Assembly: GCA_963669175.1 (NCBI GenBank) | Contig: OY769902.1 | Location: forward strand, 3,136,001-3,200,000 | Length of the DNA stretch: 64,000 nt | Reading direction: 5' to 3' | Source: a bacterium | Lineage (GTDB): Bacteria > Electryoneota > Electryoneia > Electryoneales > Electryoneaceae | Shown: positions 1 to 64,000 of the stretch, piece by piece | How the letters are laid out: every line of letters starts with the position of its first letter | Numbering within the stretch: the first letter of the stretch is position 1 | The notes under the pieces: generated by a model | Databases searched by the model: none | Told to the model about the DNA's origin: nothing | Seen by the model: the letters and a program-made list of their open reading frames with translations, nothing else | Made by a program: the position numbers and the translations under genes

Positions 1-2466
1 ATGATGGGGGTGCAGACAATTTTGCTGGTAGAGGACAATGTTAAGTTCTATTCTGCGTATCTGCCGGCAATTTATACGGAAGTAATGAAGCAGTCACAGA
101 ACCTGATCAGCGAAGGTTTGAACCTGCCGGACAAGCTGCTGCGTATGCGTGCGCGTCCCAAGATTCTCCACGCTACCACGTACGAACAGGCATGGGAATA
201 TTACACCCGTTATGAAGAGTATATGCTGGGTGTATTGACGGATATTGAATTCCTGCATGGCGGGAAAAAGGATTCGCGTGCAGGTGTTGAATTGGCGCAA
301 CAGATGCGGAAACGTCGTCCCGAATTGCCTATTCTGATGCAGTCTTTTGATGGGTCAAACGCTGAACGAGCTCAAGAAGTCGGAGCGAATTTCGCAAAGA
401 AGAATTCACCCACCTTGCTCAAGGAATTACGTGCATTCATGATGAGTAATTTCGGGTTTGGCGATTTCATCTTCAGGAAACAGGAAGGCGGGGAAGAGCT
501 GGATCGTGCGGTTGATCTGCGATCCCTGCAAACGAAACTTCAAACTGTGCCGGCAGAGTGCCTGGTGTATCATGGGCAACGTGATCACTTTTCAACCTGG
601 TTGAAGGCGCGGACTGAATTCGACCTGGCCCAGAAATTAAAACCGAGGAAGGTGGAAGATTACGGATCTCCGGAAGATCTTCGTCTGGAACTGATCGAGT
701 CACTGGGGACATTTCGCCAGGAACGACGGCGTGCGCTGGTAACCGATTTCGATCCGATCAATTTTGAAGCCAGCGGAACCTTCGCAGTTATTGGCGAGGG
801 ATCGCTTGGCGGGAAGGCGCGAGGATTGGCTTTCGCTAACAGGTTGATCGAGTTGAGTGGGCTTAGAGATGAATTCAGTGACATTGAGATCAGTGTTCCA
901 CCTACAGTTGTGCTTAGTACCGATATCTTCGACAAGTTCATGGAAGCAAATGATTTGTGGGAGTTTGCGCTACACTGCGAGGATGATGAGAAGCTGACAG
1001 AGAGATTCTTGCAGGCAGAATTACCTGAAGCGATTGAAGCCAACCTGCGCTTCCTGACTGAGCTGATGGATTGCCCCCTGGCGGTACGTTCCTCAAGCTT
1101 GCTGGAAGATTCGCAATACCAGCCTTTTGCCGGTGTTTACGAGACGTTCATGCTGGCGAATGATCATCCAGATCCCACACGGCGAATAGACATTCTCGCT
1201 GAAGTAATCAAACGGATTTACTGTTCAACCTTCAAGACCGTATCAAAACGCTATATAAAGGCCACGGCATATCGTCTTGAAGAAGAGAAAATGGCGGTGA
1301 TGATCCAGAGCGTGGTGGGGGCGCCTCATGAGGATCGTTTTTACCCGGATGTTTCCGGTGTGGCCAAATCACATAATTTTTATCCTGTCAGGAAGATGAA
1401 ATCCAGTGATGGTGTGGCCATGGTGGCGCTGGGACTTGGGGCTACGGTTGTTGACGGCGGGAAAGTGATTCGTTTCTGTCCACGCTATCCGAAACATATG
1501 CACCAGTTTGGTACGGTTGATGATTACCTGGATAATACGCAACGTGAATTCTACGCGCTGAAATTGCACGATGAAGTCAAGGAAGGTATGTCGCGTATCA
1601 CGCCACAGTTGTTTGACCTCAGTGTAGCCGAAAAGGATAACACGCTTCATCGTGTTGCGTCGGTGTATTCGCCTGACAACGAGGCGGTATATGATGGGTT
1701 ATCGCGCAAGGGTGTGCGCCTTGTAACATTCGCTCCTATCCTGAAACATAACCTCTTTCCATTACCTGAAATTGTGCGATCCCTGCTTGAGCTTGGGGCG
1801 CACGGAATGGGGCGTGCGGTAGAACTGGAATTTGCGGTTAATCTCTCTACACCCCGTGGAAAACCCAAAGAATTCATGTTATTGCAGATGCGTCCGATGG
1901 TACTCCAGAACGAAATGGAAGAGTTGGACTTCGGCGCTGTCAGGGAAAAGAACCTGCTGTGTCGAAGCAAGAATGTGTTGGGGATGGGAAAGGTAGATAC
2001 GATCAGAGATATTGTCCTGGTGGACCGTGAGAAGTACGACCGTGCAGATTCCCGAAGAGTGGCAGACATTGTTGGCAAAATGAATGGCAAGTTGATGAGG
2101 GAAAACAGGCCGTATTTGCTGATAGGGGTGGGGCGTTGGGGATCATCCGACCCGTTCCTTGGCATTCCTGTTCACTGGGGGCAGATTGCCGGCGCCCGGG
2201 TGATTGTTGAGACCGGCTTCAAAGATATGAAGGTCACTCCCTCGCAGGGGGCGCATTTTTTCCATAACCTGACCGCGTTCAGAGTTGGCTATTTCACCGT
2301 GAATCCGGACAAAGGCGATGGCATGCTTGACTGGGAGTGGCTGAAGAATGCCCCCGTAGTTGAAGAGGACGATCCTGTCAGGCATCTCCGCTTCATTCAG
2401 CCACTGGAAATCAAGATGAACGGCAAGAATAACGCAGGTATTATCAGCAAGCCCCCAAAGAGGTAG
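1..2466 (+). CDS. PEP/pyruvate-binding (PEP synthase/PPDK N-terminal ATP-grasp) protein with receiver-like N-terminal region; probably 5'-truncated by the window edge
   Basis: ILLVEDN receiver-like start; IGEGSLGGKARGLAF, PLAVRSSSLLEDS..PFAGVY and ELEFAV..LLQMRP motifs. Confidence 0.85.
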   Translation: MMGVQTILLVEDNVKFYSAYLPAIYTEVMKQSQNLISEGLNLPDKLLRMRARPKILHATTYEQAWEYYTRYEEYMLGVLTDIEFLHGGKKDSRAGVELAQQMRKRRPELPILMQSFDGSNAERAQEVGANFAKKNSPTLLKELRAFMMSNFGFGDFIFRKQEGGEELDRAVDLRSLQTKLQTVPAECLVYHGQRDHFSTWLKARTEFDLAQKLKPRKVEDYGSPEDLRLELIESLGTFRQERRRALVTDFDPINFEASGTFAVIGEGSLGGKARGLAFANRLIELSGLRDEFSDIEISVPPTVVLSTDIFDKFMEANDLWEFALHCEDDEKLTERFLQAELPEAIEANLRFLTELMDCPLAVRSSSLLEDSQYQPFAGVYETFMLANDHPDPTRRIDILAEVIKRIYCSTFKTVSKRYIKATAYRLEEEKMAVMIQSVVGAPHEDRFYPDVSGVAKSHNFYPVRKMKSSDGVAMVALGLGATVVDGGKVIRFCPRYPKHMHQFGTVDDYLDNTQREFYALKLHDEVKEGMSRITPQLFDLSVAEKDNTLHRVASVYSPDNEAVYDGLSRKGVRLVTFAPILKHNLFPLPEIVRSLLELGAHGMGRAVELEFAVNLSTPRGKPKEFMLLQMRPMVLQNEMEELDFGAVREKNLLCRSKNVLGMGKVDTIRDIVLVDREKYDRADSRRVADIVGKMNGKLMRENRPYLLIGVGRWGSSDPFLGIPVHWGQIAGARVIVETGFKDMKVTPSQGAHFFHNLTAFRVGYFTVNPDKGDGMLDWEWLKNAPVVEEDDPVRHLRFIQPLEIKMNGKNNAGIISKPPKR

Positions 2467-2486
2467 ATGCCATTATTTATAACAGA

Positions 2487-2978
2487 TCAGTGATTGCCGT
2501 TCTTGTTGTCATTGTGGATCTGTCTGATTTTCGGGCCGAGAATATGCTTTTCAAACAGGCTGATGACCAGGAGAAGCAATACAATTCCGACAGATAGAAT
2601 GAACCCGGGCAGCATATAGCCTAATCCAATGATCATTCCGATTCCAGCCGCAACCCAGATGGTCGCTGCAGTCGTTAAACCTCGTATTTTATCCTGCGAC
2701 ATCAGGATTGTTCCTGCGCCAATAAAACCGATACCGGAAACAATTTGAGCAGCGATTCGACCGGGATCGCTGACATAGCTGACAACGCCATTCAGGTCTT
2801 TCGAAAGACCGACGATGAGTGACAGGATCATGAACAGACATGCCCCAAGAGTGATCAGGGTGATGGTCTTGAGGCCCGCTGCTTTCTGACGGAATTCACG
2901 TTCAAAACCAATCAATGCTCCAGCCAGGATGGCTACCAGCAGTCTTTCACCAATTATTAGCCAGTGTTCAAACGTCAT
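2487..2978 (-). CDS. MgtC/SapB family membrane protein
   Basis: GALIGFERE..KAAGLKT, DPGRIAAQIVSGIGFIGAG, GLTTAATIW motifs. Confidence 0.93.
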   Translation of the reverse strand: MTFEHWLIIGERLLVAILAGALIGFEREFRQKAAGLKTITLITLGACLFMILSLIVGLSKDLNGVVSYVSDPGRIAAQIVSGIGFIGAGTILMSQDKIRGLTTAATIWVAAGIGMIIGLGYMLPGFILSVGIVLLLLVISLFEKHILGPKIRQIHNDNKNGNH

Positions 2979-3335
2979 GTGCTAACCTCTTTGTTTTCTT
3001 TACCATGTATGATACTGCTAAAATGATCAACAGTGCAAATATCTGCATAGTGAGTTGTGAGAATCTTCGTAGGGTTCATATAAACAAAAATATACGAACA
3101 CACTTGTGTCATTTGTGACGCTATCCTCGGAGGGCAGAAAGACCTCAGGAGACTCTCTCTCTATTAATAGTACTTTTTTTTCCGAGAACGCCTCTACTTA
3201 CAGAGCATCTAACAGAGGCTTGTATTATTTTAACCAGCTAAATGAGAAGTCCACCGGATCGTACAGAAGTTTCAGTTCTTTTCATAAACGGCCTGGACAA
3301 CAGGTGAGCCCGCATTGATTTGGAGGGACAGAAAG

Positions 3336-6300
3336 ATGCGAAGATGTGCCGTGGTGTTGTTGATGTTGGCTTTGGTGGGACTAGCCACTGCTTCCGAAAC
3401 TGCTTCCTTAACCGACCAAACCATCCAACCTTTGCAAGTAGTCAACAGACAGATTACAGATTCCGGGATCAGTCTGACGCTTGAGGTTGGCGAACCGATG
3501 TGGATTTCCGTTGATGCCGAAAACGGCGATCAACTCGAGATGGCCTCATATCCCTTAAGTGGCTACATCTCAGAAGATGGTATGCCGGCTGTCCCGGTAG
3601 CTTCTTCACTTTTCAGGATTCCACCACGCAGTGGTGTATCTGTTGAGATTATCGAGGCAGAATACGAGACTTATTCAGATGTTGAATATGCCTCTATGTA
3701 TACCGAGGAACTTGACGACGGCATCAACGAGATTTACAGGCGAGCAAATGCCGAAGATCGCTGGTTCCCGGGCAACCTGGCTGAAGCAGGCGAGCCGGCA
3801 ATCTTCCACGATTTCCGTGTTACCAACCTGTTGACCTATCCTGTCCAGGTGAACCCTGCCAGACGTGAAGTACGCGTGTATTCAAATATCAGAGTCCAGA
3901 TCACCTACGAAGGTGTTGATGAACGTAACGCCCTTGAGGACTGGCCCACCCGGATCAGCCGTTCCATGGTCCCCAAGTACGAGGCATTCCTTGATTGGGA
4001 GCTGGATGAGCTGAACGACTACGAATTTTATGATGGCAATGTCCAAGTTGTCATGGTTGATGATGATGCTCTCTGGGCCGCGATGGAAGACTGGTTTACC
4101 TGGAAACGGGAAAAGGGCTGGAAGCTCGATTTTATTCACCCTGCCGATGTTGGCACCTGGTCCGCAGCAAACATTCGCGCAGAACTGATCGAACGCTACA
4201 ACAACAATCCTGACAAGTTTGATTACATCGTTATCATTGGTGACGACCAGGGTTCCTTTGCTGTTCCCCCCGGATCTGGCAGCAGTGGCTACGGCGCTGG
4301 TGACCAACCCTACAGTTGTATTGTTGGTGATGATAACCTGGCTGATATCGGTATTGGTCGTATTTCAATACAGACAGTGGCCCAGGCTGTTGCTTACCAG
4401 CAAAAAGTACTCACGTACGAACGCGATGTTGATTTTGACAATACCGACTGGTATTTGCGTGGAATGCTGAACCGGGCCGACACCCATGCCGGTATCAGCA
4501 AGGTCATCATGCTTCGTTATTACAAATATCTCATGTTACAACATCTCGGCTTCACCCAGGTTGATACGGTGATGTGGGGTAATGGCGATAACTTTGCCAT
4601 GCAGCGTATTGATGATGGCGTCAGTTTCTACGGCGGGCGCGGCTATTTGGGATATGGTCTAAGCACTGGCGAAATAGCTCAGCTCGAAAATGACAATATG
4701 ACCCCTGTTGTTATTGATGTGACCTGCGGAACGGGAAACTGGTCGCAAGGGACATCCATCAGCGAAGCCTACATGCTGGCAGGAACAGTGCAAGCTCCTC
4801 GTGGTGGTGTAGTTGCCATGTCCATGGCGACATCAGGAACCCGCCCGGACTTCAACAATGTTCTGTCCGGAGCATCCGGCTGGTCCATGCTGCAAATGCA
4901 ATGGCCGACACCGGGTGACATGATGCTTGCCGGTAAGATTAACGGCTGGGTGAACTACCACGGGCATAACGATGCTACGTTGAACAGCTTCCTTCAGTGG
5001 TACAACCTGATGGGTGACCCGCTTGTTTACATCTGGACAGATATTCCCCACGAACTGGATGTTGATGCTCCTGCAAGCATGGTTCTGGGGCAGCATGAGT
5101 ATTCAGTCATCGTGACCGAGGATGGCGAACCGGTTGTTGATGCCTGGGTTACCTTCCTGAAAGAATCCGGCGGTGACAATATTCAGGTTTCCAAGTACAC
5201 AGACGAGACCGGTTCAGTAACATTCTATCCTGAAGTTGGTGGCGCCGGTGAGGCAAAACTGACTGTAACAAAGTACAATTGTGCGCCAGTGCAGGTTGAT
5301 GTTGCTGTTAGCGCCTTTAATGCTACTGTTGGCTGGGATGGCATCACAATCATAGACAATGGTGTCGGCGGCACTATTGGCGATGGTGATGGTATTCCGG
5401 AAGCTGGGGAACGTGTTGGTCTGCAAATGCTGCTGAAGAACTATGGTGGCGCTGAAGCAACCGACATCAGCATCACCGGTGATTCGGACGATCCCTACAT
5501 CAACGATGTATACGGTTCTGTCAGTCTTGGCTCGCTGAGTCCCAACCAGTCTTCGCAAGGTAGCGGTATGGTTATCGTTGATATCGCAGACTTCGCGCAG
5601 GACAGATGGCTTGCCATTATTAACCTTGCCATCGAAACTGACGATGGTACAGTTGAGGATGCCTACCAGCTTACCCTCAATGCTCCCAACTTTGTGATTA
5701 CCCAGGTTACGCTTTCAGGAGATTTACAGCCCGGACAGTCACGTGAGGCTATCTTGACGGTTGGCAATATCGGTGGCAGCGATGCAACTGCCGGTACCGC
5801 CTTGTTTGTCAGCCGCGATCCATGGTTGCGTGTTACCCAGTATAATGGTACTGTCCCGGCTTTGGATATCAATAGCGCTGGTGTCAGTTCAAGTTTCCAG
5901 GTTGAAGCGCTTGTTGGAAGCTTCCCGGGCTATGAGGCGAAAGCCATGTTGCTGGTAACCACTGAAACCGGTCAGGTTGATACTGCATACACGACAGTAC
6001 TTTTCGGTACACGTGAAGAGAGCGATCCGATTGGCCCGGACAACTACGGTTACATGGGATTTGACAACATCGATACCGATTGGGACTATGCTCCTGTGTA
6101 CGATTGGGTAGAGATTAACCCGGATGCACCCAACAACGACTATTCAGGCATTGCGCTGGATATTTCGGACCTTGCGGAAAATGATGAAGATGAAGACATG
6201 GGTGTAACCCTGGATCTGGAAGAAATTGCATTCCCGATTCAGTATTACGGCGAGACCTTCACAGAGATTTCCGTTCATAGTAACGGTACCGTTGCTATGG

Positions 6301-8411
6301 GCGCCCAGGCCAGCATTTCATCCAACCGTAACTGGACTATCCCAAGCGCGGCAGGCCCCAGCGGAATGCTTGCTCCTTACTGGGATGAGCTACAGACCAA
6401 CGGTGACTGTGCTATCCTCTATCATTATGATGAGGATAATGATCGCCTCATTTTCGAATTCTACAAAATGCGGCATCATGTTACCAGTTACGAGAGCACT
6501 TTTGAAGTTATCATCTATGATACGGAAGCGTATCCCACCGCGACGGGCGATAACGAAATTGTTTTCCAGTACGGTGAGTGTGATCATTCCACTGGTGGTA
6601 TGACAAACGATGTTCCTTACTGGACAACCGGTATTGAGAGTAACGATCAGTCCGACGGTCTGCTGGTTGCCTATTGGAACGAGTATACCGATGGTTCTGC
6701 CAGCATCACCCAGGGACGCGCCATTAAGTTTACTACCAACATTGCTGTACCGGTTGGAAGGATTCATGGTGTGATTTCGGATCTGGAAACTGGCAATCCG
6801 ATTGAAAATGCCATTGTTCGTACAAGCGACTGGATGTTCACGGCTGTAACAGATGCTGAAGGTGAGTATGCGATTGACAGCGTATTCATCGGCAATTACG
6901 ATCTGGTTGTCGAAGCAGTCTGCTACAACGAAACGACGATAGAGAACATATCTGTCGCTGATGGCAGTGATGAAACTGCGAATGCGCAGATGACTCACCC
7001 GGAGTTTGAGCTGTCAACATTGATGCTTTCGACTGAAATTGCTCCGGATTCCGCAGTCTTCCTCGAGTTCGCGATCAACAACGATGGCAACGGCCCGCTA
7101 ACCTACAATGCCAGCCTGCATTTCCCGAATGAAGCATTGCTTAACGGCAATGGTGATTCAGGAAACAGGGGACCGGTACAGAGTGATAACGAGCTGGATG
7201 AAGCCTGGGATCAGATTTACCAGTTCGATTTAGATCAGATGGAGCTGCGTTATCGTGGTGTCGTTTTCGATGGTGAATATTTCTGGTTGAGCGGTTCCAA
7301 CAACTATGATGTCAGCGGTCCGAACAAGCTGTACCAGTACGATGCTGAAGGTATGTACCTGGCGACATTCGATCAGCCGGTACCGGCTGAGGATCGTACC
7401 AGCCAGGGCTTCTACGGCATGGCATGGGACGGTGAATACTTGTATGCGGCGGATGGCGGCATCATGTACCAGATGGAGTTCGATGAAACGGAATGGACTG
7501 TTCTCGACACATGGGAAGTCCCGGCCAACCCGGCACGTTATATCGTACTCGATCCGAACACGTACTACTTCTACATTGGCGATTATGGTACAGAGATCCG
7601 TGCGATACATCCGGACAGCTCAGATATAATCTACGAATTCGGTCAGGAATTCTATCCTCGCGGCGGTGGTTGGTTCCCGGAAGATGAGGATGGATACAAC
7701 ATTTACTTCATCGCACAGCAAAGCGGCGAAGCGATGATCAGTTTTGTCAAGATGGACCCGGTTACTGGCGATACACGTCCTATCTATTCGACACAGGTCG
7801 AAGAAGGCTATCTTGCTACTGGCGGCGACATTACCTACTTCTGGGATCCGTCCGTGTGGCAATTCATCAGCGTGCTGGAAAGCAGCGATCTGGACAAGGT
7901 GACTCTCTGGGAAGTTGATACCTACTCCAACTGGGTAGAAGTACTCAATCCGACTGGAACAGTTGAAGCTGAGGGAAGCAATACCGTGGAACTGCGTGTG
8001 CATTCCTATGGTTTGCCGCCGGATACTTTCAACGTGGCAATCGAGATCAGCCATGACGCCTGTACTGAAAACCAGGAATGGGTCGATCTGACCATGATCG
8101 TTTACGATCCCAAGGGAATCGAAGATCATGATGTCACTGACCTGCCGACCGAGTTCTCGTTTGATGGTGCGTACCCGAACCCGTTCAACCCGGTCGCAAC
8201 AGTTCGCTTCGGCCTGCCACAAACAGCGGTCGTGAAGGCTACAGTATTCAACCTGTTGGGCCAGAAGGTTGCCACATTGACGAATCAACCGATGCAGGCG
8301 GGATACCACCAGCTTACCTTTGATGGAAGTAACCTGGCCAGCGGCATGTACTTCCTGAACTTCCAATCCGGTCCGATCAACGAGACGACAAGGTTGATCC
8401 TGATGAAGTAG
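3336..8411 (+). CDS. Secreted C25 (gingipain-like) peptidase-family protein, paralogue 1: signal peptide, propeptide, catalytic domain, Ig-like repeats, CarboxypepD_reg-like domain, propeller-like region, T9SS-type C-terminal domain
   Basis: GGAGG RBS before ATG 3336; YIVIIGD, DIGIGRIS, DVTCGTG, YNLMGDP motifs; C-terminal YPNPFNP...LASGMYF...LILMK. Confidence 0.88.
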   Translation: MRRCAVVLLMLALVGLATASETASLTDQTIQPLQVVNRQITDSGISLTLEVGEPMWISVDAENGDQLEMASYPLSGYISEDGMPAVPVASSLFRIPPRSGVSVEIIEAEYETYSDVEYASMYTEELDDGINEIYRRANAEDRWFPGNLAEAGEPAIFHDFRVTNLLTYPVQVNPARREVRVYSNIRVQITYEGVDERNALEDWPTRISRSMVPKYEAFLDWELDELNDYEFYDGNVQVVMVDDDALWAAMEDWFTWKREKGWKLDFIHPADVGTWSAANIRAELIERYNNNPDKFDYIVIIGDDQGSFAVPPGSGSSGYGAGDQPYSCIVGDDNLADIGIGRISIQTVAQAVAYQQKVLTYERDVDFDNTDWYLRGMLNRADTHAGISKVIMLRYYKYLMLQHLGFTQVDTVMWGNGDNFAMQRIDDGVSFYGGRGYLGYGLSTGEIAQLENDNMTPVVIDVTCGTGNWSQGTSISEAYMLAGTVQAPRGGVVAMSMATSGTRPDFNNVLSGASGWSMLQMQWPTPGDMMLAGKINGWVNYHGHNDATLNSFLQWYNLMGDPLVYIWTDIPHELDVDAPASMVLGQHEYSVIVTEDGEPVVDAWVTFLKESGGDNIQVSKYTDETGSVTFYPEVGGAGEAKLTVTKYNCAPVQVDVAVSAFNATVGWDGITIIDNGVGGTIGDGDGIPEAGERVGLQMLLKNYGGAEATDISITGDSDDPYINDVYGSVSLGSLSPNQSSQGSGMVIVDIADFAQDRWLAIINLAIETDDGTVEDAYQLTLNAPNFVITQVTLSGDLQPGQSREAILTVGNIGGSDATAGTALFVSRDPWLRVTQYNGTVPALDINSAGVSSSFQVEALVGSFPGYEAKAMLLVTTETGQVDTAYTTVLFGTREESDPIGPDNYGYMGFDNIDTDWDYAPVYDWVEINPDAPNNDYSGIALDISDLAENDEDEDMGVTLDLEEIAFPIQYYGETFTEISVHSNGTVAMGAQASISSNRNWTIPSAAGPSGMLAPYWDELQTNGDCAILYHYDEDNDRLIFEFYKMRHHVTSYESTFEVIIYDTEAYPTATGDNEIVFQYGECDHSTGGMTNDVPYWTTGIESNDQSDGLLVAYWNEYTDGSASITQGRAIKFTTNIAVPVGRIHGVISDLETGNPIENAIVRTSDWMFTAVTDAEGEYAIDSVFIGNYDLVVEAVCYNETTIENISVADGSDETANAQMTHPEFELSTLMLSTEIAPDSAVFLEFAINNDGNGPLTYNASLHFPNEALLNGNGDSGNRGPVQSDNELDEAWDQIYQFDLDQMELRYRGVVFDGEYFWLSGSNNYDVSGPNKLYQYDAEGMYLATFDQPVPAEDRTSQGFYGMAWDGEYLYAADGGIMYQMEFDETEWTVLDTWEVPANPARYIVLDPNTYYFYIGDYGTEIRAIHPDSSDIIYEFGQEFYPRGGGWFPEDEDGYNIYFIAQQSGEAMISFVKMDPVTGDTRPIYSTQVEEGYLATGGDITYFWDPSVWQFISVLESSDLDKVTLWEVDTYSNWVEVLNPTGTVEAEGSNTVELRVHSYGLPPDTFNVAIEISHDACTENQEWVDLTMIVYDPKGIEDHDVTDLPTEFSFDGAYPNPFNPVATVRFGLPQTAVVKATVFNLLGQKVATLTNQPMQAGYHQLTFDGSNLASGMYFLNFQSGPINETTRLILMK

Positions 8412-8458
8412 CAGGGAAGAAGATGAAGGCCTTGCGCTTTCACTGAGATGTGATTTCT

Positions 8459-8491
8459 ACCGGCAACGTCTTATGGCGTTGCCGGTTTTTT
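8459..8491 (+). terminator. Intrinsic terminator after C25 paralogue 1
   Basis: ACCGGCAACGTC-TTAT-GGCGTTGCCGGT hairpin followed by a T run. Confidence 0.85.
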
Positions 8492-8669
8492 GGGTTCGCA
8501 CGGCTATTGCATCAACTACTGACGCTCGATAGAATTCTGCTGAAAATACCCTGACTTGACGATAGCAGGGAGTGAGGTTTCAACCGAAGAGAAGCTGAGA
8601 TTGGGCGGAAAACAGAAAGGTGAAATGCCAAAACCTATATGGATTTTCAGCTATGTTAGTATAGCAGGA

Positions 8670-9290
8670 TTACGAAAGTTCAGGACGTGTCACAAAAAGA
8701 TAATTGTATATCACTACCGACAGTTCATGCAGGAAATCTTCCTTCTCCAGATTCTGCTCAAAGACAGTGTATGAACGGAAAGATTCCTTGAGGAGCAAGA
8801 GAAGAAGTTGGGCTGATTTCTTCTTGTCCGGGACACAGACTTCATCACCGAAACTCTCGATTAGTTTAGTCAAAAGAGCAACAGTGACTTGCTCCTCTTT
8901 TTTATGAAATTCCTCAAAACGCCAGTTGCTGTATCGTAGTCCGGAAACCTGCCGCTGAAGTGATTCAGGAAGGTTCCTGGTATCCAACATCATTCGCAAT
9001 ATCATGTAGATCGTCTCAAAAGGGGGCCTCTGTTCTGAGTTCTGCAACATCTTTGCGATTGAATCTTCTACCTGAATCTGTTTCTGCTGATGCACGATTT
9101 CGAGGAGAACATCAACCTTGTCTTCAAAATAGGAGTAAAAGGTACCAACCGATACACCCGCAGCCCTGGCAATTTCCTTGGTGTTCGTTTCGTCCAGACC
9201 TTTGTGGCAAAACAGACCATACGAAACGTCGATAATTCTCTGCTTCTTTTCCTGGCTTCTTTGTTGAACAGGTGTTCTGACCTTTTCCAT
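8670..9290 (-). CDS. TetR/AcrR family transcriptional regulator
   Basis: N-terminal HTH: LFCHKGLDETNTKEIARAAGVSVGTFYSYFEDK. Confidence 0.95.
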   Translation of the reverse strand: MEKVRTPVQQRSQEKKQRIIDVSYGLFCHKGLDETNTKEIARAAGVSVGTFYSYFEDKVDVLLEIVHQQKQIQVEDSIAKMLQNSEQRPPFETIYMILRMMLDTRNLPESLQRQVSGLRYSNWRFEEFHKKEEQVTVALLTKLIESFGDEVCVPDKKKSAQLLLLLLKESFRSYTVFEQNLEKEDFLHELSVVIYNYLFVTRPELS

Positions 9291-9329
9291 AAAAACAATT
9301 TATTCGGTTTGAAAATCAGAATCAAGGGT

Positions 9330-9409
9330 AAACCTGAACTTAGTTCTCATTTGCTCTTGACAAGGCATGCGCGCGCACCTATCTTTTAATGTGAACTTGG
9401 TTCATGTTT
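9330..9409. promoter_or_regulatory. Two inverted copies of a probable TetR operator flanking a sigma70-type promoter for the methyltransferase
   Basis: AAACCTGAACTTAGTTCTCATTT (9330-9352) resembles the reverse complement of AATGTGAACTTGGTTCATGTTT (9388-9409), core TGAAC-N3-GTTCA; TTGACA 9357-9362, 17 bp spacer, TATCTT 9380-9385. Confidence 0.7.
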
Positions 9410-9428
9410 TAACCTGACGGAGGTTTTG

Positions 9429-10414
9429 ATGGATATGATTGAATCTTCAGTATGTGGCGGAAGCCCAAGGGTTGCATCGCAATGGATAGGTGGTTTTCAG
9501 GCCTATTTCTATGACAAGGTCATGGAAAAAGTGATATTCCCAAAAAAATTTGGTGGAGATCTGGAACAGCACTATACGATTTTAAACAGGTACACTTCGG
9601 CATTTCACGGATTAGATGTTTTGGAACTGGCTGCCGGCAGTGGCGATTGTGTTCGATTTCTTCCAACAGACAACACCTATACCGGTGTCGATATCAGCAT
9701 GGGCCTGTTAAAACAGGCAAAGCGAAAAATCAACAAGGCCGGGTATAGACATGCACGACTTCTTCACTGTGCAGCAGAAGATCTTCCTCTTCCTGGTAAT
9801 CAATACGACCTGGTCCTTTGTAACCTGGCGTTGAACTTCTTCACAGATTCCGATTCTGTGTTGAATGAGTGTTGTCGTGTATTAAAAACGGGTTCCTCAC
9901 AAGAATTTGTGCATTCGGGCGATGTTGTGGCAGGTCTTGACGCGACATTTCGTCTTCGACTTTTGCTGTGTTTTCCAGAATGCACAATGATACTGAAACC
10001 ACCTCGCGCCCTGTTATTGTCGCGTTGTGACCTGCCACCTGATACAACATTCTCGCTGTCGTCAGGTCACAACGTGATGCCTGATGACGATCCATCAAGC
10101 GAAATAGCATGTGTGAAGTCGGACAGGTGTCTGAAATTGCGGAGAAGAACGCGAAAACGGCATCACGTCAAGACCTGACGAAACGTACTCGTAGATAATA
10201 CGCACAAATTCCTGTGAGAAGCCTAAAAACGAAAGGCATGATCCTGGGGTCTGTTCCAGTACCCGAAAGAAAAAAGACAGATAGTAAAATCAGGGGAAGG
10301 CTGAAGACAGAAAAGGAATTGGAGTCTTTCTTTAAAGAGAAGGGGTTCAGTTTTCAATCACTGGAAGAACATAATGGCGCTGTTTTCTATTTCAAAGCTG
10401 AACTCGTGGACTAA
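9429..10414 (+). pseudogene. Class I SAM-dependent methyltransferase disrupted by a MITE
   Basis: VLELAAGSG, GVDISMGLL, YDLVLCNLAL motifs. Removing 9891-10231 restores ...ECCRVLKT-KGMILGSVPVPE... in one frame; the 341 bp insertion shifts the frame by 2. Confidence 0.88.
9891..10223. mobile_element. 333 bp non-autonomous element (MITE), 22 bp imperfect TIRs, 8 bp target duplication; IS256-like ends (tentative)
   Basis: Left GGTTCCTCACAAGAATTTGTGC; right end reverse complement GGCTTCTCACAGGAATTTGTGC; TAAAAACG at 9883-9890 and 10224-10231. Confidence 0.92.
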
Positions 10415-10848
10415 CACTTAGGTTTCCGAGTTCGCAATGCAGATGGACGAGGAACGCTATGGATTAAGTCATTTATATCAAGTTGTTTGCTGAGTTTAAA
10501 TCGTCCGGTGTGTGAAACATGAATGATGCATTTTTGTCGTTCAAACAGGGGAGACGGTTAACAGCAAAACGTCGCTTTTCTCTGTGCCGTAAAATAGAAA
10601 TTTCTAAAATAAGTAGACTCTTCTATGAATGTTAGGTTGGCTTGACTTTTTTATGGTACTTCCATAAGTTGTTCCTGACTTTCAGGGATGAATCACTTTT
10701 CAATCATGTGAAGAATTTCGCAAAGGTGGGACTATACAGTGGTACCTGATGCTGCTAAAGAAATGAAAGGTGTTAAGTCGAATGTTTAGGTTAATTCCCA
10801 ACCCAACACACAACCTCGAGATGAGGATCTCGGCAGTGAGGCATTTAC

Positions 10849-13212
10849 ATGAAGATTCAACAGATTAACAGCTTTTTCCGTCGTTTAGGCGCTTTTCAAA
10901 TTCATTACCGCTGGTGGTTTCTGCTACTTACCGTTTTGTTGCTTGCAGTAGGCATTTCTGGTATGAGCAGGGTAAGGACAGCCAATTCCAGGGAAAACTG
11001 GTTTTACGACAGCGAGGAAATCGAGATAGCAACCGAGCGTTTCGAGGAGCAGTTCGGAAACAACGAGAATGTTGGCATTCTTATAACAGCGAAGGATGTA
11101 TTTTCACCTGAAGTGCTTGCGGCAATTGACCAGTTGGGTGAAGAGTTTCTACTCAATGTGCCCTATGCTGATGAAGTAATTTCCTTGACTGAGCTTGAGA
11201 TATCCGTGGGGACAGCCGAGGGCATTGAGGTTATCAATCCATTCGAGGAAGGTATCCCCGAGGATCCTGAACGTCTGGATGAGATACGTGAACTTATCAT
11301 GTCCAGACAGTCTCTGGTCAACCGGCTTGTTTCGGATGATGGGACCGAGACCTGGCTGACCCTCGAATTACTGGAGTACCCGGAAGAAGAGGAATGGTCT
11401 AAAAGTGGTTCTCTCGATCCCATGTTCGAAGTGGGCGAAGCAGCCATTGCTATCGTTACAGATCCTCGCTGGGAAAGTGATCTTTATAGCCTGAAGGCTG
11501 CCGGCATGCCATACACGGAAACCGAGGAAAGGGATTTCTTTGGTCGTGAGACAATGATTCGTGTTTTGTCGGGCTTCCTGCTGATGATTGTCCTTCTGGT
11601 TCTCTTTCTGCATTCTTTGCGTGGTGTGCTTGTACCTGTTTTCACAACGGGCGCCGGAATTATCGTTGTTTTCGGTATCATGGGGTGGTTGGGAATCGAG
11701 TTGGACGCCAACATGGTGACACTGCCAGTGTTGCTTGGCATGGCGCTGGCTGTGGGATATTCCATTCACATGGTCAACGCTTTCAAGCGAAACCTTGGAC
11801 CGGACACTGAACGTCGCGAAGCGGCAATCATAGCTGTAGAGGAAACAGGTTGGCCGATATTCTTTACCGCGATTACCACAATGGGATCGGTGATGTCTTT
11901 CGCGGCTACCGGTATTCAGACGATTAGCTGGCTGGGATTTACGAGTGCAGCAGTCGTATTGGTCAATTATCTTTTCGTTATTATTCTGGTTCCCATATTG
12001 ATGAGTTTTGGTAAAAATAGGGGGCGAAGATCTACAGGCGTGCGTAAAGCTTCGCTCCTGGATCTGATGATGGGTAGTTTGGCCTCCCTGGTGCTGAAAA
12101 GACGAGTTCCGCTTCTCCTGGTTGTGCTGATCTGCGTAGGTGGCTTGGCGCCGGGTGTGGCTATGATGAAAGTAAACATGGACATGTTTAGGTTCATGGG
12201 CACGAAAGTCCCGTATATTCAACGTGTCTGGGAGGTTGTTAATTCGCAGTTGGGGTCATACCTGGCTTATAATATTACAATCGAGTATGAGGAGACGGAT
12301 GCGATAAAGGACCCCGAGACGCTGAGGCATTTCGAGGCTTTGCTGGACACTGTTGGCGGGTTTGAGCTTACCAAGTCGCACCATGAGGCGACCAGTGTTT
12401 TCTCCATACTGGATATCATCAAAGAAATGAACCAGACTCTTAATGATGACGATCCTGCCTTTTATACCATCCCTGAGAATCGTGATCTGGTTGCACAGCT
12501 TCTCTTTCTTTACGAGATATCAGGCGGCACCAAGACCTTTCGCTGGATTGATGAAGATTATTCCATGATGCGTGCGCGTGTTCAAGTGTGGAAGTTTGAT
12601 GCCAATGAAATTGTACGAGAGTTGGACACTATAAAGCGCATTGGGCAAACCAGCTTCCCCGGGGCAAAGGTCAGCGTTGTAGGGAGTGCGGTTCAGTTTG
12701 CTGAATTGAACAAGAAGATCGTCACGGGTGAAATAATGTCGATTCTGGTAGCGCTGCTTGTGATCGGTATTTTGCTGATAGCAGTATTCGGCAGCTTCAA
12801 GACCGGTCTGATTGGAATGCTGCCCAACATCATGCCGCTGGTAGCCATCGCTGGGTACATGGGGTACACCCGTTCGCCCCTGGACATGATGACTATGACC
12901 ATCATGCCAATGCTACTGGGGGTTGCTGTCGATGATACGATTCACTTCATCAATCATGTGAAGTATGAGTTCGAGCGTTGTTTGAACTACGAAAAGGCTA
13001 TTCGAGCATCTTTTGTCACTGTGGGCAAGAACCTGGCAATGACGACCATCATCCTGGGGGGCACCTTTGCCATGTATACCCTCTCACCTGTGTCCGCGCT
13101 GGGACGAATTGGAATGTTGGCATCCATCGGGCTGCTGGTTGCACTGATTACTGATTACCTGGCAACACCGGCATTCATCCTGCTAACCAAACCTTTTGGG
13201 GAGGAAAAATAA
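10849..13212 (+). CDS. MMPL/RND superfamily exporter
   Basis: Two periplasmic domains and two multi-TM blocks; [12 protein letters not shown] and [12 protein letters not shown] motifs. Confidence 0.9.
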
Positions 13213-14009
13213 TGAATACAGGGACAAAGCTACTGGTAAACGCTGCATTGGTACTTCTTATTTCCACTGCAGGTTTTGGTGAACAACTGACCGGGCGTGA
13301 AATTATGCAGAAAGTTCACGATCGCCCTGACGGCGATTCACGCTATTCCGAGATGACCATGACACTGATCAACAAGCGAGGTCATGAACGCGAACGTCGC
13401 TTGAGATCCTGGTCCATGGATGTGGGCGATAACAAGCTTGACAGCAAAATGCTGATGTTTTTCGACTCGCCTGCGGACGTCGAAGGTACAGGATTCTTGA
13501 CCTGGGATTATGATGAGATTGGCAAGGACGACGACAGGTGGCTATATCTTCCTGCAATGAAGAGAACTCGACGTATCAGCGGTTCGTCCGCAAAGAGTGA
13601 TTATTTCATGGGGACAGACTTTACCTATGACGATATGGGAAGCCGTAACGTGGACGAAGATGAGCATACACTGCTGCGTTCAGAGGAGTATGAGGGGCAC
13701 CTTTGCTGGATAATTGAATCAGTCTCAAAGGATGAACGAGACATTTACTCAAGGAAGGTTTCCTGGATTCGTCAGGACTGCTTTGTAGCAATGCGGGTAG
13801 AATACTATGATCGAAAGGGCAGGTTACATCGTGAGTTGATGCTATCCGATATTGAACAGGTAGATGGATACTGGCTGGCAAAACGACTCCATATGACCGA
13901 CGTACAGAAGAATCACCAGACGATTCTGATGATCCATTCGCCGCAATATGACCTTGATCTGAACGAAAACAGCTTCAATGTGAATCAGTTGGAAAAGGGG
14001 AGTCTGTGA
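13212..14009 (+). CDS. Outer-membrane lipoprotein-sorting (LolA-like) protein
   Basis: Signal peptide; [38 protein letters not shown] motifs; coupled to the MMPL gene. Confidence 0.9.
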
Positions 14010-15247
14010 AACAAGTAATACTGATTTCTCTGCTTTGGCTGGCATTGTACTCGACCTGGCATAGTCCAGCCAAAGCGGAGCCGAATTGGGGCATCAGCGG
14101 CTTTGTGGACACATACCATGCGGTCCGAGTTGAAGACGAGAACGATTTCCTCAGTTCGCGCACCCGGCTGAGAAGCGAGCTCTCACGTACTTTGGCTGAA
14201 ATGTATGTCTATGCTTCTTTTAATGTGATCCATAATGCCCTGCTCGATTCGGAATCAGGCATTGAACTTCGGGAGGCCTTCTTCCAGTATTATCGGGACA
14301 ATTGGGAGTTGAAAGCAGGCAGGCAAATCATCATCTGGGGGGTGGCTGATGGCCTTCGCATTACTGACATGGTCTCACCAATGGATATGACCGAGTTTCT
14401 GGCGCGTGACTACGATGATATTCGCACACCCGTTGATGGATTCAGGGGCAGATATTTTAATAACAGCCTCAATGTTGACCTGGTCTATTTACCTATCGCA
14501 GCTTTTGACCATATTCCTTTAGATGTACGCAATCCCTGGTCACCCTTCAGCACAAGCGGTATGACATATGTGGACCTGATTGATGATGGACAACCTGATA
14601 AGACGTTGGAGAACGGCGAATTCGGATTGCGTACCTCCATGTATCTTGCAGGGTTAGATATGAGCTTCGCAGCTCTTCGTACCTGGAACAAGACGCCTGT
14701 CTACGTTTCCAGAGTTTCTTCTACGGGTGACACGCTAAAACTTGAAGCCAGGCATGCACGGCTGAACATTCTCGGGGTGGATCTGTCGCGTCCAATGGGA
14801 CAGTTTGTCCTGCGAGGTGAAGCTGCTGCTTATTTGAACGAGTTGCATGAGACACAATGGGAAAGCGGAGGTGGTAGCGTTGAAGAAACTACGTATCACT
14901 TCCTTGCAGGAATGGATTGGTATCCAAGTGGAGATTGGACGATTACAGGTCAGTACATCAACGATTGGATTCCAGACCGCCAGCCAGGAATGGTAAGCGA
15001 TGAGCATGAAACCATGGCGACATGTGGAATAACACTACAGTTTCTTCGCAACACGCTTAAAGTTTCCACTTTTACTTATATGGATCTGTCACACGAAAGT
15101 CTCTTCAATCGCAGCTACGCAGAATACAGCCTGACAGATGATCTTCACCTCTTGGCAGGGCTCGACTGGTTCAATGGTAATTCAGGCTCTTATGCAATAT
15201 ATAAGAACAATTCAGAAATGTGGATGAAAGTGAAGTGCAGTTTCTAG
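14006..15247 (+). CDS. Putative outer-membrane beta-barrel protein (DUF1302-like)
   Basis: Signal peptide; [21 protein letters not shown] motif; C-terminal Phe; third gene of the operon. Confidence 0.75.
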
Positions 15248-15338
15248 CCCGGATATAGCCATTCCCATTATTAATCCGTCATATGGTCTTGTTCCATATC
15301 AGTGAAAGATCAACGATATAGTTGTAATAAAGGAGATG

Positions 15339-15462
15339 GAAAAAGGGGACAGTTTCCTTTCCCTGGGGCAAAGCCTTCCCAGCGTGAGCATGGACTGGGA
15401 AAGGTGGCTGTACCCTTTTTCTTGAGAGCAGGCAGGAATTACACGGAAAAGGGGACAGTTTC
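15339..15462. repeat. AAAAGGGGACAG inverted/direct repeat cluster
   Basis: 15339-15363 pairs imperfectly with 15397-15421; third copy at 15446-15462; similar GGGGACAGTTT motif near 46017. Confidence 0.6.
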
Positions 15463-15474
15463 ACGAAATCTTGG

Positions 15475-15660
15475 TAGTTCTATTCTAAGTGAAACTAACG
15501 CAGAAATCAGCCATCAAAAACAAGCCCGAAGGGAGCGCGCGCTTTACCCCATGACTGCGTTGATTTCCCTTGAAATAGCCTGCTATGTCTGTGGTCAAGC
15601 GCTTTGTCTTGGGGCAAAGCGCGCAGCTCAGAAAACATCATAGCAGGTGCAATGGATCAC
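15475..15660 (-). mobile_element. Degenerate partial copy of the MITE at 45.7 kb
   Basis: Reverse complement shares ordered motifs GAGCTGCG, GACAA(A/G)GCGC, CATAGC..TATTTCAA, AACGCAGTCATG and GCGCGCTCCCTTCGGGCTTGT with 45660-45929. Confidence 0.75.
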
Positions 15661-16013
15661 GAGTATTGCAGGGGCGTGATTAAACAGAACGGTTCATGTG
15701 GATTGAATGAAAGTAGAAATAATCCTGTATAGCCGGGAAGCGCAGCTAATCGTCTTGTGTTGAACGATGGATGATGCAGCGCTCGATGCCTGCCTGTCTT
15801 TGAGTACCGATTCCACAAGTTTCTGCCGATTTCGCAGTAGTCTCTCTTCTCGTGATTATTTCAGGATATTTTTTTCGTTTATCTGTCGCAGGCAGGCAAT
15901 TGTACAGGTGGTGATGCTATTTTACTTAGAATAATGGAAAACACCGTGAGCACATTGACTCTATACATAGAGGGTTGGAGAAAGCGTTTGCCAACAATGT
16001 TTGGAGGATTGCG

Positions 16014-19000
16014 ATGTACAGATTGCGAGTGTTGTTTTTGATTGCAGCAATTACGGGTATTGCTGCAGCATCCGAATCCCTTACCCCACAATCCGACCAG
16101 AGCATGTCTCCCTTTCAGGTTGTAGAACGGCAGGTTACTGAAGCGGGAATTACTGCGACATTTGCGGTCGAAGAACCAACCTGGGTGCCTGTCGAGGGTA
16201 TCGATGGCAGTCAGCTTGAACTTGCCGTATTCCCATTAAGTGGCGCACTTACGGAGAACGGAATGCCATCCGTTCCCGTTGCGGCAACCCTTTTCAGGCT
16301 TCCACCTCGAAGCGGCGCTATAGTAGAAGTTCTGGAAGCCGAATATGTTACGTATTCAGATGTTGAATACGCTTCCCTGTACGCAAACGAACTGAACGAA
16401 GGCAGCAATGAAATAGAGTACGCATGTGCAGATAGAGAGTTGGATAGCTGGTATCCGGGAACACTTGCGGAGATTGGCGAACCGGCAATCCTCCATGATT
16501 TCCGTGTAACCAACCTGATGACTTACCCGGTTCAGGTTAATCCTGCACGGAATGAAGTGCGGGTTTATACCACGTTGCGAGTTCAGGTTCGCTATGAAGG
16601 TATTGACGAGCGTAATGCACTGGAGAATTGGCCCACACGGTTGAGTCGTTCCATGGTGCCAAAGTATGAAGCGTTCCTGGATTGGGAACTGGACGAATTG
16701 AACGACTACGAATTCTATGATGGCAATGCTATTGTCATTATGCGTGATGATGATGCCTTGTGGAGCGCGATGGAGGATTGGTTTGAGTGGAAGCTTCAAA
16801 AGGGATGGAAGCTTGATTTTATCCATGAAAGCGATGTCGGCTCATGGTCGGCCGCAAGTATTCGTAGCGAACTAATCGAACGATATGAGAACGCCCGGGA
16901 CAAGTTTGATTATGTCGTTGTAATTGGTGACGATACCGGGTCGTTCGATGTGCCTGCCGGTTCCGGTGGGAGCGGTGGCGGTAATGGTGATCATCTCTAT
17001 AGCTGTCTTGTAGGGAATGATAACCTGGGTGATGTTGGAATTGGCCGGATTTCTGTACAAACTGTTACCCAGGCAGTGGCATACACCAACAAAGTGCTTA
17101 TATACGAACGGGATGTAGATTTCGATAATACAGACTGGTATCTCCGTGCCATGTTAAATCGAGCCAATTCAGGCGCTGGGATCAGTAAGATAATCATGCA
17201 TCGGTATTATAAATGTCTCTTGTTGCAGCAGCTTGGTTTTACGCAGGTTGATACAATCAACTGGGGTGGTCAGGATCCTTTAGCGATGCAGAAAATTGAC
17301 GATGGAGTCAGTTTTTATTCTGAGCGAGGGTACCTGGGGCAGGGGTTAAGTATTGCTGAAGTGAACCAGTTGAACAATGACAACATGACACCTGTCGTCA
17401 TTGATGTCACCTGCGGTACCGGGAACTGGTCCGATAATACAGGAATCAATGAAGCGTTCATGCTGGCCGGTACTGTAAACGCACCGCGTGGCGGTGTGGT
17501 CGCCATGTCCATGGCAACTTCAGGCACACATCCGAACTTCAACAATGTACTATCCGGAGCGTCCGGTTGGTCCATGTTGCAGATGCAATGGCCAACGCCC
17601 GGGGACATGATGCTGGCGGCAAAGATTAATGGCTGGGTAAACTATGAAGGTCGTAGCAATGAACTGGATAACTTCCTGATGTGGTATAACCTGATGGGCG
17701 ACCCACTGGTGTACATCTGGACTGATATGCCGCATGAGTTTGAGGTGGACGCGCCTGCCACGATAGCCCTTGGCCAGCGTGAATATGTGGTAACTGTCGA
17801 AGAAGGCGGAGTTCCGGTAGAGGATGCCTGGGTTACTTTCTACAAGGATTCTGGTGTTGACGATATTCAGATTTCCAGGTACACTGATGAGAACGGCGTT
17901 GCCACATTCTATCCTGATGTGAATGCTTCCGGTAATGCCATGCTTACGGTGACCAAGCTGAATTTCGCCCCAACGCAGATTGAGGTTAATGTGAACGGTG
18001 TTGGCGCTTCTGTCAGCTACCAGAGCATTAACTATATCGATACTGGCATGGGGGGGACAATCGGTGATGGCGATGGTATTCCTGAAGCCGGTGAGCGTGT
18101 TGGTTTGCAACTTACCCTGAAAAACTACGGTGGAGCTGAAGAAACGGACATCAATATCACTGCAGAAATAGATGATCCCTATATCAATGATGTCTATGGC
18201 GCGGTTACCCTGGGATCATTGGGCGCAAATCAATCATCCCTGGGAAGTGGGGTTATTCTTGTTGATATCGCTCCTTTTGCACAGGACAGGTGGCTGGTTC
18301 CGGTAACCCTGGTTGTTGAAACCGAATCCGGGACAACGACGGATGGATTCGAACTATCTATTGCCGCACCGAACTATGTTGTTACCAGTGTGGCAACAAA
18401 TGGAAACCTGAATCCGGGGGCAAACAGGGAGGTAACTTTAACCCTGGGTAATGCCGGTGGAAGTGACGCAACACTTGGCAATGCCATGTTGATCAGCCGC
18501 GATCCCTGGTTACGGTTTATCGAGTATTCCGGCACCATCCCGGCAATAGAAGTAAACGGAACGGCAACCTCATCCGTTTTCAGAGCCGAAGCGCTTGTAG
18601 GCAGTTTCCCGGGGTATGAGGCGAAAGCCATGTTGATCGTAACCACTGAAACGGGCCAGGTTGATACGGCGTATACCTCAGTGGTGTTCGGAACTCGCAG
18701 TGAAAGCGATCCGATTGGTCCGGACAGATATGGTTACATGGCATTTGATAACATTGATACTGATTGGGACTATGCGCCCACATACAACTGGATTGAAATC
18801 AATCCGGATGTGAACGGGTATGATTATGAGGGAACGGAAATAGAGATCGAAGATCTGGCAGAAAACGATGACGAAGGCGATACTTTGAACCTGGAGGTTC
18901 ATGGTTTCCCGATCACGTATTATGGTGAAACATTCAACTACATCTCGATCACAACCAACGGTTTTCTGGCTATGGGGTTGCAACCCAGCATCTGCAACAA

Positions 19001-21086
19001 CCGGAACTGGTCCATTCCAACTCCTGCCGGTCCTTCCTACATGATTGCGCCTTACTGGGATGAACTTCAGACCAATGGCGATTGCGCGATACTGTACTAT
19101 CATGATGAAGAGAATGGCCGTCTGATTTTCGAGTTTTACAAGATGCGGCACCACAGTACTGTCTATGAAAGCACTTTTGAAGTCATTTTCTACGATACGG
19201 AAATGTATCCGACAGCGACTGGCGATAACGAGTTTGTGTTCCAGTACGGTGAATGCGATCACTCGAGTGGAGGTATGTCTTATGATGTGCCCTATTGGAC
19301 AACAGGTATCGAGAATGGCGATCAGAGTGATGGCTTGCTGATGGCTTACTGGAATGAATATGCGCCCGGCGCTGCTGAAATCGAGCAGGGAAGAGCGATC
19401 AAGTTTACCACCAACATTGACGTCCCGATTGGAAGCATTCACGGTGCAATCTCCTGCCTGGCAACGGGCAATCCGATTGAAAATGCCTTAGTTGCTACCA
19501 GTGACGGCATGTTCCAGGCAATCACCGATGCTGAAGGTGAATACATCATCGACAGCGTTTTCATTGGTGAATATAACCTGGTTGTTTCGGCGGATTGTTT
19601 CAATGATGGGGCTGTTGCGGGGATTGTTGTCAATGATGGAAGCGATGTAACAGCAAATGCGCAGCTTCGCCATCCGGAGTTTGAATTGTCAACTCTCGAC
19701 CTGGCAACAGAGTTGCCACCGGATTCTGAGACGACACTCCAGTTTGAATTGACTAATAATGGGAATGGGCCTTTATACTATGAAACTGATTTGAGCTTCC
19801 CTAATGAAGCTCTGTTTAATGGTGGAGGGGGATCAGGGAATCGTGGACCAGTGCATAGCGGCTCAGAGCTGGATGAAGCCTGGGACCAGGTGTTCGAGTT
19901 TGGACTGGATCCGATGGAGCTTCGCTACCGTGGTGTAATCTTCGATGGCGAATACTTCTGGATGACCGGATCAAATTCGTATGACGTCAGCGGCCCAAAC
20001 AAATTGTATCAGTACGATGCAGCGGGCACATACATCGCCACCTTTGATCAGCCGGTACCGGCCGAGAATCGTACCAGCCAGGGGTTCTTTGGTATGGTTT
20101 GGGATGGGGAATACCTGTACGCAGCGGACAATGGAATCATGTACCAGATGGAGTTTGTCGGCGATGAATGGACCGCTGTCGATACCTGGGATATCCCCGC
20201 CAATCCTGCACGGTATATTGTTCTCGATCCCGATAACTACATTTTCTATGTAGGTGACTTCGGTACTGAAATACGTGCAGTGCATCCTGATAGCCAGGGA
20301 GTCATCTACGAGTTTGGTCAAGATTTCTATCCACGTGGTGGCGGCTGGTATCCTGAGGATGAAGATGGATTTTACATCTACTTCATAGCACAGGAAAACG
20401 GCACTTCAATAGTAAACTTTATCAAGATGGACCCGGTTACCGGTGAAACACGTCCTGTCTTCAACACAGAAGTCGATGCTGGTTACCTGGCAACGGGTGG
20501 TGATGTGACTTATTTCTGGGATCCGTCCATCTGGCAATTCATCAGTGTGCTTGAGAGTTCTGATAGTGACATGGTCAGGCTGTGGGAAATCGATACCTAT
20601 GCCAATTGGGTTGAGGTCTTGAACCCGACAGGCGTGGTAGAAGCAGGGGAGAGTAGAGTTATTGAGGTCCATGTGCATTCGTACGGACTGCCGCCGGATA
20701 CATTCAGCGTAGCCGTTGATCTCTACCACAACGCCTGTACTGAGAACCAGGAGTGGGTCGATGTTGTCCTGGTGGTTACTGATCAGGGCGCGATTGACGA
20801 TCCTGATGTTGCGAATCTGCCCACGGAATTCACCTTTGACGGCGCCTATCCGAACCCGTTTAACCCGATCGCGTCTGTACGTTTTGGCTTGCCGGAGACT
20901 GCGATGGTAAAGGCGAACGTGTTCAACCTGCTGGGACAGAAGGTTGCGACGCTGGCGAATCAACCCATGCAGGCAGGATATCATCAGCTCACCTTCGACG
21001 GTAGCAACTTGGCGAGCGGGATGTACTTCCTGAACTTCCAGGCCGGACCGCTTCAGAAAACGACGAAGCTGATCCTCATGAAATAG
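16014..21086 (+). CDS. Secreted C25 (gingipain-like) peptidase-family protein, paralogue 2, same architecture as 3336..8411
   Basis: GGAGG RBS before ATG 16014; colinear with paralogue 1 with many identical peptide blocks; YPNPFNP C-terminal domain. Confidence 0.88.
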   Translation: MYRLRVLFLIAAITGIAAASESLTPQSDQSMSPFQVVERQVTEAGITATFAVEEPTWVPVEGIDGSQLELAVFPLSGALTENGMPSVPVAATLFRLPPRSGAIVEVLEAEYVTYSDVEYASLYANELNEGSNEIEYACADRELDSWYPGTLAEIGEPAILHDFRVTNLMTYPVQVNPARNEVRVYTTLRVQVRYEGIDERNALENWPTRLSRSMVPKYEAFLDWELDELNDYEFYDGNAIVIMRDDDALWSAMEDWFEWKLQKGWKLDFIHESDVGSWSAASIRSELIERYENARDKFDYVVVIGDDTGSFDVPAGSGGSGGGNGDHLYSCLVGNDNLGDVGIGRISVQTVTQAVAYTNKVLIYERDVDFDNTDWYLRAMLNRANSGAGISKIIMHRYYKCLLLQQLGFTQVDTINWGGQDPLAMQKIDDGVSFYSERGYLGQGLSIAEVNQLNNDNMTPVVIDVTCGTGNWSDNTGINEAFMLAGTVNAPRGGVVAMSMATSGTHPNFNNVLSGASGWSMLQMQWPTPGDMMLAAKINGWVNYEGRSNELDNFLMWYNLMGDPLVYIWTDMPHEFEVDAPATIALGQREYVVTVEEGGVPVEDAWVTFYKDSGVDDIQISRYTDENGVATFYPDVNASGNAMLTVTKLNFAPTQIEVNVNGVGASVSYQSINYIDTGMGGTIGDGDGIPEAGERVGLQLTLKNYGGAEETDINITAEIDDPYINDVYGAVTLGSLGANQSSLGSGVILVDIAPFAQDRWLVPVTLVVETESGTTTDGFELSIAAPNYVVTSVATNGNLNPGANREVTLTLGNAGGSDATLGNAMLISRDPWLRFIEYSGTIPAIEVNGTATSSVFRAEALVGSFPGYEAKAMLIVTTETGQVDTAYTSVVFGTRSESDPIGPDRYGYMAFDNIDTDWDYAPTYNWIEINPDVNGYDYEGTEIEIEDLAENDDEGDTLNLEVHGFPITYYGETFNYISITTNGFLAMGLQPSICNNRNWSIPTPAGPSYMIAPYWDELQTNGDCAILYYHDEENGRLIFEFYKMRHHSTVYESTFEVIFYDTEMYPTATGDNEFVFQYGECDHSSGGMSYDVPYWTTGIENGDQSDGLLMAYWNEYAPGAAEIEQGRAIKFTTNIDVPIGSIHGAISCLATGNPIENALVATSDGMFQAITDAEGEYIIDSVFIGEYNLVVSADCFNDGAVAGIVVNDGSDVTANAQLRHPEFELSTLDLATELPPDSETTLQFELTNNGNGPLYYETDLSFPNEALFNGGGGSGNRGPVHSGSELDEAWDQVFEFGLDPMELRYRGVIFDGEYFWMTGSNSYDVSGPNKLYQYDAAGTYIATFDQPVPAENRTSQGFFGMVWDGEYLYAADNGIMYQMEFVGDEWTAVDTWDIPANPARYIVLDPDNYIFYVGDFGTEIRAVHPDSQGVIYEFGQDFYPRGGGWYPEDEDGFYIYFIAQENGTSIVNFIKMDPVTGETRPVFNTEVDAGYLATGGDVTYFWDPSIWQFISVLESSDSDMVRLWEIDTYANWVEVLNPTGVVEAGESRVIEVHVHSYGLPPDTFSVAVDLYHNACTENQEWVDVVLVVTDQGAIDDPDVANLPTEFTFDGAYPNPFNPIASVRFGLPETAMVKANVFNLLGQKVATLANQPMQAGYHQLTFDGSNLASGMYFLNFQAGPLQKTTKLILMK

Positions 21087-21102
21087 GGAGGATGTCACAC
21101 TC

Positions 21103-21130
21103 GAGGACCGATCCATGTGAATCGGTCCAC
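21103..21130. repeat. 28 bp hairpin, minimal derivative of the GTGGAC-ended MITE family
   Basis: GAGGACCGATCCATGTGAATCGGTCCAC; last 22 bp match the right TIR of the 45.9 kb element at 19/22. Confidence 0.6.
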
Positions 21131-21183
21131 GAGCGTGACGATTCGCGTGGATTGATCCACAGGAAAGCCCAACGAAAACAACC

Positions 21184-21215
21184 AACCGGCGATGTCATTT
21201 GATATCGCCGGTTTT
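21184..21215 (+). terminator. Intrinsic terminator after C25 paralogue 2
   Basis: AACCGGCGATGTC-ATTT-GATATCGCCGGTT hairpin plus T residues. Confidence 0.65.
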
Positions 21216-21236
21216 CCATGCCTGGGCTGGGATCTG

Positions 21237-21300
21237 CTGAATCCGTCGGCGAACTCGCGTGGCCCGACTTATGCGCCGAGGCGTACTGCTTGCTGGCGGG
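21237..21300 (+). repeat. GTGG-type REP copy with flanking sequence and an 18 bp inserted hairpin
   Basis: CTGAATCCGTCGGCGAACTCGCGTGGCCCGAC[18 bp]TGCTTGCTGGCGGG aligns with 23027-23072. Confidence 0.75.
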
Positions 21301-21391
21301 TTCCTGGTCAGATGTCATTCCGCGATACAGTGATATAATGAGGGATCAAATGAATATCTCGCATTACTACTGAAGGATTATATCTCTAAGT

Positions 21392-21460
21392 AAAATAGAC
21401 CACCGCCGGGCAGCCGCCTACGCTTCGCTTCGGCGTGCTTCAAGCCGGCGGGGCCAAATA
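21392..21460. repeat. Dispersed palindromic repeat, copy 1 (inverted copy at 25595-25660)
   Basis: AAAATA..CCGCCGG.CAGCC..GTGCTTCAAGCCGGCGGGGCCAA shared with the reverse complement of 25595-25660. Confidence 0.8.
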
Positions 21461-21462
21461 AG

Positions 21463-21654
21463 TCAACTGGCTATTGCATCTTCAGCATACTGAAATACAG
21501 GGCAAAGCTGTGTGCATAATCCGCAATTCATACAATTGTCCTGGTTTATAGTCGGTACTCCGAAACCAACCTGAATGATTGCATTGGTTGGACAGGCATT
21601 TATCACCGGACATGGGTGATTATGTGGGCACATGTGTTTCAGGACGTGAATCAT
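21463..21654 (-). CDS. Small 4Fe-4S dicluster (ferredoxin-like) protein, 63 aa
   Basis: GGAGG RBS; CPHNHPCPVINACP and CMNCGLCTQLCP motifs. Confidence 0.85.
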   Translation of the reverse strand: MIHVLKHMCPHNHPCPVINACPTNAIIQVGFGVPTINQDNCMNCGLCTQLCPVFQYAEDAIAS

Positions 21655-21884
21655 GGTATGGTATCCTCCCGTGAGTTTAACCGTTTTCAAGCGTTGGATG
21701 CGAGAACAGGCGGTTCGATGCTTTTGGGAGGAACGGGGAGGCAAAGTAAGGATGAACAAGAGTTTGGCTAATGAAACTTCTTTCGAGTTTAACCGGTCAT
21801 TTTTATCTGCCAGGTTTTGGTATGTTAGTGGTCTGTCCGTTTTAGCCTGCTTCAGCAGGCTCTTCTTAGCACCCGGCTTTAGCC

Positions 21885-22280
21885 CTGTCTCTTACCCACA
21901 TCTTCTGAAAGCTGTATCAGTAAAAGAGTTGTGGACATAGCATTTTTAGAATCCCGGCGGGATTCCCTATTTTAGCATAGTGTACAGGCCGTCTGTTTGG
22001 CCTGTACACTATGTCAGGTATTCTAACGAATAATCAACCCTGGAAGGGTTGCATAATACGCGATTCATATTAGTACGTTCAATAAATACAGGAAATAACG
22101 CATTTTATATTCTATACAAACCAATTGGGTGTAAATTATACGTTATGCAACCCTTCCAGGGTTGAGATAAGGTTTGATCTTTTTCGTAGGGTAGACGCTA
22201 AACAGACAGCGTCAACCCTACGCTAAAATATACCACCCCCTCTGGGGTGGCAGAAACACGAAGATGTGAGCAAGAGACAG
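21885..22280. mobile_element. 396 bp MITE with IS50/Tn5-like 19 bp ends and a 10 bp target duplication
   Basis: Left CTGTCTCTTACCCACATCT; right reverse complement CTGTCTCTTGCTCACATCT; GGCTTTAGCC at 21875-21884 and 22281-22290. Confidence 0.88.
21950..22250. repeat. Inner REP doublet carried inside the MITE
   Basis: 15 bp stem hairpins at 21976-22013 and 22185-22222; TCAACCCTGGAAGGGTTGCATAA inverted pair at about 22034-22056 and 22143-22165. Confidence 0.8.
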
Positions 22281-22545
22281 GGCTTTAGCCGGGGTGAATA
22301 GAACGTGTAATAATCAGGAGCGCGCTTTAGCGTGCTTTCCAGTACGTAAACTCTGCGTTGGTAAGCACCCTGAAGGGCGCTCAGTATTTTGTGGTATCTT
22401 CACACCTGGCTAAAGCCAGGTGCTAAGAGGGAGCAGGCTAAAGCCTGCTAAAATAATAGAAATAAAGTAAAGATGACAAATGATTTCACAAGCCTACAGC
22501 ATCAGTGAAATCGTCTCGCCATTGGGAGTTAGGAATAAAGTATAG

Positions 22546-22594
22546 ATGATAAATGATAAATGATAAATGATAAATGATAAATGATAAATGATAA
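22546..22594. repeat. Heptamer tandem repeat (ATGATAA) x7
   Basis: Seven perfect copies between two 43 bp direct repeats (22487-22529 and 22595-22637). Confidence 0.95.
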
Positions 22595-22601
22595 CACAAG
22601 G

Positions 22602-23489
22602 CTACAACATCAGTGAAATCGTCTCGCCATTGGGAGTGAGGGGGAGTTCGGGCATTTCCATGTATGGTTTCCCATCCAGCAACCGTCCCGCTTTTTTCTT
22701 GTTCAGCCCGCCCCATTGTTTGAAGAAGAAGGGGACGTTCTGTTCATGGCACTGATCACGGATGCTTCGAACCCAATCCGGTTGAATGACACGCGCCTGC
22801 GGGCCGGACTCGCCGCCCACGATCACCCAGTGGATATCCGTCAGGTTAAGGTTGTCGATAGGGCCGAGCAACGGTTCGATGGACAGGAAACGAATGGCAG
22901 CCGGTGTGCGTCGTAGATGCTCAATCCGCCAGGTATAATCACGGTTCTCCACACTGACACCCAACCAGATATGAGGTGGTACAGTATCTGGATCTGTTTG
23001 GCCCGACTGCTTGCTGTCGGGAACGCCTGAATCCCTCGAAGAACTCGTGTGGCCCGACTGCTTGCTGTCGGGAATTGCGGAATCTCGTAGCCCGTCCATG
23101 CCTGGACGGGGATCGGACAATACATCTTGATAAATCTGCGGAACCAATTCTTCCAACCGTTCCGCGCGCTTTGTCAGCACCTGGTAAACGTGACGATTGC
23201 ACTGTATCATTACCTCGAACACCCGCTTCACATACTCGTATGGGATGTCCTCGTGAAACAGGTCGTTCATGGAATTGACGAAAATGACCTGTGGTTTACG
23301 AAGGTGGAACGGCTCGCGCAGCACATCCTCATGGCAACGCACCGCAAACCCATCGGCGTACTTCTCCTGTCCCATGGCCTGTAAGCGTTTCGCCATCCGT
23401 TCAGCGTAACAATGTTTGCAGCCCGGGCTGATTTTGGTACACCCTGTAGTCGGGTTCCAGGTAGAAAATGTCCATTCGATTTTCGACAA
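22602..23489 (-). CDS. DUF5131 (phage Gp37/Gp68-like) protein with an in-frame REP-derived insertion
   Basis: SKIEWT..TWNPTTGCTKISPGCKHCYA, FVNSMNDLFH, LTKR, WLGVSVE, FLSIEPLLG, WVIVGGESG, FFFKQWGG; TTG start inferred from the family N-terminus. Confidence 0.92.
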   Translation of the reverse strand: MSKIEWTFSTWNPTTGCTKISPGCKHCYAERMAKRLQAMGQEKYADGFAVRCHEDVLREPFHLRKPQVIFVNSMNDLFHEDIPYEYVKRVFEVMIQCNRHVYQVLTKRAERLEELVPQIYQDVLSDPRPGMDGLRDSAIPDSKQSGHTSSSRDSGVPDSKQSGQTDPDTVPPHIWLGVSVENRDYTWRIEHLRRTPAAIRFLSIEPLLGPIDNLNLTDIHWVIVGGESGPQARVIQPDWVRSIRDQCHEQNVPFFFKQWGGLNKKKAGRLLDGKPYMEMPELPLTPNGETISLML

Positions 23490-23690
23490 AAAACTGTCCT
23501 TATGTATACTGAACAAAATAGCAGTTTGTGTATCAACCAATCAATACTTCTGTTACGGGGAGCCCCCCGGTTTTAATCAGTTGCCCCGGTAGGTTAAGGG
23601 CAATATATTGCCGCTTCGAAGGAGTTGTTTTTCCTCGCAGTAACCAGCAAAAAGTCAACACGTTGATAACTGAAGATCAAGGGGGCCATC

Positions 23691-25241
23691 ATGGCACTTT
23701 TACCATTCACGAACGAACCATTGACCGATTTCAGCATTCCCGAGAACAAGGCCGCGTTTGAAGCCGCTCTCGAGAAGGTGCGTGGCGATTTCAACAAGCA
23801 TTGGGATTTGTTGATTGGCGGCGAACGTGTCGCTTCCGATAAGAAGATCACCTCGTATGATCCGGCGAACCCGGAACAGGCCGTGGGCACTGTTGGCAAG
23901 GCCAACAAAGAGCAAGCCCAGATGGCGATTGACAAGGCCTACGAATACTATGAAGAATACTGGCGTTACACGGCACCGGAATTCCGTGCCCGTATCATCC
24001 TGAAGGCCGCGCATATGATGCGTGTGCGCAAGCATGAGTTCAGCGCCACGATGGTATACGAAGAATCGAAGAACTGGGTAGAAGCGGACGCCGATACCGC
24101 CGAAGCGATTGACTTCCTCGAGTTCTACGGTCGTGAAATGATGCGTCTCGGTGGCGCACAGCCGGTAGTCCCGTACGCCGGTGAAGAGAACAATCTGTAT
24201 TACCAGCCGTTGGGTGTTGGCGTTGTGATTCCGCCATGGAACTTCCCGTGCGCAATTATGGCCGGCATGACCACCGCATCATTGGTCACCGGTAACGCGA
24301 CAGTCCTGAAGCCGGCATCCACCGCTCCGGTGATTGCGGCCAAGTTTGTCGATCTGCTGCTGGAAGCCGGTATGCCCGCGAAGGCAGTCACTTTCTGCCC
24401 GGGCAGCGGCGGTGAAGTAGGCGATACCCTAGTCGGTCATCCCAAGACCCGTTTTATTGCCTTCACCGGTTCCAAGGAAGTCGGTCTTCATATTCACGAA
24501 CTGGCAGCCAAGACTCAGCCGGGCCAGATCTGGATCAAACGCACCATCCTGGAAATGGGTGGCAAGGATGCGTTGATCGTAGACGAAACGGCCAATCCGG
24601 ATTATTCGGCATTGCAGGCCGTCCTGGGCGCCTTCGGGTTCCAGGGCCAGAAGTGCAGCGCATGCAGCCGTCTGATCATCGACGCCAAGATTTATGATGA
24701 AGTCGTGGCGAAGGTCGTTGCGCTGACGAAGGAACTGAAGGTCGCGCATCCGGAATCCAACCCGAACATGGGCGCTGTGATTGATGGCGCTGCGTTTGAG
24801 AAGATCAAGGAATATATCGAGTTCGCCAAGCAGGACGGCAACAAGCTGGAATGCGGCGGTGGCACGATTGACGGCGGTTTCTTCGTCGAGCCGACTGTGT
24901 TCTCCGGTGTCAAGGAAAACGACAAGATCGCACAGGAAGAGATCTTCGGCCCGGTGCTGGCCTGCATCAAGGCGGACAACTACGAACATGCGGTGAAGAT
25001 CTTCAACGGCACCGAATTCGGTTTGACCGGTGGCTTGATTTCCAATGATCGTGAACGCCTCGAGCACGCACGTTATCACCTGCACGCCGGGAACCTGTAC
25101 CTGAACCGTAAGATCACGGGCGCCCTGGTTGCGGTGCAGCCGTTCGGTGGCTTCAACATGAGCGGTACCGACAGCAAGGCCGGGGGCCAGGATTACCTGA
25201 TGCTGTTCATGCAGGGCAAGTCCGTGACCGAACGCTGGTAG
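23691..25241 (+). CDS. pruA: L-glutamate gamma-semialdehyde (P5C) dehydrogenase
   Basis: PFTNEP, EADADTAEAIDFLEFY, PPWNFP, FTGSKEVG, LEMGGKD, AFGFQGQKCSACSR, QEEIFGP, QPFGGFNMSGTDSKAGG. Confidence 0.95.
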   Translation: MALLPFTNEPLTDFSIPENKAAFEAALEKVRGDFNKHWDLLIGGERVASDKKITSYDPANPEQAVGTVGKANKEQAQMAIDKAYEYYEEYWRYTAPEFRARIILKAAHMMRVRKHEFSATMVYEESKNWVEADADTAEAIDFLEFYGREMMRLGGAQPVVPYAGEENNLYYQPLGVGVVIPPWNFPCAIMAGMTTASLVTGNATVLKPASTAPVIAAKFVDLLLEAGMPAKAVTFCPGSGGEVGDTLVGHPKTRFIAFTGSKEVGLHIHELAAKTQPGQIWIKRTILEMGGKDALIVDETANPDYSALQAVLGAFGFQGQKCSACSRLIIDAKIYDEVVAKVVALTKELKVAHPESNPNMGAVIDGAAFEKIKEYIEFAKQDGNKLECGGGTIDGGFFVEPTVFSGVKENDKIAQEEIFGPVLACIKADNYEHAVKIFNGTEFGLTGGLISNDRERLEHARYHLHAGNLYLNRKITGALVAVQPFGGFNMSGTDSKAGGQDYLMLFMQGKSVTERW

Positions 25242-25257
25242 GTTCATTGCGAATTTG

Positions 25258-25371
25258 CCCCGGCCAGGCATGGCCGGGCTACACGCTAGGACAATTCAAG
25301 GGACAGACCTTCAGTGGTTTGTCCCTTTTTTCTAGTTTTCCGCTTCCCCCGGCCAGGCATGGCCGGGCTAC
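25258..25371 (-). repeat. Two GTAG-type REP copies
   Basis: CCCCGGCCAGGCATGGCCGGGCTAC at 25258-25282 and 25347-25371 (GTAG plus hairpin on the minus strand). Confidence 0.85.
25298..25331 (+). terminator. Intrinsic terminator after pruA
   Basis: AAGGGACAGACC-TTCAGT-GGTTTGTCCCTT plus T run. Confidence 0.8.
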
Positions 25372-25372
25372 G

Positions 25373-25432
25373 TATGTCATTCCCATTCTTATGTCATCCC
25401 ATTCTTATGTCATCCCATTCCTATGTCATCCC
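25373..25432. repeat. 16 bp tandem repeat (TATGTCATCCCATTCT), about 3.7 copies, running into a hairpin
   Basis: Directly visible; the last copy continues into the 25428-25464 hairpin. Confidence 0.85.
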
Positions 25433-25594
25433 CGAAACAGCGTTTGTTTGCTGTTATCGGGGATCTCGAGGATACTGTGCGAAAACTGCTTTTAACTGAT
25501 TAATTCCACGCAAAGACGCAAAGAATAAAGACATTAAGGCGCAAAGATGAAAAGATGAAAGACGCAAAGGTACAAGAGCGCAAATATGGATATG

Positions 25595-25660
25595 TATTGG
25601 CCCCGCCGGCTTGAAGCACACCGTAGCTTGCGAAGGTGGCTGTCCGGCGGGGTTTATTTT
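25595..25660. repeat. Dispersed palindromic repeat, copy 2 (inverted relative to 21392-21460)
   Basis: TATTGGCCCCGCCGGCTTGAAGCAC...CCGGCGGGGTTTATTTT. Confidence 0.8.
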
Positions 25661-25700
25661 AACGAGAGCGTCAGTCCTTCAGTAGTTTTTGTATGAGAAA

Positions 25701-25892
25701 CCCGACAGCAAGCAGTCGGGCCACGCAGTATATGGAAGAATCCCGACGCACTTATAGAGACTCGCCTGTTTTTCAGTACGGGAAAGCGTAGCCATTTTCG
25801 TTTTTAATCGTACAAATGGTTGCTGCGCATCGGGCCATACGATCTGTGGTAGTTGTATGAGAGAGAAACCCGACAGCATGCAGTCGGGCCAC
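25701..25892 (-). repeat. Two GTGG-type REP copies in direct repeat
   Basis: CCCGACAGCA(A/T)GCAGTCGGGCCAC at 25701-25724 and 25869-25892, each preceded by GTATGAGA. Confidence 0.85.
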
Positions 25893-26071
25893 GCGACAGA
25901 TGGATATCGCTTGCCGTTTGTATGGACTTATTAGTCCTTGATTGTTGCACCATAGGGGAGCTCACGGTTGACAGGGGAACTCTTTCGAGCTAACGTGCAG
26001 GTCACAGTACGTTGCTTTCTTCTGATGCGAGTAGCGAGACAAAGCAGGAAACGAGATCCCTTGAAGGGGAT

Positions 26072-26998
26072 ATGAGGAAACCCGTGGAAGACCGGAAAAC
26101 AGCGGATCATCTGGCACGCCGTGTAACGATAACAGGGTCTGTCCTGAATGCGCTCCTGGCAGTAACGAAGTTCTCCGCAGGTTGGTTTTTCAACAGTCGC
26201 GCCCTGATGGCGGATGCCGTTGATTCAACGACGGACCTGTTGACTGATGTCATTACCTTGATCGCCTATCCGCTCTCACGCAAACCCCTTGACAAGTCGC
26301 ATCCTTATGGACATGGTCGGATAGAATCACTCGCCTCCATGTTCGTTTCCGGATTCCTGATGCTGGCAGCTTCGCTGATTGCCTATAAAGCGATCAGTGC
26401 AATGATGTCAGGAGAAGTGAAAGTTCCGATGTGGCCGGCAGCGCTGGTGGCGATTGCTTCGCTGACGGTAAAAGAGTGGCTGTATCGTTGGACGAAACGC
26501 ATCGGTGAGAAGCTGCATTCACGTGTGCTTATCGCCAACGCCTGGAATCACCGGGGGGATGCATTTTCCTCGATTGCTGTGCTGATTGGTATTGTCGGAT
26601 CGATCTTTATTCCTGGCTTTCATTTTCTGGATTCAATTGCTTCGCTGGTGGTAGTGATCTTCATTTTCAGGGCCGGAGTGAAGATTTTTATTGATTCCAT
26701 GAATGACTTACTGGATAAATCGCAGGATCCTGAGCTCATTGGTGAGGTTCTCAAGCTCGCAGTGGCGGAGCCGGAAGTTGCTCATGCGCATCGAGGCCGG
26801 GCGCGTCGCTATGGACATCTGACCTGCATTGATCTTGATATCGAACTTCCGCCGGATATGACCGTACAAGAAGGGCATGAAGTGGCGCATCGAGTACAAA
26901 ACAAAATACTGGAAGCCTATGATTACGTAGGCGATGTGATCATCCACATCGAACCGGAAGGCGACCACGAAACAGGTGAAGGAAACATACGAATCTGA
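26072..26998 (+). CDS. Cation diffusion facilitator (FieF-like) transporter
   Basis: SRALMADAVDS, HPYGHGRIE, ANAWNHRGD, EGHEVAH..DVIIHIEP. Confidence 0.93.
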   Translation: MRKPVEDRKTADHLARRVTITGSVLNALLAVTKFSAGWFFNSRALMADAVDSTTDLLTDVITLIAYPLSRKPLDKSHPYGHGRIESLASMFVSGFLMLAASLIAYKAISAMMSGEVKVPMWPAALVAIASLTVKEWLYRWTKRIGEKLHSRVLIANAWNHRGDAFSSIAVLIGIVGSIFIPGFHFLDSIASLVVVIFIFRAGVKIFIDSMNDLLDKSQDPELIGEVLKLAVAEPEVAHAHRGRARRYGHLTCIDLDIELPPDMTVQEGHEVAHRVQNKILEAYDYVGDVIIHIEPEGDHETGEGNIRI

Positions 26999-27864
26999 TG
27001 GCTGACAACACGCATGCAGACGATAGGTTCCAGGATATACCGAAGGAATTCCTGGGAGACGGTACAGTTGGTGGGGAGATGGAAGCGCTGGTGGCGATCA
27101 TGGCACGGTTGCGTGCGCCGGACGGCTGTCCCTGGGATCACAAGCAGACCCATGAAAGCTTGCGTCCCTACATCCTGGAAGAGACCTATGAAGTTCTTGA
27201 GACAATCGATAAGGGCGATTACGATAACCTTGGTATCGAACTTGGCGATCTTTTGTTACAGATTGTCTTCCACGGTCAGATCGGCGCGGAGGCAGGACGT
27301 TTCACCATCGTTGACAGCATCCGTTCGATTCGTGAGAAACTGATCGAACGTCACCCGCATGTTTTCGGCGAGTTGAAACTGGAAACGGCTCAGGATGTAC
27401 GTGACAACTGGGAAAAGATCAAGCTGACCAATGGCAAGGAGCATGGGGAACGCAAGACTACGCTTGGCGGCGTGCCGGATGCATTGCCCGCATTGACCCG
27501 TGCCTTTCGTGTGCAGGAGAAAATGGGCGGGGTCGGTTTTGATTGGGAAAGCCCGGATGGCGCGCTTGAGAAGTTGAAAGAAGAGGTGGAAGAGACTAGC
27601 GAGGCGATCCTGTCACGTGATCCTGAAGCAGCCGAGGAAGAGATCGGCGATCTGTTGTTCAGTGTGGTCAATGCGGCGCGGTTGATGGGATTCGGGGCCG
27701 AGGAAGCCTTGAGAAAATCCATCAATAAAGTGATCAAACGATTCAACAGTATGGAAGCGATGGTGAACAATGACGGCCGTTTCCTCCCGGATATGAACCT
27801 TGATGAGATGGATGAGTACTGGGAGAAGGCCAAGAAGCTGGAAAAAGAGGGGAAGCTGAAGTGA
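26998..27864 (+). CDS. mazG: Nucleoside triphosphate pyrophosphohydrolase MazG
   Basis: LRAPDGCPWD..QTHESL..LEETYE, ELGDLLLQIVFH, RHPHVF, EEEIGDLLF. Confidence 0.96.
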   Translation: MADNTHADDRFQDIPKEFLGDGTVGGEMEALVAIMARLRAPDGCPWDHKQTHESLRPYILEETYEVLETIDKGDYDNLGIELGDLLLQIVFHGQIGAEAGRFTIVDSIRSIREKLIERHPHVFGELKLETAQDVRDNWEKIKLTNGKEHGERKTTLGGVPDALPALTRAFRVQEKMGGVGFDWESPDGALEKLKEEVEETSEAILSRDPEAAEEEIGDLLFSVVNAARLMGFGAEEALRKSINKVIKRFNSMEAMVNNDGRFLPDMNLDEMDEYWEKAKKLEKEGKLK

Positions 27865-28868
27865 GCCTGGTATTTGTCTTTCTTGATGGAGTCGGGTTCG
27901 GAACGAATGATCCTGCACGCAACCCCTGGGCCGGTGTGCAGAACGGTTCCCTGATAGCGGTTGATGGACGTGATCCGGGATATCCGGGCGCTCATTGGAA
28001 ACCGCTCGATGCCTGCCTTGGCATTGATGGCCTGCCGCAATCGGCAACCGGAACAACAGCGCTTTTGACCGGAGTAAATGCACCGGCCAAGCTTGGGCGT
28101 CACCTTTCCGGATTTCCCAACCAGGAACTGGTTGACATTATCAACGAAGCATCCATTCACAAGCAGGCTTCGGCCCGAGGCATCAAATCCACATTCGCCA
28201 ATGCTTACAACGAAGCCTATTTCCGTCGTCCGTCCGGGCGTCAATCGGTAACCACGCATGCCGTTCGAGCAGCGGGGCAGTCTTTTCGTATGATGGATCA
28301 GTATCGTGCCGGGGAGGCGGTCTTTCATGACCTTACCGGTGAATTGATTTTGACACAGGGAAACGGTGATAAACTATCAGCGCCCGGTTCTGTTGTTCCC
28401 AGGGATGTGGTTGAGCGCAGAAGTGAACTGGTGCTGCGTCACGCGAAAAAGTATATGGGTGATGGGGATACGTTTGCTGAACTGCTGGATGACAACGATA
28501 TCCCGATCATTACCCCGGAAGAGGGTGGGCAACGTATCGTTCGTCTGTCGAAATCGTACGATCTGGTTGTATTCGAATATGTGAAGACGGATATGGCCGG
28601 GCATTCGCAGAACAAGGCGTGGGCGGATTCTATCATCGATGAAGTGATGAGATTCCTGCATACGATCCTTGACGGGCTGGATCTTGAAAAGGATACGCTC
28701 CTGATCGGCAGCGATCATGGAAACAGTGAAGACCTTGAGGTACGAACACATACCCGTAATCCGGTTCCGGCAGTCGGAGTGGGAGTGCATGCGGAAAGCA
28801 TACTGAATGAGTCTGAAGCAATTACCGATCTGACGCCCTCGATACTGCGAGTATTGTCGAACCGGTAG
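27861..28868 (+). CDS. Alkaline-phosphatase-superfamily metalloenzyme (phosphoglycerate mutase/phosphopentomutase-like)
   Basis: FLDGVG, GLPQSATG, TDMAGH, SDHGNSE..HTRNPVP. Confidence 0.85.
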   Translation: MSLVFVFLDGVGFGTNDPARNPWAGVQNGSLIAVDGRDPGYPGAHWKPLDACLGIDGLPQSATGTTALLTGVNAPAKLGRHLSGFPNQELVDIINEASIHKQASARGIKSTFANAYNEAYFRRPSGRQSVTTHAVRAAGQSFRMMDQYRAGEAVFHDLTGELILTQGNGDKLSAPGSVVPRDVVERRSELVLRHAKKYMGDGDTFAELLDDNDIPIITPEEGGQRIVRLSKSYDLVVFEYVKTDMAGHSQNKAWADSIIDEVMRFLHTILDGLDLEKDTLLIGSDHGNSEDLEVRTHTRNPVPAVGVGVHAESILNESEAITDLTPSILRVLSNR

Positions 28869-30236
28869 TTACATCTGCATTAAAATTTCCTGATCCAGCT
28901 TGCGCCAGTGTATCGAACGAATAAAACTGTCAACATCTTCATGGGACATGGAGAGTGATTTGAAATAACTTCCCAGCCTGTTTGTAGAGATCCTTTCGAT
29001 CTCAAGCCCAGCCTTGAACTTTGTGACGATAAGATCTGACAGGTGAACGATATGCGTCAGGCTGGATGTTGATTTCATCTTTTCCGGGTTGTGATGATAG
29101 CCAATCGGGCCACGGAAAACATCCGGCAACTGCCAGCTTTTGGCCAACAATAGTCCGATTTCCTGGTGGTTCATGCCGAACCATTCACTTTCCACATCGA
29201 TTGCCGCCATGTTCTGCAGCATCACTTTTCGCATGAAGCGGTTGTACATCTTTGATACAAACTGATCCAGGATCACCTTGCCGATATCATGCAGCAAACC
29301 GGCCGTATACGCAATTGCGGTATCCGGGTAATCCAGGTACATCGCCAGTAGTTCGCTGATACGCGCAACATATAGCGAATGATGATACATACCACCTTTT
29401 CGCAGAGAATAACCGTCCGTAGGGTGAGAGCTGAAATAGGGCTCTATGGACATTGCCAGCAGGATCTGGAGGAATCGTTTTTCACCGATGTAAGTGAAAG
29501 CGTGATCAATCGTGGATATCTCTCGTTTTGGAGAATAAAGCGCGCTGTTGCATATACGAAGGACACGGGCAGTAAGAACCTGGTCTGTATTGACCAGGAT
29601 AGATACGGCTCGAACCGAGTAATCATCATCGGATAACATGTTCATCACTTTCAGGGTAACCTGGGGAATAGGCTGGATAGCTTCCAAGGCTCTGAGAAGC
29701 TTATCAACGGTTACCGTCTCCTTGGAATCCGATTTACTTGAAGAGATACGGGCATAGGGCTCAATTTTGGTTTCAAAAGTCTCCATATTCAGGCAAACCT
29801 GGTAACCGAAATAACCGCCAGTTTCAGCATTGGAAACGATAATGCCTTCTGAAGAGAGATGTTGCTTGATTATATCAACGGTACGTCCGCCAATGTCCAG
29901 CAGGGGATCATTTTTTGCCAGTGAAGAAAGCAATGCGCCTCCAGCGATAACAGCTTCGATGTTCTCAACAGAAGCTCCCTTTTCAATCATGGCGCGAAGA
30001 AAGAGAGGCATCCCCAGGGAAGCGTATGCTTTTTGTTCGTCTGCCGGAATAGAGCTGAGTGGAGGTTCTGGAAGAATCGCGTGGTAAAGTCCGCTTACGC
30101 CTGCTTTCTTGTCAATCAGGATAACGCTAACACAAGTGCCTAGTATGGCGCTGACTTGCCTGGATACTTTTCTGTCAACAGCAAATTCACCTGAAGGGAT
30201 ACTCTCGTTGTGGATGCAGGAATGATTAACTGTCAT
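28869..30236 (-). CDS. CheD-HDOD fusion protein
   Basis: N-terminal ILGTCVSV..GLYHAILP..IAGGA..ETGG (CheD); C-terminal DQVLTARVLRICNS, AGLLHDIGK, W.LP..I.YHH (HDOD). Confidence 0.88.
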   Translation of the reverse strand: MTVNHSCIHNESIPSGEFAVDRKVSRQVSAILGTCVSVILIDKKAGVSGLYHAILPEPPLSSIPADEQKAYASLGMPLFLRAMIEKGASVENIEAVIAGGALLSSLAKNDPLLDIGGRTVDIIKQHLSSEGIIVSNAETGGYFGYQVCLNMETFETKIEPYARISSSKSDSKETVTVDKLLRALEAIQPIPQVTLKVMNMLSDDDYSVRAVSILVNTDQVLTARVLRICNSALYSPKREISTIDHAFTYIGEKRFLQILLAMSIEPYFSSHPTDGYSLRKGGMYHHSLYVARISELLAMYLDYPDTAIAYTAGLLHDIGKVILDQFVSKMYNRFMRKVMLQNMAAIDVESEWFGMNHQEIGLLLAKSWQLPDVFRGPIGYHHNPEKMKSTSSLTHIVHLSDLIVTKFKAGLEIERISTNRLGSYFKSLSMSHEDVDSFIRSIHWRKLDQEILMQM

Positions 30237-30392
30237 CTCTTCCTCGTTATGGTTGGGCGGCTCTCCCAGACAGGTGTCCCGAATTTTACAACAGATTCAT
30301 AATTTTTTTTCGCAATCCTCAGTGGACATTCAGGTTCCAGATTTATTTACTTAGGTGCGACATAGACTAGCGCATTCACTACGGGACATCAC

Positions 30393-31325
30393 ATGAATAG
30401 TATAGTCTTAGAAGTAGATAATTTGCAACGAAAATATGGCTCCCTTGAAGCGGTCAGGGATATCTCGTTTTCGGTGCATGCGGGTGAGATTTTTGGCATG
30501 GTTGGGCCGAATGGAGCCGGGAAGACAACGACTGTGGAATGCATCGAAGGGTTGCGTACCGCCTCTGCCGGCACAATACAGGTACTGGGACTTGATCCGG
30601 TGAAAGACGGTGAGAAATTAAAACAGCGTATCGGCATGCAGCTCCAGGAAGCTTCTCTGCCAGATCGTTTGCATGTGTGGGAGGCGATGAAACTGTTTGC
30701 CTCTCTTTACGATAAACACCTGGACTGTGACACTTTACTGGAAGCTGTCGGGCTGGCTGAGAAAAGAAATACAGCGTTTGCCAAGCTGTCCGGAGGACAG
30801 AAACAACGCCTCTTTGTCGCGCTCTCCATGCTCAATGATCCCGAGGTGATCTTCCTTGACGAATTGACAACCGGGCTTGACCCGCATGCAAGGCGACTGA
30901 TGTGGGAACTGGTTGAGCAGCTTCGCAGTCGTGGGAAAACGATTATCCTGACAACACATTATATGGAAGAGGCGCAAAGGCTGTGTGATCGTGTTGCGAT
31001 TGTCGAAAAAGGACAGATCATTGCACTGGATTCACCGGAAGCGTTGATCCAGAATCTTGGCGTGGAACAATGTGTGTCATTCTCCATAGATCCTGAGGCA
31101 AATCTTGAGAAGCTTGAGGGGATGGACAGGGTAAAACGTGTTGAGAGAAGTGGTGAGAAAACTCGTGTGTATGGCGCTGATGAACAGGTTGTTGTTGATG
31201 TCGTGCAATACCTGGTTGCAGAGAAAATTCCGATTCGTGAACTGAAAACAGAACAGGCCACCCTGGAAGATGTATATCTCCAGGTCACAGGACAGGAATA
31301 TGCCAGGAATGGGGGGGATGCTTGA
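30393..31325 (+). CDS. ABC-2 type exporter ATP-binding protein
   Basis: GPNGAGKTT, LSGGQ, FLDELTTGLD, TTHYMEEA. Confidence 0.95.
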   Translation: MNSIVLEVDNLQRKYGSLEAVRDISFSVHAGEIFGMVGPNGAGKTTTVECIEGLRTASAGTIQVLGLDPVKDGEKLKQRIGMQLQEASLPDRLHVWEAMKLFASLYDKHLDCDTLLEAVGLAEKRNTAFAKLSGGQKQRLFVALSMLNDPEVIFLDELTTGLDPHARRLMWELVEQLRSRGKTIILTTHYMEEAQRLCDRVAIVEKGQIIALDSPEALIQNLGVEQCVSFSIDPEANLEKLEGMDRVKRVERSGEKTRVYGADEQVVVDVVQYLVAEKIPIRELKTEQATLEDVYLQVTGQEYARNGGDA

Positions 31326-32077
31326 TGAAAGGGCTATGGACGCTAACCTGGATACAGATCAAGCTTTTCTTTCGTGAACCAGCGGCATTCTTCTTCACGC
31401 TTGCCTTTCCGGCAATCATGCTCCTGCTGATGGGCGGTATTTTTGGGCAGGGAAACAGGGTGATTGAAGGCTACCTGGAGAATTATGGGATTGTGGACGC
31501 CATGGTTCCCGGTTTTATTGCCATGGTTATTGGCACCATTGCTCTGATGGGAATTCCGGAAGAAACAGCCACGATGCGTGAAAAGCACATCCTCCGCCGT
31601 TTCCATGCGAGCCCATTGAAGCCAATGACTTATCTTGGGGCTGATCTGCTTTCCAATTTTATGATGATCGTGGTAGGGATTATCATCCTGATCATCATTG
31701 GTATACCTGTTTTTGACTTGCGCATGCCGGCGTCCATTTTTGGTGTGTGTGTCGCATTTGTGTACGGTACACTTTCCTTCTTCGCGTTTGGATATCTGTT
31801 GGCGGCACTGGCTTCAACACCACGTGTGGCGCAGGTTGTCGGCAATGTCCTCTACTTCCCGAACCTGTTCCTTTCAGGCGCAACATTTCCTGTGGAGATT
31901 ATGCCCAAGACCATGCAGGAAATCTCAAAGTTCATGCCGCTCACCTATGTTGTTCGAATCCTGAAAGGGCAGTGGCTGGGCGAGGGGTGGGGTGAGCTGA
32001 CCGTCAGCCTGATCATTGTGGGAGGGATTCTGGTTGTTTCCGCACTCGTGGCGGCAAAGCTGTTCAGGTGGGAATAA
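31322..32077 (+). CDS. ABC-2 type exporter permease
   Basis: About six TM helices; FLSGATFP..MP..PLTY; overlaps the ATPase gene. Confidence 0.92.
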   Translation: MMKGLWTLTWIQIKLFFREPAAFFFTLAFPAIMLLLMGGIFGQGNRVIEGYLENYGIVDAMVPGFIAMVIGTIALMGIPEETATMREKHILRRFHASPLKPMTYLGADLLSNFMMIVVGIIILIIIGIPVFDLRMPASIFGVCVAFVYGTLSFFAFGYLLAALASTPRVAQVVGNVLYFPNLFLSGATFPVEIMPKTMQEISKFMPLTYVVRILKGQWLGEGWGELTVSLIIVGGILVVSALVAAKLFRWE

Positions 32078-32096
32078 GTGTTTTTCGAGTGGACTA

Positions 32097-32124
32097 GTGG
32101 ACCATAGCAGGTGCAATGGTCCAC
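32097..32124. mobile_element. 28 bp TA-flanked hairpin, minimal MITE derivative
   Basis: TA-GTGGACCATAGCAGGTGCAATGGTCCAC-TA; last 22 bp match 15639-15660 at 20/22. Confidence 0.65.
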
Positions 32125-32813
32125 TATGGCAGTTTTTCCGGGAAACCGCTCAATACGTACATGACCAGGTTTGTTCCCATTTTCAGGGCTGCGGTATGTT
32201 TCTCCGGGGGATCATTATGGACATCAGGATCTTCCCAGCCATCCCCCAGGTCACATTCATAAGAATAAAACAGCACAACCCTGCCATTGACTACAATCCC
32301 GAATCCCTGGGCCGGTTTCCCGTCATGTTCGTGTATCTTGGGTAAACCATTGGGAAAGTCGTAGGCGATATGATAGATCGGATGCGTAAAGGGGAGTTCA
32401 ACGAGACTGTATTCAGGGAAGACCTTTTTCAGCTCACGCCGCAACGATTCATTCAACCCGTAATTATCATCAATATGCAGAAAACCTCCGCCCAGCAAGT
32501 ACTCGCGAAGTCGGGATGCCTCTTCCGGTGATAAAACCAGGTTGCCATGTCCAGTAAGATAAAGGTAGGGGTGGGCAAACAGGTCTTCATCGGTCAGACT
32601 GACCACATCTTCGCTGTTCGCAGTTTCCAGCCCGGTATTTTCACGCAGGAACTTCTGCAGGTTCACAAGGGAAGAGGGATCGCCATACCAGTCACCCCCG
32701 CCGGAATACTTCACACGAGCAATGGCAAAAGGTTCAGCCTGCACGAAGGCCGAACCTGAAAAAAGCATTACAAGGGATAACAGCAATACCTGCCTGCGAA
32801 ATGATGCTACCAT
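32124..32813 (-). CDS. DUF4159 domain secreted protein
   Basis: Signal peptide; IARVKYSGGGDWY, YLTGHG, GGFLHIDDNYG, GLPKIHEHDG, DLGDGWED. Confidence 0.9.
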   Translation of the reverse strand: MVASFRRQVLLLSLVMLFSGSAFVQAEPFAIARVKYSGGGDWYGDPSSLVNLQKFLRENTGLETANSEDVVSLTDEDLFAHPYLYLTGHGNLVLSPEEASRLREYLLGGGFLHIDDNYGLNESLRRELKKVFPEYSLVELPFTHPIYHIAYDFPNGLPKIHEHDGKPAQGFGIVVNGRVVLFYSYECDLGDGWEDPDVHNDPPEKHTAALKMGTNLVMYVLSGFPEKLP

Positions 32814-32818
32814 TGCAC

Positions 32819-33490
32819 TCAGTATCCAGTTGTATCCGGAACAGAATATTCTACCAGTATCGTCTCGAAACTTCCCATCTTGTGGAACAACTGACCGACA
32901 CCTTTGGCGTAGGCTGTCCACGTAGTGTCCTGCTCGGTAACAACACCGTCCAGTTTGGTAACCTGGATTTCACGTATGACAATTGTTTCTGACCATGTTC
33001 CAGCCATGACGGTTATTGTACTGTCAACAGCGACAATGGTTGCATCGGAATAGTATACCGAGCGCGCTCCTTCGCTGCTCTGTGTACGCCAGGTTCGCCC
33101 TGAATCCGGTGGAACGATAAAATAGGATTTAACTGAATTACTGCCATCAGCAGGTGTGACAATCAGTTCGTCAAAGTCCCAGTAAATCAACCATGCCTGA
33201 TCATCACCGTCGCCGGAAATCAGGACATCAGCGCTGTCAGCCCAGGAGCCCTGATGCGTATTAACGACTACATAACGGTAATCGATACTCTCTGAATTTC
33301 TATACCGCCAGTATGATCCTTCGATTAAAGGAAAATAATCACGGTACTCAGCGAAAGGATCCTCGTTTCTATCTGATACCGTAGAATCCTCATTACATCC
33401 TGTACAGGCAATCATCATTGCCAGAACAGAACAGAGCAGGAGGATTAAAGCTCCGAATCTAGAATGGGTGCGGTTCGAGTCCAAGTTCAT
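32819..33490 (-). CDS. Hypothetical lipoprotein
   Basis: Hydrophobic leader with ACTGC lipobox; YFPL..GSYWRY and YAKGVG motifs; start uncertain. Confidence 0.7.
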   Translation of the reverse strand: MNLDSNRTHSRFGALILLLCSVLAMMIACTGCNEDSTVSDRNEDPFAEYRDYFPLIEGSYWRYRNSESIDYRYVVVNTHQGSWADSADVLISGDGDDQAWLIYWDFDELIVTPADGSNSVKSYFIVPPDSGRTWRTQSSEGARSVYYSDATIVAVDSTITVMAGTWSETIVIREIQVTKLDGVVTEQDTTWTAYAKGVGQLFHKMGSFETILVEYSVPDTTGY

Positions 33491-34535
33491 GTAGCACCTT
33501 CCCCAAGAGAGTCTTCCGCTCCTGGTAAGGCAGGAATGCGGATTTAAATCCCATAATAATGATGTCTTCAAGCGCTTCCCTGGAAAACCCAAGTTTCGTA
33601 TGAGCCAGAAAAAGCTCATCGCTGACGGTTGTCGCACTCATCAAACGGTTATCCGTATTGATGGTAACGCGTAAACCGAAATCATAATAGAAGCGAATAG
33701 GATGCTCATCCAATGACGGCACTGTGCCGACATGGACATTGGATGAAATACAACACTCGAGGGGGATGCGGTTGTCGTTTACATAATTTAATAAATCTCC
33801 GTCCTCTTTCAAACGGGTGCCATGCCCGATTCGATGAGCGCTTAGATCGTGCAACGCCTGCTTGATTGAGCCCGGTCCCCACGCTTCACCGGCATGTACC
33901 GTGGAGTGAATGTTATTGTTCCTGATCAGATAAAATGCCTGGGCATGATCTTTGGCCGGATACTGGTCTTCCTTACCGGCAAGGTCAAATGCGAAGACAC
34001 CACGATTTTTATAGGCAACGGTCAGTTCTGCCAGCCGGATGGATACCTTCGGCTCAATGGATCGTATCCCGCAAACAATGACCCCAGTCTTTATTCCGGT
34101 CGCCGCTTCACCACGCTTCAAGCCACGCAGCACCGCATCCATGACTTGTGTAAGCTTGAGCCCTTTCTCCTGGTGAAGGATGGGGGAGAAGCGGACTTCC
34201 AGATACCAGACGCCATCAGCCCAGGCATCTTCACACAATTCGAAAGCAATACGCTCTATCGATTCTTCATCCTGCATGACAGAAAGTGTAATATCAAACG
34301 CACGGAGATAATCGGCGAGGCTTTTTACATTCGCGCCTGCTTCGACAATCTTGCGCAGGTCGGCTTCATTGTCGGCTGGCAGTTTCATGCCTCTCTCTTT
34401 GGTCAACTCGAGCATGGTTGAGACACGCAGGGAGCCGTCAAGGTGACAATGCAAGTCCGTCTTTGGCATTGCCCGGATATCTTCAATCGTGAGTTCTTTC
34501 TGGTTTGCTTTCCTGGGAGTTTTCTTTTCAGACAC
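33459..34535 (-). CDS. add: Adenosine deaminase
   Basis: PKTDLHCHLDGS, TVHAGE, RIGHG, ECCISSN, INTDN. Confidence 0.93.
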   Translation of the reverse strand: MSEKKTPRKANQKELTIEDIRAMPKTDLHCHLDGSLRVSTMLELTKERGMKLPADNEADLRKIVEAGANVKSLADYLRAFDITLSVMQDEESIERIAFELCEDAWADGVWYLEVRFSPILHQEKGLKLTQVMDAVLRGLKRGEAATGIKTGVIVCGIRSIEPKVSIRLAELTVAYKNRGVFAFDLAGKEDQYPAKDHAQAFYLIRNNNIHSTVHAGEAWGPGSIKQALHDLSAHRIGHGTRLKEDGDLLNYVNDNRIPLECCISSNVHVGTVPSLDEHPIRFYYDFGLRVTINTDNRLMSATTVSDELFLAHTKLGFSREALEDIIIMGFKSAFLPYQERKTLLGKVLHELGLEPHPF

Positions 34536-34745
34536 GGTAGGATTCCTCTCTTAAATGACTGATCCTTTTAGAGTTGTTGAAAACGGTGTAACAATAAGTT
34601 CGATGCTTTGAGCTATTGAGGTATCTTCAATATTACGTATAATCGTAACAACCCGTAAAATGACACTTGTTCAACTTACCGGTAAAGAATACGCCGTTCA
34701 TCAAACTTCCCATAGTTTACGCAAAGCTTTGGTATTCAGCAAGGG

Positions 34746-34777
34746 AAAAAAACAGACCATCGCTGCCACGATGGTCT
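34746..34777 (-). terminator. Intrinsic terminator after the STAS/small-ORF pair
   Basis: AGACCATCG/CGATGGTCT perfect stem with a T7 run on the minus strand. Confidence 0.8.
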
Positions 34778-34837
34778 ATCAGCAAGGGGTTCTGCCGTCC
34801 GTACGGACATCCAGTCGTTCAGGCCTGGATACTACAA

Positions 34838-35065
34838 TCAAACAAGGATCTGGTAGTCCTTTTGTGTATCGAACATCGCCAGCATATTGTTTCGGTCATA
34901 GGTGACCAGTTTTCTTTGATGGGCCGGGATTTGGGTTGTGCCGATCGCGTCCGGTACTTTCGGTTCACCTGCTACATTTCGCGTGCGAACACGCAAATTG
35001 TAGTTTATCTGGGGATTGCCGACCTGCCAGGCCCCCCGGAACAGATGTACCGAATAGTCCGCCAT
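34838..35065 (-). CDS. Small hypothetical protein (75 aa)
   Basis: Starts immediately after the STAS stop, GAGG upstream, terminator downstream. Confidence 0.55.
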   Translation of the reverse strand: MADYSVHLFRGAWQVGNPQINYNLRVRTRNVAGEPKVPDAIGTTQIPAHQRKLVTYDRNNMLAMFDTQKDYQILV

Positions 35066-35066
35066 G

Positions 35067-35492
35067 TTACCCGATTATCCTCGTGAGTTTTTCCTGTTCA
35101 GCACGTTTTCCGTTTTCAGTCAGAGCGCCTTCCGCCATGATGGCGCTGTTAAGCCCCGTAGTTCGGACGACAAGGGGATTGTTGAGCCAGAGGAATCGTG
35201 ACTCCAGGCCAAACCAGCCCATGGCAACGCGCAGGAACCAGGGCGCTCCGGCCAGGACCAGCTCGCCATCAACTCGTTGCAGGTGAATCCAGGTATTCAG
35301 CAATCCGGCGAAAAGAGTGGAGTGGAGGAAGTGCATACCACGAAGGTTCAGGACAATACGACGGCAGCCCTGCTCGATCTCCCGTAACATGATCTCCTCA
35401 AGTCCGCCCTGGAGATCACTGTCAACGGCGGATCCTACCTGTATATATGTGGTGTAGCGTTCCCGCTTGAGCGGGTAGGTTTTAATCTTCAT
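35067..35492 (-). CDS. STAS domain protein (anti-sigma factor antagonist-like)
   Basis: RIVLNLRGMHFLHSTLFAGLL..GELVLAG pattern; GGAG RBS. Confidence 0.75.
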   Translation of the reverse strand: MKIKTYPLKRERYTTYIQVGSAVDSDLQGGLEEIMLREIEQGCRRIVLNLRGMHFLHSTLFAGLLNTWIHLQRVDGELVLAGAPWFLRVAMGWFGLESRFLWLNNPLVVRTTGLNSAIMAEGALTENGKRAEQEKLTRIIG

Positions 35493-35507
35493 GGACTCTC
35501 CAGCCTC

Positions 35508-35534
35508 TCAAGTTCCTCAATAAAGTGCCGATAT
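35508..35534 (+). promoter_or_regulatory. sigma28 (FliA/WhiG)-like promoter
   Basis: TCAAG-N14-GCCGATAT. Confidence 0.6.
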
Positions 35535-35831
35535 AAGATATGCAGAAGTGTCTCTTTGATAAATGAAAGCAATCGTTGTGCCATCTGGTTTTTGTTGTGC
35601 AATTTAGCTATGTCGTGTTCATATGTACTTGTTATTATAAAGTTTGAGTCGAGCGGCTCGCATTGCTGGAATGAGTTGCTTTGCCTCGCTAGTGCAACGA
35701 AAAGGTCTCGCCTCTTTTTTACTCCCGTTAAATCCGCGTGGTTGTTGATGTTCCCGGAATTGGCCCGGTTGAACTTGATCTTGTTGGGTAGGGATCTCTG
35801 CTTTTGTGCCTCAAATTGCTGAAGTGGGAAG

Positions 35832-35858
35832 TCAAGGTTTGTGGTGAAATGCCGATAG
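35832..35858 (+). promoter_or_regulatory. sigma28-like promoter for ORF 35892
   Basis: TCAAG-N14-GCCGATAG, 33 bp before the ATG. Confidence 0.7.
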
Positions 35859-35891
35859 AGAGGGGGTACCAGAAGAAAAAAGTGGAGCGGT

Positions 35892-36182
35892 ATGGTCGCT
35901 CGGGTCTCATCGGAAGTGCCGCAAATACAAACCGTTAAACCAGTTCGGCCTGTTGAATCACAAGACAGGGTATCTGGTGACGGTACGTTTACGTCTCAAC
36001 CGGACACGGTTGAAACGGCAACCTATCCTAACCGACCGGCTACCTCCTGGAACAATGCTTCAGGTCACGCCATGTACCAGAAGGTACAGGCGCTTTTCGA
36101 TGGTGAGTTCTCCAGCCAGAACACCTCACCAGATGTCATGCAGGATCAGGATATCGGCAGACATATTGACAATTATGCCTGA
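35892..36182 (+). CDS. Hypothetical protein (96 aa)
   Basis: GGAG RBS, upstream sigma28-like promoter, C-terminal GRHIDNYA. Confidence 0.7.
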   Translation: MVARVSSEVPQIQTVKPVRPVESQDRVSGDGTFTSQPDTVETATYPNRPATSWNNASGHAMYQKVQALFDGEFSSQNTSPDVMQDQDIGRHIDNYA

Positions 36183-36228
36183 TTGTCCTCAACGCTTGGA
36201 TTGGTTGTTTACTCCACAGTGTTTTTCA

Positions 36229-37581
36229 TCATTCCCAGTTTCGTATTCCATCCTTTGTCGTGATAGCCTTGATCAGTGGTGAAAAAGCGGGTGGTTCTTC
36301 GCTGTATTGGATCGTGTTTTTGAGGCGTGGCAGAGTGGCTTCGCAACGCTGTTTCTCTGCGGCAAAGAGGGAAGCGACCGGTTGTCCTTTCTCCACCTTG
36401 TCGCCAGGTTTGGCATAAAACAGGATTCCGGCGGCCGGGTCAATATCATCTCCGGTCTTTTGTCGTCCAGCCCCTAGTTCGACACCACAGTAGCCAACTT
36501 CACGAGCGTGGATGCCGCTGATGTAACCATCCATGTCAGCAGCAATCACGACGGATTGCGCATCCGGGTGTGGTGCAGGGATCCGTTCAAACGCATCCGG
36601 ATCAGCGCCCTGGGCGAATGCAACTTCCTTGAACTTCTTCAATCCCTCGCCATTGGCCAGCACTGTCTCCAGTTTATTGATTCCGCTATTAATATCCGGT
36701 GAAAGTCCGGTTAGCTGCATCAAGGTGCCGCCCAGCGCCATGGTTAAATCGTGCAGGTCATCAGATAGTTTTTCGTTCTTGAGATAGGCGATACTCTCCG
36801 CTGCTTCCAATCCGTTACCAACCGTATAGCCAATCGGGGCATTCATATCCGTAATCAGCGCCGCAGCGTTCAGACCGAATGTGTTGGCGGTCTTCACCAG
36901 CCATTTTGACAGTTCACGAGCTTCATCTTCCGTAGCCATGAAAGCGCCATGACCGCATTTTACATCGAACACAATCGCTTCAATCCCTTCAGCGATTTTC
37001 TTTGACAGGATGGAGGATGTAATAAGAGGGAGTGAACGAATCGTGCCGGTAACTCCACGCAAGGCATACATCTTTCTGTCGGCAGGCACCAGGTCATCCG
37101 TTTGAGCGCCGAATGCAAGACCGTATTGACGAACCAGGTCAATCAGTTCTTCGATGCCCAGGTCGGTTCTGAAGCCGGGAATGGATTCGAGTTTATCCAG
37201 AGTCCCGCCAGTGAAGCCCAGACCACGGCCGGTTACCGTAGGAACCGCCATCCCGGCTGCAGCAAGCAGCGGGGCAAGCATCAGCGTGATCTTGTCGCCA
37301 ACTCCGCCGGTACTGTGTTTGTCGCCAATAGGCATACCGAGATTCGGAAAGTGAATTCGCTTCCCTGTATTGATCATGGCGTCAGTCAGGTTGGCCGTTT
37401 CCTGGGTGGTCATGCCTTTAAACCAGACAGCCATCATCCACGCTGAAAGCTGCGCTTCCATGATGTCGCCATGGGTTGCGCCCTGGATGAAGCTCGCCAG
37501 CTCTTCCGCGGGGTGTTCTTCGCCTTGTTGCTTCTGCAGGATGAATTCGTACGGAATTCGCATCTGGTACTCCCGGTTCAT
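36229..37581 (-). CDS. Thymidine/pyrimidine-nucleoside phosphorylase
   Basis: DKHSTGGVGDK, GRGLGFTGGTLDKLESIPG, VPADRKMYALR, SILSKKIA, DVKCG, LGAGR. Confidence 0.95.
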   Translation of the reverse strand: MNREYQMRIPYEFILQKQQGEEHPAEELASFIQGATHGDIMEAQLSAWMMAVWFKGMTTQETANLTDAMINTGKRIHFPNLGMPIGDKHSTGGVGDKITLMLAPLLAAAGMAVPTVTGRGLGFTGGTLDKLESIPGFRTDLGIEELIDLVRQYGLAFGAQTDDLVPADRKMYALRGVTGTIRSLPLITSSILSKKIAEGIEAIVFDVKCGHGAFMATEDEARELSKWLVKTANTFGLNAAALITDMNAPIGYTVGNGLEAAESIAYLKNEKLSDDLHDLTMALGGTLMQLTGLSPDINSGINKLETVLANGEGLKKFKEVAFAQGADPDAFERIPAPHPDAQSVVIAADMDGYISGIHAREVGYCGVELGAGRQKTGDDIDPAAGILFYAKPGDKVEKGQPVASLFAAEKQRCEATLPRLKNTIQYSEEPPAFSPLIKAITTKDGIRNWE

Positions 37582-37647
37582 GATGTTGTTCTGGGAAAAA
37601 TATACGGATGAAATGAAAAGGATACTCCAGGGGAGAGCGAAGGAATA

Positions 37648-38184
37648 TCAGGCAGCGGTTTCGCTTTCTTTGATGTTCGCGGTCATTTCATTGATACGGA
37701 ACTGCAACGCGGAGCGTTTCTCTTTTGGGAGTTCCAGCCAACGGCCGCGCATGGTAGCTGTTTCCTGATCCTTGTTACGAGTTACCCAGAGGACAAAGAA
37801 ACGCTCGTTACGCAGTATGCCGAACTCACGAGATTCCGGTTTGGTGAGAGTATAATTGGATGCGGCTGCGATTCCTGCGACAGGAGTCAGTAAGCGAACC
37901 CCACCGATTGATACGTCCAGTATTTTGGCTTCATAGGACTTCGAAGTATCGGGTTGTTGAAGTAAGACAGGGATATCGACATCAACACGGGTGAACCTGC
38001 GGCGGTTCTTTTTACGGAACATGCTGCTTGTGGTTGCGGTAATGATTTGATTTTTCTGATATTGATAGCCGAAATACATCAAGACAATGAAGATCAGACA
38101 GATTACGATGATGCCAATAATATTGAGCACCGCCGATTGCCCAGTCAGCCCTTCGCTGATCGCTCGTAATCTTTCTTCAGCCAT
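37648..38184 (-). CDS. Membrane-anchored PilZ domain protein
   Basis: N-terminal TM helix; RRRFTR and DVSIGG c-di-GMP-binding motifs. Confidence 0.85.
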   Translation of the reverse strand: MAEERLRAISEGLTGQSAVLNIIGIIVICLIFIVLMYFGYQYQKNQIITATTSSMFRKKNRRRFTRVDVDIPVLLQQPDTSKSYEAKILDVSIGGVRLLTPVAGIAAASNYTLTKPESREFGILRNERFFVLWVTRNKDQETATMRGRWLELPKEKRSALQFRINEMTANIKESETAA

Positions 38185-38214
38185 CGTCTCCCCGGAAAAA
38201 CAGTTGTACTACTG

Positions 38215-38241
38215 TTATCGCATTATTTATGACCAGCTTAA
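38215..38241 (-). promoter_or_regulatory. Possible sigma28-like promoter for the PilZ gene
   Basis: TTAAG-N14-TGCGATAA on the minus strand, 30 bp before the ATG. Confidence 0.45.
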
Positions 38242-38254
38242 TGTAAGCATGCTT

Positions 38255-39328
38255 TCAGGATTCCGGTAGCACTCGGAAGGGATTAAAATAAATCCACCCT
38301 TTGCCTTTACGGTGGGCTTCTGCACGCCATATACCGGGTTTGTACTGAACTTTGGTTACCAATCGTTTGCCAGTAGTTTCAGCTTCCACAACCCCATCCC
38401 TGATGAGTCTCAGGTTGGCTTCTACTGGCGTACGTATGATAAAATCAATCGGATCTTCAGGTGACAAAGTGCAAATGGGCCAGTGTTTATTCCCACGGAT
38501 TCGCGCGTAAAAACGGGCTCCATCCGCTTTCCCCAAACGATGGTTAGCGCCGAAATGCCTGCCTTTATGTAAAGCAGCGAACACCTGTTCACGTGCAACT
38601 GCCGGATTTGTATTCAGAGGGGCAGGAAGGAGCAGATGGGTTCGCAGGCTGCGGAACTGCACCTTGTAATGAAACACTTTTACATGAATAAGCCCCTTCA
38701 GCAGGGGATATTTGATCGAGTGAGCGTCCACACCCACATATCCGACCACAGGACGAAGCTGGTTCAGACGATCCCAGACCGCCAGAGTTTGTGGATCAGG
38801 ACGTGTCAGGCTTTTTAAAGGATGCAGGAATCGCTGGAGACGGTTTTCGCGTGTGAGGCCTTCTGTCCACTGTGAGAGCTGGTTCCAGATTTCAACGCCA
38901 TCAATTGGCGCATCCCACGCAGTCCAGGGATAGGGGGGCATATCTTTGAATACATCACGTTTCTCATGAGGATGGGCTATGGCGCCAAAACCACCCATGC
39001 GCTGTACTTCTGAAACATAGGTTACCGGATCATCCTGGGGCGGGACTTTTTCGATTCCATACGCCAGGTAATGATTCGGGCCGTTTTCATCACCCAGTTC
39101 GCTCCCAACCAGAACCAGCACCGGACCGTAATACCCTTCTTCGCCACGATCCAGTGCTTTCAGGTGTTCATGGTCAGTGATAATCAACCAGTCCAGACCG
39201 TGCTCAGAGGCATAGCTGGCAATCTCCGGGACGCGCCCGGTGCCATCTGAATAGTTGGTGTGGATATGCAAAACACCAACGTATTCATGCAACTTGTGCA
39301 GCCTCTTTTCTGAACTGGTTTTCTCCAT
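38255..39328 (-). CDS. PHP-domain metallohydrolase (CehA/McbA-like)
   Basis: LHIHTNYSDG, ITDH, IAHP, GVEIWN, GVDAH. Confidence 0.88.
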   Translation of the reverse strand: MEKTSSEKRLHKLHEYVGVLHIHTNYSDGTGRVPEIASYASEHGLDWLIITDHEHLKALDRGEEGYYGPVLVLVGSELGDENGPNHYLAYGIEKVPPQDDPVTYVSEVQRMGGFGAIAHPHEKRDVFKDMPPYPWTAWDAPIDGVEIWNQLSQWTEGLTRENRLQRFLHPLKSLTRPDPQTLAVWDRLNQLRPVVGYVGVDAHSIKYPLLKGLIHVKVFHYKVQFRSLRTHLLLPAPLNTNPAVAREQVFAALHKGRHFGANHRLGKADGARFYARIRGNKHWPICTLSPEDPIDFIIRTPVEANLRLIRDGVVEAETTGKRLVTKVQYKPGIWRAEAHRKGKGWIYFNPFRVLPES

Positions 39329-39882
39329 CAGAGCCCCAACTCCTTCGAGATACCGATCATGGCTGCGTTTGCGAGCATCATGAACTCTTCCAACTCCATG
39401 CCAAGCTCGCTACAAGCAGCCATTTGTTCACGGCTTGCACCTGCTGCAAAACGCTTTTCCTCAAATCGCCGTTTCATAAAGCCAAAATCAAGTAGCGCCA
39501 GTTTTTTCGCGGGGTGCATCAGAGCACAAGCCACGAGGAAACCAGTCACCGGGTCTGCACAATAGATCGCCTTGTCCATCAGGTTTTCACGTGGGGCATG
39601 ATCCGCATGGGCATGAATGGCATGCTTGACTTCTTCAGGGACACCTTCTTCTTTTTCCAGCCATTCCACGGTCAGATAGGTATGTTTATCCGGGGCATCC
39701 TTGGTCACTTCATAATCGAGATCGTGTAACAATCCGGCCAAGGCCCAGGTGTCACCATCTTCACCAAGATGCTCCGCCAGTCCACGCATGACAGCTTCCA
39801 CGGCATAAACATGCTTGCGGAGATTTTTGTTCGGGAGGTTCTGTTTGACCAGCTCAAGTGCGTGATCACGTGGCATTAACAT
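39328..39882 (-). CDS. HDIG/HD domain hydrolase
   Basis: KHVYAVEAVM, AGLLHDLDYE, FAAGASR. Confidence 0.88.
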   Translation of the reverse strand: MLMPRDHALELVKQNLPNKNLRKHVYAVEAVMRGLAEHLGEDGDTWALAGLLHDLDYEVTKDAPDKHTYLTVEWLEKEEGVPEEVKHAIHAHADHAPRENLMDKAIYCADPVTGFLVACALMHPAKKLALLDFGFMKRRFEEKRFAAGASREQMAACSELGMELEEFMMLANAAMIGISKELGL

Positions 39883-39906
39883 CCGTTTTTCCTTCCAGGG
39901 TTTCAG

Positions 39907-40491
39907 CTAAAAAGTAATCCTTATCCCGGCAGCCGGGCCATCGCCGGAGGGTGTGGCCCCCACTGTAGGATCAATCTCGAAGTCGTACAGATGGGCATCA
40001 ACGTAGGCATCGAAGGTTGCGAGCAGGGTCAGGCCGGCTGTCCACCAGAGCAGACGATTGCGGTCGTTCTTGTAGAAGTCCGCGAGCCGGATCTCCTGGC
40101 GACGCAGAGTCGCATATTTATCGCCGGACAGCTCTTTTATCCGGTCCTGATGATCCTGGTAGCGCTGATTTTGAACATAGATACCATACCACATGCCTAC
40201 ATCGACACCGAAGAAGATGACTGCTTTAAAATAAGATTCCGTGTAGAATTGTCCGCTTCCGGGGATAGCAAGTGACATCAATGCTGCAAGAGTCGGCTTC
40301 TTGCTGACAGAATAAAGAGGCTCGTCATTTGAGACTCTGGAGCTATCCTGCGGACTATTCGCATGGGCAGAGCCGTCCTTCGCGCTTTCGCGTTGCGTAT
40401 TCTGCGCATGGCTGCTGCCCATTGGGAACAGGACAACGATAATCAGAAAAACAAGAGAATAAAGAAGGTTTACGGCACCAGTGCGATACAT
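39907..40491 (-). CDS. DUF5683-like membrane protein
   Basis: [20 protein letters not shown] and DAYVDAHL motifs. Confidence 0.75.
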
Positions 40492-40853
40492 TCGACCTCG
40501 ACCAACGCATCTTTTGGAAGACGTGCAACTTCAACAGCGCTTCTCGCCGGAGCATCATTGGCGAAGAATTCTGCGTAAACTTCGTTCATCGCAGCAAAAT
40601 CGTTCATGTCTTTCAGGAATACTGTTGTTTTGATAACATGTTCCAGTCCACTTCCGGCGCCCATGAGAACAGCGCGCAGGTTGGTTAATGCCTGACGTGT
40701 CTGAACTTTGATATCTGTTCCGGCCATCTCACCTGTAATGGGATCCAACGGAATCTGGCCAGCGGTGTACATCAGTTTTCCTTCAAAAACAATCGCCTGG
40801 TTGTAAGGTCCAATGGCGCCGGGCGCCTCTTTTGTACTGATAACTTGACGCAT
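40470..40853 (-). CDS. ridA: RidA family enamine deaminase
   Basis: [37 protein letters not shown]. Confidence 0.95.
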
Positions 40854-41061
40854 CTTGTGCTCCTGCCATGTTAGTTAAACGTAACAGTGAGTATAGCACA
40901 CTCCAGTGGTAGGCTCAAGCGAAAAAACAGCGGATTCTCTTTTCATCAAAACTTGGGCAGCCATTGGGATCAGGTCATGTGTTTGTCTATATTGTCGTGT
41001 AATCCCTTCCAAATAAGTTGTTTGGCTGTTCCATAGATCCGGCGCAACAGGGGAGCCCAGC

Positions 41062-44043
41062 ATGTCACATCATACGCCGCCACTTGTTAGAGGTCGAAAC
41101 ACAGGTTCGATATGGATCGCGTTTGTTCTGCTCCTGTGTCTCATTGTCCCAGCTTTCACACAACCGTTAACCGTCAATCTTACTTCTGAAAGAGACGGGG
41201 TGTTGCTTTCCTGGAATGCTCCGGAGGGCCAGTCCCGCTGGGTTGTGTTACGTTCGCTGGACCCGAAAATGCTGGCGCCGGATACTCTGGCATACACATC
41301 CAGCAGCTCTTTTTTTGATGCTGAAGGTCTGACGTTGCCCGGACAGCACTGGTTCTACAGGGTTATTCCATGGATTCCTGGGGAAGTTCCAAACAACCCG
41401 GTCATGGTCGAAGACTTTGAAACCGGTGAGGTGGAATTGTCCAGCTATCCGGGTGAAGATGAAGATCCAAACGACTATGATGTGATTGCAGATGGGGCTG
41501 GAGATTCCCAGTATTGCCTGCATTTATACGGCAATACATGGAAGGTACAGGATATTGAAGACCAGCAGACGGATTCAAGCACTGTCTGGGCCGTTGACAT
41601 GAAAACAACGGATGTCAGCAGTTGGCAAATGATAGGTTTCAGCGACGGCACAGATCAGATGTATTACCTGATCTGGGGGCATTCTAGCGCCAATACCGAC
41701 CCGATTATTACCACGTATTTAGGGTGGTTCCCGGAAGATCAGTGGATAACCGCCCATATGCCGATAGGAGAGGACTGGCACGGACGTTTCGGTACCTACC
41801 CGGAGATCACAGAGGTTTACTACATCAACGATACCGATGATAATGACGGAGAGTGGTACATCGACAACCTGCGCGATGCTTCGGATGCCGTGGCGCTCGC
41901 TCCAGGAGCAAGGTTCTCCTTTGTCGCGCTGACACCGGACCGTGTGGACTCGATCACCTATCAATTCCAGAACTTTTCTCGTGATGATGACTCAAACAGG
42001 ATGGATTTCCTCTGGAGTTTCGGAGATGGGCATGTTTCAGTGGAAGAAAATCCGAGGCACACATATCCACGGGGCGGAAGGTGGCCGGTAACGCTCCGAG
42101 TTGAAGATGACCAGAACAACTGGGATATTGCAGCGACGGCTATCGAAGATGCACCATTGACACTACAATCCGATTTTGTCATGAGCTTTGTTGGCGATGT
42201 CATGCTCGGGCGCGGCTACCTGAATGAGGGCGGCCTTATTCAAACCTATGGCGTGGATTACATGTTTGATGATGTTCGTGATTATATCATCGCCGCAGAC
42301 CTTGCCCTGTGCAATCTTGAAAACCCTGCCACCTACGCTGAAACCGCCCATCCCACGAAAACAATCTGGTTCAAAATGCGACCTGAAGATGTGGTTGGTG
42401 TGGTGAATGCTGGCTTCGATTATGCTACCCTGGCAAATAATCACATTATGGATTACATGGTTCAGGGGATGCATGAGACAGAAACGATAGCCTCCATGAA
42501 TGGGTTGTTGTATTCAGGTATCGGCGATAATGATGTTGAAGCACGAATGCCGCTGTACCTTTCCTATGGTGGAAAAAGTGTGGCCGTATTGAGTTCATGT
42601 AATCGTGATGGGCATTATAATTACGCCAATCCGCAACCGTTCCTTGATGCTGGACGTGACAGACCGGGGTTCGCGCTTTGGAATCGCAGTTATGTTGAGA
42701 CCCAGGTTCCACTGGCTGAAGAAAACGCTGACCTGGTACTGGCTTATGTTCACTGCGGGAGTGAGTATTCCCGGATTCCCAAAGACGGAGATAAAAACGA
42801 CTATTACTATGTGGATGAAGTCAGCCAGGGCGAAGATCCGGTAGTATTTGAACTGTTGCCGGATTCAGGCGAAGTCGCATTGCGTCATTATGCAATTGAC
42901 CTGGGCGCTGATCTGGTTGTGTGTCATCATCCGCATGTTATTCAGGGGGTTGAGATTTATAATGGTAAGTTGATCGCCCATTCCCTTGGCAACTTTGTTA
43001 TGGACTTGAACTACAATGAAACCATGCCGACCATGATTCTGGAAACCCATGTGGGTGATACGGTTGATGCTGCTATCGTTCGGCCCGGCTGGATCGAAGA
43101 GTGGGTGCCAAAAATGGCGACTGGAGAGTTTGCCAACAACTTGCTGGACTACCTGACTCATTATAGTAAGTTGTTGAATACTCAACTGTTGCGTTTTCCC
43201 GATGACGAGGAACCCATCGCTCATGTTATGTGGGATACGACTTACGCACGAGCTGAAGAAAACCATGATATCACGGTTGGGATGACCCAGTTCTTTAACC
43301 AGTATCGCACCCGTCCGGTCAAGATGGAAGGGGATGGGTATACTTCCACGATTTCTGTTGATGGTGTTGGCGGGACAGTGCTGGTGCGTTATGGCCGTGA
43401 TGTGATCCTGTGGGGGAACATGGAAGATGAAGGCGCACAACCGTGGAATTTGAATTCAAACTATGAAAGCTACGACGATTCCTATTCGCATGCTGGTGAA
43501 CGAAGCGTACGTCTGAATGTGCCCTATACTGCCGGAGATAATTTTGTAACCCTATTTGAACGCAGAGTTCGTATTTATCCGGATGAAGGACAACATAGTT
43601 TCCTGGGATGGATAGCAACTGATAATGCCGATGCTGCTGAACTTCAGGTCAGATTCTATTATGATCGTTCTGATGGCGACTATAGCCAGCAGGAGATACC
43701 ACTGTCACTGGATGGCGATAATGATTGGACAGCAGCCTGGACAGACTTTGACGTACTTGCTGGAGAACGACGTTATCTAAATGTCCGTTGCAGCCTGTAC
43801 CCGCCGAACTCAGGAACCGCACAGGCCTGGTATGATGATCTTGCCTTTGTCTGGTGGGAAGACTGGGTAGAAGTGGATGGCAATGGGGAAGTGGAAGTGC
43901 CCTGGCCGAATGGCTATCGGTATGTTCAGGTACGTTCCGATCAGAACTCGGATGCTGTAAACATTGAATGGACCAACGAATGGCCCACAGGAGTAAATGC
44001 CTGGTCCGGCGTAGAACAGAATCAGGGACGTGTGATGAGGTAA
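41062..44043 (+). CDS. Secreted multidomain CapA (PGA_cap) family metallophosphoesterase with FN3-like, PKD and carbohydrate-binding-like domains
   Basis: Signal peptide; WSFGDG..NPRHTY (PKD); VGDVMLGR, NLE, LANNHIMDY, HCGSEY, CHHPHVIQG, SLGNF. Confidence 0.85.
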   Translation: MSHHTPPLVRGRNTGSIWIAFVLLLCLIVPAFTQPLTVNLTSERDGVLLSWNAPEGQSRWVVLRSLDPKMLAPDTLAYTSSSSFFDAEGLTLPGQHWFYRVIPWIPGEVPNNPVMVEDFETGEVELSSYPGEDEDPNDYDVIADGAGDSQYCLHLYGNTWKVQDIEDQQTDSSTVWAVDMKTTDVSSWQMIGFSDGTDQMYYLIWGHSSANTDPIITTYLGWFPEDQWITAHMPIGEDWHGRFGTYPEITEVYYINDTDDNDGEWYIDNLRDASDAVALAPGARFSFVALTPDRVDSITYQFQNFSRDDDSNRMDFLWSFGDGHVSVEENPRHTYPRGGRWPVTLRVEDDQNNWDIAATAIEDAPLTLQSDFVMSFVGDVMLGRGYLNEGGLIQTYGVDYMFDDVRDYIIAADLALCNLENPATYAETAHPTKTIWFKMRPEDVVGVVNAGFDYATLANNHIMDYMVQGMHETETIASMNGLLYSGIGDNDVEARMPLYLSYGGKSVAVLSSCNRDGHYNYANPQPFLDAGRDRPGFALWNRSYVETQVPLAEENADLVLAYVHCGSEYSRIPKDGDKNDYYYVDEVSQGEDPVVFELLPDSGEVALRHYAIDLGADLVVCHHPHVIQGVEIYNGKLIAHSLGNFVMDLNYNETMPTMILETHVGDTVDAAIVRPGWIEEWVPKMATGEFANNLLDYLTHYSKLLNTQLLRFPDDEEPIAHVMWDTTYARAEENHDITVGMTQFFNQYRTRPVKMEGDGYTSTISVDGVGGTVLVRYGRDVILWGNMEDEGAQPWNLNSNYESYDDSYSHAGERSVRLNVPYTAGDNFVTLFERRVRIYPDEGQHSFLGWIATDNADAAELQVRFYYDRSDGDYSQQEIPLSLDGDNDWTAAWTDFDVLAGERRYLNVRCSLYPPNSGTAQAWYDDLAFVWWEDWVEVDGNGEVEVPWPNGYRYVQVRSDQNSDAVNIEWTNEWPTGVNAWSGVEQNQGRVMR

Positions 44044-44070
44044 ACACAGACTTCACGTAAGTCATTCTTC

Positions 44071-44104
44071 AGCGCTTCTGCCATGTCGGTGGAAGCGCTT
44101 TTTT
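44071..44104 (+). terminator. Intrinsic terminator after the CapA-family gene
   Basis: AGCGCTTCTGCC..GGTGGAAGCGCT plus T run. Confidence 0.8.
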
Positions 44105-44314
44105 CTTGGTACATAGCCGCAGTAATGCGCTACCATTCGCATGGTTGATAAGCGTTTGACCTGATGTGTGTCCCTTCAGCGAAGCGGGGGCGGAACAGGA
44201 TAGATCCGGCTACAAACAAATCTGTGCTGGAAGGTTTCTTCTGAAACGGACTCTTGTGTTCTGTGTCAACTGGCAATATATTAGCTAATAACACGGATTG
44301 CTTCATGTGTCTTG

Positions 44315-44764
44315 TTAGCTGCCGTTGTTCTTTATCAATTGTTCCAGGTTTCCATTCACCTGGTTCAGGCTGGAAATCAACTCCATGATAGCGTTGTCCG
44401 GCAGTCCATCAAGAGACGATGTAATCAAGTCGGTTGTTCCGGTGATCAGATCTCTTCTGATCTGTTTTGCACGATCTGTCAGGTAGTATCGAGTGCAGCG
44501 ACGGTCCTTTTTATCCTGTTGAGTTTCGACCAGATCATCACGTTCCATGCGATGCAAAGTGTTGGCCATTGTTGGTTGTTCGACCATGTTTCGCTGGCAT
44601 AATTCCAACTGAGTCAACCCGTCTTCTTCATAGAGAGAGAAGAGAGCTGAGAGTTGCCCGGTCGATACATTCTGAGCTGAAAGCTGTTTGTCAAGAGCGA
44701 TCTGCATCCTGCGATTCAATAGGCCAATCAGGAAAATAAGTGACTGTTTTCGCTCGAATTTCAT
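44315..44764 (-). CDS. MarR family transcriptional regulator
   Basis: DGLTQLEL..VEQPTMANTLHRMERDDLV..DKKDRR..LTD. Confidence 0.93.
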   Translation of the reverse strand: MKFERKQSLIFLIGLLNRRMQIALDKQLSAQNVSTGQLSALFSLYEEDGLTQLELCQRNMVEQPTMANTLHRMERDDLVETQQDKKDRRCTRYYLTDRAKQIRRDLITGTTDLITSSLDGLPDNAIMELISSLNQVNGNLEQLIKNNGS

Positions 44765-45659
44765 GTGTCAATGCCTTTCCTTGAACAGGGAGTAGGCCTC
44801 TGTGGCTGTACGCTCTTGCTGCACCGGATTTGCCAGTAGATTAGAGAGTTTTCTCCTCACGTTTTCATGAACAATGCAAGTGATTCAGAACAATTGATTG
44901 AGGAGAAATTTCCTCTATTACGATCCAAAAAACTATAAAAACAATAGTCTAATTTGAGCAAAATCACAGGTCTAGGTCGCCCAATGCGAAGCGCTGCCAT
45001 TCTATAGCCGACATCCTGTATATCCCACTCATTTTTCAGTAACATCCCAAGCCAGTTCCAGAAACGAGATCAACTCTTTGAATTCGTTACTGCTGTCAAA
45101 ATGTATAGCATGCAATGTAAAAAGCATATGTTTCGAAGTAAAGAGAAGAGAGAGTTCACTGCCTTATTACGCTTACTTCTTACTCACAGGTCTGTCAAGT
45201 TTCAGATTGACACCAGGTTTCCACTTATTTTCACACTCAGTATTCCAGATAAACGCCTCATAATACTCCGCTTAAACTGGAATCCATGGACTGAGTATTG
45301 TGGCGCAATGTAGTGAGTTGCTGCATAGCATTATCACGGAAGGACTGGAAGGACCAGGGGGATTGTTATTATAAATCCGGGAGATGAACCAGCGTATTCT
45401 GGTCAGAAAAATATCGGGGTTGATGTGTTTATACGGTCGTAATGGTATGTACAAGGTTTTGTTACTACATGCTGTTAGCTCAAGGATAACTCTGCGACAA
45501 ACTAGTACCGTATATCGAGAATCAGCTTTGATTTACTAAGGAATATGGTGAAGAGGAGAGCAGAAATTACTATCAGGAACGACAGGACGACATGCGTAAG
45601 TAACGCCCAAGCAATACGCAGATAGTGTGAGGGTTTGATGTATCAATAGGACGCATTTC

Positions 45660-45929
45660 CTAGTGGACCGGATCACATGAATCGATGGATACAGAGCTGC
45701 GAATCATCGTTCAGGACAAGGCGCATTCCTGAAGTCATAGCGGGTTATTTCAAAGGAATGGAACGCAGTCATGAACGATGAGGCGCGCTCCCTTCGGGCT
45801 TGTCACGAGGCGGCTGTCTGCTGCGTTGATTTCATTTACAGTAACCCGCTACACCTGCATGAATTCGCCTTGCAGCCAACTCGCCCGTGACAAGCAGAAC
45901 TCCTCGATTCATGTGATCCGGTCCACTAG
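45660..45929. mobile_element. About 265 bp MITE with a perfect 26 bp terminal inverted repeat including CTAG; TA duplication, IS630/Correia-like
   Basis: CTAGTGGACCGGATCACATGAATCGA (45660-45685) is the exact reverse complement of 45904-45929. Confidence 0.9.
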
Positions 45930-46094
45930 CCCGAATATTTCATGAACGAAACATGGATAATCATCTTAACACATTTCATATCAACACATTACAACTGATT
46001 CATACAGCATTTTTCAGGGGACAGTTTGCTCCGGTATCCCTTTGCGTGTCTATTCCCTGTTTCGCTGGCAATATGAGGCTGAGTATCGGCAACC

Positions 46095-46341
46095 GCCCCG
46101 GCAGGGGCAACCTGTATTAGCCCCGGGCAGCCGCCGTCAGTTTGGCGGCTACCCGGGGAGATAATGCGCACCATATATTTACTCCGGAAGGAGTAACCTG
46201 ATAATTATCAAAAGTATACAGTGGAAATATTCAGGCAACCCGCTGCCGGGGTTGGCAAGTAGCGTACATCCTATTCCCACCGTGAGCGCCAAACAGACGG
46301 CGCTGGACGGTGGGCTAATACAGAGAACCACTGCCGTGGTT
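46095..46341. repeat. REP doublet (REPIN-like)
   Basis: CTGTATTAGCCC (46112) / GGGCTAATACAG (46312) inverted pair; hairpins at 46121-46158 and 46276-46314; short flanking palindromes. Confidence 0.8.
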
Positions 46342-46642
46342 CTTGTACTGGCCGTTCCATCAAGTATCACATTGAAATTGCCAGTGGTGAAATCTTCGGG
46401 CTAGAGCAAATCCGTTGCGAACCATCCAGACATTCAGGAATAGAAACGATCTCATTGAGAGATTTCCTCCTGCCTTTCAAGAAGGAAAAGACCAATTGAA
46501 ATGGCGTGGCGCCATAATGGCAGTTTAAGAACTGTCAATATGACATAAATGGGGATTTTCTGGCAGAAAGCCTTGTGTGGTGCCGCAGGTGTTTAAATGT
46601 AAGTAGCGTAATTATAATATATAAAGTGTGGTAATCTCGTTT

Positions 46643-46658
46643 TGGCACGGCCGTTGCA
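46643..46658 (+). promoter_or_regulatory. sigma54 -24/-12 promoter of hsp20
   Basis: TGGCACG-GCCG-TTGCA matches the TGGCACG-N4-TTGCW consensus; AT-rich tract upstream. Confidence 0.85.
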
Positions 46659-46723
46659 AATGGGTCAGGCAAGTTGCTGAAGTAAACACAAACGACACAA
46701 CACACATAGTGGAGGACAGAAAG

Positions 46724-47167
46724 ATGACACTCGTACGTTACAACCCGAATCGTGAGTTTGACATGGTCCGTCGCACCCTGAACCACATGATGAATCAGTG
46801 GACTGAAGGGGAGCATGATGAAGATGTGGTCGAAAAAGTCTGGCGCCCGCGCGTAGACATCTTTGAAACAGAAGCCGGTTACCAGGTTGAGGCCGATCTT
46901 CCCGGCATGACCACAGAAGACCTGTCCATTGACCTGGAAGACGGTCTGCTGACGATCAGTGGTGAGCGTAAGGCCCCGGAGGGCCAGAAGGAAGACTGCT
47001 GCCATGTCAACGAACGTGTACACGGCAAATTCCGTCGCACCTTCAGGTTACACAATTCCATCGATACGGAAAAGATCGATGCAGGGATGAAGCATGGTGT
47101 TCTGGTCATCAACCTGCCGAAGATGGAGCAGGCGAAGCCGCGCAAGATCAAGATTAAGGCTAACTAG
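46724..47167 (+). CDS. Hsp20/alpha-crystallin small heat shock protein
   Basis: GGAGG RBS; WRPRVDIFET, ADLPG, LTISGER, ERVHGKFRRTF, GVLVINLPK. Confidence 0.95.
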   Translation: MTLVRYNPNREFDMVRRTLNHMMNQWTEGEHDEDVVEKVWRPRVDIFETEAGYQVEADLPGMTTEDLSIDLEDGLLTISGERKAPEGQKEDCCHVNERVHGKFRRTFRLHNSIDTEKIDAGMKHGVLVINLPKMEQAKPRKIKIKAN

Positions 47168-47208
47168 CGGGCCGATCCACTAGCCCTCTGGCATTCCAGA
47201 TAGAACTG

Positions 47209-47241
47209 AAAAGCCCCCTTCGGAACGGTCCGGAGGGGGCT
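47209..47241. terminator. Hairpin terminator between convergent hsp20 and proline dehydrogenase genes
   Basis: AAAAGCCCCCTTCGGA..TCCGGAGGGGGCT. Confidence 0.75.
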
Positions 47242-47266
47242 GAATTGTCTCGTAAGGTTCTACGAT

Positions 47267-48166
47267 TTAAAGATGGAATATATCCTTGAATACATACCCG
47301 GCAACTTGCGGATTTTCTTTCAGGCGTCGGGTTGAATAGGCGTACCAGTCTTTTCCGAAGGGCACGTAAATACGCATCGGATGTCCATCTTTCAGGATCT
47401 GGCGGCGCAGGTGTTGTGTAACACCAAGCAACATCTGGAACTCATATTGCTCTTTCGGGATACCGTGTTTCTCCAGGATACGGTACGCTTCCCAGATCAG
47501 CATTTCGTCATGGGTTGCGATGCCAACAAAGAGCCCGTTGGTAAGAGCTTTTTCCAGCAGCAACAGGTAGTTTTTCCTGATGATCTCATAATCCTTAAAA
47601 GCGATCTCAGCCGGTTCCACGTAAATCCCTTTACACAGCCGGATATTGGCTTTCATTGGAATTAACGTTTCCTCGAGGTCTTTAAGTGAACGCCGCATAT
47701 AAGCCTGTATTACGACGCCTGTCTTCGGGTATTGCTTTCGAAGATCAGTTAAAAGGTCGTATGTAAGCGTGGTATAGGGGCTGTCTTCCATGTCGATTCG
47801 TACGAAATTATCCTGTTCTTTCAATTTCGCGATGACTTTAAGATAGTTTTCACGGCAGAATTGTGGATCCATCCCCAGGCCGAATTGAGTCGGCTTTATG
47901 GAAATATTGGCGTCCAGTTTCTCTGTCTTGATAGCCTCTACTACTTTCAGGTACATGGCAACAGCCCTTCGGGACTGCTGTTTCATGGTAACGGATTCAC
48001 CCAGAACATCGATCGTGGCACGACACCCCTGCCGATTCAACTGGCGGGCAGTGTCAATGGCGTGTTGCAGTGTTTCCCCGGCGATATATGGATCGGCAAA
48101 CTGACGAACCAGCCGTTTGGGAACCAGTGGCATGGCAGCAACAACCATATTGTCCAGTAAACTCAT
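47267..48166 (-). CDS. Monofunctional proline dehydrogenase
   Basis: YIAGE, DVLGE, SIKPTQFG, RIDMEDS, RLCKGIY, IATHD, EFQMLLG, YVPFG..RRLKENP; AGGAGG RBS. Confidence 0.95.
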   Translation of the reverse strand: MSLLDNMVVAAMPLVPKRLVRQFADPYIAGETLQHAIDTARQLNRQGCRATIDVLGESVTMKQQSRRAVAMYLKVVEAIKTEKLDANISIKPTQFGLGMDPQFCRENYLKVIAKLKEQDNFVRIDMEDSPYTTLTYDLLTDLRKQYPKTGVVIQAYMRRSLKDLEETLIPMKANIRLCKGIYVEPAEIAFKDYEIIRKNYLLLLEKALTNGLFVGIATHDEMLIWEAYRILEKHGIPKEQYEFQMLLGVTQHLRRQILKDGHPMRIYVPFGKDWYAYSTRRLKENPQVAGYVFKDIFHL

Positions 48167-48293
48167 CGCTCCTCCTGTACTCCCAGGTAAGCAGTCGTAT
48201 GTAGCGTGTAACATGAATGGTAAACAAACAACAGCGAAATATAGGGGTATGACATGATATGGGGCAATCGCAGTTTTTTGGAGGAAGGTTTCG

Positions 48294-49475
48294 CTAGGCT
48301 TTTACTTTTCTGTAGTTTACGCCTTTCCAGATAACTGGCCAACGAACCAGAACTGCGAGTACGGTGAAGCTGTGGAGGAAGATCTGAAATAACTCCAGCA
48401 TAATCAGGTCGCTGAAATGCACCCTGCGGTTCAACAGGCTGGAGACACGGAGCACCATTGCGGCAGTAGCCAGGGAGTAAATCAGTAGCCCTCCAAGGGC
48501 GCCCCATGGTTGAATAAATATCATGGCAGGCAACATGACTCGAGTAACAAAGATGATCAAGAACAGGAAATAATTAAAAAAGTGAAAACTGTTTATTGAA
48601 GTTGCCCATCGGCGTCGTTGCTGCCACAGCTTGCGCAGAGTGGGTTGTGGAGCCGTTTGCACACGTGCATCCGGGGAAACCGTGATAGCGAGATGGCCCC
48701 CAGATATATTTATCATGCTCAATAGCAAATCAACATCTTCAATCAGCGAGGAACCTATTTTTCTGAACCCACCGCATTCCTTATAAAGGGAAGCCTTGAA
48801 TGCCAGGTTGTTGCCGGAGACTATAGCAGGACGGATGAGGCGCCAATTCGTCTTAAAGCCGTTCTTTTCTTTGTTCGCTGTCAGTCTGGCGCTGAATGAT
48901 GTTAAACCGAAGGCATATCCATAATAATAACGAAAATCAATATCTTGCAGCCTTGTCAGCCAATTACTTTCTTCACTCGATTCGGAATCTATGCTGGGAA
49001 TACCTCCTACAGCGATCACATTCTCAGTGAAGCGAGCCAGCAGCGTTCGCACCCATAATTCAGGCACAACACAATCCGCATCCGTCAGCAGGACATATTC
49101 TTCATCGTGTAGTTGATCCAGGCCTTCGACTAGCGCTTGCACTTTGCCCTTGAAATTCGGATCAGGCTCGGTAATGTGGATGACTTGCGTTTCGAAGGGC
49201 ATATCCGAAGCAAACCGTTCCATGATGTTCCCGGTATTATCCTGGGAAAGATGGTCGACGAGGATCAAGCGCAGTTTGTCGTCCGGATAATCCTGGGAGG
49301 CTAGAGACATCAGGCAGTCCATCAGGTTGTCTTCTTCATCACGCGCACATACCACGATGGCAACCGATGGAGTTTTAGGAGCAACAGGAAACCGGTACCA
49401 TGTATTTGCGATAAATATGCTCATGATAAGCAGGCAAACTGCGCCAATGGCTAATGGTATCCAAGGGGAAATCAT
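48294..49475 (-). CDS. GT2 glycosyltransferase (membrane)
   Basis: CARDEE, TDADC, IED, QRRRW, WKG. Confidence 0.9.
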   Translation of the reverse strand: MISPWIPLAIGAVCLLIMSIFIANTWYRFPVAPKTPSVAIVVCARDEEDNLMDCLMSLASQDYPDDKLRLILVDHLSQDNTGNIMERFASDMPFETQVIHITEPDPNFKGKVQALVEGLDQLHDEEYVLLTDADCVVPELWVRTLLARFTENVIAVGGIPSIDSESSEESNWLTRLQDIDFRYYYGYAFGLTSFSARLTANKEKNGFKTNWRLIRPAIVSGNNLAFKASLYKECGGFRKIGSSLIEDVDLLLSMINISGGHLAITVSPDARVQTAPQPTLRKLWQQRRRWATSINSFHFFNYFLFLIIFVTRVMLPAMIFIQPWGALGGLLIYSLATAAMVLRVSSLLNRRVHFSDLIMLELFQIFLHSFTVLAVLVRWPVIWKGVNYRKVKA

Positions 49476-50140
49476 TCATCCAATCCAAGTTGCAGCTCTC
49501 GCCAGGAACCTACGCTAAGACCTTTATCCTGCCAACGTGGGATAGTCGTTTGCAGGACATCGCTGAGTATTGCACCGTTTCGGCTGCCATCATGCAAAAC
49601 CACAATGTCACCCGGAGTAGCAAGAGTATACAAATCTTCGATCAAGATGTCACGTGTTTTTCCTTCAAGCCAGTCACCGACGACCAGCGTGAACTCTAGC
49701 AGGAGCGCATTCATTTCCCTGGCACTACGGACAACTAGTGGACCAAGCCTGCCATAAGGTGGTCGCAAAAGGAGTGGGGTGGTGAAGGGAAGTTGTGTCA
49801 TATCCGGGATAAAGGATGGGTCCATTTGGTAATGACGATTACGAGCTCCACGAAACCACCAGGTTTGATGAGTGAGACCATGGTATCCGATGCCGTGTCC
49901 CCGTGTTGTCATCTCTTCCAGCAGCTTTTCTGAACCTTTAACGCGGTTACCCTGGACGAAAAACAGGGCGGAGATACCGTATGTTTCAAGAATATCCAGA
50001 ACTGCGGGGGTGGCGTCGGGATCAGGACCATCATCGAACGTCAGGATCAGGGGGCCATTCTGTTTATCGGGATGTCCCCATATCACCGATGGGAACAGGC
50101 GCTCTAACAGCCGCGGTGTTCTGTAAACGCCGGGATTCAC
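49472..50140 (-). CDS. Polysaccharide deacetylase (NodB/CE4)
   Basis: LTFDDGP, HGLTH, RPPYG, VVLHD. Confidence 0.92.
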   Translation of the reverse strand: MNPGVYRTPRLLERLFPSVIWGHPDKQNGPLILTFDDGPDPDATPAVLDILETYGISALFFVQGNRVKGSEKLLEEMTTRGHGIGYHGLTHQTWWFRGARNRHYQMDPSFIPDMTQLPFTTPLLLRPPYGRLGPLVVRSAREMNALLLEFTLVVGDWLEGKTRDILIEDLYTLATPGDIVVLHDGSRNGAILSDVLQTTIPRWQDKGLSVGSWRELQLGLDE

Positions 50141-51336
50141 GATTTGGAATTCCCATTTTGTGGCGTATTAAGAACTTTACTGGCTCCACGATAGCGTTGG
50201 CCTTTCCAGGTAAAGGAAAAGAACTGGCCACGCAGCACGGCATAACTGATTGCCGGGGGATGAACCAATTGAGTGATTACAAATTTAGGATAAGAGATAG
50301 ATTCACCAAAGCGATCACAGCCACGTTTCATGACAATGGATTCTAAGAAAATCTTTAGAGCATTCATGAACACTGGGATCCGGAAGGGAATTTTACCCAT
50401 CATGGCAAGCGCGATTCCTAGGTTGCTGCTCAGGATGCAACCACCCATACCCACCATGAGAGCCAGCAGGAACGGGGGATAGTAACCGCTCTTGGAACTC
50501 CACCGTGCACGTTGATTTACCCATTCCCGCAAGGTGTCAACCGGTTGACTGAACACGTAGCCTTCAGGGCGATCCACAAACACAACCTTGCCGCCATTTT
50601 TTGCCACATCTTGCAACAGGAATACATCATCACCAGAAGTCACATTAGCTGTGCTGGTGTATCCGCCGATGCGTTCATATACAATGCGTCGTGCTGCCAG
50701 GTTGGAGCCGTGCGCATTGGTTACATGCCCCATGCCGATCGTACCGGCTGCGCCAACTGAATATGAGAGGTGTTCCAGGCTTTCCAGGTCAGACCACCAG
50801 GGAGTAGGTTTGCCGTTGGGACGAACAAAACGACTGACTCCGGTAGCGCCTGCCACCTTGGGATCAGTAAACGGTGACACGATTGCGCGAAGCCAGGATT
50901 TCCCCATCCAGCAATCAGCATCCGTGGTTACGATGATTTCACCGGTCGCTTTTTTTATGCCCTGACCGAGTGCGTATTTCTTCGGTGAACGTCCGCTGGG
51001 CGTTTCCCCATCACGAATCCGTAGTATACTGTACTTGACGTGACTGTGGCGTTGCTTGACCAGGTCTGAGGTATTGTCCCGGCTTCTGTCATCAACGACG
51101 ATGACGTCGAATTTGTCTCGAGGATAATCCTGCGCTTCCAGGCTGTCCAGCAATCGGCCAATACGGGTTTCTTCATCACGTGCTGCCACAACAACGGTCA
51201 CAGTCGGGAGGGGATCGTCATCCTTCAGGAAACGTGATCGCTTCATCCGTACCAGTCCGGTATATGTAATAGCCAGAAAGGCGAGATAGCCTAATCCCAT
51301 TATCCAGGAAAACATGTAGTACAACGTGGCAATCAA
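50137..51336 (-). CDS. GT2 glycosyltransferase (membrane)
   Basis: AARDEE, VDDRS, TDADC, SGDD, QRARW, WKG. Confidence 0.92.
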   Translation of the reverse strand: MIATLYYMFSWIMGLGYLAFLAITYTGLVRMKRSRFLKDDDPLPTVTVVVAARDEETRIGRLLDSLEAQDYPRDKFDVIVVDDRSRDNTSDLVKQRHSHVKYSILRIRDGETPSGRSPKKYALGQGIKKATGEIIVTTDADCWMGKSWLRAIVSPFTDPKVAGATGVSRFVRPNGKPTPWWSDLESLEHLSYSVGAAGTIGMGHVTNAHGSNLAARRIVYERIGGYTSTANVTSGDDVFLLQDVAKNGGKVVFVDRPEGYVFSQPVDTLREWVNQRARWSSKSGYYPPFLLALMVGMGGCILSSNLGIALAMMGKIPFRIPVFMNALKIFLESIVMKRGCDRFGESISYPKFVITQLVHPPAISYAVLRGQFFSFTWKGQRYRGASKVLNTPQNGNSKS

Positions 51337-52403
51337 AGTGATGATTCTCCCCGGTTAACGCCACCGTCAGCGATGGTTTTTGCGCGAGTTTGCAGTACGA
51401 CGAACAGGCCGATAATGGCCGGTAACAGAACATTCAGGCCAAACAGGAGTAATGATGCACTGAATGCCGCTGCATCATTGATCCCGAAACGACTATAGAA
51501 GGAAACAGCCGCCCATTCGCCAACACCAAGTGATCCTACGGATACCGGCAACGCGGTTTTGACGAAGAGTACGGCCCCGTACGTATGAGCCGCAACAGTC
51601 CATTGCACCGGTTGAAACGCTCGAGTCAGGAAATAGAACTGGGTGAGGATAATTCCCATCTGAACTATGGTAAACAGCAGTGCCCGCAGCGTATGTGTTG
51701 TAGACAGACGTTCATACGCATTGAGAATATCCATGTATTTCGATTTGTTGCCAAAGGCAATCTGAATACCGAGTAGCATGCTCTTGATTGGACGAGGATC
51801 AATGGCCAGCCAGATGTAACACAGCGGCAGGAACAATACGAACAGGAAAGCTCCGGTTTGCATTTTTTCCGGCAGTGCATCCGCGAAACCGGGCATGGTA
51901 TAGAGGAGCATGGGACCGGTTAGAGAGACCAACCCCATGAAATACAGCTTATCAACCACATGCAGGCCTACCAGTCGGATGCGTGAGGGAGCACGTAACA
52001 GAAATACTCGGCCCACTTCACCAATACGGCCCGGGGTAATCAACCCAATGGAAAAACCACCCAGCACACTTAACAGGATACGCCACGCTTTTGTCTGCGG
52101 GTACTCACTGCGAACAAAGACTCCCCACCGGACAGCCTGAAGTACCAGGTTCAGGGGAGAAAGAAGGCCGGCCAGCAACAAGTAGATGCCATCTGCTTCA
52201 CGAATCGCGGTTTTCAACTCGCTGATTGTGATGGTGCTGACAAGGAAGTAAAGCAACCCAGCGGTTACGCCTATCTTCAGAGCCCAAACCAGGATCTGTT
52301 TGATACGACGAGTACGGAGAGACTGGCCCTTGTCCTCATCTTGTCCGACAAGGCTTTTCAGTAACGATGCAACGAATTCCAGGAAGCCAGCCAAGGGTAT
52401 CAC
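51333..52403 (-). CDS. Lysylphosphatidylglycerol-synthase-TM / flippase-like membrane protein
   Basis: RW motif, ITPGRIGEVGR, LPVSVGSLGVGE; multi-TM. Confidence 0.85.
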   Translation of the reverse strand: MIPLAGFLEFVASLLKSLVGQDEDKGQSLRTRRIKQILVWALKIGVTAGLLYFLVSTITISELKTAIREADGIYLLLAGLLSPLNLVLQAVRWGVFVRSEYPQTKAWRILLSVLGGFSIGLITPGRIGEVGRVFLLRAPSRIRLVGLHVVDKLYFMGLVSLTGPMLLYTMPGFADALPEKMQTGAFLFVLFLPLCYIWLAIDPRPIKSMLLGIQIAFGNKSKYMDILNAYERLSTTHTLRALLFTIVQMGIILTQFYFLTRAFQPVQWTVAAHTYGAVLFVKTALPVSVGSLGVGEWAAVSFYSRFGINDAAAFSASLLLFGLNVLLPAIIGLFVVLQTRAKTIADGGVNRGESSL

Positions 52404-52414
52404 CCGGGTAAATT

Positions 52415-53536
52415 TCAGGCGCGTCCGCGATTAAACCTGCGGCCTTTCCATTCAAATGAGCCAAACAGGGCTTTAGGCCAGATCACCCAAAGCGCAAAAG
52501 GCGCCACAGTCATGGCAACCAGCGCGATCAGGCCACGGGTATAGTCATGCAGCACTCGTGATGCGCTCAAGTACATCACCCCGTCAAACAGCCACTTCCG
52601 CTGCCAGGCTTTCCAAACCTTCCGTTTGTCAACAACACCAAAGAGAGCCAGTAAAGTAGCAGCAGCCAATCCCAGGAACAGGGCATTTCCGATTGCCCCG
52701 ATAACCCACCAGCCACGGGCGTAGTTGAAACCGACTGACATATGACGCGCCTTGGTCCGGAGGGCGGCTTTGCTTTCGGGAACCTTGGAGGGGACAAAAG
52801 CACGTTGATCTGCTGCAAAGGCGGCTTTCCAGTCCGTCTTTGCCGCGACCTGCTGGAGAAACAGGTCATCGTCCCCGGAAGCCATCCGTCCGCCGGCGCC
52901 ATAACCACCAAGATCAAGGTATATCTTTCTACGGAATGAGAAATTGCGTCCCATCGCGTTGAAGGGATAGCCAAGCCCGAGCGCCGCAGCAGAGAGAGCG
53001 GTTGCGGACCAGGATTCGCCCTCCAGGAGACGTTCGATGAAATTGGTCCCACCGGAAAGAGGACTGTAGCCGACAATCGCGCCGATATGATCTTCCATGT
53101 ATCCTGACAATGCGGAAAGCCATTCCGGAGGAGGCACGCAGTCAGCGTCAGTGGATACGATCCATTCGGCCCTGGTTTGACGAATAGCTGTGTCCAGGGC
53201 GCGTTTCTTCGGGCTCGGAATATCTATTTCCGGGTTGGAATGAACAGCGTGAATACGACTGTCCGATTCCTGTGCTTCCGCGGCTATCCGGTATGTATCA
53301 TCTTCCGAATCGTCATCGATTATCCAGAATTCTACCGATTCCTTGGGGTAATCCTGCGCCTTGAGGGCTTCGATGAGAGTGGGAAGATTGTCAGCTTCGT
53401 TTCTTGCCGCAACACAGACTGCGATTGTAGGCGGTACAAGTGGCGCAGGTTTATTCGCCTGCTTCAGTGTTCGGGCAGTGCCGGCCACCATACAGCCGGA
53501 CAAGGCTCCGTATCCAAGGGTAAACCAATTCAGCAC
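52415..53536 (-). CDS. GT2 glycosyltransferase (membrane)
   Basis: AAGGAG RBS before GTG; AARNEA, TDADC, SGDDDLF, WKG; QxxRW replaced by TKARH. Confidence 0.88.
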   Translation of the reverse strand: MLNWFTLGYGALSGCMVAGTARTLKQANKPAPLVPPTIAVCVAARNEADNLPTLIEALKAQDYPKESVEFWIIDDDSEDDTYRIAAEAQESDSRIHAVHSNPEIDIPSPKKRALDTAIRQTRAEWIVSTDADCVPPPEWLSALSGYMEDHIGAIVGYSPLSGGTNFIERLLEGESWSATALSAAALGLGYPFNAMGRNFSFRRKIYLDLGGYGAGGRMASGDDDLFLQQVAAKTDWKAAFAADQRAFVPSKVPESKAALRTKARHMSVGFNYARGWWVIGAIGNALFLGLAAATLLALFGVVDKRKVWKAWQRKWLFDGVMYLSASRVLHDYTRGLIALVAMTVAPFALWVIWPKALFGSFEWKGRRFNRGRA

Positions 53537-53694
53537 GGAAACTCCTTCAGGTTCAGACGCGTTTATCCACTGATGGATAAATCCACTTGTTAAAATAGTG
53601 TAGTTCTCCCGCTCGCGCCAAGTAAGACCGTCCCGCTTTGCAATGTGAGCTATATTGGGCCTAAACTGTACCAAGTGGTCAACAAAAACCTGGC

Positions 53695-55458
53695 TTGAAA
53701 GAAGTTGTTGTGACGGTTTTCAAACGCCTACTACCCTATTACGCACCTTATCGAGCGCTGGTTATCGCCGGTCTGCTCTTCGTGGTCATCACCAATATCT
53801 TCAAGGTGGTGGGACCATGGATCATGCGCAATGCGGTCAACGGTCTCGAGACTGGCATCACTGCGTCCGGTCTCTGGCGTGATGCCGGTTTAATCATGGG
53901 CACCGCTGTTGTCTCAGGCATTTTTCGCTACCTGATGCGCAAGACTGTCATCGGTGTCAGCCGCCATATCGAGTATGATTTAAGACAGAACTTGTTCCGT
54001 CATTTCCTCACCCTGGACACCTCTTATTATGATCGGAGCCGGATCGGAGACCTGTTGACACGTTCAACCTCCGATATCGAACAGGTCCGCATGGTCATTG
54101 GTCCCGCGTTGATGTATACCGTCAATACCTTCTTCAGCCTCGCTTTCAGCTTTGTACTGATGACCATGATCAGTCCCTTGCTGACCTTGCTTGTTGCAGT
54201 CGTTGTCCCAGTCATTGCCGGACTGGTCTTCTGGGTGGGGAAGAGGATTCACAAGAAATCCACGGAAACCCAGGAAGCCTATTCCGACCTCTCCGCTGTG
54301 GTACAGGAGAACCTGTCCGGGATGCGAGTCGTAAAGGCATTCCGCCAGGAAGCGGCGCAGGAGGAGTTGTTTGAAGAAAAGAATCAGAAATACTTCAAGC
54401 ACAGCTTTAGTCTTGGTGTATTGCAGGCAGTGTTTTTCCCCTCTGTAATGATTGTTTTCGGAGTCGCGGTCGCGGGGATTCTCCTGCTGGGGGGATACCT
54501 GATTATCGAACGTGACAGTTTCATGATTGGTGATTTTGTCGCGTTTATTACCTACCTGATGATGTTGACCTGGCCCATGATCTCGATTGGTTGGGTGGTT
54601 GGTTTGTTCCAGCGTGGCGCAGCTTCCCAGGCGCGTCTGGATGCGCTTTTCGACATCGTGCCGGAAATACATGATCCTGAAAAACCAGTTGTACCCGGTG
54701 AATTCAGGGGAACAGTTTCTTTCAAAGATGTGACTTTCACCTATCCTCAGGCGGAAACAGCAGCATTAAAAGATATCTCGTTTCATGTGCCAGAAGGCAG
54801 TACGCTGGGAATTGTCGGTCGTGTCGGAAGTGGAAAATCTACCATTCTCTCTCTTTTGGCCCGGTTGTATGATCCGCAGCAGGGTAGTATTCAGCTTGAT
54901 GGGATCGATATCAGCGGCTATAAAGTGAATGACCTGCGTGATCAGTTTGCCTATGTTCCACAGGATCCGCTTCTGTTTTCGACCAGTCTGAGAGAAAACA
55001 TCACTTTCGGGATCAAAGATTTTACTGAGCAGGATATAGAGGAAGCGCTGGAGATCAGCAGGTTGATTCAGGATATCCCCGACTTTCCCGATGGTTTGAA
55101 TACGGAAATCGGGGAACGTGGCATTACACTTTCCGGTGGTCAGAAGCAACGTGTGGCCATTGCTCGGGCCGTGATACGCAAGCCTCCGGTTATTATCCTG
55201 GATGATGCGCTAAGTGCAGTCGATGCCAATACGGAAGAGCGTATCCTTGCGAACTTGAAGACGTTTATGAATAACCGCACAGCGATCATTGTCAGCCATC
55301 GTTTCTCGAGTATTCGTGACGCGAATGAAATTATTGTGCTCGAGGAAGGCGTTATTGTAGAGCGGGGGAAACACGCCGACTTGATGGATCGCGGAGGAAC
55401 ATACACGGAACTGTTTGAGCGACAGAAAATGCGTGAAGAGCTGGAGAAACACGTATGA
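53695..55458 (+). CDS. ABC exporter permease/ATPase (MdlA-like half of a heterodimer)
   Basis: TM domain; GRVGSGKS, LSGGQ, ILDDALSAVD (catalytic Glu replaced by Asp). Confidence 0.93.
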   Translation: MKEVVVTVFKRLLPYYAPYRALVIAGLLFVVITNIFKVVGPWIMRNAVNGLETGITASGLWRDAGLIMGTAVVSGIFRYLMRKTVIGVSRHIEYDLRQNLFRHFLTLDTSYYDRSRIGDLLTRSTSDIEQVRMVIGPALMYTVNTFFSLAFSFVLMTMISPLLTLLVAVVVPVIAGLVFWVGKRIHKKSTETQEAYSDLSAVVQENLSGMRVVKAFRQEAAQEELFEEKNQKYFKHSFSLGVLQAVFFPSVMIVFGVAVAGILLLGGYLIIERDSFMIGDFVAFITYLMMLTWPMISIGWVVGLFQRGAASQARLDALFDIVPEIHDPEKPVVPGEFRGTVSFKDVTFTYPQAETAALKDISFHVPEGSTLGIVGRVGSGKSTILSLLARLYDPQQGSIQLDGIDISGYKVNDLRDQFAYVPQDPLLFSTSLRENITFGIKDFTEQDIEEALEISRLIQDIPDFPDGLNTEIGERGITLSGGQKQRVAIARAVIRKPPVIILDDALSAVDANTEERILANLKTFMNNRTAIIVSHRFSSIRDANEIIVLEEGVIVERGKHADLMDRGGTYTELFERQKMREELEKHV

Positions 55459-57236
55459 GTCGGCGGGGCTCAATTCACGAAGAAGAGAACCTGGGGAAGA
55501 TTTACGATCACCGGCTGGTGACAAGGTTGATGGCCTATATCAAACCCTACTGGTTCCGTGTGCTTGTTGCCGTCATCCTGCTGATCGGTATTGCTGCGCT
55601 TGAACAGTTGACACCTTATCTGACCAAGGTTGCGATAGACAATCATATTGTCAAGGGTGATTTCAAGGGGCTGATTGGTATTGTCGGCCTGATTGCCCTA
55701 CTATCCCTGGTTGTTGCTATGGGGAAGATTGTCCAGGCTATTCTGACCAGCTATGTCGGAGAACGTGTCATGTTTGATCTCCGCCGGGAAATCTTCCATC
55801 ACCTGCAATCCCTGTCACTTCGCTTCTTTGACCGGAATCCGGTGGGAAGACTGGTAACCCGAAACACCTCAGATGTTGCCACCTTGAGTGAGATTTTTTC
55901 CAGCGGTGTGGTTGTAATATTCGGCGATCTGATCACGCTGGTGTTTATCGTGGCTGCCATGCTGATGATCAATGTCCAGTTGGCGCTGGTATCGTTTACC
56001 GTGGTGCCGTTGCTGGTGCTGGTTACTTTCCTTTCAAGAATGAAGCTGCGCGATGCGTTTCGTGGTGTCCGCGTAAAAGTTGCAGCCATGACCGCCTTCA
56101 TGCAGGAACATTACAGCGGAATGCGTATCATTCAACTGTTTAACCATCAGAAAAAAGTGGATGACAGATTTGCAGAGGTCAATAACGACACAAAATTCGC
56201 CCACCTTCGAACTGTTGCCCTCTTTTCTATTTTCTTTCCACTTATAGAAGTGATTGGGGCGCTTTCAACAGTGCTCATCCTGCTGCGCGGCGGTTTCCTG
56301 GTTCTGGATGATGCGATCACGATTGGTGTGCTGGTTGCGTTTTTCCAGTATGCAGAACGGTTTTTCCGGCCGATTCGTGAGCTGTCGGAGAAATACAACA
56401 TTTTTCAGGCAGGTCTTGCATCAGCGGAACGAGTTTTCAATTTGCTGGATACCGAACCGGATATGATGGAACCCGTGAATCCTCATGCTTCCAGTACAGT
56501 CAAGGGGGAAATTGAGTTCAAGAATGTGCTGTTTGAGTATAACAAAGGTGAAGAGATTCTGCATGACATTTCTTTCCATGTCAAACCGGGGGAGACGATT
56601 GCGATTGTCGGTTCTACCGGTGCGGGAAAAACGACTGTTGCCAACCTGATCGGCAGATTCTACGATACCACAGGCGGGAATGTATTTATTGATGGGGTGG
56701 ATGTTCGGAAATGGGATCGGGATGCCTTGATGCACAGTATCTGTTATGTTCATCAGGATGTGTTCATGTTTAACGGGACTGTCCGGGATAACATAACCCT
56801 GGGTGACGAGTATTCGGATGATCAGGTGATCGAAGCAGCGAAAACTGTAAACGCGGACCGTTTCATTCAACAATTACCGCAGGGATATCATGAGCAGGGA
56901 ACAGAACGTGGCGCCACTTTTTCCACAGGACAGCGTCAACTCCTGTCGTTTGCCCGTGCTCTGATCAGGAATCCCCGAATTCTGATCCTTGATGAAGCGA
57001 CCAGTTCCGTAGACTCAGAGACGGAATTCCTGATCCAGCAGGCGATGGAGCGTCTTCAAAAAGGGCGTACCTCTATTGTCATCGCACACCGATTATCCAC
57101 CATCATGAATGCAGATCGTATCCTCGTATTCCACAAGGGACGCCTTTGCGAAGCGGGATCGCATACCAATCTTCTGGAGCGCAGAGGGATTTACCACAGG
57201 TTGTTCCAACTACAGTACAGCCACACGGCGGCATAA
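55455..57236 (+). CDS. ABC exporter permease/ATPase (MdlB-like half)
   Basis: GSTGAGKT, FSTGQ, ILDEATSSVD, IAHRLST. Confidence 0.93.
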   Translation: MSRRGSIHEEENLGKIYDHRLVTRLMAYIKPYWFRVLVAVILLIGIAALEQLTPYLTKVAIDNHIVKGDFKGLIGIVGLIALLSLVVAMGKIVQAILTSYVGERVMFDLRREIFHHLQSLSLRFFDRNPVGRLVTRNTSDVATLSEIFSSGVVVIFGDLITLVFIVAAMLMINVQLALVSFTVVPLLVLVTFLSRMKLRDAFRGVRVKVAAMTAFMQEHYSGMRIIQLFNHQKKVDDRFAEVNNDTKFAHLRTVALFSIFFPLIEVIGALSTVLILLRGGFLVLDDAITIGVLVAFFQYAERFFRPIRELSEKYNIFQAGLASAERVFNLLDTEPDMMEPVNPHASSTVKGEIEFKNVLFEYNKGEEILHDISFHVKPGETIAIVGSTGAGKTTVANLIGRFYDTTGGNVFIDGVDVRKWDRDALMHSICYVHQDVFMFNGTVRDNITLGDEYSDDQVIEAAKTVNADRFIQQLPQGYHEQGTERGATFSTGQRQLLSFARALIRNPRILILDEATSSVDSETEFLIQQAMERLQKGRTSIVIAHRLSTIMNADRILVFHKGRLCEAGSHTNLLERRGIYHRLFQLQYSHTAA

Positions 57237-57243
57237 AAAAAAC

Positions 57244-57528
57244 GGTTCCTTACAAGAATTTGTGCAGAAATGTTGTGGCAGGTCTTGGCGCGATTGGCTT
57301 TCTTGTCACTTTGTCAACTTTTTTTTTAGAAATTGCGATTTGGTTGTATGCGCTTTTTTTACACTTTTCACTGGTCGCGTTGTGACCTGCTACATAATCG
57401 GGAGAAGTGTTCAACGTCAGGTCACAACGTGATGCCATCAGAATTCCTCCCAAAAGTTTGATAAAGGTCATTGAAAAGTTTGGTGTCAGGACAAAATCCA
57501 AAATCACGCATCACGTCAAGACCTGACG
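57244..57528. mobile_element. Second, diverged copy of the four-box MITE, lacking the right TIR
   Basis: GGTTCCTTACAAGAATTTGTGC left TIR (21/22 to copy 1) and the same four internal boxes. Confidence 0.85.
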
Positions 57529-57653
57529 CAACATATTGAGTATAGCCACACGGCGGCTTGATCTATAACCCCCACAGAGAAATCGTTTCCCACGAGTGGC
57601 GAGGCGAAAAGTGAGATCGTACCTTAAAGTTTGTCTTTTTCGGGAGGCGGTGC

Positions 57654-58679
57654 GTGAGCAAGGCGATTTCAGTCAGCGAATTCGCAAAACAGGTCAGGGA
57701 TGGGAAACCTGCGCCGGTATACCTGGCGCTGGGCAACGAGCCTCTCCTGTTTGATGAAGTCGCCGGCTTTACGCTTGAGCTTGTGGACGAAACCACCCGG
57801 GATTTCAATTTTGACAGCTATTCCGGTGACGAGCTGGCGGTAGATACGATTGCGTCTTCGGTCAACGAATTGCCCATGATGGCGGAACGCCGGGTGATAC
57901 TCGTGAAACGCGCCGAGAGCCTGACGCCAAAAATACAGAACTTCCTGACTGACTATGTGAAAAATCCCTCGGAAGACAGCGTGCTGGTGATGCTGATGGA
58001 AGGGGATATCAAGGCAAAATGGAAGCAGACGCTTGTGAAGCAGGTCACGACAATCCGTTGTGAAACTCCGCAACGTGGGGAACTGCTTCGCTGGATACTG
58101 GATCGTGCGAACTCATTGTCGCTGACGATAGCGGATGAAGCGTTGTCGCTGATGACTGAATCGCGCGAAGTGCGTCTGATTGATTTGGCCGGTGAGCTGG
58201 AAAAGGCATCGCTGCTACTTGGTGAAGGCGGCACCCTTTCGCTGGACGTGCTTCAGACTATCTGGGGAATGGAGCCTGAGGTCAATATCTGGACATTTTT
58301 TGACCGCGTGGTCAGTGGAAGAATGCCGGATGTATGGCGGGAGTTCAAGTATCTCGAGACAGAATTCGAGAAGGACAGCAGGCAGGCCGGGTTTATTCTG
58401 AGCCAGGTCGGACGCCGTTTCAGGCTGGTCGCCAAAGAACGTGAATATGATATGCGACGGGTCAGTCCGGGGTCACGCAGTTGGTCGGGCAAGACAGAAA
58501 CGACCTGGCGTATGATGAGCCGACAGGTCAAGTCAATGCCTTTGGATGCGGCACAACGTGGAATTGACTCTCTGCGCCAATTGGACCGCGAACGTAAAAC
58601 AACATCGAAGAAAGCTGGACGGATGTTCGAACGCTTCATGGTGGAACATTCCCAGCGTTGCGAGAAAGCCTCGCGATGA
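57654..58679 (+). CDS. holA: DNA polymerase III delta subunit
   Basis: PVYLALGNE, DFNFDSYSG, LPMMAERRVILVK, ELEK. Confidence 0.85.
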   Translation: MSKAISVSEFAKQVRDGKPAPVYLALGNEPLLFDEVAGFTLELVDETTRDFNFDSYSGDELAVDTIASSVNELPMMAERRVILVKRAESLTPKIQNFLTDYVKNPSEDSVLVMLMEGDIKAKWKQTLVKQVTTIRCETPQRGELLRWILDRANSLSLTIADEALSLMTESREVRLIDLAGELEKASLLLGEGGTLSLDVLQTIWGMEPEVNIWTFFDRVVSGRMPDVWREFKYLETEFEKDSRQAGFILSQVGRRFRLVAKEREYDMRRVSPGSRSWSGKTETTWRMMSRQVKSMPLDAAQRGIDSLRQLDRERKTTSKKAGRMFERFMVEHSQRCEKASR

Positions 58680-59299
58680 GCACTCCGAAAACACAAGCAT
58701 TTGCCGACCTCACCGATGAAGATCTGATGGCGAGGGTTCAACAGAACGATGAATATGCGTTCGAGGAGCTGGTCAATCGTTACCAGCACCAGTTGACCAC
58801 GTTTATCGGAAACTTTGTCGGGCAGGGAGCGCATACCCAGGATATTCTGCAGGAAACTTTTATCCGTGTCTGGAAACACCGGATGCGGTATAAGACTGTT
58901 GCCAAGTTCTCTACATGGGTGTACACGATTGCAGGAAATTTGGCGAAAACAGAACTGAGACGTCAGAAAATCAGGCGTGCATTTCGCATTAATACCGGTG
59001 GTGAGGCCCAGGAAGAAGAGGGGATCGATGTTGAGGATCAGTTTGCCGATCCTGAGCAGGATGCCTTACGCAGCGAGATCGCGGAAGTGGTCCGTCGTGA
59101 AATGGGACGTTTGCCGAAGGTGTATCGTAGCGCTGTGATTTTGCGAGACATTCAGGACAAGAGTTACGAGGAAGTGGCGGAGATACTGCAAATTCCGGTA
59201 GGCACGGTTAAATCACGAGTTAACCGTGGCAGGAGCATTCTACAGAAGAAACTGGGTTCTCTTCGAGAGCCCGGACAGTCCGGTTGGGAACCTGACTGA
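58676..59299 (+). CDS. ECF RNA polymerase sigma factor
   Basis: AFEELVNRY, DILQETFIRVW, FSTWVYTIA, SYEEVAEIL..GTVKSRVNRGR. Confidence 0.95.
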   Translation: MSTPKTQAFADLTDEDLMARVQQNDEYAFEELVNRYQHQLTTFIGNFVGQGAHTQDILQETFIRVWKHRMRYKTVAKFSTWVYTIAGNLAKTELRRQKIRRAFRINTGGEAQEEEGIDVEDQFADPEQDALRSEIAEVVRREMGRLPKVYRSAVILRDIQDKSYEEVAEILQIPVGTVKSRVNRGRSILQKKLGSLREPGQSGWEPD

Positions 59300-59432
59300 G
59301 GCTCTTGCGTATACCCACTGTAATCAGCATCCAAACGTCACCAATATTTGGTACTTGACTATGGTGTCTACAGGGAGACCCGAGTCGAAGAAGAGGATGA
59401 GTATACGATAACTTTGTTCAGAGTGTAGAAAG

Positions 59433-59990
59433 ATGGATACTACCGATTTCGAACGGCTGTGGCCGAAGCGCGCACAGCTCAGTCCGGAGCAGGCTAAAAA
59501 GCTCGAAGATGCACAGAAGTCCGATACCTATTGCCGCGATTTTGCGAATGGTGGCGATCAGGTTCACTTGGTCCTTCGAAGATTTGAGGCGAAAGCTCCC
59601 ACTTCAGAATTGTCTTACCGCATGCGCGTTTACGCGCACAACAACCAAAAGGCTGGCATATCCCTTTTTGAAAGAGGTGGAGTGCGTTGGGCCAGTCTGG
59701 CGGTGGGATTATTCATGGGGGCCACGCTAATCACCTTCAGCCTGGATTCCCTGCCGGTTGGGCAGCAGGCGACACGCGCATCCCTGGTTAATGCGGATTC
59801 AATCTCACGAAACAGTGTGATTGTTGATGTGGATGAATCCATGAGCGTGGACAAAACAAGGTTGATTTCCCAAGTTGATTCTATTGGGCCGGCCACGGAC
59901 AGGGAGCAGAAAGTCACGAAGATCATTCCTGAATCTGCGATGAAAATGCAGATGGTAAGCGGAACTTCGGGGGTAGAGTTGATTCCCTGA
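59433..59990 (+). CDS. Single-TM hypothetical protein, probable anti-sigma factor
   Basis: Directly downstream of the ECF sigma; soluble N-terminus, one TM helix, short C-terminal region. Confidence 0.55.
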   Translation: MDTTDFERLWPKRAQLSPEQAKKLEDAQKSDTYCRDFANGGDQVHLVLRRFEAKAPTSELSYRMRVYAHNNQKAGISLFERGGVRWASLAVGLFMGATLITFSLDSLPVGQQATRASLVNADSISRNSVIVDVDESMSVDKTRLISQVDSIGPATDREQKVTKIIPESAMKMQMVSGTSGVELIP

Positions 59991-60088
59991 GGTTGCTCCA
60001 GGGATTGTGAAACAGCTTGAACTTACACGGATCGGGCCTTAACTTCCAAGGCTAGATCCGTTTTGTGTTTAACCAGTGGAGTAAGATC

Positions 60089-60280
60089 ATGGCAAAGGGT
60101 AAAACCTTTTCGGCCAAGTTGGCTAAGGGTAAGCAGAAGCGTCTGAACGAGGCCGGTGAAGAAGTCACCAGCGTCCGTGTACTGAAGCCGCAGGAAGTTC
60201 CGGGAAAACCCGGTGTTTTCCGTTACCGTGCGGTTATGGTCGATGTGACGGCGTCGAATGAGAAAGAAATCTTTGGCTAG
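60089..60280 (+). CDS. Small basic protein, DUF4295-like
   Basis: GGAG RBS; MAKGKTFSAK..VRVLKP..GVFRYR..MV pattern. Confidence 0.55.
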   Translation: MAKGKTFSAKLAKGKQKRLNEAGEEVTSVRVLKPQEVPGKPGVFRYRAVMVDVTASNEKEIFG

Positions 60281-61448
60281 GCCAAAACGCGCATTCTTGA
60301 TTGTCCTTGACGGCGTCGGGGTAGGTCGTGCTCCCGACGCCGATTTGTATGGGGATCAGGGCAGCGACACACTGGGCAACCTTGCCCGGTGGGCCGGTGG
60401 GCTGACTCTGCCGAATTTACAGCGTTTGGGACTTGGGAATCTGCATGATATCCCCGGTGTAAGCGCTGTGGATAATCCTTCCGCCTGCTACGGCAGGATG
60501 GAGGAACGTAGCGCGGGGAAAGATTCCATCGATGGCCACTGGGAAATGTGCGGGGTTATCACCGAAGTGGCGTTCCCGACTTTCCCGAATGCGTTCCCCC
60601 AGGAAGTTGTTGACCTGGTTGAAGAAGTCGCCGGCAAGCCGGTCCTTGGTAACGAGGTGGCATCGGGTACGGAAATCATGGCGCGTCTCGGGGAAGAACA
60701 CCTGAAGACGGGCCGTTTGATTCTCTATACCTCCGCTGATTCCGTGCTGCAACTGCTGGCCAGTGAAGATGTGGTGCCGCTTGAAGAGCAGTACCGGATC
60801 TGCCAGGAGATTCATAACCGCCTGGAGCCGCCATACCGAGTCGCTCGTGTGATCGCACGTCCTTTTGTCGGGCAGCCCGGCAACTTCCAGCGTACCGCCA
60901 ACCGTAAAGACTTCGCCGTAGAACCGCATGGTGTGACCATCGCTGATGCTCTGACAGAAGCCGGTATTCCGGTTCATGGCATTGGTAAAGTGGATACACT
61001 GTTTGCCGGACGCGGTTTCACCACAGCTACTCACACGAAAAACAACGCGGATGGTATCAACCGCATTCGTGAGCAACTGGCACAGCTTGATTCAGGCTTT
61101 GTCTTTGCCAACCTGCTGGATTTCGACCAGGCGTGGGGGCACCGGAATGATTGCCCCGGTTTCAAGGGTGGGCTTGAAGAGCTGGATCGTACTGTCCCGA
61201 CCTGGCTTGAGCAGGTGAAGCAGGGTGATTTGATCATGATGGTTGCGGATCACGGCAACGACCCGACGACTCCCAGCACAGATCATTCTCGTGAGCATGT
61301 GCCGCTCTTGGCCTGGCTTGGCGGAAACAGCGAAGGGGTGGATCTTGGTCTGCGTAATACCTTTGCGGATGTTGCTGCAACACTGGCAGACTACTTTGAC
61401 CTGAACTGGTCCGGCCCCGGACAGAGTTTCCTTTCTCAGCTTGGATAG
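60258..61448 (+). CDS. deoB: Phosphopentomutase
   Basis: IVLDGVGVG, GKD..GHWE, ASGTEI, YTSADSV, RVIARPF, NLLDFD..GHRND, ADHGNDP..TDHSREHVP. Confidence 0.95.
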   Translation: MRKKSLARPKRAFLIVLDGVGVGRAPDADLYGDQGSDTLGNLARWAGGLTLPNLQRLGLGNLHDIPGVSAVDNPSACYGRMEERSAGKDSIDGHWEMCGVITEVAFPTFPNAFPQEVVDLVEEVAGKPVLGNEVASGTEIMARLGEEHLKTGRLILYTSADSVLQLLASEDVVPLEEQYRICQEIHNRLEPPYRVARVIARPFVGQPGNFQRTANRKDFAVEPHGVTIADALTEAGIPVHGIGKVDTLFAGRGFTTATHTKNNADGINRIREQLAQLDSGFVFANLLDFDQAWGHRNDCPGFKGGLEELDRTVPTWLEQVKQGDLIMMVADHGNDPTTPSTDHSREHVPLLAWLGGNSEGVDLGLRNTFADVAATLADYFDLNWSGPGQSFLSQLG

Positions 61449-61484
61449 AAAGAATCCACGTTCACCAACCTGAAGAACAATCCC

Positions 61485-62075
61485 ATGGAAAAGCATCTTT
61501 TACTTGCTACGAGGAACGAAGATAAACGTCATGAATTATCTCGCGCCCTGGGTGAAGGTGTTCAGCTTCATCATCCCGGCGAATTCAGTGACGAAGAAGT
61601 AGAAGAAACGGAAGATTCCCTTTGGGGAAATGCGCTTCTTAAAGCACGCGATGGGTACAAGAGAAGCGGCTTGCCATCCCTTGCTGATGATACCGGTCTT
61701 GAGGTGGATGCCCTGGGTGGAGCGCCTGGAGTATACTCGTCTCGATATGCCGGTGAAGAAGCAACTTATGAGGACAATGTTAATAAATTACTTGAAGAGA
61801 TGAATGGGGTTTCGGATGACAAACGAGCCGCGCGTTTCCGCACTGTAATGGCCTATATCGACGAGAGCGGTGAGTACCGTTTTGACGGCGTCGTAGAGGG
61901 GATAATCCTCTCGGAAAAACGTGGACAGGGCGGCTTCGGCTACGACCCGGTTTTCCTGCCCGATGGGTTTGATATTACGCTGGCAGAAATGGAAACAGAC
62001 GCCAAGAACCAGATCAGTCACCGTGGCAGGGCGTTCAGAAGTTTCGTGCAGTGGTGGAAGGAACGTCAGGCGTAA
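61485..62075 (+). CDS. rdgB: Non-canonical purine NTP pyrophosphatase (RdgB/HAM1)
   Basis: LATRN..K, NALLKA, ADDTGL..PGVYSSR, GFGYDPVF, ISHR. Confidence 0.96.
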   Translation: MEKHLLLATRNEDKRHELSRALGEGVQLHHPGEFSDEEVEETEDSLWGNALLKARDGYKRSGLPSLADDTGLEVDALGGAPGVYSSRYAGEEATYEDNVNKLLEEMNGVSDDKRAARFRTVMAYIDESGEYRFDGVVEGIILSEKRGQGGFGYDPVFLPDGFDITLAEMETDAKNQISHRGRAFRSFVQWWKERQA

Positions 62076-62187
62076 ACATGGCGTGAAGGATTTTATCCTT
62101 CTCCTGTCATATTATCGCTGAGTTGAATAGTTTAAGATCGCAAACATGTTCAGCGAGGAAGTTCGGAACATAGTGAGGGATAGCAAC

Positions 62188-63351
62188 GTGAGTCAGAAGC
62201 TGATATACATGGATCATAGCGCGACCACACCGGTGGATGAGCGTGTCGCGAAAAAGGTGTACGACGCCATGCTTGAAGGATGGGGGAATCCGTCTAGCAG
62301 ATACGCAAAAGGGCAGGCGGCAAAGGAAGCGCGCGAAGAAGCTCGCACACATGTAGCCAAGCTGCTCCATGCTCCTGCCGAGTGTGTGTTCTTCACTTCT
62401 GGCGGTACGGAGGCCGACAACCTGGCCCTGATCGGTGTGATGCAGCAGGCGAAAAAGGACGGGCGCGGCAACCACCTGATCACCTCCTCGTTCGAACATA
62501 GCGCGATCCTGAAAGCTGCGGCATACCTGGAAGAGGAAGGATTCGAGGTTACGTATCTGCCGATATCAGCGGACGGTTTCGTCGAGCCTGATGAGTTGAA
62601 AAAGGCGATGCGGAAGGACACAGTCCTGGTCAGCGTCATGCATATCAATAATGAGATCGGTACTATCCAGCCAATTAAAGAGCTGGCGGCGGTTGCGCAT
62701 GAAAATGGCGCCTGGTTCCACACGGACGCTGTGCAGTCGTTTGGCAAGGAAGCAATTTATGTGAAGGAAATGGGACTTGACCTGGTCTCCGTTTCCAGCC
62801 ATAAGATATACGGCCCCAAAGGAGTGGGAGCGTTGTATTACAGTGAAGCTGTGAAGTTGCAACCCCGTGCACTTGGCGGTGGGCAGGAGAAGGGGATCCG
62901 GACCGGGACAGAAAACATGCCGGGAATCATTGGCTTCGGCGAAGCGGTACGCCTTTGCAGCGAACTGATTGCTACAGAACAAGTTGAAATTGCAAAACTT
63001 CGTGACAGACTCTGGGATAAGCTGCAAGATATTCTTGGAGATGGCGTCAGGCTGAATGGCAACCTTGAACATCGTCTTGGCGCGAATCTAAATGTTTCCT
63101 TCCCGGAAGTGGAAGGGGAATCACTGTTGTTGTCGTTGGATATGGATGGCATCGCTGTTTCGACCGGTTCTGCTTGCAGCTCAGGATCGACCAAGCCATC
63201 GCATGTATTGACTGCAATCAATCTTGACGCGCAGACCGCCCAGTCATCTCTCAGGTTGACCCTCGGCCGGTCAACCACAGAGGAAGATGTCGATTTTGTC
63301 GCAGAAAGGCTGGCGATGCATGTCAAGCGTTTCAGGGATATGGCGTTCTAA
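62188..63351 (+). CDS. Cysteine desulfurase (IscS/NifS type)
   Basis: YMDHSATT, GNPSS, TSGGTEADN, HTDAVQ, SSHKIYGPKG, STGSACSS. Confidence 0.95.
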   Translation: MSQKLIYMDHSATTPVDERVAKKVYDAMLEGWGNPSSRYAKGQAAKEAREEARTHVAKLLHAPAECVFFTSGGTEADNLALIGVMQQAKKDGRGNHLITSSFEHSAILKAAAYLEEEGFEVTYLPISADGFVEPDELKKAMRKDTVLVSVMHINNEIGTIQPIKELAAVAHENGAWFHTDAVQSFGKEAIYVKEMGLDLVSVSSHKIYGPKGVGALYYSEAVKLQPRALGGGQEKGIRTGTENMPGIIGFGEAVRLCSELIATEQVEIAKLRDRLWDKLQDILGDGVRLNGNLEHRLGANLNVSFPEVEGESLLLSLDMDGIAVSTGSACSSGSTKPSHVLTAINLDAQTAQSSLRLTLGRSTTEEDVDFVAERLAMHVKRFRDMAF

Positions 63352-64000
63352 ATGACGGATTACACCTGGGACAGGAAGCGCAAAGGTGTAAAAGTTGCGG
63401 TGCTGATGAGTGGCGGTGTGGACAGTTCTGTTGCCGCATCTCTGCTTCATCAAATGGGGTATAACCTGTTGGGAATTACCCTGCGGCTCTTTGATGAAAC
63501 CCTGGTTCCACCGGCAAAAGCGGCAAGCGCTGAGCAATCGATCAGAGATGCAAAAAGCGTTAGTGAAGGATTCGGTTTTCCGCATCAGGTGCTGGATTTA
63601 CGACAGCAATTCAGAGACTTGGTAGTTGAACCATACCAGGATACTTACCTGGCTGGGGCAACACCAAATCCTTGCGTTCATTGTAACCCCACAATCAAGT
63701 GGGGCATGATTCTGAACCGTGGTCTTGGTGTCAGTGTGGACCGGATTGCGACGGGACATTATGCTCGTATTATCCTGGGGAAAGGTGGTCCACGCCTGGA
63801 GAAGGCGAAGGATCTTTCCAAAGATCAAAGTTATGTCCTGTGGGGATTGAATCGTTCATGGCTGATGCGGACCTTGTTGCCGTTGGGAAAGTGGACGAAA
63901 GCTGAAATACGTAACGAGGCTTCCCGTTTGGGATTGGACGTGGCGGACAAGCCGGAGAGCCAAGAGGCTTGTTTTATCGACGGGCATTACGTATCTCACC
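63352..64000 (+). CDS. mnmA: tRNA 2-thiouridylase MnmA (runs off the window end)
   Basis: ATG right after the desulfurase stop; MSGGVDSSVAA, TPNPCVHCN, IATGHYA, KDQSYVL, KPESQEACF. Confidence 0.95.
   Translation, partial: MTDYTWDRKRKGVKVAVLMSGGVDSSVAASLLHQMGYNLLGITLRLFDETLVPPAKAASAEQSIRDAKSVSEGFGFPHQVLDLRQQFRDLVVEPYQDTYLAGATPNPCVHCNPTIKWGMILNRGLGVSVDRIATGHYARIILGKGGPRLEKAKDLSKDQSYVLWGLNRSWLMRTLLPLGKWTKAEIRNEASRLGLDVADKPESQEACFIDGHYVSH

Follow-up and report, generated by a model that had tools for sequence, protein, structure and literature searches.

Within the window, the 64,000-nucleotide stretch of DNA analysed here, a SAM-dependent methyltransferase gene is interrupted by a short non-coding element, referred to as copy 1 (9891–10223, 333 bp). 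The 5′ part of the gene (9429–9890, plus strand) is recognized as Methyltransf_25 (Pfam, E=1e-17), and the 3′ part (10232–10414, plus strand) comprises 60 codons and a stop that align with homologue C-termini directly after the residues RVLKT. An 8-bp target-site duplication, TAAAAACG, precedes the element (9883–9890, plus strand) and is repeated after it (10224–10231, plus strand) with identity at 8/8 positions. Copy 1 itself begins and ends with 22-bp terminal inverted repeats (left, 9891–9912, plus strand; right, 10202–10223, minus strand), which agree with each other at 19/22 positions. Besides the gene itself, 14 methyltransferase homologues were found, and all 10 that were aligned run uninterrupted across the insertion site, passing from RVLK to the sequence that follows the right duplication. 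The inverted ends, the perfect duplication and the continuity of the homologues across the site identify copy 1 as a genuine insertion, one that is recent and breaks a gene.

The insertion has terminal inverted repeats, a target duplication, an empty-site equivalent and a short length, all of which characterize MITEs, and it carries no mobility gene: its read-through frame matched no protein family, only other copies of the element and one protein (P0018) that was discarded as a chance match to Ig-like repeats. The terminal repeat occurs three times in the window (9891, plus; 10202, minus; 57244, plus), the last occurrence belonging to a second copy, whose left repeat matches that of copy 1 at 21/22 positions. 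The shell of copy 1 is a MITE of the non-coding sort: its inverted ends are IS256-like, and its insertion duplicated 8 bp of the target. An ISL3 origin of the ends is a possible alternative; elements of that family have GG ends similar to those of copy 1 and an 8-bp AT-rich target.

IS256-related elements are described as having 18–39-bp repeats ending in C and 8–9-bp duplications (PMC3942029), and in these features, which other families share, the ends of copy 1 fit the p-MULT 1 (IS256) group. Among the matching rows listed from Table S1 of that source, the ends partly resemble those of ISRm3, ISApr14 and ISNha9, all IS256-family elements with 8-bp duplications; none of these listed rows gives an exact match. 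The left repeat is similar to the ends of ISRm3 (IS256 family, 8-bp repeat), at 11/22 positions without gaps and at about 17 with one gap, as counted by eye. Like IS256/p-MULT 1 MITEs, then, copy 1 is short and non-coding, with 22-bp imperfect inverted ends finishing in C, an 8-bp duplication and an ISRm3-like inner end part. It differs from them in its interior, where two conserved hairpin units take the place of transposase remnants.

Each hairpin unit is built from two of four related boxes. Hairpin 1 runs from box A (9927–9945, plus strand), which has a TTG core, begins GTGG and forms the 5′ arm, through a 74-nt loop (9946–10019, plus strand) to box B (10020–10038, minus strand), the 3′ arm, with an ACA core. 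After a 21-bp linker (10039–10059), hairpin 2 comprises box C (10060–10080, plus strand; ACA core, beginning CGTC), a 79-nt loop (10081–10159) and box D (10160–10180, minus strand; TTG core), which begins CGTC on the minus strand and forms the 5′ arm. A YGTT motif stands just 5′ of the A:B stem (9923–9926, plus strand) and 5′ of the D:C stem (10182–10185, minus strand).

The second copy has the same arrangement, with hairpin 1 at 57275–57393 (plus strand; box A 57275–57293, an 81-nt loop, box B 57375–57393) and hairpin 2 at 57415–57528 (minus strand; box C 57415–57435, a 72-nt loop, box D 57508–57528). These eight box positions, the spacers of 74/21/79 and 81/21/72 and the shared A-to-D span of 254 bp were all given correctly by the earlier sequence-only reading, as was the contrast between conserved boxes and diverged spacers. 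Between the copies, boxes A and B are identical at 18/19 positions each and boxes C and D at 21/21 each; the single change in box B turns GTGG into GTAG, read on the minus strand. The three spacer pairs, including the hairpin 1 loops, align no better than shuffled sequence (fractions 0.51, 0.92 and 0.20 of 1000 shuffles). In the window, the 12-mer box pattern whose tabulation that reading had proposed gave 10 matches with at most one mismatch, where 1.7 were expected, and none of 100 shuffles reached 10.

The two copies differ in their surroundings. That the boxes are carried inside IS256-like ends holds for copy 1, which has both ends and the 8-bp duplication; copy 2 has the left end alone (57244–57265, plus strand), with neither a right terminal repeat nor a target duplication at its locus. 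Copy 2 lies instead between two versions of the 3′ end of an ABC-transporter gene, the last codons being duplicated 325 bp apart over 57214–57561. The left version (57214–57236, plus strand) contains a 19-bp direct repeat, runs through the stop and matches 57539–57557 at 18/19 positions; the second, att-like version occupies 57539–57561 (plus strand), and both encode YSHTAA-stop. The three differences over the last seven codons are all synonymous or stop-to-stop. We infer that these flanks would be the att pair of an integrative element stripped of nearly all its content. The deletion may have used an AGTA(T/C) overlap between the element flank and the repeat.

A scan for hairpins anchored on TTG and TGT found four in the window and none in any of 10 shuffles, and DNA folding gave z-scores of −5.9 for copy 1 and −3.2 for copy 2. 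The lowest-energy fold of copy 2 is the nested A:D/B:C arrangement, not A:B plus C:D. The relevant pairings are A:B and C:D, two hairpins of which the second mirrors the first on the other strand. Together with a distant relative described below, designated L001, the two copies provide six hairpins. Counted from anchored coordinates over these six, which come from two genomes and are not independent, 97 of 108 stem cells are Watson–Crick, 8 are wobble pairs and 3 are mismatched. At variable stem positions, arms pair with their own partners in 58 of 66 cells against a mean of 34, a value reached by 1 of 720 permutations, or, given the four distinct stem types, by 1 of 24, which is the limit of the test. 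RNAalifold reported double changes at 8 of 21 pairs. The two arms of a pair keep their complementarity even though the stem sequence differs from pair to pair and from genome to genome. Local gene conversion could also produce such within-pair matching and so mimic covariation.

Other features are held constant while the loop varies from 3 to 81 nt. The mismatch of TTG opposite TGT is kept in all six hairpins, and the unpaired foot is YGTT in 6/6, found on the TTG-type arms (6/6) and at that place on none of the ACA-type arms (0/6). Arm tags follow a second pattern: GT[AG]G starts four of the six A/B arms (4/4 in the window, 0/2 in L001) and CGTC starts all six C/D arms, and these GTGG/GTAG and CGTC tags lie paired in long stems. 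A covariance model built from five hairpins found the sixth, the L001 C:D hairpin with its 3-nt loop, which had been left out of the building, at E=2e-4; it found no further copies in the 91 kb searched.

The relative L001 (CAIYYT010000253.1) was the one locus to emerge when 185,579 genomes were scanned for boxes A and B separated by 70–100 nt, with 21 exact bases demanded; the window's own genome is not among the matches, and the scan is no measure of copy number. About four matches to the pattern were expected by chance and one was obtained. L001 nevertheless qualifies as a true relative by features outside the scan pattern, namely five more stem pairs, box C at 11/12 positions and box D with its flank at 15/17 (joint p ~3e-9). 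Its stems are altered in sequence with pairing kept, as is the TTG/TGT mismatch. It lies after a stop codon, between convergent genes. Its core distances are 85/47/22, against 89/43/100 and 96/43/93 in the window, the linker being 4 nt longer, and its span is about 176 bp. The A-to-D core distance of 154 rather than 232 runs against the earlier proposal that a fixed span is under selection, and the long spacers share no helical phase (8.1, 8.5, 8.9, 9.1 and 9.5 turns). The 254-bp span is not general across the family, as judged from L001, one distant and perhaps partly deleted copy; among the closer kin of the window's own copies, length may still be constrained. Similarity of the spacers of copy 1 and L001 is not significant (p 0.06 global, 0.11 local).

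No left terminal repeat was found in L001, the best of 30 offsets reaching 10/22. A weak match to the right repeat of copy 1 is present there, 11/22 at the same offset (p ~0.01); it may represent a worn right repeat and, if so, would make a free-living core less plausible. This 11/22 match, at the same distance from box D, falls on the final codons of a gene for a DUF2268 peptidase (L001 5889–5910).

Further copies emerged at the protein level. A search with the copy 1 read-through frame against 1.84 billion representatives gave four matches: the frame's own protein, P0016, P0017 and the chance match. A separate protein search aimed at shorter copies yielded nothing. P0016 consists of 66 residues of an IS110 transposase fused to 86 residues that are 97% identical to copy 1, the hairpin 1 loop being nearly identical at the protein level. 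Its left terminal repeat is missing; judged against an IS110 relative that is intact, the junction lies close to where the inner edge of that repeat would be. P0017 is 78% identical over 32 residues that cover the left repeat, box A and a portion of the loop. The element is thus multicopy: two copies lie in the 64-kb window, P0016 is probably a third in the same genome, and P0017 is a further one. Members of one subfamily thus share their spacers by descent, and different subfamilies have diverged in them. As a separate matter, an IS110 transposase on the plasmid NC_020305.1 (L003, 6001–6887) is absent from the plasmid's gene table and spans the origin of the record.

Searches of mobile DNA were negative. 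When plasmids and phages were searched by BLASTN with copies 1 and 2, the ends, box D and the L001 module, there were no matches or short ones at E ~0.7 or worse, none beyond chance, and one match that was inspected contained no IS. No autonomous partner with the ends of copy 1 was matched among plasmids or phages, and the frame of copy 1 had no tblastn match among plasmids. Rfam assigned no family at gathering score in the window, where weak generic hairpin matches appeared by E-value. Genes of the Y1, IS256, integrase and resolvase kinds are absent from the window's 46 ORFs and from its 92 intergenic frames, and the adjacent RAYT, tyrosine recombinase or IS256 transposase for which the sequence-only reading had proposed a search is likewise lacking there. 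The same four kinds of gene were sought in vain in the 11 L001 frames scanned (9 kb). Neither the window nor the 9 kb of L001 contains a RAYT flanked by the repeat; such genes act in trans.

Among known systems, the closest counterparts are REP heterodimers, REPINs and BIMEs of the GTAG/GTGG and CGTC superfamilies. Cleavage of Escherichia coli REPs is reported to depend on a 5′ tetranucleotide and on a mismatch left unpaired in the stem, the loop sequence being free (PMC8266576). REP dimers are described as often heterodimeric and 20–100 bp apart (PMC3733652), REPINs as showing compensatory changes and 71- or 110-bp spacing (PMC3116915), 'double foot' REPs as starting GT[AG]G and ending C[TC]AC (PMC6006769), and CGTC REPs as having no known transposase (PMC3733652). 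The element has the corresponding form of imperfect palindromes with a conserved mismatch, set in inverted doublets with covarying arms. It resembles these systems in its inverted pairs of unlike units, in having spacers of about 70–80 nt and a 5′ tetranucleotide, in the compensatory changes and conserved mismatch of its stems and in its position after stop codons (copy 2 and L001), and both A:B pairs in the window carry the double-foot ends, unlike the A:B pair of L001. It departs from them in its unpaired YGTT foot, in the mirroring of two pair types within one unit and in the enclosing DDE-type ends; its 72–81-nt loops are also far longer than those of single REPs. By analogy, the element would work like a REP cluster, and it is filed short of a proven member because the tags are paired here and the A:B pair of L001 lacks them.

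Two other classes share fewer traits. IS91 elements are reported to target the tetranucleotide CTTG and to have unlike ends and no target duplication (PMC13181058). All six TTG arms contain CTTG, and the subterminal imperfect palindromes recall the IS91 ends (oriIS/terIS), but in the element CTTG lies inside the stem; membership was rejected on the 8-bp duplication, the symmetric layout and the lack of a Y2 transposase gene in the window. TIRtrons/TIRYT repeats are described as inverted repeats that are associated with Y1 transposases and frequently form dimers or clusters (PMC3733652). Unlike these, the boxes have no GGGGWSAS motif, nor did a TIRYT gene turn up.

We give somewhat less than an even chance to the best single reading: an IS256-type MITE carries single-strand hairpins clustered as in REPs and BIMEs, and these are probably recognized by an HUH nuclease acting in trans, an enzyme deduced rather than found. 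On the evidence of the ends and the duplication, the shell was most likely moved in trans by an IS256-type DDE transposase encoded elsewhere. The interior would be a set of single-strand recognition hairpins organised as two heterodimers, in the manner of a REP/BIME cluster. On the correct strand, the HUH nuclease (Y1, RAYT-like) would bind the stem that contains the mismatch and cut or rejoin near the foot of that stem, and the mirror layout would offer one such hairpin on either strand. More speculatively, such cuts may account for the absence, in two copies, of one terminal repeat close to the outer boxes. Of the readings that the sequence-only analysis had offered, namely recombinase or HUH-nuclease sites or a structured RNA, the best is that of a structured single strand on which a nuclease or recombinase acts.

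A neighbouring possibility, which we consider unlikely, is that the hairpins represent an undescribed class of single-strand site, defined by the YGTT foot, a conserved lower stem, the invariant TTG/TGT mismatch, a free upper stem and a loop of 3–81 nt, and set as a mirrored doublet. The DDE transposase would act on the ends, and the site's own nuclease or recombinase would release the core from them or delete neighbouring DNA.

Site-specific recombination offers another account, to which we assign a similarly low probability: the boxes would be either folded single-strand sites of the attC type or double-strand integrase arm or resolution sites derived from an integrative element. As described for integron attC sites (PMC5027507), the element would present a folded single strand with two stems around an unpaired centre, a terminal loop of at least 3 nt and strand asymmetry. 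Recombinase genes are reported in some IS256-related elements (PMC3942029), and the position of copy 2 between synonymously differing gene 3′ ends recalls island att sites. However, the RYYYAAC/GTTRRRY pair occurs in none of the three elements, a lone RYYYAAC lying in the copy 2 linker; there are no extrahelical bases; and the mismatch is symmetric at 3 by 3 and does not vary, in contrast to the variable central spacer of 5–6 nt in attC (PMC5027507). The sequence is moreover conserved and set as an inverted doublet, not a cassette array, and attC membership was rejected on these grounds. The double-strand version draws on ACA boxes that twice match sites bound by lambda Int at 9/11 positions, but 70 of 200 shuffles did as well, and the likeness was set aside as no better than chance. 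Helical phasing and a recombinase gene, the latter sought in window ORFs and intergenic frames, are both missing.

It is improbable that the boxes are subterminal double-strand binding repeats of an IS256-like parent, the MITE being its central deletion and the matching within pairs a product of template switching or gene conversion. Such a history would suit the linkage of the left terminal repeat to box A in copy 1, copy 2 and P0017, which have diverged differently, the equal total span of the two window copies and the possible worn right repeat of L001. Conversion should, however, erase the 3-nt core difference, which is kept in 6/6 pairs, and the YGTT foot is on one arm only. The scan of 185,579 genomes gave no parent, and L001 has no left repeat.

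Improbable, too, is a role for the hairpins in RNA, as 3′-end stabilizers or as sites for a ribonuclease or RNA-binding protein, for which the mirror layout would work in either orientation. Copy 2 and L001 do follow stop codons, L001 between convergent genes; G–U wobbles are common on the TTG strand; and the stems also form when folded as RNA, although for copy 2 the nested A:D/B:C arrangement is favoured. Against this, the window holds no Rfam family at gathering score, neither copy has a promoter-like site, the one terminator-like match falls inside copy 2 box D, and the spread of the element and the loss of terminal repeats would go unexplained. Chance repeats or misassembly, neutral or artefactual, are very unlikely and largely refuted: the genome-scan pattern alone would be expected to give about four chance matches and gave one, but L001 has features outside that pattern (joint p ~3e-9) and five further stem pairs, and copy 1 has a perfect target duplication in a cleanly split gene.

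An IS256-like shell enclosing a mirrored, covarying hairpin doublet appears to be an undescribed combination, each part being of a known kind; among the open-access papers listed, none was found to describe the element, and none of those matching its box motifs concerns a bacterial repeat, judged by title. If the REP/BIME-like reading is right, REP-like hairpin clusters would spread by riding in DDE-type MITEs, and the range of REP-like substrates would grow, in uncultured lineages, to include very long loops and a new foot motif. The strand-specific mismatch and covarying stems provide a defined oligonucleotide substrate for an enzyme search, and a loop-tolerant hairpin site would be of interest for single-strand editing or recombination tools. 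Were the boxes simply subterminal IS repeats, the element would be one more MITE.

The window contains other repeats. A 92-bp repeat (21366–21457 and 25597–25686; 80% alike, inverted, with internal palindromes) is likely another small mobile or REP-like family. A 127-bp repeat occurs at 15486–15611 and 45712–45838 (72% alike, inverted), its second copy sitting within a pair of 26-bp perfect inverted repeats (45660–45685 and 45904–45929). Intergenic GGGGACAG motifs at 15345, 15451 and 46017 fit the GGGGWSAS consensus of the repeats associated with TIRYT Y1 transposases. The region 21080–22620 is a nested inverted-repeat mosaic (34 bp at 21872/22260, 23 bp at 22034/22143) with short palindromes, and a 14-bp tandem array lies at 22535–22590. 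Five copies of a palindromic repeat of about 40 bp are distributed over 21229–21269, 22996–23084 and 25695–25904, two of them inside a DUF5131 reading frame. Two C25-peptidase paralogues with a secretion C-terminal sorting domain (3315–8411 and 15975–21086) are 71% alike in DNA and suggest that the host belongs to the FCB group. A small ferredoxin-like frame on the minus strand (21466–21891; Fer4, E=2e-6) lies outside the list of ORFs of at least 100 aa, and a 16-bp tandem repeat is present three times at 25381–25432, 3′ of an aldehyde dehydrogenase gene.
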